Part shown: positions 1 to 64,000 of the stretch, one piece after another
How positions within the stretch are numbered: position 1 is the first letter of the stretch
Layout: each line of letters opens with the position of its first letter
NCBI GenBank assembly: GCA_021613535.1
Contig: CP075497.1
Span: forward strand, 8,157,488-8,221,487
Reading direction: 5' to 3'
Source: Adineta vaga
Taxonomy: Eukaryota; Animalia; Rotifera
DNA: 64,000 bases
Translations under genes and position numbers: made by a program
The notes under the pieces: model-generated
Told to the model about the DNA's origin: nothing
Database searches by the model: none
What the model saw: the letters and a program-made list of their open reading frames with translations, nothing else

Positions 1-814
1 GACCATTAAGATCCCAATTGTTCTTCGAAGAAAAGACGATGACGACTTCCGTCTTCACCATCTGCTTGACCTCACTCTCTCCTCATAGTGATACACTGTA
101 TAAATGTCGATGACTTACCCTTCTCTTGCTTACTCTGTTTCTCGTGCAGACGATGCCATTAAATGACTATTCACTGACACTTTTTATGTGAAGGGCTCGT
201 CCACAACAATTGAGAGAAATAAATTAAATTTAAACATTTCAATTGTAAGTGAACGAAGCGAATGGCAACTGTGCTTAGTCTTTGTAGGGCTACATATATA
301 ATCGACATGCGTCAATGTATAAACAAACGCTGTGTGACACCCTAGATCTGTTCAAAGAAGAAAAGAGAAAAGGGACAATAGACAATGTATACCAATTCGT
401 TCTGGACTTTCGCGTGACAACAGCTGGGCCTGCATATGTTCGGACAAACGACGCTTTAATGACTCAATTGACACTATGTATTGATCTGAATGACAGAAAA
501 CATGGCCATAAATACCCTAGGGTGTATCCTATTCTGGTTTTGACTGACATGAACAAAACGAATTTATGTTCTGTATTGAATCAATAAGATATATTTTCCT
601 ATCGTAATACTAATAGGAACAAAAAATAACCTTGTCAAAAGAAATTTTTCAATGAGGAAATAAAAAATGAAGGGTATGATTGACAGTTTATCGTATGCGC
701 AAAGAAAAAGACCGATTTTTACATTCAAGAACAACTGATTGTTCTATGATCAGTTTCAATCGATCGATTGCATTCGTATACATGTATAAGCAATGATGTG
801 CATCTAACTACTGA

Positions 815-836
815 TATATATATATATATATATATT
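815..836. repeat. (TA)11 microsatellite. Further (TA)n runs at about 3256-3276, 23583-23598 and 23806-23821. (GTA)7 at about 16081-16101. (CAA)n and (CAG)n runs within coding polyQ tracts
   Basis: Direct reading of the sequence. Confidence 0.9.
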
Positions 837-3800
837 CATAGAATAATCGCACCTCCTTTTCTCTTCTTCTTCTTCTACTATTACTGGCCATTGCACACGC
901 TCATATCATTGATATTAACTGTAAATTATACATAATTCAAGGAAAGAGAAGAAAAGAGATCATTTTAAATTAGTTGAACATATCATCATCTACAAATCTA
1001 ACGAACAATATCCACATATGCGTAAATGGATCAAGAGACTATCAGTCTACTCACCTGTTCAATCCTTGTTTCTGACAGCAGTCAGTCAAATATATAGAAT
1101 GATGATCAAATGCAAACTGACCTCTTTCGTTCGTTAGTAATTCGATCCACTGTATAAAAAAAAGAGAGAAAACGAAATGAACAAAAAGTAACAATACATA
1201 GTTATACATGTATATCTAATGATTATTATAATACCTCGCGTTTGTCTTCGTCTTTTATACTTCGATACTGATAGGATTGTGTTAGAAACAAAAGATGGAA
1301 TAAAAACAGACAAAATCGAAGAAAGAAAGAGAAAGAGAGAGAAAAAAATCATGTGTCCAAGAACGATGGACAAACAGACTTACTTTATAGTCACATCATC
1401 AAATCAATCGAGCAAGAAAGATTGCATGCACGTTCATTATTAAAATGTAAATACGTCCACATCATACATACGCTTGCTTTATAATGTATGTATATTCGTA
1501 TTATTACTGTGTCGTCGTAGAATGACTGACACACAAAGGAAGATGATTTTTTAACATGGTCTTTTTCTCCTCCTTCTTCCGTTCAGTCATCGTCTCTTTC
1601 CTCCCTCGGTCTCCCCCCCCTCTCTCTCTCTTTCTCACTCTTCGTCTCTCTGTCTTTTGCCTGCTGTTCAATCGTTATTAGGAGTGTGTCAATCATTGTC
1701 GTTCGAGTGCCAAATAAACGCACATAGATGCACGTATATTTTCTCTCTTCTCAAATATCTGAAGGGTGCATGTGACAGTAACATTAGCTTACGTATTTGG
1801 AGTCCACTATCGTAGTGATGATACATAGCGTGCTGTTAGATCATTAAAAGTTTGTGGTCAATTGGATTCTATCTAATCGACGCGACATCGCATGCCGTGT
1901 CCACAAAGATGGATTAATTTCAAAATTCATTCCTAATGAGAAAAGACCAATGATGAGCTTTTCCTACTTTACATATACCTTTAAAGTGGCATGCAGCTGT
2001 CAATATTCACAGACATATACATCTATAGACATGAAATAGTTTCTTTTGAACTTGAAATTTTCTTTTTCTCAAAATGTAGCGTTAGATCTAAAGAGTGTTT
2101 CTATTCAAATGAAAGCATACAACTATTGGTCATCTTAAGAAGAAAAATCTATCGAGAGAAAGTGCACTTGTCCTACGAATGTTTATTCAGCTTGTAATTC
2201 ATTTTTGGATGTAACAACTTACTCAGCAGTACATGATTTCTTTTTCCCTTCGTCTTCAAACTTCAAGCGCTTTTGAAGTTTTCAGATCTATTACGTGTCA
2301 ATAAATTCTTTTCATCTTATATAAGACAAGAGAAAACAGATATTAACTGTCCTCAAAAAGAAAATCTGCTTTCTTTCTTTCTTTTTTTTTGTATAGATTT
2401 CTATTAGTATAATTAATGAGATTGAATAGTCTGATTTCAGGTCATTTTTCATTCTGTTCAATTCTAGACCTTGTATTCAATCCGTAAATCAATATTATTC
2501 ACACTTAACTCCTCTCTTGTTCAAGGCAAACTTTCAATCATAAACGATCAGTTTTAATGGTTTTATCATTACATTGATTGTGACGATATTCGATAAGTAC
2601 GATGACTTTTTAATCGATCTTTCTATACGTCAATGATGATCGCTATAATTATTTATAATACCGTTTGTTTCCCCATACACATATGTAATCATCTAACATT
2701 TAAGATATCCACAGCTTCTAGTATAAATGATGGCGGGTGGTAACTTATGATGATATATGCTCATGCTGTTCGCAGTGAAGCGTAGAATGCCTTAAGACGT
2801 ATACCTTATCATGAATAAACCAGACAAAATGTCACTGAAAGAAAATGAGTAGACTTTCTCTTATGAATGCCGACGATAGTTTGTCTCCTGAACAATTTCA
2901 TGTCTTTGACTATGAGTTGTCTTTACATTAGTCAAGATGAACGAACAAACAGATGTGTATATATGTTCATACATTTTATACATATCTGTAGAGCACATGT
3001 GCGTATAGTCTGTTATATTTATTCAAACGGTATTTTTCTCATCTTCATAGATTTGAAATTCTTCAAAAAAAAATTACATTTACACTTCTTACCTTTTTCT
3101 TTCAATATAAACGCATCTGTTCATATACCCTGAAGATTACCATGATGGTCATACAATTTCAAAATTGAATTTCAACATTGCAACTGTATGAATAAAAAAA
3201 AGCGAAAAAAAGATAAATGAGTCGTAGTTGTATATATGCGTACATCTCCATTCGATATATATATATATATATACATATTTATATAATATCTAATGTTTAG
3301 AAATACAGATCATATATAGAGATGAATATCCATTCGGATTGCAATGATCATGATGAACAATAGTTGCTGACAGTCAACGAGAAAGAGAACAATCACCATT
3401 CAAGGATCTATCATTAACGATGTCATAGTGAAGATGAGTAATGGATAAAATAAAGGATAAGAATTGAACAGACGTTATATCCATCGGAATTGTATATGCA
3501 TGTTTGACTTCGATAAATGAATGATTAAATCAAATGTTTGCAACTGACTGATATGAAACGATTAGTAAATTTTACCTTACAAATCATAAACGATAAGAAT
3601 GGTAGGAAGTTTTCGTATTAAAAAGAAAAAACAGGTCACCTTGAAATGTGTAGTCAAATAAATAATCAAACGAAAAGTATAGACATCAATCTGATGAAAA
3701 GGAGTAAAAGAGAGTGAACTTATTAGAGCTCATATATTGATGATTTCAAACGATCAAATAACATTCATATCTTTGAAGATTTAAATAGTACAAATACCTT

Positions 3801-5129
3801 GAAATTTATCAATGAGTTTCAATTATTTACTTTAGTTAAACATTTAGAAATCAATTATTGATTTACGAAAAAAAAAGATTTTATCACGAATATATACATA
3901 TATATAATAGAGTTTTTTTTAATATTTAAGATATCGTACTGTATTTAGGTCGATCTTATGTAACAAAAAATCTGATCTTCTTTCTTTTACATCATTTGAA
4001 TATAAGAAATTCAAGTCTTTAGAAGATGATAATCTCCAGAAGAAAAGATTGGATTAATTGAATTTAGATCAATATTATTCTATCTTTCGTATGAAATCAA
4101 ACTTTCTTTCTGGATCTAGTTGACGTTTAACGTTTTAACAATGAATCAAATATTGACATGCGATTCGATAACATGTCAAAAATAAACTATATAAGCGATA
4201 AATGATATTTGGATAAAAAATGATGGTTGACTGAATGGATGATGATCATGATTAGACAACAAACATGATTGTGCAATATGACGTACATATACATGTTGGC
4301 TAGAGTATTGATATAAAAATACGCCATTAGAATAATTAACTTCTAGTTTTTTTTTGTCCATCTTGAATTATTTATAATTTTGTTTTAATTTTGATAATGG
4401 ATTTTAAGCAATTCAATTGATTAGAACATTGAGAATAGGTTTTCGATATAAAAATCAAATTGAACATCTATGATCAAATACGGATTATTTCAAAAATTAG
4501 CTTTTCACACGTTTTAAAGATCAGATTATCTTTATTAAAGATAATTATGAAAAAATTATCTTTGATTATCATACAATTTGACACTCATTAGCAAGACATT
4601 TGACATCTTTTCCTCGGATTTTCTTTTTTTTTAAATGTTTTGAAATATAAGTTTTATTTTGAGATAAAAACTGTTGTGAAAGATGGAAACATCAACACAC
4701 ACACTTCATAGAATACAAGATAAATACCATGATGATTTCGACGGATACTGAACCTATAAGCATGCACACACACACACAGATATATATATATAACGAAATA
4801 AAAGATGAGTGATTTGAAAGATAGTAGAAATGTGTATGTGCGTAATTTGAAGAAAAGATTGAACGAGGACATTTGCAAGAAAGAAAAACAAAACTAATTT
4901 TCTGACTAGTGACATCTACTCGTTAGTTATCTTTCATTTTGATAAGAAAAAAAACATCGAGGTTCAATTCGTAAAGATCTGAATACATGTACAGATATAT
5001 AAAGACGTGTTTAGAGCTTGAATACATTGAATAAAGCGAAAAGAAGAAGAAGAATTTTGTTTTTGAAACCAATAGACGAATGAAAAAGGAAAATAATTGT
5101 TCGTTTTGTTTTTATTTGGAAGGAATGAA

Positions 5130-6119
5130 TCACTTTTGCTCGTCATCAACATCTTGTACTTCATTGTTACCGTTCTCATTATCACCAGGCATGTCAGTTG
5201 TCCATAAAGTTAGATTGTCTCGTAAAAGTTGCATGATTAATGTTGAATCTAAAACAATAACATTGATCAACAATCAGAAATTGAATCATTAATCAAACCT
5301 TTGTATGTATCTTCATTCAATGTTTCTAATTCCGCAATCGCATCATCAAATGCCTTTTAAAATAAATACGAGAAACGTTTTCTTGGTAAAAAAAAAAAAG
5401 AAGAAACAAATTAACATACTTGTTTAGCTAATCGACAAGCTCGATCAGGTGTATTGAGAATTTCATAATAAAATACCGAAAAATTCAAAGCTAAACCAAG
5501 TCGAATAGGATGTGTTGGTGGTAATTCATTTTGTGCAATATCATTGGCTTTTGTATATGCAACAAGTGCATTTTCTGCTGCTTCTTTTCGATCTTCTTGA
5601 GTTGCAAATTCCGCTTTATAACGATGATAATCACCTTTCATTTTTAAATAGAATACTTTACTTTCACCTGATGTTGCATTTGGTAAAAGATGTTTATCAA
5701 GTAAATCAAGAATGTCTTGACAAATATCACGTAGTTCTTTTTCAACCTAAATTTAATTATCATTTTATCAAGTACAAATACTTTTCATTAAGCATACCTG
5801 TGAGCGATATTTCTTTGTCATTGCTAATTTACTAGTTTCCGCTTTACTCTCTTCCTTACTTTCAATATTAGTTATAATTCGCCATGATGCTCGTCGTGCA
5901 CCAATTAAATTTTTATATGCTACGGAAAGTAAATTTCGTTCCTCAACAGTTAATTCTTGATCCATTTTGCCAACTTTTTTCATTGAATCAACCATTTCTA
6001 TCAATAGGAAATTTTTGAAATAGGTACCAATGAAAAACAACTTATCTGTTTACCTTCATAACGTTCAGCTTGTTCAGCTAATTTTGCTTGATAAACATCG
6101 TCATCACGTGTCGCAGGCA
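5130..6119 (-). CDS. 14-3-3 protein (gene span, about 4 exons)
   Basis: Minus-strand exons translate to [22 protein letters not shown] / [35 protein letters not shown] / [98 protein letters not shown]...[38 protein letters not shown], ending in an acidic tail. These are canonical 14-3-3 signature blocks. Introns are short GT-AG. There is a TTTATT (AATAAA on minus) about 14 nt after the stop. Confidence 0.9.
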
Positions 6120-6476
6120 TGATTATGAAAAGAATCGAATCGAAAGAGAATTGATCAGAAAAGGCAAATGTTAACTAGTAGACCGCAAATATGTTAAACA
6201 AAAGAACAGCGACTGTTGACTAGGAACCATATTGTTTCGTTGAACAATTCACTCTTCATGAATTAAATAATGCGGAAGAGATGAAGAAAATTCAAAGAAG
6301 TTTTTCAATTGAATTTAAAAACTTAAATGAGAAAGAATTTAAATTGAGAATTTTTGTTTTTTCTTATCAAAAAATTCTTAAACATGACATCTGCAGATGG
6401 CGGAACAATATGTATCTATGAATTGATCATTCTTTTGACATATATTCGATTGTAAAAAACAAACAGTTCGCCTTTT

Positions 6477-7423
6477 TTAACATGGTTGCTGAGTTCCATT
6501 TGGAATATTTTGGTGACAAAATCTCGTATAATTTGCCTTCTCTTCCTGGGAAATTTCTACAGCTTGTGTATCGAAGCATACGTCACTTTTATTATTAATA
6601 TTATGTAAATTCAATTCCATACGAATCATATGACCATTTTTATATTGTGGTTCATGTGGATCTGGATAACCATTAGGTATAAATTGATTGCATAGAAAAC
6701 CACATCGATTATATAATTTCTGTGCACGACAGTTTTCGTAGTTAGCGTGTAATTGAACATAACGTGTAACAGATTTGCTCACTTTAATCTTGATGAATGA
6801 AATAAAAAAAAAACAAATTTTGATTTCGCTCTTTAAAAATGAATTTACCACATGATTTATAAATTGATTGAGAAGAATGGATGCTAATCGATTTTGACGA
6901 TCTTCAGGTAACACACTGATAAAACATATATATGGATATGGTAGTTTTGGTGATGGATACTTCATTGTTCCAAATATCATAGCACGCCAATTTTCTGGAT
7001 GATCAATAAATGTTAGTGCATACATAATTGGACATTTTGGAATATATGGTTCATAATTTGATTTATTGAACAATGATCGACGTAAGAAATTAGCTAAAAG
7101 TTTATATTGGTGTTCAGGATTTCTTTTTGTTAAGATATTCAATTGATATAATTCATAACGATCACGATATATATTCTTATTTACACGAGTATAATGAATA
7201 TGTGTTGGATTATCTAAAGATAAATTCATCTATGAATGATGATTTTCTTTGGTAAAAGATTCCGAAAATAAATACTTTTTTCTGATAGATTTTTAACCAA
7301 TAATATTGCTGTAAGAATAACAATAATTGAAACGACTATTATGATACCGAGTGTCTTAAATATACATCGATTTCTAGATGAATTCTTTCGTTGAGCTTCT
7401 ACTAAGTCTAATGGATAATTCAT
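6477..7423 (-). CDS. Putative type-II membrane GNAT-like N-acetyltransferase (two ORF segments, probably joined by a short intron)
   Basis: The N-terminal ORF has a single hydrophobic anchor (IIIVVSIIVILTAILLV). The downstream 250-aa ORF contains a GNAT motif-A-like block (LHANYENCRAQKLYNRCGF). The frame shift between the two ORFs implies an intron. Assignment is by weak motif only. Confidence 0.35.
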
Positions 7424-7718
7424 ACAAACTTATAGATGATAATTGAACTGAATTGGTTTGGTTTGAAATGTTTTCGCGCAATAGAATAGTTATAAAAAAT
7501 ATAAGATTCGTAGACAAAAATAATAAGACGGAATGAAAATTTGATGATTTTTATTTTGTATTGTTCGTGAATAAATTAAAGATGAAATTTTATTTTACTA
7601 CAAAAAGAAAACGAATAAGAATGAACCATATCAAGAAATGAAATTAATAATCTGACTGAAATAGTTCAAAAAGAAAAGAATGAATGTTTTAATTGAAGTT
7701 TGTGTTAAATGATTTTAT

Positions 7719-9189
7719 CTAGTAGACGAGTTGTTGTGCCAATGGATTAAACATTGGTTGTTGACTCGGATAACTATGGGTTGGTGTACCAAGAGTATTA
7801 CCAGAACCTACCATTGGCATGCCACTTGGAATCATTCTACCTTGTTGCATCATTGGACGATATCCATATGACATTCCTTGATGTGCTGGATACATATATG
7901 TTTGAGGAACATAATTTGTTGGTAATGGTGGAATTGATTGAGGAGCGGTTAATTGTTGCATTGATGATTGCATTTGCACAGGTCGATACATAACTTGTTG
8001 TTGAGCAGGTTGTTGTTGCATCATTCCCATCGATTGTACAGGTTGTTGCTGCATCATTCCCATCGATTGTACAGGTTGTTGCTGCATCATTCCCATCGAT
8101 TGTACAGGTTGTTGCTGCATCATTCCCATCGATTGAACGGGCTGTTGTTGCATCATTCCCATCGATTGTACAGGTTGTTGCTGCATCATTCCCATTGATT
8201 GAACGGGTTGTTGTTGCATGACACCCATGGCTTGCATTTGTTGTGGTTGTAAAACACCCATGGATTGCATCTGTTGCGACGATGGCATCATCATCATTGT
8301 TGTTTGTGGCATAGGTGCTCCCATTGGTACTGGTTGAGCATATTCAAAACTTGATCCTGATGAAAAACTTGGATCATTATCCATATTACCATGATATGCA
8401 ATGGGTCGTCCGATTGAACCTGCAATAGAATGATTTCGATAAGGATTACCACTTGCCATTACACCATTTGAAAATGAAGGTAATCCATTGCATTGATTAC
8501 TAAATGGTGAACCAGGTTGACTATAACCACTTCGAAGTGGTCGATCGACTTTAATAACTCTAATAAAAATAAATATCTACATAGTTGTTTTATTAAAACA
8601 AAAGAAAAAACCTTGTTCGAACAATTGGTGGTGGTGCTTCTTCTTGCATTTCTTTTTGAATAATACGCGGTGGTGGTGTACGTGGTTGTTCAATAACACG
8701 TTCAACAATTTCCTGAGCTTGTGGTCGAATAATAACCTAATGAATATAAACGATATTCAAATGATAATGTTTCTTTTCTAGATTGAAAATTTCATACTCG
8801 TTCCATAACAGGTGCTTCTGGTGTTGGAGCACGTTCGACGACTCGTTTAATAATTGGTGGTGGAGTTGGTGCACGAACAACATCACGTGGACATCGTCTT
8901 TCTCGTGTTATCATTCGACCACGATATTCATATTCATCACCACTTTCACTATCGGATGAAAATGATCCCGGTGAATATGACCTAAGAAGAGAATGTATTT
9001 TTGTAAGAAAAACAAAAGATCCATATTCAAAAGTATCGACGTATTACCGTCGTTGATAATTAGCATACATATTCGTTGGAATACCAGTTGTATATCCGTT
9101 TAACATTGATGGATCAACACCATAACCATTTGTAGGAGGTGCTGCAGAAACGGCTGGTGCTCCATTGGGATAGACATAACGATAGGACA
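7719..9189 (-). CDS. Low-complexity Q/M/P-rich protein (gene span, at least 4 exons) with PP/PY-rich N-terminal exons and 11-aa tandem repeats
   Basis: Exon 1 on the minus strand is MSYRYVYPNGAPAVSAAPPTNGYGVDPSMLNGYTTGIPTNMYANYQRR, followed by a GTAATA donor. Middle exons encode RAPTPPPIIKRVVERAPTPEAPVMER / VIIRPQAQEIVERVIEQPRTPPPRIIQKEMQEE. The last exon (ORF 7719..8459) has (MGMMQQQPVQS)n. No family assignment was possible from sequence alone. Confidence 0.5.
7990..8215. repeat. About 6-7 near-perfect tandem copies of a 33-bp unit (caggttgttgctgcatcattcccatcgattgta) inside the CDS, encoding MGMMQQQPVQS
   Basis: Direct reading of the sequence. The units are identical except for a few with g/c substitutions (gaacgggctgttgttg). 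Confidence 0.9.
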
Positions 9190-9900
9190 TCTCTTTTTCT
9201 CTATATGCACTTAAACAAAGTAATGTGTTTGTATTAACGTGAAACGAATGTTGTTGAACAGATCAGTACTTTCATTTGTCGACCGTCTCCGTTTCGCTTC
9301 AGTTCACTGCGTACATATATACGTACAGATAACGATCATTTATGTGAAGAGAGAAAGAATGTGGTCAAAATAGAGGGAAATATCGCGAAGACGAGACGGT
9401 GACCTCCTCATCATTTTGTTTTATACTTTACATACCATCACGATACAAGGTGAACACATGATTATATTTATTCATCGATAAATCAAAAACAAGAAAGAAA
9501 GCAATATTGAACCATTTAATATCTTTCTTTCATTATCTTTTGTCTCCTACACTTTTTTGATAAGCCTTTCAAAATTGATACGTTTCATGATTGTTATAAA
9601 ATATTCATTAATATTTTGACATTATATAAAATAGAAAACAAAAAGGAGGTTGATTAGCCATTATGATAGAATATCATTATCTATCCTACGCTTTTTGTTT
9701 CTTTAATCAAAATAAAAGAAATAATTCTTTTTTAAGACATAAAATTCGAGATGACATTCCATCTGATGGTTTCACAGTTTTTTTATTCATATTATCCATT
9801 ATACAGAATATTCAAAGTTCTAGACATGTTTACAGATGTTATTTCGTATTTAACATGAAAAATAAACTGTGTATGTGATCATATGTTAGGAGTCTAGTTT

Positions 9901-10215
9901 TTATTCGAGACTTCGTTTACCCAAGCCTGATGCAAATTTAACTGATGCTAATCGTTTACCCAATCCTGACGCGAATTTTGCAGCTGCCAAACGTTTGCCA
10001 AGACCACTGGCAAATTTCGCTGATACTAATCGTTTGCCAAGTCCACTGGCGAATTTTGCTGTAGCCAAACGTTTCGCTACATCAAAGTCTTCACTACTTA
10101 CATCATCCAATTGTTCATCACTGTATAGAAATGATGTTGATTCTACAACAGTATTGAAATGAAAAAGAACTAGAATAGCAAGTACACCAGCAATAAGAAG
10201 GAATTGTGTCTGCAT
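9901..10215 (-). CDS. Neuropeptide precursor (prohormone) encoding four KR-flanked copies of X4-KFASGL-Gly, predicted amidated peptides LATAKFASGLa, LVSAKFASGLa, LAAAKFASGLa and LASVKFASGLa
   Basis: ORF 9901..10305 on the minus strand. Its internal Met starts a classic signal peptide (MQTQFLLIAGVLAILVLFHFNTVVEST), followed by an acidic spacer (DEQLDDVSSEDFDVA). The motif then runs KR-LATAKFASGLG-KR-LVSAKFASGLG-KR-LAAAKFASGLG-KR-LASVKFASGLG-KR-SLE, which is a dibasic cleavage site plus a C-terminal Gly amidation donor repeated in 42-bp DNA units. The start is chosen at the Met before the signal peptide. The upstream 30 codons of the ORF look like intergenic read-through. Confidence 0.65.
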   Translation of the reverse strand: MQTQFLLIAGVLAILVLFHFNTVVESTSFLYSDEQLDDVSSEDFDVAKRLATAKFASGLGKRLVSAKFASGLGKRLAAAKFASGLGKRLASVKFASGLGKRSLE

Positions 10216-12807
10216 AGTTGTCCAAAATAAATTATAGGATAATATAGATGTTGATAATAAACTGCTTAACAAAAACTGAAATAAAAGAAAAACAACAAGT
10301 TTCAATTACAAATCATCTCACAAACTTTATAGCATTCAATCAATCACTTAGTAAAACAAAAGTAAGATATAAATTTCGTCAATAAAAATTCACAGAAATT
10401 CTCTAGAGAGATAATATAGACATCGTCTAGTGAAGCATATTTATGTTATGAATTTTTGGGAATGTGTGTATGTCAGTAATAACGATGCATGAATAACACG
10501 TATTCAACACAAATTTCTTTTTTTTTCTAGAACTACAATATATGTCAGCTTCCGCAAAGATAAACAACTCGACATATTCGCTTTTCTTTTATTCTTCCTT
10601 TATCCTTGCTTATTCTTTTATTTCTACTCGTATTATAATGAAAAGCAACACAATAACAATAATAACTATGGGCTAGCAAGTGAATTGAATATGAACGTCT
10701 CAACAACCAACACTAATTCTAGTTTGTTTGCATTCATCCGTTCGTTTCCTTTAAGCTCTCTATGTTCATTAGAATTAATCGAAGACATTTTCAAACAAAT
10801 GTAAACATCATTAATTGTTTTCAAGGCCAGTTGATACCTCAAATAATTGTATAAATTTTTTTAATGAAAGATTTACACATAGAGAAAAGAAAATTTTCCA
10901 AACGATGAATGAAAGAATGTACTGAAGTAGTACAAAAGAATAATATAAAAATGTCGAAGGATCTCTTCATGAAAAGATTAGTATCTATACAAAATAATGA
11001 ATTTGATCAATCAAAATCTTATCATCTGATTATCTAGAGAATACAAATGATATTTAGTACATTTCGAAACTTACTATTAATTAATCTGATATGTTACTTT
11101 AGTACAAATTTACGTTAGAGATGTATAAATAGTAACGTATAACCTACCTGTTCTCTTCGAATTTAAAATACCAAAACTGAACTTCTTTTCGTGTTGAAAT
11201 TATCAGAAAGAATCGGATACAATTGTTCACACACTCTTTTCCTATATAAATAAAACTTGAAATGAACTGAGAAGAAGAAAAGGAGGAAAAAAACCGTCGA
11301 GTCTCTTATTTTTCTTTCTATTTACTCTAGTTTGACTTTACTATGCCATCATCGGTGATAGATAAAAGAATCGATGTAAAATTTTCCTCTCATCTCTTTC
11401 GATTATTCTATGTAAAATCTAATCAAAAATTAGAATATGCAATACACATGTCAAAAGAATATCTCCTCTGGCTTTTGTTCGTCTGATCTATTGCATAAAA
11501 TATTGATCGTATAGAAGCGTGCAGAAAAAAAAGGAAATTAAAGACAATAATTATATTCTTCTCCTGCTTTTTGCTGATGATTTTCTGCTTATATGTTATA
11601 TTCAATCTGAATAATACATTGGAGAGCTGAAATTTATCTATTTCAATCAAATCTCTACATCTCTTTGTTTTTCTCAAATGATGTGATATCTAATTAGCTA
11701 AATTATATTCTTCTGCATGAATAATATTTGCTGTAAAAAAAGAGAAAAATTATAATCAGACGACGATTGGTTTTTTCTCTCTTTGGAATATTTTCTTCCT
11801 GATATAGAAATAATTGATAAACAATGAAACGGGATTGAATTTTGAAGAAAAAAAAAGAACAAGTTCATAAAGTGGAAGATAGATATGATTTTGTAAAAGG
11901 GAATAACTATTACTTCAGCAAATCGGAGCAGCTGTCAACTGATAATGGTTAAGTGAATAATCGAGACTTTTTCGGTATACATCATACAATGAAGGTTTAA
12001 TTATTGACTTTACTTAGTACTTTTCAATTTTCTTGTCATCATCAACTGACTTAGATGTGAGAAACGGATGATTTCATTCGGTTCTTAGTACCCATGAAGA
12101 AATATAAACATCTAACTATAACTTGTGATGAATATTGTTCGAAATATTTGTTTGTTTTCCTATTTAGATTAACACTCGCAAAAATATTAAATAATATTTT
12201 TCTTCGTCCTTTGCTCACAAATGTAAACAGACGAACTTTCTGTTCAAAATCATTTTACTCATGGAGATATCTGATGTAATGTTGAACCTCAATCTTTACT
12301 TAGAGGATGAATAGAATAAAACTAAATAGTATTATCCAGATTGATCGAGCTTATCAATGATTACAAATCTACTCAATGTTTACTTTCGGATATCTAAGAG
12401 GTTTCATTGGAACTGTATTATTATGATAAAGACATACAGGATTTTGAAGAAAATGGACATGATCATTCAATGAATAATCAAATTGTTCTGTCGCTTAGTC
12501 AAACAATTAACTAAAATTACGTTATTTGATTTGGATTGTATATGTATTTTTTCGGATATATAATAGTTGACATTTCTATATAATCAATAAATATATTTAC
12601 AACTGATTATTAAGTTGTCAATCATTTTATGAAAGAAAAATAACCGTTAAAGAACAGCGAAAAAGAAAATCTCAACAAATTTTTCGTTTTTTTTCTACTT
12701 ATAAAATCAATTATGTCAAAAGTATTGAATTTTTCCTTTTCATTCAAAGAAAGTCAATCGACAATTGAATAAACATACGTATTTTTCTTCTTCTTCTTCT
12801 TTTCGTT

Positions 12808-13167
12808 ATGAATTTCAATCCTGATACAAAACATGACCATCTACTTCCATCATATACGGATACTCAAATACATGATATTCTTGTTCTGATTGGATTTCTT
12901 ACCGTATGTGTAATATTATTTATTTTAATCATACAATTTTTTATCAAAGTACGAGAACTTTATCGTCAAAGTGAACCAAAAATATCATATGGAAAACTCG
13001 TCAATAAAACTAATCAACAATGTCGATGTCTTCCAACATTTCAATGTATAAAACCAACTTATCAGATATCAGATTCATCTCCATATTATGAACAAGTCAA
13101 TAATTCAGTTTATCGGATTATTAACTCTCGAACTTCTTCTTCGTGTATTCGTGTACATATTATTTAA
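12808..13167 (+). CDS. Hypothetical small single-pass membrane protein (119 aa)
   Basis: A clean 360-nt ORF in very AT-rich, stop-dense DNA. It has one hydrophobic helix (ILVLIGFLTVCVILFILIIQFFI) followed by a Cys-containing tail (QQCRCLPTFQC). No homology was recognised. Support comes only from ORF length and the transmembrane segment. Confidence 0.3.
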   Translation: MNFNPDTKHDHLLPSYTDTQIHDILVLIGFLTVCVILFILIIQFFIKVRELYRQSEPKISYGKLVNKTNQQCRCLPTFQCIKPTYQISDSSPYYEQVNNSVYRIINSRTSSSCIRVHII

Positions 13168-13456
13168 TAAAATTTTGTTTTCACTCTGTTATTATATGCA
13201 TGAATAATAAAGAAAGAAAATGAGTTTATCTCGAGATTTGATTTGTATTCTTGAATACAATTGAAAAACTGATGATTCGATTAGCTAATGATAAAATACA
13301 AATGAGAATCTTACTTTTTGTTTTTTTTATTTATTTAATAGATTCAATGACATGTAGAATAATCTCATCATGATTTCATTTGACAGAGTATCATAGTAAT
13401 AAAGTCATTGAATAGAAAAAGAAACTTTTGTTTTGATAGTATTGTTCTTTCTTGAT

Positions 13457-13744
13457 CTAATGTTTGTTTTCGACTTCAGATTGACTATGTGCAGCATCAG
13501 CCATATCAGTGTCGGTTAATGCCGATCGTTTCCAAAATTTTCGTTGTGACATACGTTTCCAAAATCGTGATTTTGCTGCTCGTGCACTGAGAATATGAGC
13601 GGGATAATAATTATCAAAATCTTCCCAATCAATATTTTCAACAGCTGCATTACCATCGTTATCTGGTGACGAACTCGATGAAAGAGTAATGCCAATGAAA
13701 GCAATAAATAAAAATAAAATTGTATTGATTAATGTCGTACGCAT
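13457..13744 (-). CDS. Small secreted protein, prohormone-like (signal peptide, acidic spacer, KR-flanked short peptides ending in -RFW and -KFW)
   Basis: MRTTLINTILFLFIAFIGITLSSSSS is a signal peptide. It is followed by PDNDGNAAVENIDWEDFDNYYPAHILSARAAKSRFW-KR-MSQRKFW-KR-SALTDTDMADAAHSQSEVENKH. The dibasic KR sites bracket two short peptides that share a C-terminal (R/K)FW. There is no Gly amidation donor, so peptide identity is uncertain. Confidence 0.4.
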   Translation of the reverse strand: MRTTLINTILFLFIAFIGITLSSSSSPDNDGNAAVENIDWEDFDNYYPAHILSARAAKSRFWKRMSQRKFWKRSALTDTDMADAAHSQSEVENKH

Positions 13745-16700
13745 GATGACTAAAATATTGTATTATGGATTATGAAATTGAAGGAAATAAAAAAAACTTT
13801 GTTTTACCTAAGTTTTTGGAAGATTGAGATAGATGTATGAAAAGATAGATAATCGAATGTTGAATAAAAATAATAATGAAAAGAGAAGAGAAATAACTTC
13901 GATATTAATATCTCTCAATTTTCTCTTTTTACAGATATGGGAATTTCTATTTTTCTCGCTTCCTGTTCCTCTTTTTTTTTGTCTCTCCAATCACGTATGT
14001 TGAAAAATATCTTTTCTAGTTTTCACGGATGGAATACAAGATATATCCTTCTTGATAAATCTTCACCAAATGCAACTAAATATCTCATCAATTTTTCAGT
14101 GTAAATAAAAATTTTCAAAAATCAATCAAATTGATTTATATTTATCCAGTAAGACTTCATCATTTCAATTAAAGAATCTTACTCATCTATCGATAGATAC
14201 AATCAATGTGCGCGAAAAGAGAAAGAGAATGAATAGGAAACATCGGTATTCATAGCATGTAAGTTTCATGCACAATCTCTATGTATATGTTAATGGCTAT
14301 TATTGAAATGGAATTAACAAGAGTAAAAATCGTGAAGGGTTACGGGTCTAAATCGGAAACTAAAGAGCATTAATTATTCGAGATCAAACAACATCAAAGT
14401 TAATATGAGATTTTTCCGGTTTTATCACTTGAGAGAAAGCAAAATTAGAGAACGTTTTTTGTTAAATAATCATTCAAATAGACTACGATTATTGGATATG
14501 GATTGCATTAATTTAATAAAGAAACAATGAAAATGAAAGTAACCTTTATTTATGACTCTGTGGTAATTGAAAAAAATGTCATGATGAACATGATCTTGTA
14601 CTGCATATCAGTATCAATTGATCTGAGCAATTTGAACAAACGTTTTGCCTTCGTAGTATGTTATTTTCACACGTTAAAGTGACTTTATTTACGTATAATT
14701 CTAAAGAAAGGTCGAGAAAATTATTATGCATATCTGTATTGCTGTTTGTTTCCTCATTGTTATTATCAGGCAAATGATGTGTCGTGCATTTAGTAATTTT
14801 ATTCAAAATAACCGTAATTTGATGAAAAAATCTTATCTATGTCAACGGAAGATTACTCTATTTGACTTTTTTTTGTGTATATGCTCCTACGTGATGTAGA
14901 CCAATGAACCGAATGCATTGTGTAATTTACATTGCAATAAAATGACTTACATCTTGAGAAAGGAATATAATAGATTCTTCGATAAAATGTCTTGTGCATT
15001 TTGTTATTTTAATTATCACTGTATGTTTTGGGTATTCACTTGTCATATTTTTGCACATCATTTATTAAAGATAATATTTATTTATAAGTCATATAGTTCA
15101 TTATTACTAATCGATAAGTTTGTTTTGATAAATCTAACTTTATTCATTGACTACCAATTCTAATATGAGAATGACGAAGATATATCAAAATAAAATTCAA
15201 TCACTGTTTTTTCCTCATTACTCGACCTGGATTTCATCATCTATGATTTAACACAGAAATTCAACATGTAATGTTCTTATTACAACTCAATAATGACATT
15301 TAAGGTAAACTTCACACATCAATTCGATCGGACATCATCTATTTTTTTTCGAATTTTTCATTCGATTTCAATAAAAAAAAGATATATATTATATTGTTCT
15401 TTGAATACTTTTGACTAAACTAAATGAACATTTGATTATGTATGTATTAATATAGAAATCTGATTGTCTTCTTCCTTATACTAATGAGTTTTATAAATCT
15501 CTTTTGTTCGAGTGTTTTCAAAGAGAATGTTCAATAAAAATTGATTTCTTTTTCTTTCTTGTGCAATGATATGATTTGAAGGTTTTTTTGATTGACAATT
15601 GTTTCTCTGAACACTCCCGGAAGGTAAAAATAGACATAATAATCATTTTATTCAATCATATGAAATTTACCACAAGATATAAAAGAAAACGACCTTCAAC
15701 AAATGATTTCAAGTTGCTTTTTTTTCAGAAGAAAAAGTGCAAAAGTTCTTAACAATCATTTCCATTGGATTTCTTCAAAACAAATGAACAAATTAACTGT
15801 TGAGACATACAAACTTCAAGTAAAAATTTAATTGACATCAATCAAATAATGTACTTAAAGGAAAAGAAAAAGAAAACTCCGATCGATCAAATAAATAAAA
15901 ATATTCGAGAAGATTTACTCAATTAATAATTCTATTGCATGTCAAAGAGAGAAAAGTTATTTGCAATTAATAATCATTCATTATTAGTAGAGAAATTAGT
16001 TAAATTGCTGTTTTGTTTTCAATACCTTGTTGAAATTTGTTCTAAAAAATGTCAAATAATTTCAATTTTATGTTATTATTATTAGTAATAGTAGTAGTAG
16101 TAGTAGTATCAGCAGTATTTCTCCATCTGTCTTTGTCTTCGAAAACTGAACAGTGTACTCCAGCAGTAATGAGCGCAGAGAGCAAATGCAAAAGAAACAA
16201 GAAAGAAAAAAAAAACGAGACAATGACAATGACGAAAAAAAAGGAGAAGAAAAGAATGAATAGCAAATAAAAATGGAAAGAAGAAGAAGAAAAAAATCTC
16301 ACATTCACTCACAAATACACAAGTTTTTTATATTTATGATGATAGAACAATAAAGACTTTAGCTTATTTGAAAATTCGATCAAGATTTTTTTCTTATTGA
16401 CTTTTTTCCTTAGTAAAGGAAAAAGAAAAGGTAAATCTCTTTCTTTTTCTCTCTCTCTCTCCTTTGCTTTCTCCTGCTATGTCTTATGCACATACACCGG
16501 GGTATCTGCTCGTAGCCTGATTATTTTCAAATTGAGAAAAAGAAAACTTGTGATGGAATTTAAAGAGAAAAAAAACTTGAGGAATGAATGATAAAATATC
16601 ACAAGAAAGAGAAGGAGAGAGAGAGAAGAAAACAAATGAAATTAAACAGCAAACATTTGAGGAACATATAAATCAGAATCATTCAAAGATGTCGATAGAT

Positions 16701-16783
16701 CATCAAGACCCACAAGTCCATTATTACCATTACCCCCATTTAGAGATAATGATGTATCTGTTGATGTTCCAGATGAATCATGA

Positions 16784-18263
16784 TTACCATTTGGTGCATA
16801 CATAGTTGCATAAAGACGACGCTAAATATCGAAAGAATATTTGATTTGAAAAGATAAAATTTTCTTTTACTTTTTTTGTTTCATTCTCCATTGTTTCGTA
16901 CGGATCGGAATACAAATCACAATGTAGATCATTATGATTCGGTATCAATCCACCAAGATTAACATTTGAATTGGAATTACCACCACCGGTTGCATATATA
17001 TGATGTAAATCTAAATGTCCATGGTGTAAATGATGAAGTTCACTTTGTGGTAACGGTAATGGTTGAGCTAATGAATGATGTTGTTGTTGTTGCTGCTGCT
17101 GCTGTTGCTGTAAAAGACGATGATTAGCATTCATTTGTTGTTGTTGTTGCTGTGAAGGATCTATATAAGGTAATTCGATCAGTCCGTTTTTACCTTTATT
17201 CGTTGTTACTAATGTACGTCGAACAATAGGTCGTAATTTATACAAAGGTGGTTCAGGTGTATTAGCTGAGATACATTTTGGACATAGCCATGTTTCAGGT
17301 ATATCATCACTAAATACACCTTCACTTGCAGACGTATCGGGATGAGCAGTCTATATAATAGAATTAGTTCAAAACTAGCAAAGAAGAAAGTCAAATGAAA
17401 CATACATGAAAGCATGGTAAATGATGTATTTCCATGCATCGTTCACATTCATATAGAACTTCTTCTGGTTTCAATTGTGATAATTTTCTTGAACCTTTCT
17501 TTTTTGAACATACTTGACAAGATGCAGTCGAAGGTAATATAGGTGCAATACATTGTTTCGTTAAACAACATTGTTTCATTTTTCCAACACCACCAAATTT
17601 TGGCATATCTTTACAATGTACACATTCAGAACAATCATCACGACAACATGGTTCACATTGTTTACATCTAATGGAGATAAAATACTATGAAAAAATAATA
17701 AATAAAGTAGAACAAAAATTTTACCTAACACGTTTATGTCGATCTTTTGCAGTAGATGTTTTATCGATATTTGTTTGATAATGTTGTTGTGTAGGTGTTG
17801 GAGGTGATGTTGTTGTACTATATTGATTATTTCCATTTGTATGATGATAATTAATCACATAATGCTGTTGTTGCTGCTGCTGCTGCTGTTGTTGTTGTTG
17901 TGCAGCATAATAATTTGCTAAATTCGATTGTGTTTGTTGTTGAGATGAATTTGAACTAGCTAATGGTCCGCTTAAAAGAATAGTCGCCGATGGATGTAGT
18001 GTAACAACATTTGTCGTTGTCTGTTGATGTTGTTGCATTGCTAATGTATCATATTGATGATGATGATGTGAAGAATGATGTGATGATTGTTGCTGAGCAT
18101 GTGGATGATGATGGTGATGATGATGAAGATGTTGCTGCTGTTGTTGTTGTTGATGATGGAATGACGAATGATGCTGCTGTTGCATATCGTCACTACCCGT
18201 ACTGCTCTTGCGTTTTATGCCTCGTAAAGTCTCCGTTATTGTTGTTCGCTCGTTCTGAAACAT
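16784..18263 (-). CDS. CXXC-type zinc finger followed by a PHD-like finger, embedded in long polyQ/polyH tracts (gene span, at least 4 exons)
   Basis: Minus-strand exons give a Q/H-rich N-terminus (ORF 17721..18263) ending in KDRHKRVR. The next exons read CKQCEPCCRDDCSECVHCKDMPKFGGVGKMKQCCLTKQCIAPI, the CXXC CpG-binding signature (CGxCxxC...C.DM.KFGG.G). After that comes CQVCSKKKG...LYECERCMEIHHLPC ... WLCPKC, a PHD-like C4HC3 arrangement, then a polyQ C-terminus (ORF 16784..17245). The CXXC-PHD architecture resembles FBXL19/KDM2-type readers, but no JmjC domain or F-box was seen. Confidence 0.6.
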
Positions 18264-19419
18264 ATGATGTATCTTATGTCACAAACTATAGTCAACAACT
18301 AATAAGATACGTGCGTACACAAGTCGAGTCAACATGACTTTTGTAATAGTTTATTTAGAGCTCCGACTCTATGTACATGTATCGTCTTTATCTTAATGAA
18401 CCTGTTGTCTATGTCTATGTCTATTGTCTTAGCTTACTTGACTGCGATTTGAATCGATGGCTAGTTGTTGTTGATTGTAATTAAAATGAATTCTCGTTTG
18501 ATCAGTTCTTGTTAATAAATAATCATTTGAAACATGATCAACAAGAAAATTCTAAAAGATAATACATTTAAGATTACATCATATTTGTTCGAATACAAGG
18601 TTGAAAAAAAATAGAAGAGAAATGCGAGGTTAAATGACCAAAAAAATGTATGTATGTATGTATTTATGGACAAACACGAGAGTTTTTCGTGTAAATATCT
18701 TCTCTTAGTAAGTATATGAAGACATTCTCATAGTTCCTTTTTTTTTCTCCTCTTCGCAATAAGATATTCATTCTGTTTCTGATCAGGTTTCTTTCAAAAT
18801 TACTTAAACAGAACAAAAATATAAGTTAATCATGTAGTTGTCAGGAAACCTTAAAGTAAAATTTTTCTTCTTATTTATCGAGAAAATTTTTACTTAAGAA
18901 ATTGATCCTTATAAACGACAAGAAAAAAGAAATGATTGCTATAGATAACGAATAACTGGTAACTAAATTTATTCAATAACAGATACTATCTCATGTCTGA
19001 AATATTTCTTTATTGTATCTATTTATAATATAAGAGCGACCTTTTCCAAAATAAAATTTCCATGAAAACTTATTCACATTGTTATATCTCAAGAATCAAT
19101 TAACAAAATTGATAGTATTCAAAAAGATAAATGAAGAGAAACAGAAAGCTCTTTCTGTTCAATTTACCTCCATTGTGTTCGAAAGCTGTTGTGTCTGTAC
19201 AAGATCTTCCGGGATCGAGTTGTCTTTCAATTTGCGTCCAACTGTACATAGTGTTTGTGATTTGTTCAATTAAAGAAATTGTATCGAATGTTCAGATATT
19301 GTTATTGATACTACTGTCTACAATTGTCGTTATTATTAGTAGTATTATTGTTGTTGTTCACCACCAGCAATCGACTTGTTCGACAAGGTTTCAGATCTAA
19401 AGACATAGCAATCGATCGC

Positions 19420-20170
19420 ACTTAACATAGAGAGAGAGAGAGAAAGAATAAGACAAAAGAGGCTTCCTTTTTTGCTGCTCATCATTTGAACAGAATAACA
19501 ATGGACCTCTCAAAGAAACAGAAGAAGAGAAGGAGAAGGGTGGCAAGTAATAAGAGTGCATATTAAAGAAAAGAGACAAAACATGATGTTTTTCAAGAGA
19601 GACAAAAAGGAACTTGATTGAGCGACATATTTCTACCTGTATACGCTAATCGATCGCAATTATTTATATATCTATCTATATATTTATAGTTAGAGAAAAG
19701 AAGAAGAAGAAAAAACGAGAAACATAAGGAGAGAAAAGGAGAAGATTTTGTAGAACCAAAATTCGAGAATATCAAGACAAGTAAAAAAGCAATGATAGAA
19801 ATAAATAGGAGCAACGAACAAGAATAAAAGAGAAAAAAGAAGGGAAAATGACGATTGTGTATGTGTATGTGCGAACAACGAGTTTTTTCCCTTTTTCGCC
19901 TCTATGCGTTCATTCATAAAAGATTTGAGTAATTTGCACACAGATTTCTTTTCTTCTTCTCTCTCTCTCTCCTTTCTTTGAGTGATCAGAAGAGAGAAAT
20001 AGCAGAGAAAAGGGAAGGAAAAATTTGAACAAAGAACAAGACGCAAGCGTACGTCGTGCGTAGCGAGAACATATTATTATGATTGTGTGTGTGATTGCAC
20101 AAGCGAGAGAAAGTGATTGACGAGTGAGAACAGAGAAGAGAGAGAGAGAGAAACGAGGACGCCGAATGAT
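19420..20170. repeat. Low-complexity polypurine/polypyrimidine region: (GA)n and (AG)n runs, (AAG)n blocks, AGAGAGAGAGAG microsatellites
   Basis: Direct reading: agagagagagagagaaagaa at about 19430, gaagaagaagaaaaaa at about 19700, ctctctctctcc at about 19960, agagagagagagagaaac at about 20140. Similar tracts recur at 16400-16470, 21480-21500, 22770-22790 and 63540-63570. Confidence 0.85.
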
Positions 20171-23100
20171 CAGGTTGTGTATGGCGGTAGTACGCATTAA
20201 TTATTCTCTTCTTCTACTTTCTTTTTTTTATTTTTTTTGTCATTTCAAAAAAGAATTTGAAATTGATGGTCTTATGTGCGTATATGTTTCCAAGTGCAAG
20301 CGATGCTCCCTCTTCAAATTCATCATAAATGTGTGTGGTTGTCCAAGAAACAGAAAGATTTCATTTATTAATTAGCAAACATAGAATTTTCTTTCTTTTC
20401 AAGCACATAAAGAAAAATTAACAACAAAAATCAATGTTCTTATTCGTCTATTCTCTTTGCTTTCTTTCTTTTCTCTGGTAATGTTTAAGATTGTCAACAT
20501 GAGATATAGACCAGACAAGTCACAACGTTAAAGTGTTTGTGTATTTGAGTAATGAAATGAAAATAAGACGAGATGAGAATCAAGCAGAGAAGAGAGTTTT
20601 TGGAGATCAAAATGACAACAGAAAATGAATATTCGTAAGAAAAAGACGACGATGACGATGATGATTATTATTATTGAACTTTTCTGTCTCAATCTTCTAA
20701 CAAGAACATGTTTTAAGAGTCAAGTCAAGTAGTCAATCAAAATCTGAACTATTTGATTTCTTTTTCTATTTCTCAATATAACTATATATTGATAAGATTC
20801 TTTTATGAAACATTTTCATTAAAAAGGTATATATTTATACATAAAAGTTTGTAAAGAAGAAAGAAACTTAAAATCATATGTACATAATAAAGATTGAATT
20901 CGAAGACAAGAAAAGAACTTTTGATTCGTTTTTTTATTGTCAGGAAAAAAACAACTGTCATATTTAGTTGTCGATTTTTCTTGGTTCAATAGTCGGTATG
21001 AAAAGAGAGAATGATATTAGGAAAGAAGAAAAAAAAACGATTGCTTTCTTTTTTTTCCTTTCTTTTCTTTTCGTACAACTGAATGACAATTGTTCACAAA
21101 GTTAATCGACACATTTTTTTTTTATTCAGTCAATAGAAGAAAAGAGAACAGTAAATCCTTGGAAAGCTGCTTACCGAATCTGACTCGTTCGCTCATATAT
21201 ACATACATATCAATAACTCTCCAATAATAATACTCTTAAAAATATATATATATACATTACATACATACATCTATATACTTGTTAACTTTTGTGAAAGATG
21301 ATGATGATGGTGTTATTATCTAAATAGAAAATCATTCAACATGCTAGTGATGATAGTCAATGCTGACGACAACACGCCTTTGCGCGCTATTCATTTGTCT
21401 CCTGAGACAGTGTAGAACGCGTGCGTACGCAGGAGGCAATAACAGCAAAAAAATCATTATGATCACCATCATCTTCTTCTTGTTCTCTCTCTCTCTCTTC
21501 TGCTTCGTTCTACACCCAGAGAGACTATTATCTGATTATCTTAAATACTTACGCGCTTCTCAGTATAAAATACCAAGTGTTACCTCTAGAGTCTTGTTCT
21601 CTTGTTCAAGAGCGAAATAACCAACGAAGATGATCACAAAAATTCCTTTCTCCTTTTCTGTCTCTATTGCTCTCATTTTCTCTATGTTTGAAATAATGAG
21701 ACAACTGTCCGATTGTCGTACTTGGATATTCTTTGCGAAAAAGGTCAACAAATGAAACAGAGTCAGTAAAAGATATAATGTCATAGTTCGTGTTATACAA
21801 TTGTCATTGATAACCTCAACATCGAGGTCAATATTTTCGATTCAATATATATATATAGTTTTGCACACAAAACAGTCTTCATTTATTCTTCTATTCTCTT
21901 TCAAGTAGACAAAAGACATGGATACTTCCATGTTTGCTATCGCATTGGGCCACACACATACAAATACATATTATTTATATATATATATAAAGAGGAAAAG
22001 AGAGGAAGAAGAGCAGATCCGTTCCGGAATAATTCGAAAAGGAAGACATCCAGAATCGATAATTGACATCATGAGACAGAGAAGAGAGAGAGAGAGGAAG
22101 AGGCATGCTTGACAAGAGGAGATGCGCGTTCTCGCACACTTGATGGAATCGTTGAACGGCAATGACGATGAATGAGAAAGCGTAGTTCAAGAGAAAAAGA
22201 AGAAGAAGTCAGTTTCTTTTTCTTATTCTCTTACTACAACTCATATTCAACATAAATACATCGATTGATTATGCAAAGAGACAATTTCATTTAGAATTCA
22301 CTTACTTCCTCCTAATCTACTAACTTTGCATTAAATTTAATTCGAAACCTTCTGTCGATCTATGATGACTGGAAGTACTAGTTTTTTCTTCTCAAGTTAT
22401 TGTTCTTACTTACTTACTTACTTACTCCTTCATATGTGTTTAACAACAACAAAAAAAGAACTAAATGCCGGAAAAATTAGTAGAGGAAGTGCTAGGAAAA
22501 TCAAAGTGACGCTAATTTAGACCAAAACCCTCTTTACTTTTTCTTATACAACTAATTTTTTGTTATACGAATAGTTTATTCTTCTTTTCTGACTTCTTTT
22601 TCTCGCTAACGACAACAACACTTTCCGATTAACTTTTGTTCCCAATACACAACTGATACAATTGACTTCATTCAAACATTCTAGAAACAAAGAGTGTGTA
22701 CCTTTTTCCTTTCTTGCCTTAAACTTCAGTTAAAAAACTTTCTAGACTAATGATTAGAATCGAAAAGAGGGATAGAGAGAGAGAGAAAGAGAAATACAGA
22801 CAGACAGAGTAAAACTCCAATGCCACTAATTCGATTATCTCGAATTGCAGTCTTCGTTCGTCCTCAAATTAACATGTTTGATTTTTAACGATTAAGCAAC
22901 ATTCTCATAATTTATATCCATATGCATATAAGAGGGATCAAAGCAAGACAGACCGAAATCAATGATGTTGATGATGATGATGACGAGCAACGATCAAGTA
23001 CTTGGCATAAGTAATTTTCACTCGCACCCACTCATTCTTTAACTAACTCAAAAGAAATCTGTTCGACATCAATAATAGATACACCATTAAAAGGCCCACT

Positions 23101-26100
23101 AACAACATCATCATATAAACGTCTGCATCTGAGTATGCGCGCACGCAATCTGAATGTATATACATTAAAATAGAAAAAAAGTCAAATTAAAACATCCATA
23201 AGAAGTAGTTGACGTCGTTACTATTGTTTGATGTCTTTATCTATTGATAATATTACTCAATAAAGTGAATGAAACGATTAGATTGAAAAAAGTAATCATC
23301 GTCTATCGGAAGAAAACTCCTTAATCGTTTTCTCTTTTATCTTTACCTGAAGTATTGATTCCATTTTCTTCTTGTTTCTTTTGTATAGATTCTAAACTAA
23401 AAAGAAAAGTAATCCATTCAATCAAAACAATTAGATCGTAGATAATACATTTGCTAATCAAAGAGCTGAATTACTTAGAATGGAAAAAAAATCTCATAAA
23501 ATAGATTTTTAATAACACGTCAAGAAATTCACGTCTTTTTCTCTAATCTTGTCGGTAGTTATCTGATCCTTGTTATTATGGATATATATATATATATGTC
23601 ATTTAAAATTAGATCTGGAGATCGATGAAAAAAATGTTCAGATCATCAAATATAATTGTTTTTTACTCTCTCTGTACAATCGAATTTTAAGAAAAGAACA
23701 TTTATATTTAAAGTTAAATGTTCTTTACCTACACTGATGGGTACGATTGAGTTTCTGAAATATTTTACTCCTTTTGTCTATCGACTAGTAATGATTATTA
23801 TTAGATATATATATATATATAGAAGAAATAGAAGTTGCTTTTCGAGCACTTTTATAGCAATTATTGAGCTTTGCAATACATTATAATTATTTTTAGTTAT
23901 TGTATACCATATGTAGTCAAAATAGAATTCGTCTTTCAATTACCAATTATTTAAATGATTAGAAAAAGAAGGAGGCGTTATTACCCCCGCACATATATTA
24001 TCTATTCCTTGGAAAACATATGGATGCTAGTTCTTTACTTACAAGCAAATGCTAGAAGAAGAAAAAACAATCTTGTTATTGCTCTATAAATTGTAACTAT
24101 TTCAAGGAAAATAAATTTTATTAAATGTAAAGAATAAATAATTGATTATATTTACTGAGAATTCAGTTTTAAATTAAACATAACATCAAGTAAAATTTCT
24201 TGTTATTTCTACATCATTCATAGTTTAATGATAAGAATGATTGATCTGATGAAACTATGTTGTATTTCTCTCACATGAAAGAACAATTGTTAAGCTTTTT
24301 AATGTGTCTGAATCAGTCATGTCATTATAGAAATGAGAAATAAACGGAAACAACCGGTATACAATTTGGTATGTAAAATGAATGGTTAGATTTTCAAAAA
24401 AAAAGTACAAAAGAAATCATCAGCAATGTCTATCTTAGACAGAAAAATAGAATAGTTACAAATTATTCTTATATTTTACTGTATTGTACTAATAGTCGTG
24501 TTTTGGAATAATTGACATATCTATCTGGATACATAGAGAGAGAATACTTTCCTACTAAATACATGATAATCAATGAAATCTTTAATGTAGCTACAGTCAG
24601 TTGTTCATCAACACCCTCAACGATGCATATCATGGAAATAAGATTTCATATGATGAGAAACCATTTGGATTGCAAATATTATTTAGAAATCAAAATCTGA
24701 TATAAAAGAAACATTTATAAAATCATGTGTATATTTTTCATAGACAACACCTATAATACAATTTCGGTCAAACTAAGTTAATTGTCTATATAATAAAGCA
24801 TGTTTGTTAATTTTCCATGATATTATTTCTTCATCATAATTATTTAAATACTCTACAAATTTCCTTGTCTGTTATATCGTATGTTATCGTTTCACAAAGA
24901 AACAAAAATGTAAAACTCATTTGAATTGCAAACTTTTTCATGAAATATTATATGGTTCAGCATGTGTATAATCGTATTAAACATAATAACATAGAAAATG
25001 CAGATGGTCCATGCTTAAATCAATCATAATGGACAGTCCATAAATCGATAGACAACTAACTGTAAATATTAGATTGAAAATAAACCATCTATTCTGACAC
25101 AATTCGTTCATTGATGGAATCTTTATAAAGAAACCATCTAAGCAATTTATAATTAAGCGTTTTGCAAATCTATGTGTCTTTTCTATCTACAGATTGAATA
25201 TTTTCAGTTCACGATTAAATTTCAATGAATGTTAATTAAAAGAAAAGAAATACGCCAAACTCATCCTGCTGAAGCACTATCATCCAAAATATCATTTCAT
25301 GTATTGAATTATAATATATGCCAAGAAGATGTCGCTAATTGTCAAAGTTACGAAAATAAAGGAATTGAACGTTAAAAAAACAGGAAAATATTGATACATC
25401 AGCTTAAAAGATAAATTCATCTAGTTTATGAAAATATTCTTGAGAAGGTATGTTTGACAGAAATGAAACAAAGACCAACGTTTTGATTGGTTACAATCGT
25501 CTTTTGTCCATCCTTTCTTGTTCTTGCTTGCTTCTTCGTGTCGTGTCGCGTTTGTGGTTAAGAAGTTGAAAACGAGCGATTGACTTGCACTGACTGACTC
25601 ATGAAAAAAACAACCCAACCCAATATTTTAATTTTCCATAGGCAGTTTGAGGTTTGTATTATAAAAGATAAAAACAGTTCTCGAATATCTCCCTTTTTCT
25701 ACTAGTATTTCTCAATGCACTGCACGACTTTGTTTTTCTCTTTTCCTTTCCATCTCTCTATCTCTCTGTCATCTCTTTCCTGTAGTCACTACAGTTGACA
25801 CACTATTCAGTAGAATATGCAAATCAATAATGTCATTAGAGCTTAGAAACATCAATAACACAATATGTGGTCCTCACTTCATAGGTGTTTAATAATTAAT
25901 GGACGAGAAAATTGCAGATCGTATTCGAGCGTTTAATTTTAACTGCCTTCAGTTTTCTTTATAAAGTGTGATAATGATAGAAAAAGAAAAGTAAGTATAC
26001 AGTATTACACCCGTATCGCGTTATGCATATAAAATCACCTTCATTCATCCTTGTAGACGTTCATTTTAATCAAACTTTTCCGCTTTTTCGATTCGGTTAA

Positions 26101-26689
26101 TCGTATCTGATACTATTAGTAAAACAGCTGCTAGCATGATGTCTGTTACACTTGGAAATGAACGAAGTTGAAATGATCACATTCTTTCTTTTTTTATTGT
26201 CTTTCCAATGATTTATTACACATTACCATAAAACATTATCTACTAGTCAACAAGAATGATCAAAAGTTGAAAAAAAAAGGTTTCTTTTTCTTTCGTCTAT
26301 CAAATATGATTAGGTTGACTTGATGATTTTTCTGTGCTTCTCCTTTTCTTTCCTTTACTTAGTATCTATACATGATGTATGTATGTATGTATTTATGTGT
26401 GTCTGCTTATTCTCTTCCTTTGCGAGCATTCTTAGGGTGACCAATGATATATGAAAAGATGGTCATGTATAGAAGAGAGTGATTTTCGTTCTTTTCCGTC
26501 TGTCTGTTCTCTAGTGTGTCGCGAGCATAGCGGTCGTTCTTTGTCTATAGCGTTCACCGATGCTAATACATCGCTGCATATATGAACAGAGAAAAGGAAA
26601 TGGCATAGAAAGAAGTTCAACATCAGACACTAATTTCTTTGTTATTTTTAGATTTGTTTTTATTGAATAGAGTAAAAAAATACAATACA

Positions 26690-29372
26690 ATGGCAGACAC
26701 ACTGATTGATGACGAAACTATTGATGTTCGAACATCGTCGAATAGACCAGGAGCATCAACTACTAGTTCGCAAATAACAACGACGACACGTCGACCAATG
26801 TATATCGAAACTGAAGTACGTACCGATACGGTAACAACACGTCGAATGGCATCGGCTGCTGCTAACAGAAGCGTTCATGATGTACTTGAAAATACCAAAT
26901 CGCCAACTCTGTATGTATTTGTTTTCAATTAAGTTCTTTTTCTCTATTCAAGTATTGTTTTCTTTTGCTAGTGATCGACCACCGACAAGTTATTCTTACT
27001 CTCAAGGGTATGTAGATTTAAACTATTATTTTCAATGATAAGTCTTGCCTTAAGATAGAATTGAACTTCTTTTTCTGTTTTCTCGAAAAGTTCATTGTTA
27101 GTGATTTCTGATGGGCATTATCATAATCGAAAGTAATTAAGAAATTTAAACAAGTACATCGTATCGAATGATTTGAAGCTTAAGAAAATGAGCTTTAAAT
27201 TGAATACCTTAGAGCGATAAAAAAAATAGCTCGAGGCTAAATGTATAAAAATATTGAGCTATCATTCATCACCATCATATATTCTTTCTAGTGCATTAAT
27301 ATCTTTTGTTCTTTAGCAATTCATATGCACCTGGGTCACGGTCTGGTGCATACGACATTTCTGCCGCATCTCGACGTAGTTCACATGGCGGCTATCAAAA
27401 TGGTACGGAATCCACTCTTGCATCAGCATTCTCATCACCATCTGAATTTTTGTCGACGGTTCGAACACAATTATCGAATGGTTATGATGCTGTCCGTGAT
27501 CGTATAACTCAGTTTACTGGTCATCACGGTTTAGCACCTAATTCACCAACACGTGGTTTAACAAGTGGTGGTTCACGATATACCCGTACATCATCTCAAT
27601 CATCGGCGACAGGTAGCCGATCGAAAGGATATAATCTTCGTTCGCGACCAGTTCATTCCACACCTCGAGATACTGATAGTGATCATACAAGTCATCGTAA
27701 AACAACAACAAAACATCGAAAAGAACATAATCAACAGGGTGAAATTGATGAAGAAGATGATGACGAAGAAGAAGAAGAAGAACATAAAGGTCCACAATCT
27801 TATTTAAATAGAGCAATTCATTATATTAAACGAGTTTTTCGTTCACCCATCGATATTTTTGATACTGTCTGGAATAAATTAAAAGCTTTACCATGGTGGT
27901 TACTTATACCACTTTTATTACTTGTTGCCCTTTTTACTAGTAAGTTTCTTTCACGCATTGAACCATTTCATCTATTGATATCTTTATTCTATTTTAGTAC
28001 CTCCTTTTGCTTGTAAACCATTAAAACATTTACTTCATCCTAAAGTAAATGATGCATGTCGCGATGTTCAACATTTGACAAAAGACTTAAGTGGTAGTAC
28101 GTATGATTTTACTCGTCGCCATACGTATGACCGTGGTGTTCGTAATCTTAAACAAGTTTATGGTTCAGCACAAGATCTAAAAAATTCAGTATTAAACTCG
28201 TTGAATGATGTTTATTATTCACTGAAACAAACTTTACGTGGTTCTGTGGGTGGCGTGAAAAATCGAGTTACTGATGCTGTTGAAACTACAGCAGAGAATG
28301 CAAAGGAATATTATGATGCTGGTATTCAAAAAGTCAACCATCTTATCGAAGAACTTAAACAAGAAAGAGAAAAAATTCTTGGAGCGTAAGTGATTTTTTT
28401 TGTCAAAATCGAATCACTGATTTATTCAATTCAATTCAATTCTATTTAGTCGACATACATTAAAACCCGATGAAGAAAAAGAATTATCAGCGGTATGTAA
28501 AACTTTAAAAAAGAAAAAGAACAAAGAATGAATTAAGATTTTTATTATAGATGGTTCGTAAATTAATCGATGAATATGCAGCCGATGAAACAGGTCAAGC
28601 AGATTTTGCACTTGAAGCTAATGGTAAATAAAACGAATATTAATCACATATCCAATAACCTCTTGATATGCATTTTTAGGAGGCAAAGTTGTTGATACAC
28701 GTTGTCATGAATACACCGATGAACCACGACAAAATGTTGTCAAATTTCTTGGTATTCCTATTGTTCATATGTCAAAACAACCTGATATTATCATCAAAGT
28801 AAATATTCTATTGTTTCTAAAATTCCTATAAATACAAACAATCTTTTTATTCAGCATGGACGTATGCCTGGTCAATGTTTTCCATTTAAAGGTGATCGTG
28901 GTAGTGTTGTCATTCGATTAGCTGTACCTGTTGTACCAACTGAATTCGTACTTGAACATTTATCGAAAAGTATTTCAATTGTTGGTCATATCAATAGTGC
29001 ACCGAATAATTTTACAGTTTATGCAAGTGCAATAACGAAAAAAAATCGTCATAGTATATATATATATTGTTTTTTCTTCAGGCTTTGAAAGATAAACATG
29101 ATAAAGAAGGTGTTGTTCTTGGTCGATATTTTTATGATGCAGAAAACGGTCCAGCTCTTCAGAGATTCAAACCTCAAGTATGTTGAAAATCGAGAAAATG
29201 CTTGAGAAATATTCATTATATATACATGTATCCCTTTTAGATTGCTAATATACCTGTTGTCGAATATATTGAAGTTCAAGTAACATCCAATTGGGGTAAT
29301 CCAAATTATACATGTTTATACAGATTTCGTGTACATGGCGACATGCAAACTGTCTCACCAACAGCTGCGTAG
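26690..29372 (+). CDS. SUN domain-containing nuclear envelope protein (gene span, about 9 exons)
   Basis: The start reads MADTLIDDETIDVRTSS... The N-terminal half is S/T/R-rich, followed by a transmembrane segment (LPWWLLIPLLLLVALFT) and a coiled-coil region (ORF 28075..28389). C-terminal exons encode HGRMPGQCFPFKGDRGSVVIRLAVPVVPTEFVLEHLSKSISIVGHINSAPNNFTVY / LGRYFYDAENGPALQRFKPQ / IANIPVVEYIEVQVTSNWGNPNYTCLYRFRVHGDM. That is the conserved Sad1/UNC-84 SUN domain, including the ...SNWG.P.YTC.YR.RVHG signature. Stop TAG is at 29370-29372. Confidence 0.8.
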
Positions 29373-30447
29373 AGAACACAGCAATTTGCTTTTGTTTTCC
29401 TAGAAAAAAAACTTTACTTTATGTCATCATTATAATCGTTCATATTGAATAGATTGTTTTGATGTTTATGTATTATTAATCTTTGTTCGTTTGTAAAACA
29501 TTAAAAAAAAGTACTCAGTTTTGTTTCTTGTATGATTATGTATTTAGCAAAATGCATTAACATTAAAAGACGCGTTTGAAATCTATAATCTAGACATTCT
29601 TTTTTCTTCTCTCTCTCTCTCTCCTCATTTCGTATATGTGTGCGTATTGTATTTGTTAAAATCTAGCGATTTTCATTCATTTGTCTATAACTTGTGTTCA
29701 TATGTGTGTAATTGTCGGTGTGCTTCTTCTCTATTTCTTTTCTCGTCGTCTAACATATATTTGAAAATAAAAATCTAGACGTTTTGCAACTAACAGCAAG
29801 AGATTAATGATTTGATTTGATTTGAAAGAAAAGTTTGATGATTGAGTTTCCTGCGACGATGAAGACATACTGAGCTATTATTCTTTGATGGTATTATAGT
29901 CTAATAAATCTCAATTTAATACTATTACGTATGATCGAATTATTTGGTTTATGTTCAAACATTACAATTATTTTTTGTCTGAAAAATAAATCATTGTCAT
30001 AGATATATCGATTAGATAATAATTAATTTAATACGCTTTCATCTTGTCTTCATAAGATTTTGCAAAACATTTTGTCATGTGGTGCAACTAGGTTAAATCA
30101 CAAACATCTACCAAAAAGATTACATATCCCATTTGAAATTAATAAAATTTCATCTCGAAGCCGTAATACTAGTTAGTTTCTCAATGCAAAAAGCAATTTG
30201 GAGTTATTTTTATGATTGTGCAAGAACATAAAAAACGCAGCCAAGAGAGTGAAACATAGATTTCAATTCTATTTCTTTTCTTCCTTTCTCTCATTTTGTT
30301 TCCAACGGGGTAAACTTGCACAATGTTTTGAAAACTATTTTACCATTTAACATGCAACATTTTCTTAACATTCTCTGCAGATTATAAAAGCTCATCAAGT
30401 TCTCTTCTACATACATCATTACTGATACGTCGACAGTAGTTATCACT

Positions 30448-33400
30448 ATGAGTAAAACGACAACAACAACAAGTACCGAAAATAAAATTGTTTCTGGTCC
30501 AGTTTACCGTATTCCACCATATCATTATATTCATGTTTTGGATCAAAATACGAATGTAACACGATTAGAAATTGGTCCAAAAACATTTATTAAACAAGAC
30601 AATGAATCAGTTATTTTTGGACCAGAAAAAATGATTACAGTTCCGTATGTATTTCTGTCTAAATTGATATAAAAATAAATCTAAAGATAAAATTTTTTGT
30701 AGACCACGTCATTATTGTGTTGTGGAATCACCAGTTGTACGTAATGAAGCAGGCGAAGTTGAATTTGATAAAAATGGTCAAGCAAAATTGATCCATGCAG
30801 ATTTGGATATTCGTCTTGCACGAGCTGATCAAGCTCCATTTCCTCTCTATCCTGGTGAAGTTCTTCGACAAGTATAAATTTCGAACGTTTTGTCAGATGA
30901 AAGTAGAACAATGTTTGTTATATTCTATGTTTAGCCTGTCACTCCATTAAAAGTTGTTCCAGCTAATTCAGCTTTACGATTAAAAGCTGTACTTGATTTT
31001 GACGATGAAACAACAAATGAACAACGACGTGCTGGCGATGAATGGTTATTTGAAGGTCCAGCAACTTACATTCCTCGTAAAGAAGTTAGTGTCGAAGAAC
31101 AAATTCGCGCCACTGTAATTGGTTCTAATCAAGCTATTCGACTTTGTGCTAAAAAAGAAATTAATGATCGAACAGGTCAAAAACGTGTCACTGGCGAAGA
31201 ATGGTTGGTTAAGAAAACTGGTGCTTATTTACCACTTGCTTATGTAAGTTTTAATGGAAAAATTTCTTTCTGTATGAAATATTTATTATTATCATCGAAA
31301 ATTTTTAGGAAACAGTTGTTTCAGTAGAAAATGCTTATGTTTTAACTGATAAGAAAGCACTTCATCTCCGTGCATTAAAAACATTTACTGATGATTTTGG
31401 TAAAGTACGTATGAATGGTGAAGAATGGCTTGTTACTCTTGTCGATACAGAAACACATATTTTGAGTGTGTATGAACAATTAGTTGCTGTTGTTGATGTA
31501 ATCACATTGAGTTCTCGACAATATTGTGTTATTATTGACCCAGTAGAAGATGGAAAACCACAATTAGGAAAAAAGGTTTGTAATGAAACAACCTTTTATT
31601 TATTCGAAATTAATTATATGTGATTTTCTTTTCGGTTTAAATAGAAACTTGTTGTGGGCGAAAAATCATTTTTTCTTCAACCAGGTGAAAAATTAGAAAA
31701 TGGTATTCAAGATGTTTATATATTAGGTGAAGATGAGGGTGTCATTCTCAAATGTATCGAAGCATTTGAAGATGAACAAGCTAAAACTAATCGAAATCCT
31801 GGTGATCGATGGATGATTCGTGGACCAACGTAAGACTTGAGATAATCATTGAAATTCCAATCTATTTCTATGTTCATTTCAGTGAATATATTCCTCCAAC
31901 ACAAGTAGAAGTTGTTACACGTCGAAAAGCAATTCCTCTAGATGAAAATGAAGGTATCTATGTTCGTGATATAAAAACTGGTCGTGTAAGAGCTGTTGTG
32001 GGTGAAACATATATGTTAACACAAGATGAAGAACTTTGGCAAAAAGATTTACCTAAACAAGTTGAAGATTTATTAACACGCGATGCATTAGTTGATCGCA
32101 ATATTCCAACACGTAATCAAACATCTGATAAAAATCAATCTCAACAAAATACAACTACTTCAAAATCAAGTTCAACGAAACGTGATAAATCAAAACTTGT
32201 CACTTATCGTGTTCCACATAATGCTTGCGTACAAATTTATGATTATAAAGCTAAAAAAGCACGAATTGTTTTCGGTCCTGAACTTGTTATGCTTGGACCT
32301 GATGAACAATTTACATTACTTTCTTTAAGTGGTTGTGTTCCAAAGAAACCTAATCAAATCCAATCACTCTGTTTACTTCTTGGTCCTGATTTTTTTACTG
32401 ATGTAATTGTAATTGAAACAGCAGATCATGCACGTTTATCTCTTCAACTTTCATACAATTGGCATTTTCAAGTAGCGGATGTGACTGATGAAAAGGAAGC
32501 AGCAAAATTATTTTCCGTACCAGATTTTGTTGGCGATGCAGCTAAAGCCATTGCTTCTCGTGTTCGTGGCGTTGTTGCAGGAACACAATTTGATGATTTT
32601 CATAAGAATTCTGCTCAAATCATTCGTGCAGCTGTCTTCGGTCTTGATACTCATCAGCATGTACGTGATCAATTAGTTTTCCCACAAAACAATCTTGCTA
32701 TCACCTCCATTGATATTCAAAGTGTTGAACCTGTTGATCAACGAACACGTGATGCACTTCAAAAGAGTGTTCAATTAGCCATTGAAGTAAGTGATCTATG
32801 TGTATATATACTAAATGATTGGTAATATGAATGAATAATTTAGATTACAACTAATTCACAAGAAGCTGCTGCTAAACATGAAGCTTCTCGTCGAGAACAA
32901 GAAGCTAAAGGTTTATTAGAACGACAACGTATTAAAGATGAAGCTGATGCGGAAGAAGTTCGAAAACAACTTCTAGAATTACAAGCTCTATCAGCTGCTG
33001 TTGAATCAACTGGTCAAGCTAAAGCAGAAGCTCAAAGTCGTGCTGAATCAGCACGAATTGAAGGAGAAGCGGCTGTTGAGCAAGGTAAAAGAAAATAGAA
33101 GAAGAAAGAGATTTTTATTAATTGTGTTAAATTGTTATTCTTACTTTTAATAGCTCGTCTTAAAGCTGAAGCTACACGTATCGAAGCTGAAGCAGAATTA
33201 TCACGTTTGAAATTAGCTCGTGAAGCTGAAATCAAATTTGTACGTGATCAAAATGAATTGGAAATTGGAAAGAAAGGTGAAATGTCAAGAATTGAAACTG
33301 AAAAATTCAAATTACAAGTGGAATCAATTGGTGCAGAAACAATTCAGTCGATTGCTACGTCTGGTCCTGACACTCAAGTTAAACTTTTACAAGCACTTGG

Positions 33401-33554
33401 CCTTCAATCAATGTTGGTTACTGATGGACATACACCTATCAATCTTATGGGTTTTGGACAAGGTTTATTAGGTGGTTTAAATGGAAATATGAAAAATAAA
33501 TCGAGAACAACAACAGCTAGTTCAGCCAACTACCGTGTCCATGAAGAAGATTAA
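30448..33554 (+). CDS. MVP: Major vault protein, paralog 1 (gene span, about 9 exons, introns 50-70 bp)
   Basis: Exon 1 is [66 protein letters not shown]. Later exons encode [15 protein letters not shown]...[22 protein letters not shown], then the MVP repeat domains ([51 protein letters not shown]), then the shoulder region ([42 protein letters not shown]...[44 protein letters not shown]...[35 protein letters not shown]), and finally the C-terminal coiled coil. Alignable to vertebrate MVP along its whole length. Stop is at 33552-33554, with AATAAA about 135 nt downstream. Confidence 0.93.
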
Positions 33555-34330
33555 ATATCAACAATGATCTTTTCTTAAAGTAAAAGAAATGAACATGAGC
33601 CGTCCTTGTATTCGTTCGTATTGTTAATGTATGTTTTTTGTCAAAGAAATTTAGTATGAATTTATTTATAAAAATATCTATATGATCAAATAAAGATTAA
33701 AGTATTTTTTCGTATATAAAATCTTCTTATTATTCGATTTGTTGTGTACTTTTAATACAATGAAAAGAAAACAGAAGAATTTATAAGTTGTTTAACTTGC
33801 TACGAGCACACATACATTTTCTTGCTGCGAACAGTTTTGTTTTTATTCCTTTTGAAAGAAATAAGTCGTACAACAGCTTTGATAGATACTTCGAATTTCT
33901 ATGAAATGTCAAACTACGCGTGACATTTTTGAATAGATTCCATGCGAGTTTTTTTTGTAAAATATTGAAAAAAATCGAATGAAGTCTACTAATTCACCAC
34001 TAAAATATGTTTTTTGATAAAAATATACTGTTCAATACAACTTCAATGGACAATAATAATCTACAAGAAATTTTTCATATTCGTCAAGATAACTTATTTC
34101 AATATAGATCAATTAGTTTTATGAGTTCGAACAGTTTCTTGGAGATAAATATAATAGTGATGATCGATTAAATTTTCAATATAATGATCAAATAAACATT
34201 TATTTTTTCCGAATTAATGAAAGAAAAATACAAATTTTTAATGGCAAAATCTGACATATCTCAGGTCTACACAATTACATAAATATAAAACTCAATAATT
34301 TTCTAAAACATGGTTTCTTTTTTCGTCTCT

Positions 34331-37300
34331 TTAAGAACTTGTTGATGTACCAACTAAATCCACTGCAGTATTGAATAGATTAATTGGACTACGTCCATCC
34401 GTGATCAATGTTGATTTTATACCAAGAGCTTGAAGAAGTTTAACCTAAATAGATAATATGCAATTAGAAATATTTGGAAAAACAGAATTTTATATGGAAT
34501 CTTTACTTGATTATCTGGTCCACTAGTAGCAATAGCTTGTATAGTTTTTGGTCCAATAGCCGTTACATGTTCTTTGAATTCTTCGATTTCAATATTGGCT
34601 AATCGTTTAGCTTTATTAATTTCAAGATCAGAAACTAATTTCGAATAACTTAATTCTAATTCACGTGATTGTGTTAATCGAAAAAGTTCAATATCAGTTT
34701 CGATTTTCACTGCTTGAGCACGAAGAGTGGCTAAAAATCAATATATATATATATGAATCAAGCTAAACTATAGAGAATATATCAAGCAAACCTTGTTCAA
34801 CAGCAGCTTCTCCTTCAATTTTTGCTGCTTCAGCTCGTGATTGAGCTTCAGCACGTGACTGACCGGTGGATTCAACAGCAGATGAAAGTGCTTGTAGTTG
34901 TAATAGATTTCGACGTGCTTTTTCAGCTATTTAAAATAAAAAATATTAATATATAAATTCAAAAGATAACTTATATTTACCTTCTGCTTCATCAGCAATT
35001 TTCTGTCGTTCTAAATGACCTTTGGCTTCTTGTTCCGTTCGTGAAGCTGTGTGTCTATAAGAACAAAACTTTCGAACTATTGAAATTCTTCTATGAAAAA
35101 GTCAACTTACTTGGCTTGAGCTTCTTGTGAATTAGTTGTAATCTAAATTATTCATTCATATTACCAATCATTTAGTATATATACACATAGATCACTTACT
35201 TCAATGGCTAATTGAACACTCTTTTGAAGTGCATCACGTGTTCGTTGATCGACAGGTTCAACACTTTGAATATCAATAGATGTGAGAACGAGGTTATTTT
35301 GGGAGAAGACGAGTCTATGATTAACACGTTTATCTTCATTAAGACCAAAGACAGCTGTACGAATAATTTTCGCTGAATTTTTATGAAAATCATCAAAAGA
35401 AATGCTTGCAACTGCTCCACGAATTTTTGCTGCAACTGCTTTACAAAAATCACCAATAAAATCTGGTACAGAAAATACTTTTGCAATTTCTCTTTCATCA
35501 CTATAATCCTTGATCTAAATAATCGATAACAGATTCTATTTGTTTTTCATTCAAATGACAAATCTTACTTCAAAATGCCAATTATATGATAGTCGAAGTG
35601 ATAGACGAGCATGATCACTTGATTCAATCGTTACAGTATCACTTGAAAATTCCGGTCCCAATAATAAACAAATCGCACGAATTTTATTTGGTACTTTAGG
35701 TTTTTCACCGGATAAATTCAAGACTGTAAATTGTTCATCAGGTCCAAGCATAACAAGTTCAGGACCGAAAACAATTCGTGCTTTTTTAGCTTTATAATCG
35801 TAAATTTGTACGCAAGCGTTATGTGGAACACGATAATTAACTACTTTTGATTTATCCCTAGCTGGTATATTGATTGATGCAATTGATTTATCTTCAAATG
35901 ATCGAGGATCTTGAAGAAGAAGTTGTTCAACTTGTTTAGGTAAATCTTTTTCCCAAAGTTCTTCATTTTCAGTTAAGAGATAAGTGCTGCCGATAACGGA
36001 ACGAATTTTACCCGTTTTAACATCTCGAACATAGATTCCTTCATTAACATCTAATGGTATAGCTTTACGACGAAGTACAACAGCAGCTTCAACTGCTGGA
36101 ATATAATCTTTTGGACCACGAACCATCCAACGATCACCAGGATTACGAATAACTTTCTATATCACAAAAAAAAAATATCATAAAGAAATGAAAGTAAACT
36201 TAGACGTACCCCATCTTCTTTGAATGATTCAATACAACGAAGGATTAAACCTTCATCTTCTTCAAGTACATACACATCTTGAATACCATCAGCTAACTTT
36301 TCACCAGGTTGAAGAAAGAATGTTTTTTCTCCCTGAAGAAAAAGAAATATTAACATCTAATTTCATTTTATACTTTAGAAAATATCTTACTTTCACAAGT
36401 TTTCTTTTTCCAAGTTGAGGTTTACCATCCGAACCTATTGGATTGACGATGACACAATACTGACGTGAATTTAAAATCGTAACAGAGACGATACCAACAA
36501 CCTAGACAAAATTTTATTATTTACTTTTACTTATCTCTCAAAAATGAATTGATTTTTATCTACCTCTTCATAAACATCTGGAATGTATGTTTCAGTATCA
36601 CTCGCATAGACTAACCATTCTTCACCATGAAGACGTTTACGTTTTAATGAATCAATAAATGTGCCCAATGCTCGAACATGTAACGCTTTCTATAAAACAA
36701 GAAAGATATAATGATGAAAATTAGACTAGATCTCAAATACTTTATCGGTTAGAACATAAGCTTGAACTGTGGAAACAACTTCTTCGTAAGCTAATGGTAA
36801 ATAAGAGCCATTTGTACGATTGAGCCATTCTTCACCTGTTTGTCGTTGAATGTCATCACGATCAATCATTTCTTTTTTTGCACGTAAACGAACAGCTTCA
36901 TTCGGTTTAAGAATAACTGCTTTAATTTGTTCTTCAACACTAACTTCTTTACGTGGAAAATAAGTTCCTGAAAAAGAAAATATAAAACTTGATTTTATGA
37001 TTTCAAAATATAATCGAATTCTTTTCTACCTGGCCCATAGAAGAGAAATTCATCTCCTGCACGGATTTGTTGATCTTGATCATCGACGAAATCTAAAACA
37101 GCACGAAGACGTAATGCACAATTTGGTTCAATAACTTTCAATGGTGTTATTGTTTGTTTAAGTATTTCACCAGGATAGAGAGGAAATGGTTCTTGAGCAA
37201 AACGAATATCAACATCAGAATGTAATAGTTTAATTTGACCATTGGTATCTGTTACAACTTGACCATTTTTATTACGAATAGCTGGATTTTCCACAACACA

Positions 37301-37604
37301 ATAATGACGAGGTCTATACAGATGCAAATAAAATGGCATAGAAAAAAAACATCAACTCATGAATTTCAGACATACGGAATGATCAACATGCGTTCTGGTC
37401 CAAGAATAACTTTCTCATGATCTTGTTTTACAAATGTTTTTGGACCAACTTCAATTCGAGTTACATTTGTATTTTGATCCAAAACATGGATATAGTAAAA
37501 TGGTGGAATTCGATAAACTAAAATATCAATATCTTTAAAGATAAGAACAACAACGAATAAAATATTATGTTCTTACCACCACCCGTAGTCTTTGTATCGG
37601 ACAT
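34331..37604 (-). CDS. MVP: Major vault protein, paralog 2 (gene span, convergent with paralog 1)
   Basis: Minus-strand start is MSDTKTTGG. Exons then read [43 protein letters not shown]; [95 protein letters not shown]; the middle exon of ORF 35551..36126 ([49 protein letters not shown]...); and a C-terminal coiled coil ending ...[37 protein letters not shown]. Same domain order as paralog 1, but clearly diverged in both protein and DNA sequence. Confidence 0.9.
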
Positions 37605-38355
37605 ATTTATTCTTTTGCGACTGATTTATGTCTGAGAGTAGAAAAGATTCTTACAAGCCCTTTTATTTAGAAGAATGAATGTCGACACACGTATGACATG
37701 TTGTGTATATGAAATAGGAAATAACGGGGTTGTGTAGGAGAACATCTTTTTCAATTCAATTGTGCAATGACACAAGTAGAATTGCACGATCAACTTAAAA
37801 AAACAAGAAATTCTTAGATAAAAATTGCAGTTTATTCCCATTGTCAAGCAAGAAAAGGGTTAGAGAACAGAAAAGAAAGAGAGTGAATAAGAGAAGAACG
37901 AAAAAAAACATCACCTTATAATTTAGTATTGCATTTTTTTGACGAAAAGTTTGAAAATCTATTCTTTTCATACGATGGTGAAACTCATCTTTTATTGATC
38001 ATCGAGGTATGACCGATATATTGTGCAAATGATTGAATAGTGATAAAAGAACATCTCATTTCACTAAAATAGAAAGATTATATGAAAGTCAAAGTAATCA
38101 ATACAGTTCAGAATACATGAACGTATTTTTTTGTTTAAACAGTAAAACTATTCTTTTAAGAAGTTTTTCTTTCATTTATGATTATTTTATTTTATTTAAC
38201 AAACACATTCCTATCATAATAAAACAGAAGTTTCTTTCAACAACATTAGATAAAAATAACAAATAGTAGTGAAATATGATTCGCTTTATACAATTAACCA
38301 ATAAAATGATATTGAAATCGTATATAATTTCTTAAACTTCTTTCATTGCTATTTA

Positions 38356-39706
<1,351 letters not shown>

Positions 39707-42700
39707 GAATAATGTTAAAATAATAGAATAGTTAAGTACATATTCTCACAGAATATGATAGAAAATAGAAATATGTATCACAGATAGATACTTGTCGAAA
39801 ATAATGAGACAAATAACAATCTAGTTTTGTTTGATAAGTTATTTCGTTTCAAACATTTTAAGCATATATAAATACATACATGCTTGTGCTTGCTTTGCTT
39901 TGCTTAAATATTATAGCTTTAATCGAAAGAACAGTTCCGATTGGCTGTTAAATATGCGCAGTGGTTATGAGTGGTATAGATGGTGTGCTCTATTCATCTC
40001 ATCATTCATCATTTGTAATATAAAATGTAAGTTAAATCTTCCGACTATCTTTCTAATAAAAAATTTGAGATAGAATAGTAAATAGAAACTTGATCAATAT
40101 GATTTATACAGTAAATTAATTTTCGTTTATATTCATTATTTATCTTCTATCAACATTTGAATTTCGACCTAAGATACGAGTAGTACAAGATATGTTCTTC
40201 AACAGATAGTTACGAGTAATTAATTTAGTTCGAAGCATATAATTCAGCTCTTTAGCTTTTACTTGAGATACTTAAAGATTGATGTTTATCAATAATTATA
40301 TTAGAAAAAATAAGAGAAAAGAAGATTTTTTTGACAATCTCATACCACTATCTAGCTGCAATATCCAGGAATTCTGTCTAGGCATATTAGCATACAATTT
40401 TCTTTTGATTTCATATCAAATAAAAGCAGAACGATGTTTCTTGCTTCTAACACTCTATCTCTCAACAACATACATGACCGCGTGAAGTTTTAATGTGTTA
40501 ATATTAAATCTTTTGTTCACCACTGACATGTACTGGTGAAAAGTGCATTCTCATTGTCGCTATGAACTAATTATGTCATCTTTCAATGTTCTCATCTATG
40601 AATGAAGTATTACTTCTATCCTTGTGATTTTTTAATTAGATGATATGTTTTTTTTCTAGTGCAACGTGAGATAGTCTATTCCGAAATTGGTCGTTTTGAG
40701 GAGTACATTGTAATGAAGTTAATTCCATGTAGAAGAATAAAATTGTCTCAATCTGAAACAATATACATTGACAAGAAATTACAAGACAGGAATGGCCACA
40801 TATTGATAGACGGAAATAATAAGAATGTAGGTGTGAATTAAAAAACAAAATCGGAATATACTATCATATAAAAAGAAAGGTAAAAGTAGACAGATATGAA
40901 ATAGCTACATAAGATATTGTAATATATTCATAGATACTTCGTTTACTTTCTCTAACAGCAATCTCTAGACTAAGTAGTCATTTGTTTTAATATTTTTAGT
41001 TGATTATTTTCCAGCTCATCAATCATGTCAAAATTAATTCGCATTCATTTACTGGTATATTGAATAGAATTGAATATAGTTCAGGAATTTTTCTTTCGAC
41101 ATCTTGTTCAATTAATTAGAAAAGTCTTTTCTGACACTTTTAAACAATATTCTTCTCGAATAAAATTGTAAGCGTTAAATCATACGAGGTTTATGTGAGA
41201 CGTACAAAAGGGCAAATATTTGTTCCGAGTAAGTTTTATAGAAGAAAAAAAAGGTTTCTGTTTGTTTGAGTGCTGAATTTATAATAGCATTGAATATTGC
41301 AGTGACAATTCGAAAGAGAGTTGACAACTACACAATCATTTAAGATAAGAATAGAAAATTTTTACTCAAAATATTCAATATGGTAAGTGTACTCTGTGAT
41401 TAATCATCTGCATTCTATCAGTTTGTTGAATATTTTGATCATGTGGAAATTGCTTTTTTGTTCTTAATCGAAGAAAAGATTAGAAATTTTCTATGAGATT
41501 TATTCCATCTAGGTTAGCGAAGATTTAATCATTCTGAATATTCATCACAGAGAAAAAATATTTTACACTTTTCTGTTTTTATTTCAGCCTAGATTTCTTA
41601 TTAATAGAACTAGTTCATTCTTAGTGCATTAATATCGTTACTAAAGCGCAGTACGTTAAGAAAATAATAATGTACGTCAAATCACTGTAGACATATGCTT
41701 TACGAATTCTATTTGTTCTTGGAAGAACCATCCATTAGAAAAAGTACTCTTATTTGTGCTATTTTTGCACGAACATAAGTCAACAAGAATAGAACTCATG
41801 TTGTTAGTATTTATGCATGAAAGATGTTCATCATATCGTTCTATTTTTATTTGAATTGATAGATATATAACGTGATGAAGTAGCATTGAGATGAATAAGT
41901 ATCACAAAATGCGCTCTTCATTCTAAGTATATAATACAGTGTTTCTTTTTGATAATTAAAATATGGTAAATAAGAAGTAAGAAAATTTAATTGATGATCC
42001 TCTTAATAACTATGTTTATTTCCATAAGTCGTTTGATGAAGAGATAATATACAGTGCACACAATAAGTTACATAAATGAAAAGTTCAAAAGTAGTTGTGT
42101 ATATAGTATGTTTTTTTATTATTATTTTGAAGTTTATACTCAAATCACCTTGAGCATGCATTGCATGCAGTTAATATGGTATCATGAAGGAATAGTTCCT
42201 TGTTAAGTCATTAGCGTATATCAGAATTACATAACGACTAGATGAAGTTTATAGAAAAAGCACGTGAATAATTGCGAATATATTTGAACTTAGAATGCAA
42301 GTAGAAAGAATTTAAGTGATTTATATCTCTTTTGGAATTAATGTAACATAGGTCTTAGAGTTTACGGAGTGAAAAACATTCATGGTATATTTAACGGATA
42401 ATCAAACAAGTTACTGAGTTCAGAAATAGGAGAAGATTTTGATGTAGTTCTATTATTCAGACGGATCATCTCGTTTTCAATGTCAAGAAGTTTCTAGAAA
42501 TCTTTTAAAGAATATTTTGTTATTAACAACAAATAAATTATAATCAAATAATTGATGTGACAAAGTTTATCGTTATTTTGTAAAAATTTATAGAAACCAG
42601 AGCTCAATATGTTCATTCTCACTTATTCGAACGAAAGAAGATTTAAAATGTTTTGATAAGAAAAAAAATAACACAGACATAGAACTGAATAATATTATTA

Positions 42701-44933
42701 TCTCGTATCGAGATAAAAAAAGATTATAATTATAAAAAAAGCATTGTTCGATTAAGGACATTGAATAGTTTTCTGAGTACTTCAGGAAACTGAAAGTACA
42801 ACGTCAAGGAACTCTTATATTCGAGTCAATTAGGTCTATTTAAATCAATAATAGGCGGTAAATGCTTTGGTCCTTTCGTTTATTATGCTATTCAAACTTT
42901 GTAATTGTCAAGAGATAAGCAAATTTCTTCTACTAGTCATCAAGGCAAATGAGAATATGAGTTTGTTGGTTATTTCAACTAGGGATTTTCATAATCAGAA
43001 GAAGAACTTTTATATATGACAAATAGATAGCTTCAATCTGAATCTTATGAGATATAGACATGGTATCGATTCCATTGTTTCTCTCAAGCCTTCATGGGAA
43101 TTACCGACCTCTAAAATTATATTTAAATTATAGTAAAGATATCTGCTTCTAACATAACAAAGTTCATGTGAACATGTAGTAAAAAAAACATTTTTTTCTA
43201 ATTCAACATTTCTACATTGAATGACATAGGGTAAAATCATGACCAGATATATGCGTAGTATATACATCATGTTCATTGTTGAAGAGTTACTTGAAAACAG
43301 AGGAAGTAGTATATAATTGAACGCTTTTTTTTCTTCTATAAAACAAATTTTGTTATGAATAAAATATAAATAAGATAACAAGTTATTTTTATCTGATATT
43401 TCACAGAATTGATTCAAATGAAATGATTACAAAGAATGGTTTGTATCTAAGAATAGAAGAGAAAAATTTTTGCCAGATTTATGCTCTGCCTTTTTTCTTA
43501 TATTAGTAATTCATTCAAGAATATTTAACTGAATTTTTATCATAATTTTTCTATCGTTTTTCTTCATCACATTAAGTTTTGATAGATAAAATCTTATTAA
43601 TAGATTAGATGAAGAAAGAGACTTTGGGAAAGATTGTTTTAATGAGGAAAATCTTATATAAACTCATAATTAATAGTTTTTGCTCGAAAACCTCTTTTTA
43701 TTATACTCTGAAACGATTATTCTTCCTCAGTTACTATATTCAAACCTTTAAACATTGTTTTTAATTTTAGAAGCTCATTTCTAAAATATTTTTCTTTCAT
43801 TTAATTTCGTACTTTTGACCATTTCATTCACAAGATCAACTCTTTTCTGTTACAACATCAGTCTATTTTGTTTCTAGTAGTATGAAATAGAGAGCAAATA
43901 TGTTTTAAAAACATATAATTGAGATTAAAAATAGAAGAGGATGTTAAAAAAACTATCAAATACGTCGAAATTTCATCGCCGAGTTATCTTTATAATTACT
44001 TACTAAATCATAAGATACGTATTAGAATAACAATCAATCTAAGAGTATTTTCTTTGATAAGAAAACCATGTACTCCTTTTTTCTCGTGCTGAGTTGTAAT
44101 CTTATTCCAATTAAATCGTGTTCTTATTTTTCCTTTAAGTTCAGTAGAGATTCTACATGAGAATTCTAAGAGGAAAAGAACGTGATGTTTCATTTCTTAC
44201 AGCAAATCTTGCTGATTATCTGCTCTTTTAACTTGATAATATTTTCATGGTAAAACTTTCTTCGTGAAAAACTTCTCTAAACGACATAGATTTTTATAAT
44301 TAACTCATGTGACTAAATATTCTACGTCATCAGTAGAAAAAACGGAATATAAATATGCTGCATTTTTGATAGAAGGATTATTAAAATAAGAAGTTATTAT
44401 TTTATATTAAAAAGAGCGACGTAAGGTTTTTTTTCTTTTACACTAATTTTTATGAGAAAAATATAAGTTGGTAATATTAGATTAGAATATCGATAACATG
44501 AAGATTTGTTTGTTCGAAAAAATAAATCAAGAGTGAAACTATCGTCAGTCTGTTTATATAACCTATGTAACCATATCGTGTTACTAATTATTATCATTAT
44601 TTTCTCTGAAAAATGTTAATTAGTGCTTATTTTTAACTGAAAATATGGTTCAATACTACTAATAATGAAAGCAATTGAATAGATTTCTTTGTCAGTTGTA
44701 CTACTAAGAGGAAATGTAGGCAGAAATGCGAGAGACGATTCGGTGTTCATGATAAAAATTACTGCTTTTTGTTAGAGATAAAGTAAATTTGAATACGCAA
44801 TATGATATTTCCTGATGCACTTATTGATTAGTATAAGTCGGAATGGAAACTTCAAATGAATCTTCTGATTAAGAATGCTAGACAAGAAAAAGGAAAAAAA
44901 CTTTGATTTTATCATTCTAGATTTTCTCGATCC

Positions 44934-46088
44934 ATGGAAAATTCTTCATTAAATATTTCGATCAATTCATCATCAGAATATTCCTCGAATACATTGGAAT
45001 TTTTCTTTAAATACATTTATCTCCTATTACTTGTCATTATTGGTGGAATTGGAAATGTTTTTGTCATTGTTATTTTCGGTCAACGAGCAGTTCGAACGAC
45101 TGTTCAATATGTTGGATCAAGTATGTCTGTTTATCCATTTCTATTCTATATGGCTATATCAGATACAATCTATTTAATTATTATCTTTTGTTTATGGTTA
45201 TCCAATTATATCAATGTTTTATATCGACCAGGTATTTGTCAAGTTACATTATATTTAACATACGTATGTAATTTTATTAATGCTTATTATACAATTGCAT
45301 TTACAACTCAACGTTTATTTGCTGTTATTAATCCATTTCGAGTATCACATTTTCTTTCGTGGTATCGATCACGATGTTTAGCATTATCAATAATCACTTT
45401 TGCTTGCGTATTCTATTCGTATTTATTGATTACAATTCATATGGATAACAAAACATGTTTTTCTCGTCCACATTGGCATTTATTTAATAAATATATGGAT
45501 GTTATTGATAGTATTATTGTTTTTCTTATTCCATATATAATTATAATTACAATGAATGCTATCATTGTTATCTCATTACGTCGTATGAAACAAAATCGAC
45601 ATGAATTTCTCTTTGAAAATCATTCTCGATTGAATAAAATTCGTGAAATGACTCGACGAAATGCATCACGAAAAATGACGAAATTACTTTTAACTGTTTC
45701 AACATCTTATCTAATTATATGTGCACCATATGCATGTATTCATACATGGCGTTTATTATTTGTTAGTGAAGAAAAATATGAAAATTCACCTTTGATTAAA
45801 TATTTCGAACATTATTCACATTTAATCTATCATTTATCTTTTGCAATGAATTTTTATATTTATATTGTTTTTGGATCAAAATTTCGTCGTGAATTAAAAC
45901 GATTTTGTAGCAGATCAAAACAAAGTCTCTATCACTGTTTTCATGAACAACACGTGTTTGACAATGATAATCATATTGAAGTTGAATTATCGGAAAAAAA
46001 TTCAACTGTAACTGTTGAATATACATTACATACCAATTTAAAACAACATTCAATGAGACCTTTTTTTTGTTGTCATTCTCAAGTGTAA
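44934..46088 (+). CDS. Intronless rhodopsin-like (class A) orphan GPCR, 384 aa
   Basis: A single 1155-nt ORF. It has an extracellular N-terminus with N-glycosylation sites (NISINSS) and seven hydrophobic helices. Class A landmarks are present but variant: GNVFVIVIF in TM1, AISDTIYLII (Asp) in TM2, CQVT...TQRLFAV at the TM3 end in place of DRY, and NFYIYIVFGSKFRRELKRF in TM7/helix 8 in place of NPxxY. The basic third intracellular loop reads RRMKQNRHEF...RRNASRKMTK. Confidence 0.75.
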   Translation: MENSSLNISINSSSEYSSNTLEFFFKYIYLLLLVIIGGIGNVFVIVIFGQRAVRTTVQYVGSSMSVYPFLFYMAISDTIYLIIIFCLWLSNYINVLYRPGICQVTLYLTYVCNFINAYYTIAFTTQRLFAVINPFRVSHFLSWYRSRCLALSIITFACVFYSYLLITIHMDNKTCFSRPHWHLFNKYMDVIDSIIVFLIPYIIIITMNAIIVISLRRMKQNRHEFLFENHSRLNKIREMTRRNASRKMTKLLLTVSTSYLIICAPYACIHTWRLLFVSEEKYENSPLIKYFEHYSHLIYHLSFAMNFYIYIVFGSKFRRELKRFCSRSKQSLYHCFHEQHVFDNDNHIEVELSEKNSTVTVEYTLHTNLKQHSMRPFFCCHSQV

Positions 46089-46321
46089 ATTGTATTTTGA
46101 GAGAATATATACAGGAATAAATTATATTCATAAGAAGAGTGGTTATCTTTTTATTTTATGTATCTTCAAACGAAGAACTCTTATCATTCAGTATTTATTT
46201 TACTTCATTTTGGAAGTTATGCAGACAATGTCTTTAGATTTCGCTTTTTTTTCTCGTTGATATTGTATCTTAAATGATATTTGTTTTTTCTTTATGTAAC
46301 TATAGAAAAAAGAAGCTAAAC

Positions 46322-48018
46322 AATGTCGGATGCAACTGCAACAACAAATGGTTCGATTTTCTAGGAATTTATTGAAAGATTTTGAGATTTTCATTTTTTT
46401 CTTAGGAGTTAAAGTGAATAAATTTGACGGCGATGGTGTGCCATTTAAAGCCAAACTTATTGGTATGCTGGAGAATAGATGAAAATGTGCAGAAAAAACT
46501 AAATTTTGTTTTTTTTCTCTCTGTTACATAATAAAGGAATGGAAGATTTATCAATCGATCGTGACGAAAAAGTATGTCTTGATTCAATGATCAAATTGAA
46601 AGCAATGGTTCGTGTTCGTGGAGAACATAAACAAAAACTTCAATTAAATTTAACAATGAATGGTATTAAAGTTTATGATGATACAACTAAAGTAGAAAGA
46701 AATTTTTTATTTCGTTTATTAAATTAAATTCAAATGCTTATTGTAGGTTCAAATTGCTTCTCATGAAGTGGAACGCGTATCATTCGTTGTATTAGATCCA
46801 CGTGATCAACGAGCATTTGGATATGTTTATAATACTAGTGATGATCGTCATCAATTTTGGGCAATTAAAACTGAACGACAAGCAGCTCTTACTGTATTGG
46901 CAATGAAAGAACTTTTTGAAACAGCATTTGAAGAATTTACAAAATCAGAAAAAGCGAAAGCACAAGTAAATCAAACAACAGTATCAACAAACGTAACGGG
47001 CTCAACACAGGTCTCAATTAATAAAATGTTTCAGTGATTTATGAAATATTCTTGTTTTAGGTACAACAATCAGTGTTTCCTACAGTTCCTGCGCTATCGT
47101 CACCAGTAACATCTTCACCGCCAGTAGTAAGTGTGATATTTAATTGTTTTTGTTTTAAATTCGTTAAAATGTGAAGGCACCCGTTGGAGAAATACTTTGG
47201 GGAGACGAACCTGCGATACCATCTTTTCCGCCGGTACCGCCAGTACAAACGTCTCAACAGTTACCGCCGCAACAATCTGTACCTGCAGGTGATTTATGGG
47301 GTATGGATGATCCTGTTATACCTCCAACTCAACCACCAAGTGATGTAAGTTCTTTTCAAATTTCGTACTTTAGATATTTGATAACGATCTATTTTTCTTA
47401 AAGTCTCTTAGCGATCTATTTGATTCACTTGGACCACCACCACCACCGCCAGTAACAACAACAGCAGTACCAAGAATACCAACGATACCAACCATGCCAA
47501 CAGTACCATCGATACCAGTAACTAATCAACAAGCGCCAACTACTGCTCCGACCACTGATATATTTTCAATGTTTGCATCTCCTGCACCAACATCTAATGT
47601 TAATAATAGTATGTTTGTTCAATCACCACCGCGACCATCTACTATTGCTCAGCCGCAACAACAACAACAACAACAACTACAGCAATCAAACTTGCTGTTT
47701 TCTTCACCTACACCTGCCTTTGTTCCTCAACAACAACAACAACCAAACCTGCTCTTTTCTACGCCTGCACCTGTCATTGTTCCTCAACAGCAGACATTAC
47801 AACAACCAAACCTACTTTTTTCGACACCTGCACCTGCCATTGTTCCTCAACAACAACAAAACTTACTCTTTTCTACACCCTTACCTACACCTACCCTCCT
47901 CAACCAACAACAACCATCACAACCAAATTTGTTGATGTCTACACCTGCACCTGCTGTTATTCCGCCAACAGCTACCAAACCAGTTGATGAATTCGATTTA
48001 CTTGGCGCTTTTTCATAA
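46322..48018 (+). CDS. Disabled (Dab1/Dab2-like) PTB-domain endocytic adaptor (gene span, about 6 exons) with C-terminal Q/P-rich repeat region
   Basis: Exons: MSDATATTNG / VKVNKFDGDGVPFKAKLIG / MEDLSIDRDEKVCLDSMIKLKAMVRVRGEHKQKLQLNLTMNGIKVYDDTTK / VQIASHEVERVSFVVLDPRDQRAFGYVYNTSDDRHQFWAIKTERQAALTVLAMKELFETAFEEF. These match the Dab PTB/PID domain block by block (FKGDGVKYKAKLIG, DSMMKLK, HKQRI..N.S..GIKI.D, ISF...D..DNRAFGYVC, HQFFAIKT). The C-terminal exon (ORF 47494..48018) carries five degenerate copies of (Q)nPNLLFSTPAPAIVPQQ and ends DEFDLLGAFS. Confidence 0.75.
47640..47900. repeat. Five degenerate tandem repeats of about 54-60 bp in the Dab coding region, encoding QQQQ(P)NLLFS(T/S)P(A/L)P(A/T)(F/V/I)VPQQ
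   Basis: Directly visible. The motif aacctgctcttttctacgcctgcacctg recurs with point variation at roughly 47690, 47745, 47805, 47860 and 47925. Confidence 0.85.
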
Positions 48019-49174
48019 TTATCAACAAAAACTTTTTTTTTCCTCTTTTACCATCTCTTCCGATCAGTTGATCTATACGACAAAGAATCGAACTTGATTA
48101 TAAAATATTTCCAGTTTACAATCATGAACTTTTTTAATATTCTATATTACAAACAACTTTTCTTTTATTGTGAATATTCACATCTGAAAAATCTATTCGT
48201 TCTATTCTTGTACCTTCTTTTTCTTGTAGCGAATATTACATAATCATAACTTTAATACATATATATCGATATATTTCCAATTACAAATAACATATTATTT
48301 TCTACACATTTCCATCTCTTTGTTCATAAGATTGAATATTGATATACTTGGATAGTTTGACAGATTTGTCATCTGCTCGTTTTCGACCACAAGACATCGG
48401 TTGCACCCCTACGTTTAGTGATAAGACTACTCAACAGTCTCTTAAACTATTGCTATCCATCGTATCTTGGTTATTATCTACATCAAATAAATAAACGCAA
48501 GAATATTATACAATGAATTTGCATTATGCACATTTTTCATTCGTAACAATTCTAAAAAACACGAAACACCCGCAAATACAAGTTTTCGTTCTAATATTAA
48601 CTACCAATAATAAAAGCTGAATAAATACATCAATCATTACATGCGTCCTATCACATACATTTCTTCTTAGTTTCACATACAGAACAACTGTACGCAAGAG
48701 AACAGACCAATAAATCGTAGCTTATTTATACAGAATAACGCTTTCATATAACCTTCCCGTACTCGATGATTCATAAATATGTACAGAAGAAAAAAAATTG
48801 CAAGAAAACGCATGAATATATACATAGACAAAATTACACAGTATAGAACGAAGAAAAAAATATTATTTTTTATACGATCGTAAGTAGTCGATATGACAAT
48901 ATGAATATAAAACGAAAAAAAAAGGAAAACTGAATAAGTCACTGTATTTCTTATAGGGCAATCCACACATATTTGGAAAACAAAATGATCACCGACGAGC
49001 CTAGTTTCTTATTAGTATATGTTTTATAAAATAAAAAATATTTTTACGCATGGTTACCCTGTATTTATCATAACTATAAACGAATATACAAAAAAACATA
49101 AAGAGATGATTTGATATTTATACAGAAAAATAGTTATTGATTTATTTTCAGATGATAAATTTCGTTTTAACAAA

Positions 49175-51436
49175 ATGAAGATTAATCAATTTATTTCTAT
49201 TATCTTAATTTTATTTTCATTACAAAATGAAATCTTAGCTCGAAGATATTTAACATATCGCCAACGAACTACAGATTTCGAGCAGGAAATTCTTGATATT
49301 CTCAATAAACGATTTTCAACGAATTTTAATTCAATTTCGGATGTATTAAATCATAATGAACGTAAGGTTGATCCTGATGATCATGTTAATATCGAACTTT
49401 GGAATAAATTAAATGATAAAGATATAAAAAACATGCCACAAATAGATGATTATTCCGATGAAACGGTTGCTACACGTTGGCTTAAATGGTACTCAAAGAT
49501 ATCAAAACGATTCTATCAAGTAAAGCATCAGATGAATAGTTTCGATTAGTGAGTTATTTTTTCTCTTATTTAGGTCAGTGCTCTTCTTGGATGGAATCAT
49601 CGAACTAATTTAACGGATGCAAATCAAGCAGCAGTATCTGCTCAAGGTTTACGATCGGCGCCATTCCATCGTTTATCATTACCAATTGCAAAGAAATTTA
49701 ATGAATATATGAAAAATTCAACAGATGAAGATTTAAAACGTATTTTTGGTCGTTTAGCTCAAGGATCAACGAGCCATAATGATGCAGATGTCAAAACACG
49801 TTCAAAGTTACATTCAGAATTAGAAACAATTTATTCAACTGCAGAAGTATGTGAAGTCAATGATCCGAAGAAATGTTATACACTTTCACCTGTATTGGAA
49901 CGAATTATGCAAACTGAAAAAGATTATGATCGTTTACTATGGGCATGGAAAGGTTGGCATGATCAATGTGGAAATAAAATTCGTCCAGTTTATTTACCTT
50001 ATATCGATCTATTGAATAAAAATGCTAAAGAAAATGGACTCAATGATGTAGCTGTAAGTAAATGAAGCGAACATATTTTCTTATCATTATTCTTTTCTTT
50101 ATTTGTAGCAAGAATGGATTGCGGATTATGAAATGGGTAATGATACAGAATTCGAACATATGATTGATGAAAATTTAAAAGCTATGATGCCATTCTATGA
50201 ACAATTACATGCTTATGTTCGTGGGCGTTTGTGTAAAGTCTATCCGAAACGTTTTGATTGTGATGGTCCTATTCCTGCCCATTTACTCGGTAAGTTGTCG
50301 TTTGTCATATTGACATGTCCAACGGAAAATTATTCCTAGGTAATATGTGGGCTCAACAATGGCAAGATCGTCTCGATGATTTGATGCCCTATCCTGATTC
50401 ACCATTAGTAAACATTACACATATGTTACATGAAAAACATTTTACAATTGATAAAATGTATAAGACAGCTGAAGAATTTTTTACTTCAATTAATCTTTAT
50501 CCAATGACACCGAAATTTTGGGCACGTAGTTTGTTTAAAAAACCAACTGATCGTGAAGTTGTATGTCATCCATCAGCATCAAATTTTCAATATCATGATG
50601 ATTATCGAGTAAAAATTTGTACGGTTATCAATGATGATTATTTCTATACTGCTCATCATGAAATGGGTCATGTAGAATATTATATGTCCTATGCGAAACT
50701 ACCATTTGCCTATCAAGACGGTGCTAATTCGGGTTTTCACGAAGCAATTGGTGATACAATCGGCATGTTTGCAAGTGAGTTTCTTATTCTATATTAATTC
50801 TTTCATTTATTCAAAATAATTTCATTCTTTGATATTTTAGTTTCAATACCACACTTAATAGAATTAGGTTTTGTTGATAAGGATAAGGTTAATTCACATT
50901 ATGAACTTAATTCTTTAATGCGTATGGCTTTACAAAAAGTAGCTTTCTTACCTTTTGCTTATGTTATGGATAAATATCGTTTTGCATTATTTCGTAATCA
51001 AATCAATCGTGATACTGAATTGAATGCAAAATGGTGGGCATTACGTAAACAATATGGTGGATTGATGCCACCAGTACCTCGTAGTGATCCAGAAAATTTC
51101 GATCCTGGTGCGAAATATCATGTCACATCCAACACACCATACGCAAGGTATTTCATTGCACATATATTACAATTTCAATTTTATCGTGCATTGTGCCAAT
51201 TACACGGTCATGAAGGACAATTACATATGTGTGATATCTATGGAAATAAGAAAGTTGGAGAAAGATTCAAACAAATGTTAGCACTGGGCAGTTCAAAACC
51301 ATGGTCAGAAGTATTAATAAGTTTAACTGGAGAAAATAAATTAGAACCACAAGCGATGTTGGATTACTTTGAACCTTTACATAAATGGTTAAAAATGGAG
51401 AATCTTGCTCGAGGTTATCCTGTTGGTTGGATGTGA
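49175..51436 (+). CDS. Angiotensin-converting enzyme-like zinc metallopeptidase (M2 family), single catalytic domain, secreted, no C-terminal membrane anchor (gene span, about 6 exons)
   Basis: Signal peptide MKINQFISIILILFSLQNEILA. The exons align to the ACE catalytic domain: ...[140 protein letters not shown] (HEXXH plus the downstream Glu zinc ligand); ...PYARYFIAHILQFQFYRALC...MCDIYGNKKVGERF. The protein ends ...LARGYPVGWM immediately before the stop, with no hydrophobic tail. Confidence 0.85.
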
Positions 51437-51718
51437 TAAAACAAAGTTCTTTCTACGTTTCTATTCGACTTTGTACATCTGTGGTATTTTTTACCAGTTA
51501 AAATAATAAATATTCGACAGTCTATGGAAGATTTGTTTTTCTCTTGCATCACTCAATTTCAAAATTATCTATAAACTATTATCCACAGAAAAGATATAGC
51601 AAAAGATAAATATGTTAATTTTTGTTGAAAAACTTTATTTTATTTTTTCAATTATTATTATTGAATAATTTAAAATGAAAATAATGGACGGAATAATTGA
51701 GATCGATGGGAAAAGAAG

Positions 51719-52156
51719 CTAAACTTTTGCTTTGTCTGTCAAGTGTTCTTCCAAATCATGAATCATATAATCAACCGGATCAGCAGGTCGGATCAGAACA
51801 ACTTTTGCTGTCAATGTCTACAGATAAAGAATACAATTAAAGACATGTCGATATCAAAATCGTTTAAAATATACTTTGAATAATTCATACATTCCATGTT
51901 GCATCATATATTTATCGGCGAGAACATCTGGATTCTGATTTTGATAATTTTTATGCAACATATTATCAATTTCTTCATCTGTTGCTTCTTGTTTTTCACC
52001 ATCGACATTTATTGTTATTAAACCAAGCATTTGTAAACGTCGTTGTGCTTCTGAATGTGCATTCTCGAGATCAAATTTGGATTTTTTCGTCACAACAAAA
52101 CTGTCCATATCCAACGATTGTAAATTGAACCATTCACTTTGTTGTTCATTCGCCAT
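51719..52156 (-). CDS. Hypothetical small acidic protein with a C-terminal RIIa/Dpy-30-like helix (2 exons)
   Basis: ORF 51854..52156 (MANEQQSEWFNLQSLDMDSFVVTKK...MMQHGM) ends at a GTATGA donor. An acceptor ctgtag then opens an exon reading TLTAKVVLIRPADPVDYMIHDLEEHLTDKAKV-stop. The P-x-DPV-x-Y/F-hydrophobic pattern resembles docking/dimerisation (RIIa, Dpy-30) helices. The call is speculative. Confidence 0.3.
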
Positions 52157-52256
52157 GATGAAAATCTGAAACGAAACAAAATCTATTCAAATCACTAATA
52201 AAAGAAAATCAATAGATTTATTCTATTAAAAAAAGAAAAATGAGTCTTTTGAATTA

Positions 52257-52906
<650 letters not shown>

Positions 52907-53011
52907 TGATTAATTAAATATATTCTACAACACAAACAAAGCAGTCAGATTACAACGTCAAGACAAACTGAGACATGTTTATTTATTTCACGAAAACAAA
53001 AAACAAAAATA

Positions 53012-53589
53012 TTAGACAGCCGATTGACGATAATTTTTTGTTTGTAAAACTTTCACACCACACATAGTGCAGATACCTAATTTGTAAGCACAACCTGTAC
53101 GAAACAAAGTAGAAAGGAATAAAATCAAATGAATTCTACAGAACAAACCTTGGCAATAGGAACTTCCTGGTTGATGAATTGTTCCTTTACAAACCTTACA
53201 TTTGCTAAATTTTGTTGTATACGGACTGTACCTACAATTAGATTGATTTTATATGATGAAATAAATTTCAGATTGATAACAAACAAACCGTGTTGATTTT
53301 CCACTTAATAATTTATTTTCATTTAATTTTCGACCACCACTTTCTACAAATAACTCATGTAAAAACGAAATAAAGATTTGCAATCATCTATACATACCAA
53401 CTGTATTACGAGAACCACCTGGAAAAAAAATTGTTTTTTGAAGAAAATATTTTCAATAAATAAATCTCGAACATACTTTTCCAAATATCTTGTGTTGCAA
53501 CAGTGCCAACTTTCTTTTGACCTGAAATGCAATATTCTCTTTTCCTAATCTAAGCAAATTTCTAATTACTTACAATTCTCACAAACCAT
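53012..53589 (-). CDS. CRIPT: Cysteine-rich PDZ-binding protein CRIPT (gene span, about 4 exons)
   Basis: Exon 1 is MVCENC with a GTAAGT donor. The next exons read QKKVGTVATQDIWKDGSRNTVG... then ...YSPYTTKFSKCKVCKGTIHQPGSSYCQGC... then ...GICTMCGVKVLQTKNY...-stop. This parallels human CRIPT (MVCEKCEKKLGTVITPDTWKDGARNT...FSTCRICKSSVHQPGSHYCQGCAYKKGICAMCGKKVLDTKNYKQTSV). Confidence 0.8.
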
Positions 53590-53657
53590 AGTAATCTATT
53601 TAAATATATTTTTCTCTTATATCTAGAACAGAAGAAACCTATATTTATATGAACAAA

Positions 53658-54315
53658 TTAATCAGCCATAGGATTCGCATGAATAGTAACACGTTGTATT
53701 CGAATATCTGTTTCTGGTCGATAAGTTTTTTCATTCACTGTTACTTTTTCTAATTCATCAAGTGTTTCAAATCCATCAATAACTTTCGCAAATACAGTAT
53801 ATTTCCCATCGAGATTTGTTTGTTTACTGTAAGTAATAAAAAATTGTGAACCATTTGAATTAGCACCTCGACTTGCCATGGAAACCATTCCTCGTTGACT
53901 ATGCTAAATAGATTCACTTCATTCTTCAAAGAAATCAATAACAACGAAAATCTTACTTTTAAATGAGGATCGATTTCATCCTAAAAAAGAAAATACCGAC
54001 ATATTTCAATGAAAAGATTCGATCTATAAATACATTACTGGAAAATATTCGCCCCATATACATTGTCCACCTTTACCAGTTCCTGACGGATCACCAGTTT
54101 GAATCATATAACCTTTGACATTACGATGAAACAAACAATTATCATAATAATTACTTGCACATAATGCCAAGAAATTCTAAATTGAATTCTTTGTTAATAA
54201 AAAAAGGTTCTTTTTTCTTTTTCATGAAATTATTTACTTCACATGCTTTTGGACATTGTTCACAATAAAGTTCAATTTTAATGTCACCTAAATCAGTATG
54301 TAATGTAACAGACAT
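53658..54315 (-). CDS. PPIL3: Peptidyl-prolyl cis-trans isomerase-like 3 (cyclophilin PPIL3) (gene span, about 4 exons)
   Basis: Exon 1 is [26 protein letters not shown] with a GTAAAT donor. The last exon (ORF 53658..53888) is [76 protein letters not shown]. It is nearly collinear with vertebrate PPIL3 ([28 protein letters not shown]...[76 protein letters not shown]). Confidence 0.88.
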
Positions 54316-54591
54316 CTAGAAAGAAAAAGAATCAAGGATCACGACATAATCTTATAGATTTTTTGATACAATCAACAATATATGTAGTAAATAGATATAA
54401 AAAAAAAGAAAATATTATACAAGAATTGCAAATGCTCTTCTTCACCATCTATGCTAACTCTTGTTCTGTATGAACAACGACAGCATTATGTTCAATTTCA
54501 TCTTTTTTTTGTCGACGATATTCACAATGGAAAAAGCAAATAAAACAAATGACTAGAATAACAGAGAATACAGCCAAAATATATACAGGAA

Positions 54592-56435
54592 CTAAAACAA
54601 GATGAAATGAGTAATGTAAGAGTAGGAGATAAATAGAATGAGATTTTTACTTGAATAATCTCGAATGTCATCCCATTTTCCATCTTGAATTTCGCATTTT
54701 TGAATACTCATTTGATGAGGAGATGGTGGTAAAGTAAAATTTGGTAAAATAACAATAGCAAGTATACTTCCTAATTGACTAGAAATTATCAAAATAACAT
54801 ATTTATATTCATAAATACTCAGACATTTCTTTATTTCTTACCTCGCTACCATAAAAATACCAGCTACAGTAGCTTCAGGAACTGGATGAGTCCTGAGTAG
54901 AATTTCATAAATGTATTATTTAATGAAGAATAAGTTTTAGAAAAACATACGTTTCAATACTAAGATCCAAACTTAATGGAAGTATAGGTGCATTTGATAA
55001 TCCAGCGATAGCAAAGATCATATATAACCAATAAGATTTAACTTCATTAACAATAAACTAATCATTAATAGAAGAAATAAATATATAGTTACTGATTTAT
55101 TACATAAAGCTTTACTTACTAATCCAATAAACATTAATGAAATAACTCCAATAGAATATAAAATCTTTGTTAATTCTTCTAATTTTCTTGTCTTATCAGC
55201 TATGTATCCCATAAGAATACATCCAATCAAACCAAAAATAATAAAACAACCAATACATAATCCAACTGCAATATTATCATAACCAAATGGACACATAATT
55301 TGTTGTAGTAACGTTGAAAGTGTATTATTATTCGATAAACCAATTCCAACAGTTGCAAATAAAATCAAATAAGATTTCGATGTTATAAGCTAAATAGATC
55401 TTAGTTATCGATCAATTCTGATAAACATCATGTCATACTTTTTTAAAAACTAAATGATATGGAGCTTTGACATCAAGTGCAGCTAAACATGATGGTGTTG
55501 GTGGTAATGATGATCGAACAGTAAATGATAAACCAGCTGCAATAATTGCTGGAATTAATGTTAAATAAAGCTAAATGAAATTTATTTTGAAAACATTATT
55601 TGATTTTAATCAAATGATCTACATACTAATAAAGGTATTCTATGTTCATCTGGAACAATAAGTGGTGGTGTAACAGTACCGATAAAAACACCCAAGAAAT
55701 TTGCTAAAAGTTTTGTATAAACATTCTTCAAAAGTTTCATATTACTTAATACTTACTAGCAAAACAAAGACTATTTGCTAGTGTTCGTTGATGTTCTGGA
55801 AACCAAGCAAAAGCAAATTTAGTTGGAAGAAACAATGTAAACGTTTGTGCAAAAGCACAAATCATTTGTCCTATATAAATTGATTCATACAAGAATATGA
55901 ATAACAACATAAGAAAGATCCTATACCAATAAAAACAATTGGATAACGACCGTTCACCGATACAAATCCCCATGTACTAATCACTCGAAAAGATCCACCG
56001 ATTAAATTCAACCAAACACCTGTTAAAATCTATGAAAACAAATTTGATAAAATTAAAAATGTTCTTTTTCTCTTTGAACAACATACACCAAATCGAATAC
56101 CAAAACGATCAATTGCCCATGTTGATGGTAATGTAAAGATACTACAAATAACCATAAATATAAGTGAAAGCCAATTCACAGCCGCATAGGAAACATCAAA
56201 ATAACTTTTAGCAAAGTTCGCAATCGAAGCAAAATTAATCCATAACTAGGAAAATACAAAAAATTTTCTTTTCATACGACAAGCGAAATTCACTTACAAT
56301 AGAATTTGACATATTTGCCAGACATATACAAACTAAATAAAGCCATCGTCGTTTATAAACTTTAAATTCGAGTGGTGTCACCAAAGGTGTTGGCGACGGT
56401 GGACGAGAATTTACATTATCAATCGAACCGTACAT
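54592..56435 (-). CDS. FLVCR-like MFS transporter (SLC49 family, heme/choline transporter-like), paralog A (gene span, about 8 exons)
   Basis: N-terminal exons: MYGSIDNVNSRPPSPTPLVTPLEFKVYKRRWLYLVCICLANMSNSI / INFASIANFAKSYFDVSYAAVNWLSLIFMVICSIFTLPSTWAIDRFGIRFGVLTGVWLNLIGGSFRVIS / ...FIGQMICAFAQTFTLFLPTKFAFAWFPEHQRTLANSLCFAS. These align with FLVCR1 (RRWVVLLLFSL...[53 protein letters not shown]...[36 protein letters not shown]). The C-terminal half includes ORF 55018..55368 (MCPFGYDNIAVGL...GYIADKTRKLEEL). Confidence 0.75.
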
Positions 56436-56520
56436 CTAGAAAATTACGCAATACTATGAAATAACATATTTTAATCATTGCTGTTGTTTTTTTTCTTTCA
56501 TTTTCGTCATTATAAAAAAT

Positions 56521-58002
56521 ATGATTGACACTCACAAGTTACTCTCGTCTTTATCCGATACAAAAACGAATATTGTCTTATTACTAAATGGATGTTTTAA
56601 TCCAATACATAATAATCATATTCGTCTATTAGAAATTGCACGAGAACATCTGAATTCATTGAATCAATATCATATACTCGGTGGATATGTTTCTCCGACA
56701 CATGATTCAGGTATTCAACGAAAACTATCAACAATTCATGTAACATGGCAGGCTCGTTTAGAAATGTGTTGTTTAGCTGTTCATGATTCATCATGGATCA
56801 TGATTGATGGATGGCAAATAGCACAAGAAAAAAATCCTGGTGCTCAACAATCTAAACAACATTTAAAAGATATTTTAAGTAAATCTTATCCTTCAATTGA
56901 AGTTGTATCAGTATGTGGAGGTGATGCTTTACCAAAATTCAAAGTAACATTTAAAAAAGAATTGGTTGTCAGTATAATTAATCGACCAATTGAAGAATTT
57001 GATTTTGAACAATGGTTTTATTCATCGGCTATTAAACCATTTCATGATAATATTATTCTTATATATGACAAGCAATGTAATAAATATATGAGTAGTACAA
57101 ATGTTCGTCGACGAATCAGCGAGAATCGTTTGGATCTATTGATTGATGATCTTCCTCAGTCGATACTTGATTATCATCGTCAACGAGGTATAACTTATCG
57201 TTCTGTAAATGAAACAATTCTTTGGTCAGAATTAAATGAAAATGAAACTATTGAACTTGGACAAGGTCGTTGTGCCACAGTTTATGCGAAAGAATATAAA
57301 AATCAACAAGTTGCTGTTAAAGTAATTCGTGAACGTAGACAATTTGAAAATGAATTGAAAGTTTTAATATCATTAGTTAATGATTCATCACATCACGTAA
57401 ATATTGTTCAAATATATGGTATTGGTGATCAATTTTGTGTCATGGAAAAATGTGATATTGATCTTCTTTCATATATTCAAAAGAATCGAATTTTAACAAG
57501 TCAAACATTGATAACAATCTTTCCAAATTTGCAATGGCTTAATTTCATTAAACAAATGTTAAATGGATTTGTTCATTTAATTTCACTTGGAATTCTTCAT
57601 CGGGATATAAAAACAGATAATATTCTTCTATCCAATATGATTGTGAAAATATCAGATTTTAGTGTATCAATGAATGTCAATTCAATGACAAAAGTGCCAT
57701 GTAGAGGTTCTATACGTCATTATGCACCTGAAGCTATTGAAGATAAACATGTTTATACAGAAAAATGTGATATTTATACGTTTGGATGCTTACTTTATGA
57801 GATAGTTCATGGTGGACAACGTGTTTGGCATGACATTAGTACATCAGATGTTGTTGGTCGACGATCAAATGGTGAAAAACCGATGTTTTCTGTACAGTGT
57901 GAACCATGGTATATTGATACAGTAGTACATGATTGTTGGGCAATGGATAGTAATGAACGACCGACATTTGAGCAGCTATTAGAAAATATTTCGACGAAAT
58001 AA
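56521..58002 (+). CDS. Intronless fusion protein: N-terminal NMN/NaMN adenylyltransferase (NMNAT)-like domain plus C-terminal protein kinase domain (493 aa)
   Basis: A single uninterrupted ORF. Residues ~16-230 read IVLLLNGCFNPIHNNHIRLLEIAREHL...ILGGYVSPTHDSG...ARLEMCCLAVHDSSWIMIDGWQ...VVSVCGGDALPKF...YMSSTNVRRRISENRLDLLIDDLPQSILDYHRQRGITY. These match NMNAT signature blocks ([58 protein letters not shown]..YI). Residues ~245-490 are a eukaryotic protein kinase domain: LGQGRCATVY (Gly loop), VAVKVI (VAIK), HRDIKTDNILL (catalytic loop), ISDFS (DFG variant DFS), HYAPEA (APE), DIYTFGCLLYEI and CW..D...RPTF. Confidence 0.7.
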   Translation: MIDTHKLLSSLSDTKTNIVLLLNGCFNPIHNNHIRLLEIAREHLNSLNQYHILGGYVSPTHDSGIQRKLSTIHVTWQARLEMCCLAVHDSSWIMIDGWQIAQEKNPGAQQSKQHLKDILSKSYPSIEVVSVCGGDALPKFKVTFKKELVVSIINRPIEEFDFEQWFYSSAIKPFHDNIILIYDKQCNKYMSSTNVRRRISENRLDLLIDDLPQSILDYHRQRGITYRSVNETILWSELNENETIELGQGRCATVYAKEYKNQQVAVKVIRERRQFENELKVLISLVNDSSHHVNIVQIYGIGDQFCVMEKCDIDLLSYIQKNRILTSQTLITIFPNLQWLNFIKQMLNGFVHLISLGILHRDIKTDNILLSNMIVKISDFSVSMNVNSMTKVPCRGSIRHYAPEAIEDKHVYTEKCDIYTFGCLLYEIVHGGQRVWHDISTSDVVGRRSNGEKPMFSVQCEPWYIDTVVHDCWAMDSNERPTFEQLLENISTK

Positions 58003-58814
58003 TTGAAAGAAAGAAAAAAATCATCAGCAGGTTAAGCTTATAATGAAATAAACTACCAATGAAAGAACATAAAATATTATATATGAATAAATTAGCGACA
58101 TCTATTACAAAGTAGTCATTGAATTGAATTTGCTCAAAGTTATAGATAGATAACTAAATAAAATATACAGTATGAGTCAACGTTTGCATAGGTATACAAA
58201 ACAAAAGTTAGACATATAGTATGTTTGTTTCTAAATATTGATGAATCGAAAGCAAGTGTTTCATTAGTAATATGAGACATTGAAAACGAAGCTACTAATT
58301 ATCATATAATGATGAATGTTATAAAAATGATCAATTTGTTTCTAATATAAAGTCGTTTTTTCACTGAAAAATAAACAAGAAAATCTACAGATCATTTCAG
58401 TCGAAATATTTTAATAATAAATCTATTAGTATATTAACTTTATTGAGAAGAATCTTTCTATTATGCGTGTTTCTATTGCCAGCACTTCAAATTTTGTCTG
58501 ATTGTAATAACAAGAATGGCATCTCTGCACTTGTATAGATCAAATATAATAAAATCGATAAGTTCGTAACGATGCAACTAAACTTTAGCTCGTTTATTAT
58601 TATTATCAATTGAATTTACAATACAACAACGAATAGGATTCAATCAAAATATACATCGTTTAAAAAATGAAGTATGATGTAAGGCATACCAAGTTACCGA
58701 AACCGTATCATTCGATAATAAAACAACTTTTGTGCGGATAAATTGCGGACTTTGATAACCTGTATGTGCAACTAAAATGTAAACATGATTAGAACGAGAA
58801 TATATATATACAAT

Positions 58815-59868
58815 TCAAATATCCTTACTTTGTCCAATACCTTCGTAAGCGGGAGGAGAATCAGATTCGTTTTCAAGTGGACGTACAGCTGCGAAAGATA
58901 TTTTACCGTGAGGTATATTACGATCTCCTGAAATCTTTCGAGCAACTATTACATTAGAAACAACTTCTTCACCTGTTGATGGATCATCAGCAACTGGTGG
59001 ACATGTAAGTTCATGATAAAATTCTAAATACAGTAATTCCAAACCATGACCACCATATGATCCTACCCAAAATCCATTTAAACGTGACAATGGATGATTA
59101 TTATCACCAATGGTTGGCTGCGGCAATGAAATTGGATGATACAAAATTGTCGAATGTTCAGAACAACGTTGTATAAAGTAAAGATCTTGTTCATCGGAAT
59201 TCGTCGTTTCATCATGATCATGTAAAATCAATGATGAACGTTCATTGATTGGTAAGGCTTCTTGCGATAGACCAAAATATTGTTTATTTCTATCAAAAGT
59301 TTTTATCCATCGTAATTCAGGATGAGGCATATTACATTCAAAGCAATAGATTTTATCAGATCGGGTATCAATAGTAAATAATTTCGTTCGCATATAAAGT
59401 GGTTGCAAAGATGATTCATTTTCATCTTCATCATCTTCGTCAAAATTAAATTGTCCGTCTTCATGATTTGCATTAAAAGGAACAATCTTCTCTCCAATTA
59501 TATTTCCATCGGATAGATTTAAATATACATGAATTAGACCACCGAAATATAATTCATTTGACTTCCAATAACCAAGATATCGACCATATGGTACCAAAAT
59601 CTTTGTAAATAATCTGAAAGACAATATAATTTCAACTACATTTACGATTTCTTTTCAAATCTAATTATTCTTACTCATAGAAACTTTGTTTCATTTCAGT
59701 CAACGATGCTTTGAGATTATACAATTGATAGCATAATCGTTTCCATATCCGATCATCTCGTGAAACAGATAAAAACAATGTAGAAACACGAGAAAAAGAA
59801 TATAAATCTCTTGGTGAATCAATATGAGTAGCTATTGAAAAGAGAACTTCATATGGTAAATTATTCAT
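58815..59868 (-). CDS. F-box only protein 31-like (FBXO31-like) (2 exons)
   Basis: Exon 1 (ORF 59671..59868) is MNNLPYEVLFSIATHIDSPRDLYSFSRVSTLFLSVSRDDRIWKRLCYQLY, an F-box (LP.E.L..I.....DL..L..V...F). Exon 2 (ORF 58815..59624) contains ...FWVGSYGGHGLELLYLEFY...ISGDRNIPHGKISF. These match the FBXO31 blocks FKGTYGSHGLEIVMLSFHG...ITGDPNIPAGQQTV. Confidence 0.7.
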
Positions 59869-60026
59869 CTAAAATATAAACGTCAATATATCGTATCTGA
59901 ATAAAATAGATCTGTCACAAAATAAACTAGTGTACACAACGTCGTTTATATTTACATTTAAAACACTGAAAATAGAAAAGTGTTACAATGATCATTATAA
60001 ATGCCATTGTATAGAGAGGAACTAAA

Positions 60027-61794
60027 TCAAAAAGAAAATATATCACTTATTTCATTAAGAAGTTTTCGGTTTTTACTTGAATAATTCAATATAGCTAATC
60101 CAGTTTTAGCATCTTTTGAACAAGTTTCAATGGACATTTCACGTTCATTGAGTGAACGAGCAAATTTCGGAAAAATGGTGACCATAAGAATTCCAATGAT
60201 TTGACTAACGAATGATAATAAATAATTCTTTTCATACATCAAAAATATAGTTTTGTTACTTAGACATGACACTAATGCCAATTGCAGTTGCTTCTGGTAT
60301 TGGATAAACACATTCCAGACTTAAATCCATTGATAGTGGTGATAAAGGTATTGATACAAAACCAACGAAAGCAAATGCAAAATAAATTAAATATTTTTCT
60401 ACTCGATAAATAATAAACTAAAAGTAATTTTTTCAAGATTGAATTATTACTCTTCTATGAATAGTCGTCATACCACAACAAGTAGAATATAAGCAGTTGA
60501 ACTTGCAGCATATAAAATCTTAGAAATTTCTTCTAATTTTCCAGTTCGATCAGCCAAATAACCGAATAATAACGATCCTAAACTACCTGCTCCAATAAAC
60601 CATCCCAAAGACAATCCAATAGTAATATTATCATAACCAAATGGACACATGATCTGTTCAACTAATGTTGATAATGTATTGAAACATCCGATAACAATTC
60701 CACAACCAATAAATAAAACAACGAAAGATTTTGATTGGAAAAGCTAAAACAAATAAAACTTAATTCCCCAATGATTCTACATGATTACGCACTCGTTTTA
60801 ATGCCAAAATAAATGATTGTTGAATATGAGTAATTGCTTTACATGATGGCGTAGGTGGTTCAGCTGATCGTATTCCCAAACAAAGTAGAGCAGCAACGAT
60901 AGCAGGTACAACACTTACATACAACTATAAAGATGAATTAAAGCGTTTATTGTAAGATGTGTAAATATTCACTGACTAATAATGGTATTTTGTTGATGTT
61001 TGATACAATCAATGGTGAAAGAATACTACCGATCAGAATGCCGAAAAATCCACCTGAAAATAATCGATAAAAATGGAAATCTTTCAACGAAAGGTAAACA
61101 TACTTCCAATAGCAATTGAATTCGCAAATGAACGTTGATTTTCTGAAAACCATATAAAAGAAAATTTTGTTGGAATAAATAGGATAAACGTTTGTGCAAG
61201 AGCACAAAAACATTGTCCTAAATTCACAATATTTTCGTAATTTGATAAAAAAAAACAATTTCATTTCAAATTTTACCAATCATCAATACAATGAATCGTC
61301 GATTTCTATCAAATATTGACAAAACACTAAAACATCGAATTATACTTCCAATTGCATTCATCCAAGTTCCAATCAATAACTATAAATAGAAACAAAACAA
61401 AAAAAAGCTCTTCGAATGTATTCGTTCGAACGAAAATTATATTTGTCAAACCCCGAAACGAATACCAAGTTTATCAATTAACCATGTTGATGGTAATGTG
61501 AATGGTATTGTGACAAACATATAGATTAAACTCAACCAATTAATTGCATCATAACTAACTTGATAATATTCTGAACCTAAATTAGCAATTGGAGAAAAAT
61601 TTATCCAAATCTACGAATAAATATATTTGATTAATTCAACAAAAATATATTCTATTTACCAATGCATTCGATATCTGAGCTAAACAAACAACAAATAAAT
61701 AAAACCATCGTCGTTTATAAGTTATATATACATGTGAAATATTCTCATGCGTTTCTTCATCTTCCGTTTGACGAAGTTGTTGATAATCACTCAT
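60027..61794 (-). CDS. FLVCR-like MFS transporter (SLC49 family), paralog B, tandem duplicate of paralog A (gene span, about 9 exons)
   Basis: Start is MSDYQQLRQTEDEETHENISHVYITYKRRWFYLFVVCLAQISNAL. Internal exons parallel paralog A, e.g. ORF 60468..60650 (MCPFGYDNITIGLSLGWFIGAGSLGSLLFGYLADRTGKLEEISKILY) against paralog A (MCPFGYDNIAVGLCIGCFIIFGLIGCILMGYIADKTRKLEELTKILY). The C-terminal exon is ORF 60027..60311. Confidence 0.75.
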
Positions 61795-61977
61795 CTAAAA
61801 ACAGTTCTACTCAATCGAATCTTTATTAAAACTGAGTTCATTTTCTCTGCGATTTTATCGTTCTCAAAAGCTTCAAAATAACATTTTTTGTACAATGATC
61901 ATTTTTATCTATGAAAATATTTGAAAATAAAACAAAATAGACAAAAGATGAGAGAGAGAGAAAACGTTCCATATTTT

Positions 61978-62570
61978 CTAATAATGTTCTTCAATTGGAT
62001 TTCCGTCATCGACAAGTCCATGCTCAATCATAGCCTTTTGTCGAAGTTTTTCAATTCGTTCTTTCTTTTCTAAATCTTCTTTTTGTAATTTAAGAATCTC
62101 TTCAATCGATACTTCATAGAGTGGAACACGTAATGGTTTACGGTAATCTAATTCACCAATAAGTAGAACATTCTCTCCTCGAATAACAAATAATCCACGA
62201 GGAATATCTGCATATTGTTGACCAACACAAATACGTTCAAATGCTTGATGAAGAACAAGATTTCCTTTGAAGAAAAGGAAAATTTCAGTTCTATTAATTA
62301 AATACATGGCTAATCCATTGGTTAGAATTTCATATCATATTCTATGAAATCGATCTATTCTTTTCATACATACCAAATTGATCAAGACTTCTTAAGAAAG
62401 CAATTAATGTTCGACCATCACGTAGAATAATCATTAATTGTTCTAAAACAAATTCAATGCATATTTCAATCGAAAATTAAATCGATCGTTGTTCTCTTAC
62501 TATCAATATCATCAACTAAAGTTGCAATACCCGATAAATAAAAATCATTATTAACCATACTCAAATCCAT
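61978..62570 (-). CDS. LSM1: U6 snRNA-associated Sm-like protein LSm1 (gene span, about 3 exons)
   Basis: Exon 1 is MDLSMVNNDFYLSGIATLVDD. Exon 2 is ...[19 protein letters not shown]... The last exon (ORF 61978..62307) is ...GNLVLHQAFERICVGQQYADIPRGLFVIRGENVLLIGELDYRKPLRVPLYEVSIEEILKLQKED. It parallels human LSm1 ([58 protein letters not shown]...QVSIEEILE). Confidence 0.88.
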
Positions 62571-62930
62571 AATTGATTGTGTACGTTTATGCAAATAGAA
62601 ATTGAAATCTGAAAACGAGCAAAGATTTGCTTCTTCGTTTGTATATACATTTGAAAGTTTTCTCTTTCTCTTCTATACATCATTATTCAATCACGTATGT
62701 AACCCACTCCTATAGTATCAATTAGGTTAAACATAAAGCGAAAAAAAACGAACAAGAAGACAGACACTCTCGGTCTTCTTCGTCTGTGTGTCGTCGCTCG
62801 TTTTTTTTTGTGCGTTATATGTAGGCGAAAGATGTACATATAAAAAAAAGTGAAACAACGCAAAAGACGACATAAAAAAAGAAGAGAGAAGTGATAATGT
62901 TATAGATTTCAATCGACAATTTGCACTTAT

Positions 62931-64000
62931 TTGATCATGGGCAATTCGAGAAGTAACTACGAACGACATGAAGATGATGAGCAACAACAACGAATGGTTA
63001 TTGGAAAAGAATTTCGTCTTATTCTTGGACATCTTCAATTATCATCGGATTTAATCAAACGACATAAAATTCTTTTTAATAATAAACAACAACATCATCA
63101 TCATCATCGAGAAATATCATCATCATCATCAAACTCAACAATAACATCATCATCATCGTTTGAGCAACAACATTCATCTGTCTCATTTATTCAACTTGAT
63201 ATTCCGATATCTCCATTTGATTCAAATGAATTCGATACTCATGCATTTATGCAATATCTTTTACAACAAGAATCTTATGGTAAAGAACTTTCACATGTCT
63301 TTAAAATTCCATCAATTCTAACTAATAATCGTAAAATTCGTATGAAAACATTACCAACATTAAAAATTGCTACGGTTTATTATGATCAATCATGTTCAAC
63401 ACATGATTTACACATTGAAGTTCTTTCATTAGAGCATGAAAATGAACTCGAACAAAAAATACAAGAATTTAATGAAAAAAATATCTTATCTATTTACATA
63501 TCAAGTAATTTCTTTTCTATCTCAATCAAATATTCTTCTTAATCTCTTCTCTCTCTCTCTTTCTCTTTTTTTTTAGAATCATCAGCCTATGTAATTTATA
63601 CGAAAAGTTCATCTCTTACTAATAAATATAAAATTATTCGTTCAACAACAATGTCTAAAACAGCACTTGACAACTTTGAATGGCTTCATCCATTTATTGA
63701 CTATTCAAATTTAGGTTATCGTTTATGTGGAATAATTCCTTTTATGAATTGTCCAAGTGAAAATTCTTTTACTATCTATTGGGTATTTGAACAATTCGAA
63801 AGCAATGAAACGATTCAATATGATTATTCTCTTATTGAATATCAATTGAAATCATCGTCATCTCCTGAATGGTTCTCATTACTTAATTTAATGCTGAAAA
63901 AAGAATGGAAATTAGTAGCAACATTCGATTATAATCAAAAGAAGAAGTCTAGTGAACAGACATATTTCTTATTATTTTTTCAAAGAGTAAAAAATTAATG
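62931..64000 (+). CDS. Hypothetical protein (at least 2 exons, runs to the window end). Possible N-myristoylation start (MGNSRS) followed by polyH/polyS tracts
   Basis: ORF 62931..63542 (MIMGNSRSNYERHEDDEQQ...HHHHHREISSSSSNSTITSSSS...). After a gap of about 110 bp, ORF 63651..63998 (MSKTALDNFEWLHPFIDYSNLGYRLCGIIPFMNCPSENSFTIYWVFEQFESNE...). Both are long for this AT-rich DNA and lie on the same strand. The region between them is CT-rich and intron-like. No family was recognised. Confidence 0.3.

Follow-up and report, generated by a model that had tools for sequence, protein, structure and literature searches.

The closest described relatives of the gene considered here come from a 2024 preprint (NP-HMMer; bioRxiv 10.1101/2024.07.20.604414), in which HMMs trained on arthropod sequences were applied to rotifer proteomes. 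Under the name 'Allatostatin-A' it lists precursors with KFASGLGKR units from the bdelloids Adineta ricciae (Aric33919), Rotaria socialis (Rsoc7983 and Rsoc31746) and Didymodactylos carnosus (Dcar12455 and Dcar11442), as well as a precursor from Brachionus plicatilis (Bpli20339) that carries KMRFYGGL-, RMRYFGAL- and KMKYFGGL-Gly-KR. On the receptor side, work on Aplysia (PMC12509031) gives Y/F-X-F-G-L/I-amide as the strict motif of the allatostatin-A (AstA)/buccalin family and a looser FXXGL/I-amide for the 19 buccalins to which apBuc/AstA-R responds, a response that requires amidation. The rotifer precursors mentioned in the searched text of De Oliveira et al. (2019) are of the FMRFamide/RYamide type or FCAP-related, and the word 'buccalin' is absent from its main text. 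Thiel et al. (2021), by whom gnathiferans were flagged as an under-sampled clade for neuropeptides, contains nothing on a rotifer KFASGL gene. A full-text literature search for 'FASGL' returned only matches to the Fas-ligand gene symbol, and PMC8514136, consulted for rotifer AstA, galanin or kisspeptin receptors, does not mention rotifers; in the papers searched, no information on such a rotifer receptor was found.

The window analysed here (a stretch of 64,000 nucleotides from Adineta vaga, contig CP075497.1) contains a gene for a short protein with four such KFASGLGKR units. In all likelihood this is the gene of a genuine processed and amidated signalling-peptide precursor, and its best explanation, which we consider likely, is that it represents the allatostatin-A/buccalin-type prepro-neuropeptide gene of A. 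vaga. The initial annotation of this DNA could not name the peptide family and took it for a possibly undescribed one, which is not supported, as KFASGLGKR orthologues already figure as 'Allatostatin-A' in the preprint and the ending FASGL-amide conforms to FXXGL/I-amide as used in the Aplysia study.

Anatomy and surroundings of the precursor gene

The precursor is encoded by an intronless ORF of 104 codons plus TAA (ORF scan and translation; Table 1), which lies on the minus strand, a correction to the initial annotation. The codon at 10215 provides the first Met, since the in-frame stretch upstream of it (to a TTG at 10305) is without ATG. The GC content over the ORF is 0.36-0.39, versus 0.23-0.30 in the flanks. 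On translation, the protein is laid out as MQTQFLLIAGVLAILVLFHFNTVVES / TSFLYSDEQLDDVSSEDFDVA / KR / LATAKFASGLGKR / LVSAKFASGLGKR / LAAAKFASGLGKR / LASVKFASGLGKR / SLE*. The N-terminus consists of MQTQ followed by a hydrophobic core of 14 residues (FLLIAGVLAILVLF; Kyte-Doolittle mean 3.2), and signal cleavage is predicted heuristically at 26/27 (i.e. after VES and before T), at a small/neutral (-3,-1) site that is found again in the orthologues.

Table 1. Positions in the window of the features of the KFASGL precursor gene, its flanks and one neighbouring gene
Feature	Position	Strand	Description or basis
Precursor ORF	9901..10215	minus	ATG 10215-10213; TAA 9903-9901
Predicted signal peptide, residues 1-26 (MQTQFLLIAGVLAILVLFHFNTVVES)	10138..10215	minus	hydropathy and (-3,-1) rule heuristic
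Acidic spacer, residues 27-47 (TSFLYSDEQLDDVSSEDFDVA)	10075..10137	minus	21 residues, 7 D/E, 0 K/R
First dibasic KR site, residues 48-49	10069..10074	minus	
Unit 1, LATAKFASGL-G-KR	10030..10068	minus	predicted LATAKFASGL-NH2, [M+H]+ 977.578
Unit 2, LVSAKFASGL-G-KR	9991..10029	minus	predicted LVSAKFASGL-NH2, [M+H]+ 991.594
Unit 3, LAAAKFASGL-G-KR	9952..9990	minus	predicted LAAAKFASGL-NH2, [M+H]+ 947.567
Unit 4, LASVKFASGL-G-KR	9913..9951	minus	predicted LASVKFASGL-NH2, [M+H]+ 991.594 (isobaric with unit 2)
C-terminal SLE with the stop codon (TAA)	9901..9912	minus	
AATAAA, candidate poly(A) signal	9900..9905	minus	overlaps the stop codon; sequence inspection
Second AATAAA	9782-9787		114 nt downstream of the stop; sequence inspection
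Polypyrimidine tract and CAG	10276..10292	minus	about 60 nt before the ATG; block TTTCAG-TT common to 3/3 aligned genomes
Conserved non-coding block, about 60 nt	10462..10521 (approximate)	minus	about 250-300 nt before the ATG; mostly identical in 3 bdelloid genomes
Neighbouring RFW-KR gene	13457..13744	minus	95 aa; 3.2 kb upstream of the KFASGL gene, syntenic

The prohormone grammar that had been proposed for 9901-10215 (signal peptide, acidic spacer and four KR-cut units ending in Gly) was borne out by the translation and the hydropathy heuristic, and the amidated decapeptides read from the translation are those originally predicted. The repeat length had to be revised: with a Tandem Repeats Finder period of 39 (scores 103 and 132), the units measure 13 residues or 39 bp (i.e. 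a 10-residue peptide, Gly and KR) instead of 14 residues or 42 bp. A six-frame scan of the window found no second FxxGL-GKR gene, and a Pfam scan found no significant family for the A. vaga precursor.

The AATAAA hexamer at the stop codon is a candidate poly(A) signal, judging by its sequence. In an upstream alignment of A. vaga, A. steineri and a Rotaria-like genome, the polypyrimidine-CAG stretch stands out as a candidate 3' splice acceptor, which would serve either a 5'-UTR intron or spliced-leader trans-splicing, while the conserved block further upstream may have a regulatory function or correspond to a non-coding exon at the 5' end. The flanks are 68% identical to those of A. steineri over 400 nt upstream and 57% over 400 nt downstream, and the A. 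steineri orthologue is one exon of 315 bp in the gene call. The two species also have a gene order in common, namely the RFW-ORF (93-95 aa), a 145-aa gene on the opposite strand, the KFASGL gene, a Q/M-rich gene of 428 aa, a GNAT-like acetyltransferase and 14-3-3.

The first gene of this block, here called RFW-KR, is an observation in its own right. In its product, a signal-like N-terminus is accompanied by an acidic stretch and by the block R-A-A-K-S-R-F-W-K-R-x-P-x-R-(K/H/R)-F-W-K-R-S, which is invariant or nearly so in 21 homologues (Ala57, Pro66 and Ser74 in at least 90%). In A. vaga, its sequence is that of I4U23_029819 (100% identity), every named homologue is from Adineta, and a second A. 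vaga paralogue (I4U23_013369) lies on another chromosome-sized contig. There is no Pfam match for this protein, nor is it listed in the NP-HMMer supplement; going by its sequence, it may be a further peptide precursor, in this case without amidation.

Conservation of the units and their predicted processing

Among 5.8 billion proteins searched, 35 matched the precursor, the best of them being the A. vaga protein itself ('hypothetical protein I4U23_029817 [Adineta vaga]', 100% identity over 104/104 aa). The other 34 homologues are from Adineta steineri, A. ricciae, Rotaria socialis, R. sordida, R. magnacalcarata, Rotaria sp., Didymodactylos carnosus or environmental contigs. All named homologues of the KFASGL precursor are from bdelloid rotifers, and among the matches with a source name that was displayed or looked up, none was named as a platyhelminth protein. 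The undescribed flatworm npp gene that the initial annotation had suggested, for which only AT-rich sequence and general prohormone grammar would speak, can therefore be dismissed, the more so as this ORF and its neighbour agree at 100% identity with I4U23_029817 and I4U23_029819 of A. vaga.

In an alignment of the 35 homologues, every unit shows little or no deviation from R-L-x-x-x-K-F-A-S-G-L-G-K-R, in contrast to a variable signal peptide and spacer; in the first KR site, R49 is invariant and K48 nearly so. The number of units ranges from 3 to 5 across the bdelloid homologues, and Ser occupies position -3 in every unit of A. vaga as well as in every bdelloid homologue. As judged from the aligned sequences, this conservation across bdelloids is the classic prohormone pattern.

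The pattern of the units goes far beyond chance. The nine residues KFASGLGKR are the same in 4/4 units of A. vaga, at a nucleotide identity between units of only 24-31/39, and the codons used differ from unit to unit (Ser AGT/TCA, Leu CTT/TTG, Gly GGA/GGT/GGC). Between units, 13, 10 and 44 differences are counted at codon positions 1, 2 and 3 of the minus-strand frame, and the substitutions between A. vaga and A. steineri likewise fall mainly on third positions of that frame. A chance ORF or antisense artefact was rejected, as the substitutions track the minus-strand codon phase; the plus-strand ORFs at 9945-10064 and 9995-10162 are mirror images of the minus-strand ORF. For A. vaga versus A. 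steineri, dN/dS amounts to 0.03 in the KFASGLGKR core, 0.06 over all units, 0.15 at the variable LXXX positions, 0.26 in the spacer and 0.40 in the signal peptide. The one 'non-synonymous' step counted in the core reflects a synonymous change that alters several nucleotides of a codon (most likely a Ser codon that switched between AGY and TCN), the amino acids of the core being identical in the two species. In the Rotaria-like genome, four identical copies of LASAKFASGL are encoded by divergent DNA.

The initial annotation had regarded the units as concerted copies, which is contradicted by the comparison between species. Every unit of A. vaga most resembles the A. steineri unit at the same position (33-37/39 nt, versus the lower identities between units given above), and 3/4 show this positional correspondence with the Rotaria-like genome as well. 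Orthologous units are thus more alike than paralogous ones, and therefore the four units must be older than the split between Adineta and Rotaria and have been kept by purifying selection. Concerted evolution was rejected on the same ground, i.e. that units match their positional orthologues better than each other.

A secreted multi-copy peptide could also have a non-neuronal role, e.g. as a host-defence or exocrine peptide cut by furin-like enzymes, which the cationic (Lys, amidated C-terminus) and amphipathic character of the peptides would suit. Their net charge, however, is just +2 per 10 residues, and an invariance of nine residues in deep bdelloid lineages together with a Gly as amidation donor is typical of receptor ligands rather than of fast-evolving defence peptides. 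With neuropeptide precursors as the closest relatives, a non-neuronal role is very improbable.

While the grammar of the precursor and its conservation are shown here, the steps of its maturation can be proposed by reference to the known prohormone pathway. The precursor would enter the ER, where the signal peptide would be removed after Ser26, and prohormone convertases of the regulated secretory pathway would cut after each KR. A carboxypeptidase E/D-type enzyme would then trim Lys and Arg, after which peptidylglycine alpha-amidating monooxygenase would turn the C-terminal Gly into the amide. Four decapeptides of the form L-x-x-x-K-F-A-S-G-L-NH2 would result, together with SLE and an acidic peptide from the spacer. 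The internal Lys (between LxxxK and FASGL) could in principle act as a monobasic site and yield FASGL-NH2. The constraint on LXXX (the intermediate dN/dS given above and an invariant Leu) suggests the decapeptide as the functional unit.

Probable assignment to the allatostatin-A/buccalin family

The loose FXXGL/I-amide motif is present in 4/4 units (F-A-S-G-L-Gly), while the strict Y/F-X-F-G-L/I-amide motif is not, because of the Ser that takes the place of Phe at -3. The Pfam model of the family (PF05953, Allatostatin), which has 11 positions and was built on the FGL type, does not match the A. vaga protein and gives E=0.23 for R. socialis, at 12.6 bits versus a cut-off of 33.5. In the reverse direction, a profile built from the 35 bdelloid sequences was run against 1.84 billion representative proteins and gave 142 matches at E<=1e-3. 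Those outside the bdelloid set were sorted by their commonest C-terminal tripeptide before Gly-dibasic. FGL leads with 51 proteins, which are arthropod AstA precursors headed by a spider 'buccalin' (E=2e-18, the best non-bdelloid match), followed by GGM (17 proteins, including an AWNSGFAGGM-type precursor of the copepod Caligus), GGL (13, including Brachionus calyciflorus), MGF (5), GGV (5) and GGI (2). An oyster 'buccalin-like' protein (with GGL/GGI motifs) and an 'allatostatin-A' of Urechis were also found. These E-values are inflated by the repeated G-L-G-K-R grammar, and precursors of AWNSGFAGGM-amide and of nematode-like F-x-MGF-amide are retrieved along with the others.

With Pfam unmatched and the E-values inflated, membership of the AstA/buccalin family has to rest on the motif, the layout of the peptides, intermediate forms and the profile matches in both directions. 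As for layout, LASAKFASGL-amide aligns position by position with LDRYGFAGSL-amide of the oyster and LDKMKYFGGL-amide of Brachionus, the three being of equal length with Leu at position 1, an aromatic residue at position 6 and an amidated Leu at position 10. The intermediates are the Brachionus precursors of (K/R)(F/Y)(Y/F)GGL-amides, which lead towards canonical AstA/buccalin and are matched by the bdelloid profile. Following these results, the KFASGL precursor is probably a true AstA/buccalin orthologue.

The main alternative accepts a genuine amidated neuropeptide and places it in a family specific to rotifers or gnathiferans, the GL-amide end being convergent with AstA/buccalin and the receptor a different GPCR. 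The Ser at -3 speaks for it, as it replaces a Phe that is deemed important for activation of AstA/kisspeptin receptors, and so does the score below threshold with the Pfam Allatostatin model. Furthermore, the likeness to AstA amounts to about five residues plus a generic GKR grammar, other Fxx(G)(G)X-amide families are matched as well, and a review of AstA states that clear molecular evidence for lophotrochozoan orthology is lacking. Against it, the (F/Y)(Y/F)GGL-amides of monogononts, which are typically buccalin-like, agree with the bdelloid peptides in length and layout, profile searches in both directions link the families (though the scores owe much to the GLGKR grammar), and an AstA-type receptor has been proven to respond to buccalins of Aplysia that end in FXXGL-amide and have Gly at -3 (PMC12509031). 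We consider a lineage-specific family unlikely. A related reading that takes in the neighbouring gene is similarly doubtful: KFASGL-amide (with Ser for Phe/Gly at -3) would have changed, in bdelloids, from a ligand of the AstA receptor to one of another GPCR, while RFW-KR would separately be a second undescribed, non-amidated neuropeptide precursor, the two forming a conserved bdelloid gene pair.

A relationship with the molluscan LASGLVamide family (e.g. MMDPLASGLV-amide) is suggested by the L-A-S-G-L of the oyster peptide, which resembles the rotifer F-A-S-G-L, and by the L-A-S with which the rotifer peptides often start. The amidated residue of that family is nevertheless a Val one position further on, whereas the rotifer peptides end in -FASGL-amide, and a repeated GLV-Gly-KR motif occurs in 0/142 profile matches, which makes such a relationship extremely unlikely; no link between the two came to light at the level of precursor or receptor.

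If the gene is indeed of the allatostatin-A/buccalin type, as we prefer to read it, family resemblance would make the peptides neuromodulators at a class A GPCR of the AstA-R/galanin-receptor type. By analogy with the family, the KFASGL-amides may be inhibitory modulators of feeding or of the gut musculature.

Comparison with known precursors

The family has already been described in sister species by the preprint, so that the A. vaga copy is an unnamed orthologue of a known kind, and no new question is raised, the family assignment having been proposed there. The value of the result is modest: a 'hypothetical protein' gains a functional name, and a model bdelloid is added to the few gnathiferans for which a precursor of the AstA/buccalin type is on record. 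Of wider use is the tolerance of position -3, which is evident when bdelloid F-A-S-G-L is set beside monogonont F/Y-Y/F-G-G-L, molluscan F-x-G-G-L and arthropod Y-x-F-G-L, and which helps the de-orphanising of receptors of the AstA/galanin/kisspeptin clade in Spiralia.

Closest to the A. vaga gene are the bdelloid 'Allatostatin-A' precursors of the NP-HMMer study, its orthologues or paralogues, with which it shares a signal peptide beginning MQT(K/Q)F..., an acidic spacer and L-x-x-x-KFASGLGKR units. A. vaga itself was outside that study, its gene being annotated merely as 'hypothetical protein'. It has 4 units compared with 4-5 in the other bdelloids, and ends in ...GKRSLE*, whereas one paralogue lineage ends in ...GLGK*.

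The AstA-like precursors of monogononts (Bpli20339 of B. plicatilis and CAF0847132.1 of B. calyciflorus) likewise encode multiple KR-flanked, Gly-amidated peptides of about 10 residues, with an N-terminal Leu (or Ile), a basic residue before the aromatic one and a G-L-amide end. Their core, however, is (K/R)(F/Y)(Y/F)GGL instead of KFASGL, and their units are separated by long spacers, whereas those of A. vaga are strictly tandem.

Buccalin/AstA precursors of Aplysia, Saccostrea (XP_061170638.1) and Urechis (QUP52014.1) share with A. vaga the FXXGL/I-amide end and the multiple copies of peptides of about 10-11 residues. Unlike the A. vaga peptides, buccalins usually have a conserved Asp near the N-terminus and Gly-Gly before Leu, and the precursors of molluscs and annelids are far longer (265-505 aa, with 9-29 peptides).

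Arthropod AstA (FGLamide; PF05953), finally, provides the best matches to the bdelloid profile outside rotifers (E down to 2e-18) and agrees with A. vaga in the aromatic residue at -5, Gly at -2, the amidated Leu at -1 and tandem GKR processing. The two differ in the hallmark of the arthropod peptides, i.e. Phe at -3, where A. vaga has Ser, and in PF05953, which A. vaga does not match at threshold.

A candidate second peptide precursor beside the KFASGL-amide gene

The KFASGL-amide gene (the allatostatin A/buccalin-type precursor I4U23_029817) has a neighbour 3.2 kb upstream, here called the RFW gene, whose open reading frame has an N-terminus resembling a signal peptide and an acidic stretch, both ahead of a RAAKSRFW-KR-xPxR(K/H/R)FW-KR-S block. 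This block is invariant or nearly so across the 21 homologues of the RFW ORF, of which those carrying a species name are all from Adineta. Since the block contains no Gly, any peptides released from it would be non-amidated. A Pfam scan of the ORF gave no match, and the gene is absent from the rotifer precursor lists of NP-HMMer (bioRxiv 10.1101/2024.07.20.604414). The synteny of the RFW and KFASGL-amide genes is kept in A. steineri and in a Rotaria-like genome. The RFW gene is a candidate for an undescribed peptide precursor.

Features of the window outside the KFASGL-amide coding sequence (ATG, start codon of the KFASGL-amide gene)
Feature	Position	Strand	Remarks
Gln/Met-rich ORF, 246 aa	7719-8459	-	six tandem MGMMQQQPVQS repeats
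Polypyrimidine-CAG	10276-10292	-	~60 nt 5' of ATG; conserved
Non-coding block, ~60 nt	~10462-10521	-	~250-300 nt 5' of ATG; conserved
RFW ORF, 95 aa	13457-13744	-	identical to A. vaga I4U23_029819
Two ORFs containing long polyQ and polyH tracts	16784-18263	-	
ORF, 124 aa	49175-49549	+	hydrophobic N-terminus, two dibasic sites

Conserved upstream elements and remaining reading frames

Both non-coding elements upstream of the KFASGL-amide gene are common to A. vaga, A. steineri and the Rotaria-like genome. The polypyrimidine-CAG could be the acceptor of either a 5'-UTR intron or a trans-splicing event, while the more distal block could be a leader exon or a regulatory element.

The Gln/Met-rich ORF, with a weak Pfam match ('Mucin-like'), matches part of a 428-aa gene that in A. 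steineri lies downstream of the KFASGL-amide orthologue. The polyQ/polyH ORFs resemble exons from a nuclear protein of low complexity, and a Pfam scan of the 124-aa ORF returned no meaningful match.

Paralogues and other profile matches

The protein database search returned a single KFASGL-amide precursor for A. vaga, whereas two paralogues each are present in A. steineri, R. socialis and D. carnosus; a second copy of the AstA-like gene may have been lost in A. vaga, or may be unannotated. For the RFW gene, on the other hand, a second copy is present in A. vaga (I4U23_013369, located on a 20.35-Mb contig).

The matches of the bdelloid KFASGL precursor profile also include a sizeable set of multi-copy precursors from outside the window (P0037-P0039, P0045, P0049 and others), which encode AWNSGF(A/S/T)GGM-Gly-KR peptides and originate from the copepod Caligus rogercresseyi (one) and from marine metagenomes (many).

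Follow-up and report, generated by a model that had tools for sequence, protein, structure and literature searches.

Organization of the MVP Locus

The window, namely the whole 64-kb stretch of Adineta vaga DNA that was analyzed, harbored two complete genes for the major vault protein (MVP), which were arranged tail to tail. Both gene models were built with GT-AG introns of 53-69 nt, and their reading frames were uninterrupted after the introns had been removed. The genes, the spacer between them, and the neighbors on both sides were as follows.

26789..29288, + strand: SUN-domain (Sad1_UNC) gene, the upstream neighbor and a conserved flank (Pfam match)
30448..33554, + strand: MVP1, 8 exons, 890 aa (ATG at 30448, stop codon ending at 33554)
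Exons of MVP1, + strand: 30448-30644, 30703-30871, 30935-31243, 31309-31575, 31645-31829, 31883-32786, 32844-33084, 33154-33554
33555..34330: spacer of 776 bp between the two stop codons, holding the predicted 3'UTRs
34331..37604, - strand: MVP2, 14 exons, 840 aa (ATG at 37604, stop codon ending at 34331)
Exons 1-7 of MVP2, - strand: 37604-37577, 37517-37376, 37313-37030, 36967-36741, 36689-36564, 36501-36391, 36332-36210
Exons 8-14 of MVP2, - strand: 36156-35569, 35514-35200, 35142-35111, 35054-34981, 34926-34792, 34730-34507, 34444-34331
38353..39694, - strand: triose-phosphate-transporter family (TPT) gene, the downstream neighbor (Pfam match, and tblastn match with the TPT gene of the bdelloid contig L007)

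The sequence-only reading of this DNA, which had proposed two complete convergent MVP genes with stop codons approximately 780 bp apart and full MVP architecture in both, agreed with these models in position and structure. Both proteins exceeded the curated Pfam cut-offs for Vault (216.6 bits for MVP1 and 210 bits for MVP2), Vault_2 (112.9 and 118.2 bits), Vault_3 (121.8 and 118.9 bits), and Vault_4 (73.7 and 57.8 bits), and covered the full 118-position profile of MVP_shoulder (PF11978; 172.9 and 163.4 bits). In alignments with human MVP (E=0), MVP1 and MVP2 both spanned human residues 7 to approximately 850, and phmmer recovered one unbroken stretch per protein that reached human residue 850/851 and took in the long cap helix as well as the beginning of the cap ring.

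The two paralogs were clearly different from each other, sharing 64.5% protein identity over 865 columns (BLASTP) and differing at 29% of nucleotides in the coding sequence (CDS). MVP1 was distinguished by a Ser/Thr/Gln-rich insert in a loop and by its longer tail at the C-terminus. The peptides that had been quoted for this divergence, including the N-terminal MSDTKTTGG and the Ser/Thr/Gln-rich insertion, were present, except that the N-terminal peptide attributed to both copies reads differently in MVP2, which lacks IPPYHY. The DNA had also been taken for that of a flatworm, whereas it belongs to a bdelloid rotifer, as I4U23_029823, an annotated protein of A. vaga, matches residues 1-648 of MVP2 at 100% identity; the NCBI model for MVP2 is partial. 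MVP1 was 91.7% identical, from end to end, to an 888-aa MVP of A. ricciae. A relative (L013) contributed an intron-free, transcript-like contig of 2757 nt that encodes 841 aa and is 85% identical to MVP2 with a single 1-aa gap, and both MVP types were represented among the spliced transcript-like contigs of relatives. Identity to the MVP of Lottia was 70% for MVP1 and 66% for MVP2, making MVP2 the more divergent copy. An exact-sequence look-up with a 338-aa open reading frame of the window returned no record.

Predicted 3' Ends and RNA Scans

Each gene was followed by a canonical poly(A) signal within the spacer.

33689-33694, + strand: MVP1 poly(A) signal AATAAA, 135 nt past the MVP1 stop codon
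34204-34199, - strand: MVP2 poly(A) signal AATAAA, approximately 127 nt past the MVP2 stop codon

The 3' ends predicted from these signals leave a gap of approximately 450 nt, and the transcript-like contigs of relatives had 3'UTRs of 104-131 nt. The antisense overlap of 3' ends that had been suggested is therefore not predicted. The whole 64-kb window gave zero matches when scanned for Rfam families and tRNAs, so neither a vault RNA nor any other known RNA appears to lie in the spacer or introns.

Orthology, Synteny, and Age of the Duplication

Phylogenetic analysis, with a bootstrap tree calculated using numpy, separated the sequences into orthologs of MVP1 (bootstrap 93) and orthologs of MVP2 (bootstrap 100), and both of these orthology groups contained Adineta, Rotaria, and Didymodactylos. 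Further ohnolog-like MVP copies were observed besides the two isoforms. The convergent pair was also identified in two bdelloid metagenome contigs (L001 and L007/L008), Didymodactylos carnosus (L009), and Rotaria sp. Silwood1 (L011/L012), in agreement with the proposed retention of the pair, which is of long standing. The exception was one lineage (L002 and L005), in which the two genes were not adjacent within 10 kb. The flanks recurred together with the pair: the SUN gene flank was collinear with that of L007 and the neighbor was also found in L001 and L002, and the TPT flank was present in L001 and L007. These results show that the MVP duplication is older than the crown of Bdelloidea.

Only three intron positions were shared between the genes, out of 7 in MVP1 and 13 in MVP2. 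The order of the nodes for the duplication and for the monogonont split received bootstrap values of 39-48. The proportion of synonymous differences (pS) was approximately 0.5 in orthologs and paralogs alike, in all comparisons; dS is therefore unusable for dating the duplication because the synonymous sites are saturated.

Selection on Both Copies

The dN/dS ratios between orthologs were 0.057-0.081 for MVP1 and 0.070-0.103 for MVP2, indicating that both copies are under strong purifying selection. With values of 0.06-0.10 for both, neither copy is a pseudogene or an artefact. The notion that one copy, most likely MVP2, is decaying or encodes a non-vault gene could draw on the greater divergence of MVP2 from Lottia MVP and on its partial NCBI model, but it is very improbable given the complete frame over 14 exons, the low dN/dS, the whole-length alignment with human MVP, the spliced 841-aa contig of a relative, and the retention of MVP2 orthologs in all three bdelloid genera. 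MVP2 as a pseudogene was thus largely refuted.

Near-Identical Tracts Within Diverged Paralogs

Two short tracts of near identity were identified between the otherwise diverged copies. They are a new element of the locus, absent from the sequence-only reading, and its most unusual feature.

32205..32315, + strand: tract A, MVP1 arm, 111 nt with 2 mismatches against 35835-35725 and a perfect run of 75 nt
35725..35835, - strand: tract A, MVP2 arm, partner of 32205-32315
32709..32866, + strand: tract B, MVP1 arm, 158 nt with 1 mismatch (at 32735) against 35277-35120
35120..35277, - strand: tract B, MVP2 arm, which takes in intron 9 (35199-35143)

In MVP1, tract B ran from the end of exon 6 through the entire intron 6 (32787-32843) into the beginning of exon 7, and it was located at the boundary of the shoulder and the cap helix, where the peptide continues with ITTNSQEA. 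The tract borders were sharp, and approximately 30% of the positions in the flanks differed. Runs of 25 and 24 identical codons were found between MVP1 and MVP2 (permutation p = 0.005 for a single run that long). The intron in tract B was identical at 57/57 positions, whereas the other three introns at shared positions matched between MVP1 and MVP2 no better than shuffled sequence.

Distances within the tracts were the reverse of those across the genes. The paralogs of A. vaga differed by 0.05 in tract A and 0.04 in tract B, compared to 0.11-0.19 and 0.09-0.24, respectively, between orthologs; in the whole CDS, on the other hand, the paralogs were separated by 0.29 and the orthologs by 0.16-0.23. 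Synonymous sites in the tracts were identical within the genome and different between orthologs. A similar signal was detected in other bdelloids, with a tract B distance of 0.07 between the paralogs of L007 (0.10-0.13 for orthologs) and a tract A distance of 0.07 in L002 and L005. Residues ~676-750 of the L001 MVP1 were excluded from later distances because of faulty codon mapping (0.6-0.8).

The intron at the tract B site was present in both paralogs of A. vaga, L001, and Didymodactylos, and was missing from both paralogs of L007 and also from L002/L005, so that its presence or absence was concordant between the paralogs in every genome examined. In L001, the introns of the two paralogs at this site were identical at 41/52 positions (79%), and the best of 300 shuffles reached 37. 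Between A. vaga and either L001 or Didymodactylos, the similarity of this intron was at the level of shuffled sequence. A pattern search with the junction peptide had no match in Rotaria (L011), and the intron comparison covers the other genomes. Taken together, the comparisons within and between genomes indicate that short stretches, including a whole intron, were recently copied between the inverted MVP copies by ectopic gene conversion.

Two other explanations for the tracts were considered. Selection at the nucleotide level, for example on a splicing element or an intron-embedded RNA, might have kept them nearly identical, since tract B sits on the most conserved peptide of MVP and its intron is short and at an ancestral position that is occupied in Didymodactylos too. 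Such selection is scarcely credible, however, for an intron whose sequence varies between species to the level of shuffled sequence, which is gone from both paralogs of L007 and from L002/L005, and which has no Rfam match; the synonymous sites, which agree within a genome and differ between orthologs, argue in the same direction. Cross-polishing can homogenize short paralogous stretches, and cross-mapped short reads might therefore have produced the tracts during assembly or polishing; alternatively, the pair itself might be an assembly palindrome, as was once reported for A. vaga. An artefact of either kind is highly unlikely, given that 29% of the CDS and 17 intron positions differ, that the genes have 8 and 14 exons, that a like signal occurs in the independent assemblies L001, L007, L002, and L005, and that the intron state agrees between paralogs in all genomes examined. 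The difference in the CDS and at the intron positions also shows that the pair is not an allelic palindrome, and an assembly duplicate was rejected because the arms are not near-identical. The earlier argument that the divergence is too great for an assembly artefact is borne out here by the CDS and by the unlike intron structures.

Ectopic gene conversion therefore remains the preferred explanation of the tracts, and the locus resembles other cases of concerted evolution between inverted paralogs in its short near-identical tracts inside diverged copies, its homogenized intron, and the concordant presence or absence of that intron. Conversion with intron transfer between inverted paralogs is known, for example, from the globin genes of Chironomus; a difference is that several lineages of bdelloids carry the signal at the same segment of the gene. 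In bdelloids, gene conversion between homologous copies is frequent.

Shared Upstream Motif and Published Expression

The sequences upstream of both genes contained the motif TTGCACAAT.

30215..30324: two TTGCACAAT sites (C/EBP-like), 233 and 132 nt upstream of the MVP1 ATG
37759..38028: two TTGCACAAT sites, approximately 155 and 416 nt upstream of the MVP2 ATG

The motif occurred five times in the 64-kb window, compared to 1.27 expected, and 0/100 shuffles reached five; four of the five sites were located within 430 nt upstream of the MVP1 and MVP2 ATGs. The block with the motif upstream of MVP1 was conserved in the MVP1 promoter of L007, with one site at the same offset.

Moris et al. (2024; PMC10809525) report that A. 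vaga has multiple MVP genes induced by radiation and rehydration, and their tables also show radiation induction of PARP4-like genes with a VIT domain. Table S5 of that article lists an adjacent pair of A. vaga MVP genes, FUN_011957 and FUN_011958, with base means of 8758 and 8625 and log2 fold changes of 2.55 and 2.48 at 2.5 h after X-rays, although these values may belong to another locus. They were the expression data found, and they lend no support to differential or stage-specific expression. Among the neighbors of the published pair, FUN_011960 belongs to the Exostosin family. An exostosin gene adjoins the SUN gene in L007, and tblastn and tblastx searches of the window with the L007 exostosin region found none. 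The published pair may thus be a different locus because the exostosin neighbor is absent from the window; species, family, and adjacency are the same. In the passages and table rows of PMC10809525 that were consulted, descriptions of the convergent gene order and its conservation, of the orthology groups, and of the conversion tracts were not found.

Proposed Composition of the Vault Shell

Both A. vaga proteins are similar to human and rat MVP (PDB 4V60, 7PKR, and related entries) in being collinear with residues 7-850, where the repeats, shoulder, and cap helix are followed by the first part of the cap ring. The differences are that the A. vaga locus has two genes rather than one, that the Ser/Thr/Gln-rich insert of MVP1 falls in the loop at human residues ~429-450 and its tail is 26 aa longer, and that the tail of MVP2 is short. 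The full-length homology suggests that both proteins may be shell subunits of vault particles and may assemble into the 78-subunit vault.

Experimental evidence for mixed shells has been obtained for MVP1-3 of T. brucei and for MVP alpha and beta of Dictyostelium (Zavrelova et al., 2025; PMC12547018). These systems also have several diverged full-length paralogs that are conserved within their clades, and in the bdelloids the MVP1 and MVP2 clades were likewise each retained in Adineta, Rotaria, and Didymodactylos. However, T. brucei and Dictyostelium are protists with shown co-assembly, whereas the bdelloid pair is known here from its genes; the bdelloid copies, unlike those of the protists, are physically linked tail to tail and undergo conversion. 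The divergence is also milder than in trypanosomes (64.5% identity in the bdelloid pair, compared to 52-58% similarity; PMC12547018). By analogy with these systems, it is a reasonable idea that MVP1 and MVP2 may co-assemble.

The most diverged part of the pair was the distal cap helix (MVP1 aa 751-810), in which the amino acid identity between MVP1 and MVP2 was 40-55%; at aa 766-810, the nucleotide distance was 0.42-0.51 between paralogs and 0.16-0.24 between the orthologs of A. vaga and L007. The distal cap helix packs laterally, and its divergence could favor separate particles. In the structure of the rat vault, each half comprises 39 subunits, an odd number that makes strictly alternating MVP1 and MVP2 (1:1) impossible.

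Overall, the locus is probably best read as the A. vaga copy of an ancient, bdelloid-wide tail-to-tail MVP duplication that is conserved, still converting, and likely to contribute to mixed shells. The inverted copies still exchange short tracts where they are most conserved, in the R9 repeat region and where the shoulder meets the cap helix, and one such exchange took a whole intron across. Co-regulation may be achieved through the shared upstream TTGCACAAT, and the joint induction published for two adjacent MVP genes of A. vaga, possibly another locus, would be in line with it. MVP1 and MVP2 would most likely co-assemble, as in trypanosomes and Dictyostelium, with MVP1 contributing extra length in a disordered loop and at its C-terminus, and MVP2 being the compact form, its distal cap helix diverged.

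Alternatively, the paralogs may be subfunctionalised, as the sequence-only reading had suggested, and form separate homo-oligomeric vaults according to tissue, stage, or cargo. This is a possible but less probable reading: the cap helix and C-terminal tail are diverged between paralogs and conserved within the orthology groups, the loop insert and tails are unlike, and the intron structures and promoters are also unlike save for the shared motif, whereas TTGCACAAT stands upstream of both genes, mixed particles are indicated for the two multi-MVP systems that are known, and the adjacent MVP pair of Table S5, if it is this locus, is nearly identical in abundance and induction kinetics. A stronger version of the preferred reading, which we regard as doubtful and less likely still, would make the shells obligately mixed and the pair co-regulated and inducible by radiation and desiccation. 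Recurrent conversion at R9 and at the cap-helix base would then be more than a side effect of similar sequences and would keep the subunits compatible for co-assembly, with the intron concordance as a by-product. Bdelloids are a lineage known for DNA-break repair.

Implications

The bdelloid pair is a real new metazoan case of the already known MVP paralogs. To our knowledge, the function of vaults is still unclear, and multi-paralog vaults have so far been studied in protists only; bdelloids, which are noted for their desiccation and radiation tolerance, would provide an animal case with two long-retained MVP isoforms. The locus is also a clean, small-scale example of intron-carrying conversion between inverted paralogs, and bears on the spread of intron presence or absence between gene copies and on conversion in bdelloid genomes. 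Current views are not overturned by this finding; its worth lies in offering a defined and testable locus.

Gene Models and Identity of the Vault Protein Pair

The window region is AT-rich (~32% GC), with short introns typical of a small animal genome. Gene models were built by joining open segments of either strand at frame-keeping GT-AG junctions, which yielded two tail-to-tail major vault protein (MVP) genes:

30448-33554, + strand: MVP1, 8 exons, 890 aa
37604-34331, - strand: MVP2, 14 exons, 840 aa

Neither model contained an internal stop, and introns measured 53-69 nt. The sequence-only reading had described two complete, diverged MVPs of full architecture with stop codons about 780 bp apart, and the models agreed with this description. 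With the last stop-codon bases at 33554 and 34331, the spacer is 776 bp; pairwise alignment gave 64.5% BLASTP identity across 865 columns; and each protein matched human MVP from residue 7 to ~850 in one stretch (E=0). The Pfam domains Vault, Vault_2, Vault_3, Vault_4, and MVP_shoulder scored well over cut-offs in both proteins. An independent repeat finder recovered the two genes as inverted-repeat arms (73-89% complementary), and tblastn detected no further MVP sequence elsewhere in the window. The window also contained an intron-free 493-aa ORF (56521-58002, + strand) that joins an N-terminal nicotinate/nicotinamide-mononucleotide adenylyltransferase-like domain (CTP_transf_like, TIGR00482) and a protein kinase domain of the tyrosine-kinase-like type, an unusual combination.

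Adineta steineri was the sole named close match in the first homology search. The public protein I4U23_029823 (648 aa, "hypothetical protein, partial [Adineta vaga]"; on a 13.9-Mb contig) was 100% identical to MVP2 residues 1-648, which assigns the genes to a bdelloid rotifer, A. vaga, instead of the flatworm presumed earlier. This protein ends precisely at ...QLAIE, the end of MVP2 exon 9 (35200), where the converted intron described below starts. No A. vaga MVP1 protein at 100% identity was found among the search matches; MVP1 aligned end to end with an A. ricciae MVP (888 aa) at 91.7%. Two contigs from JGI samples (L013, 2757 nt; L014, 2752 nt) were intron-free and carried one 841-aa ORF, whose alignment to MVP2 showed 85% identity and just one gap, of 1 residue, and another contig (L015, 2881 nt) carried an MVP1-type ORF of 892 aa. 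The intron-free contigs were read as putative transcripts of related bdelloids.

In codon alignments with orthologs from four homologous loci (L001, L002, L005, and L007), dN/dS was 0.057-0.081 for MVP1 and 0.070-0.103 for MVP2, and the comparison of MVP1 with MVP2 gave a dN of 0.275 and a dN/dS of 0.33. Synonymous differences were saturated (pS ~0.5 in all comparisons); therefore, dS dates nothing. Judged from these codon comparisons, MVP1 and MVP2 alike evolve under strong purifying selection, which argues against a pseudogene reading.

Age and Conservation of the Pair

Bdelloid database matches split into two groups, MVP1-type (~855-904 aa) and MVP2-type (~840-860 aa). In neighbor-joining trees (837-840 columns, 200 bootstraps), the MVP1 and MVP2 clades received support of 93 and 100, respectively, and a monogonont clade (Brachionus) fell outside both, with 39-48% support for the node joining MVP1 and MVP2. 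Because Adineta, Rotaria, and Didymodactylos were present in each clade, the trees place the MVP duplication before the Bdelloidea crown. An old duplication was also indicated by the introns (7 in MVP1, 13 in MVP2), only three of which share positions, at MVP1 aa 66 (phase 2), 678 (phase 0), and 758 (phase 1). The MVP1 clade contained additional subclades, each with both Adineta and Rotaria, which would fit the old bdelloid tetraploidy.

The convergent arrangement was repeated in a 3.27-Mb ENA contig (L001), with the same neighbors as in the window, namely a Sad1_UNC domain gene (SUN) at the MVP1 side and a triose-phosphate-transporter family gene (TPT) at the MVP2 side. Tail-to-tail pairs were also found in two JGI contigs (L007 and L008, in the order TPT, MVP2, MVP1, SUN), in Didymodactylos carnosus GCA_905250885.1 (L009), and in Rotaria sp. 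Silwood1 (L011 and L012). In one lineage, the MVP1-type lies beside SUN (L002-L004) and the MVP2-type beside GPCR and ACE genes (L005 and L006), neither with a partner within 10 kb. L007 and the window (about 44968-47004 vs. L007 583-5768) were syntenic for a PID-domain gene, a GPCR, TPT, the MVP pair, and SUN; in addition, L007 carried a sulfite-oxidase-like gene (Cyt-b5, Oxidored_molyb, and Mo-co_dimer domains) and one of the Exostosin family, both absent from the window. The MVP2-type model of Rotaria sp. Silwood1 (L011 10001-17961) extended across 7.9 kb with a weak LRR_6 match; the annotation has probably fused it with a neighboring gene. Two non-rotifer MVP ORFs (P0031 and P0037) were sisters in the tree; the longest contig recorded for each measured 31165 nt, and they probably lie on the same contig, hinting at an independent duplication outside rotifers.

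Gene-Conversion Tracts

Two near-identical stretches common to MVP1 and MVP2 were read as gene conversion:

MVP1 32205-32315 (+), MVP2 35835-35725 (-): tract A, 111 nt, 2 mismatches
MVP1 32709-32866 (+), MVP2 35277-35120 (-): tract B, 158 nt, 1 mismatch, perfect run of 131 nt

The longest runs of identical codons, counted for the same degenerate amino acid, were 25 and 24 (permutation p = 0.005 for a run of at least 25). Tract B holds an entire intron (32787-32843/35199-35143) that is identical at 57/57 positions, whereas the other three introns at shared or near-shared positions had 33-41 matches per 58-69 positions, the level of shuffled controls. The A. vaga paralogs differed by 0.05 in tract A and 0.04 in tract B, and by 0.09-0.24 from orthologs in the tracts; across the whole CDS this order was reversed (paralogs 0.29, orthologs 0.16-0.23). 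The tract-B distance was 0.07 in L007. Between the unpartnered genes, tract A differed by 7% only (L002 vs. L005, 0.07), which suggests that the L002-L004 and L005-L006 genes share one genome and still exchange sequence. ORFs on three short metagenome contigs (P0015, P0021, and P0022) were about equally similar to MVP1 and MVP2 overall (76-81%) but clustered with one type over residues 476-678; they could be genuine products of conversion or chimeras created when the paralogs were assembled.

The intron at LAIE|ITTN, within tract B, was present in both paralogs of A. vaga, L001, and Didymodactylos (the Didymodactylos pair being mutually unrelated), and missing from both L007 paralogs and from L002 and L005. 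This matched presence or absence within each genome examined indicates, at the level of sequence comparison, that the position is ancestral to both paralogs and that the intron state evolved in concert. The L001 introns at this site were identical to each other at 41/52 positions (shuffle maximum 37) and unrelated to the A. vaga intron. Nucleotide-level constraint could also keep the tracts identical, but is unlikely because the intron sequence is not conserved between species; cross-polishing of one copy with the other is likewise unlikely, since independent assemblies gave a like pattern. The tracts are most simply explained by recurrent, short, non-crossover exchange between inverted copies 2-3 kb apart, which would be seeded within the most conserved segments of the genes.

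Expression and Regulation

Each gene was followed by a canonical poly(A) signal:

33689, + strand: MVP1 poly(A) signal
34204, - strand: MVP2 poly(A) signal

Together with the 3'UTRs of the relatives' transcript-like contigs (104-131 nt), these predict ~450 nt between the 3' ends; the antisense overlap proposed by the sequence-only reading is thus not predicted. The C/EBP-like motif TTGCACAAT occurred five times in the window (1.27 expected; 0/100 shuffles attained 5), and 4/5 sites (30215-30324 and 37759-38028) lay within 430 nt upstream of the MVP1 and MVP2 ATGs. One site was found at equal offset before L007 MVP1 (L007 15404-15412), in a conserved block of ~90 nt. A C/EBP-like bZIP gene is listed as radiation-induced in A. 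vaga in the PMC10809525 tables.

Moris et al. 2024 (PMC10809525) report five A. vaga MVP genes as over-expressed upon radiation or rehydration. Table S5 of that paper lists the adjacent genes FUN_011957/FUN_011958 (base means 8758/8625; log2 fold changes 2.55/2.48, 2.5 h post X-rays), which may be another locus than the window's pair. FUN_011960 belongs to the Exostosin family; L007 has a gene of this family after SUN, and none was found in the window. According to the supplementary tables (PMC10809525), radiation also strongly induces A. vaga PARP4-like genes that encode VIT and vWA domains (vault PARP-like; log2 fold change ~4.5), so that co-induction with MVP may extend to other vault components.

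Possible Mixed Shells or Separate Particles

Several A. vaga MVP genes were already annotated and mentioned in one transcriptome paper (PMC10809525), and MVP paralogs are known in protists (PMC12547018). Within a limited literature search, the portions of these two papers that were covered held no description of the bdelloid-wide convergent pair, the two MVP orthology groups, or the conversion tracts with their shared intron.

The A. vaga locus is a convergent pair of full-length MVP genes that is conserved and under selection, and local conversion between the two is ongoing. Both proteins would be co-regulated vault shell subunits, co-assembled in mixed shells. Separate particle populations for MVP1 and MVP2 are a serious rival. 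Divergence between the two proteins peaks in the distal cap helix (40-55% identity), and the rat vault half-shell consists of 39 subunits, a number with which strict alternation of two subunits is impossible; both points count against simple co-assembly. Co-assembly in bdelloids would, by analogy, follow the model of T. brucei MVP1-3 and of Dictyostelium vaults (PMC12547018).
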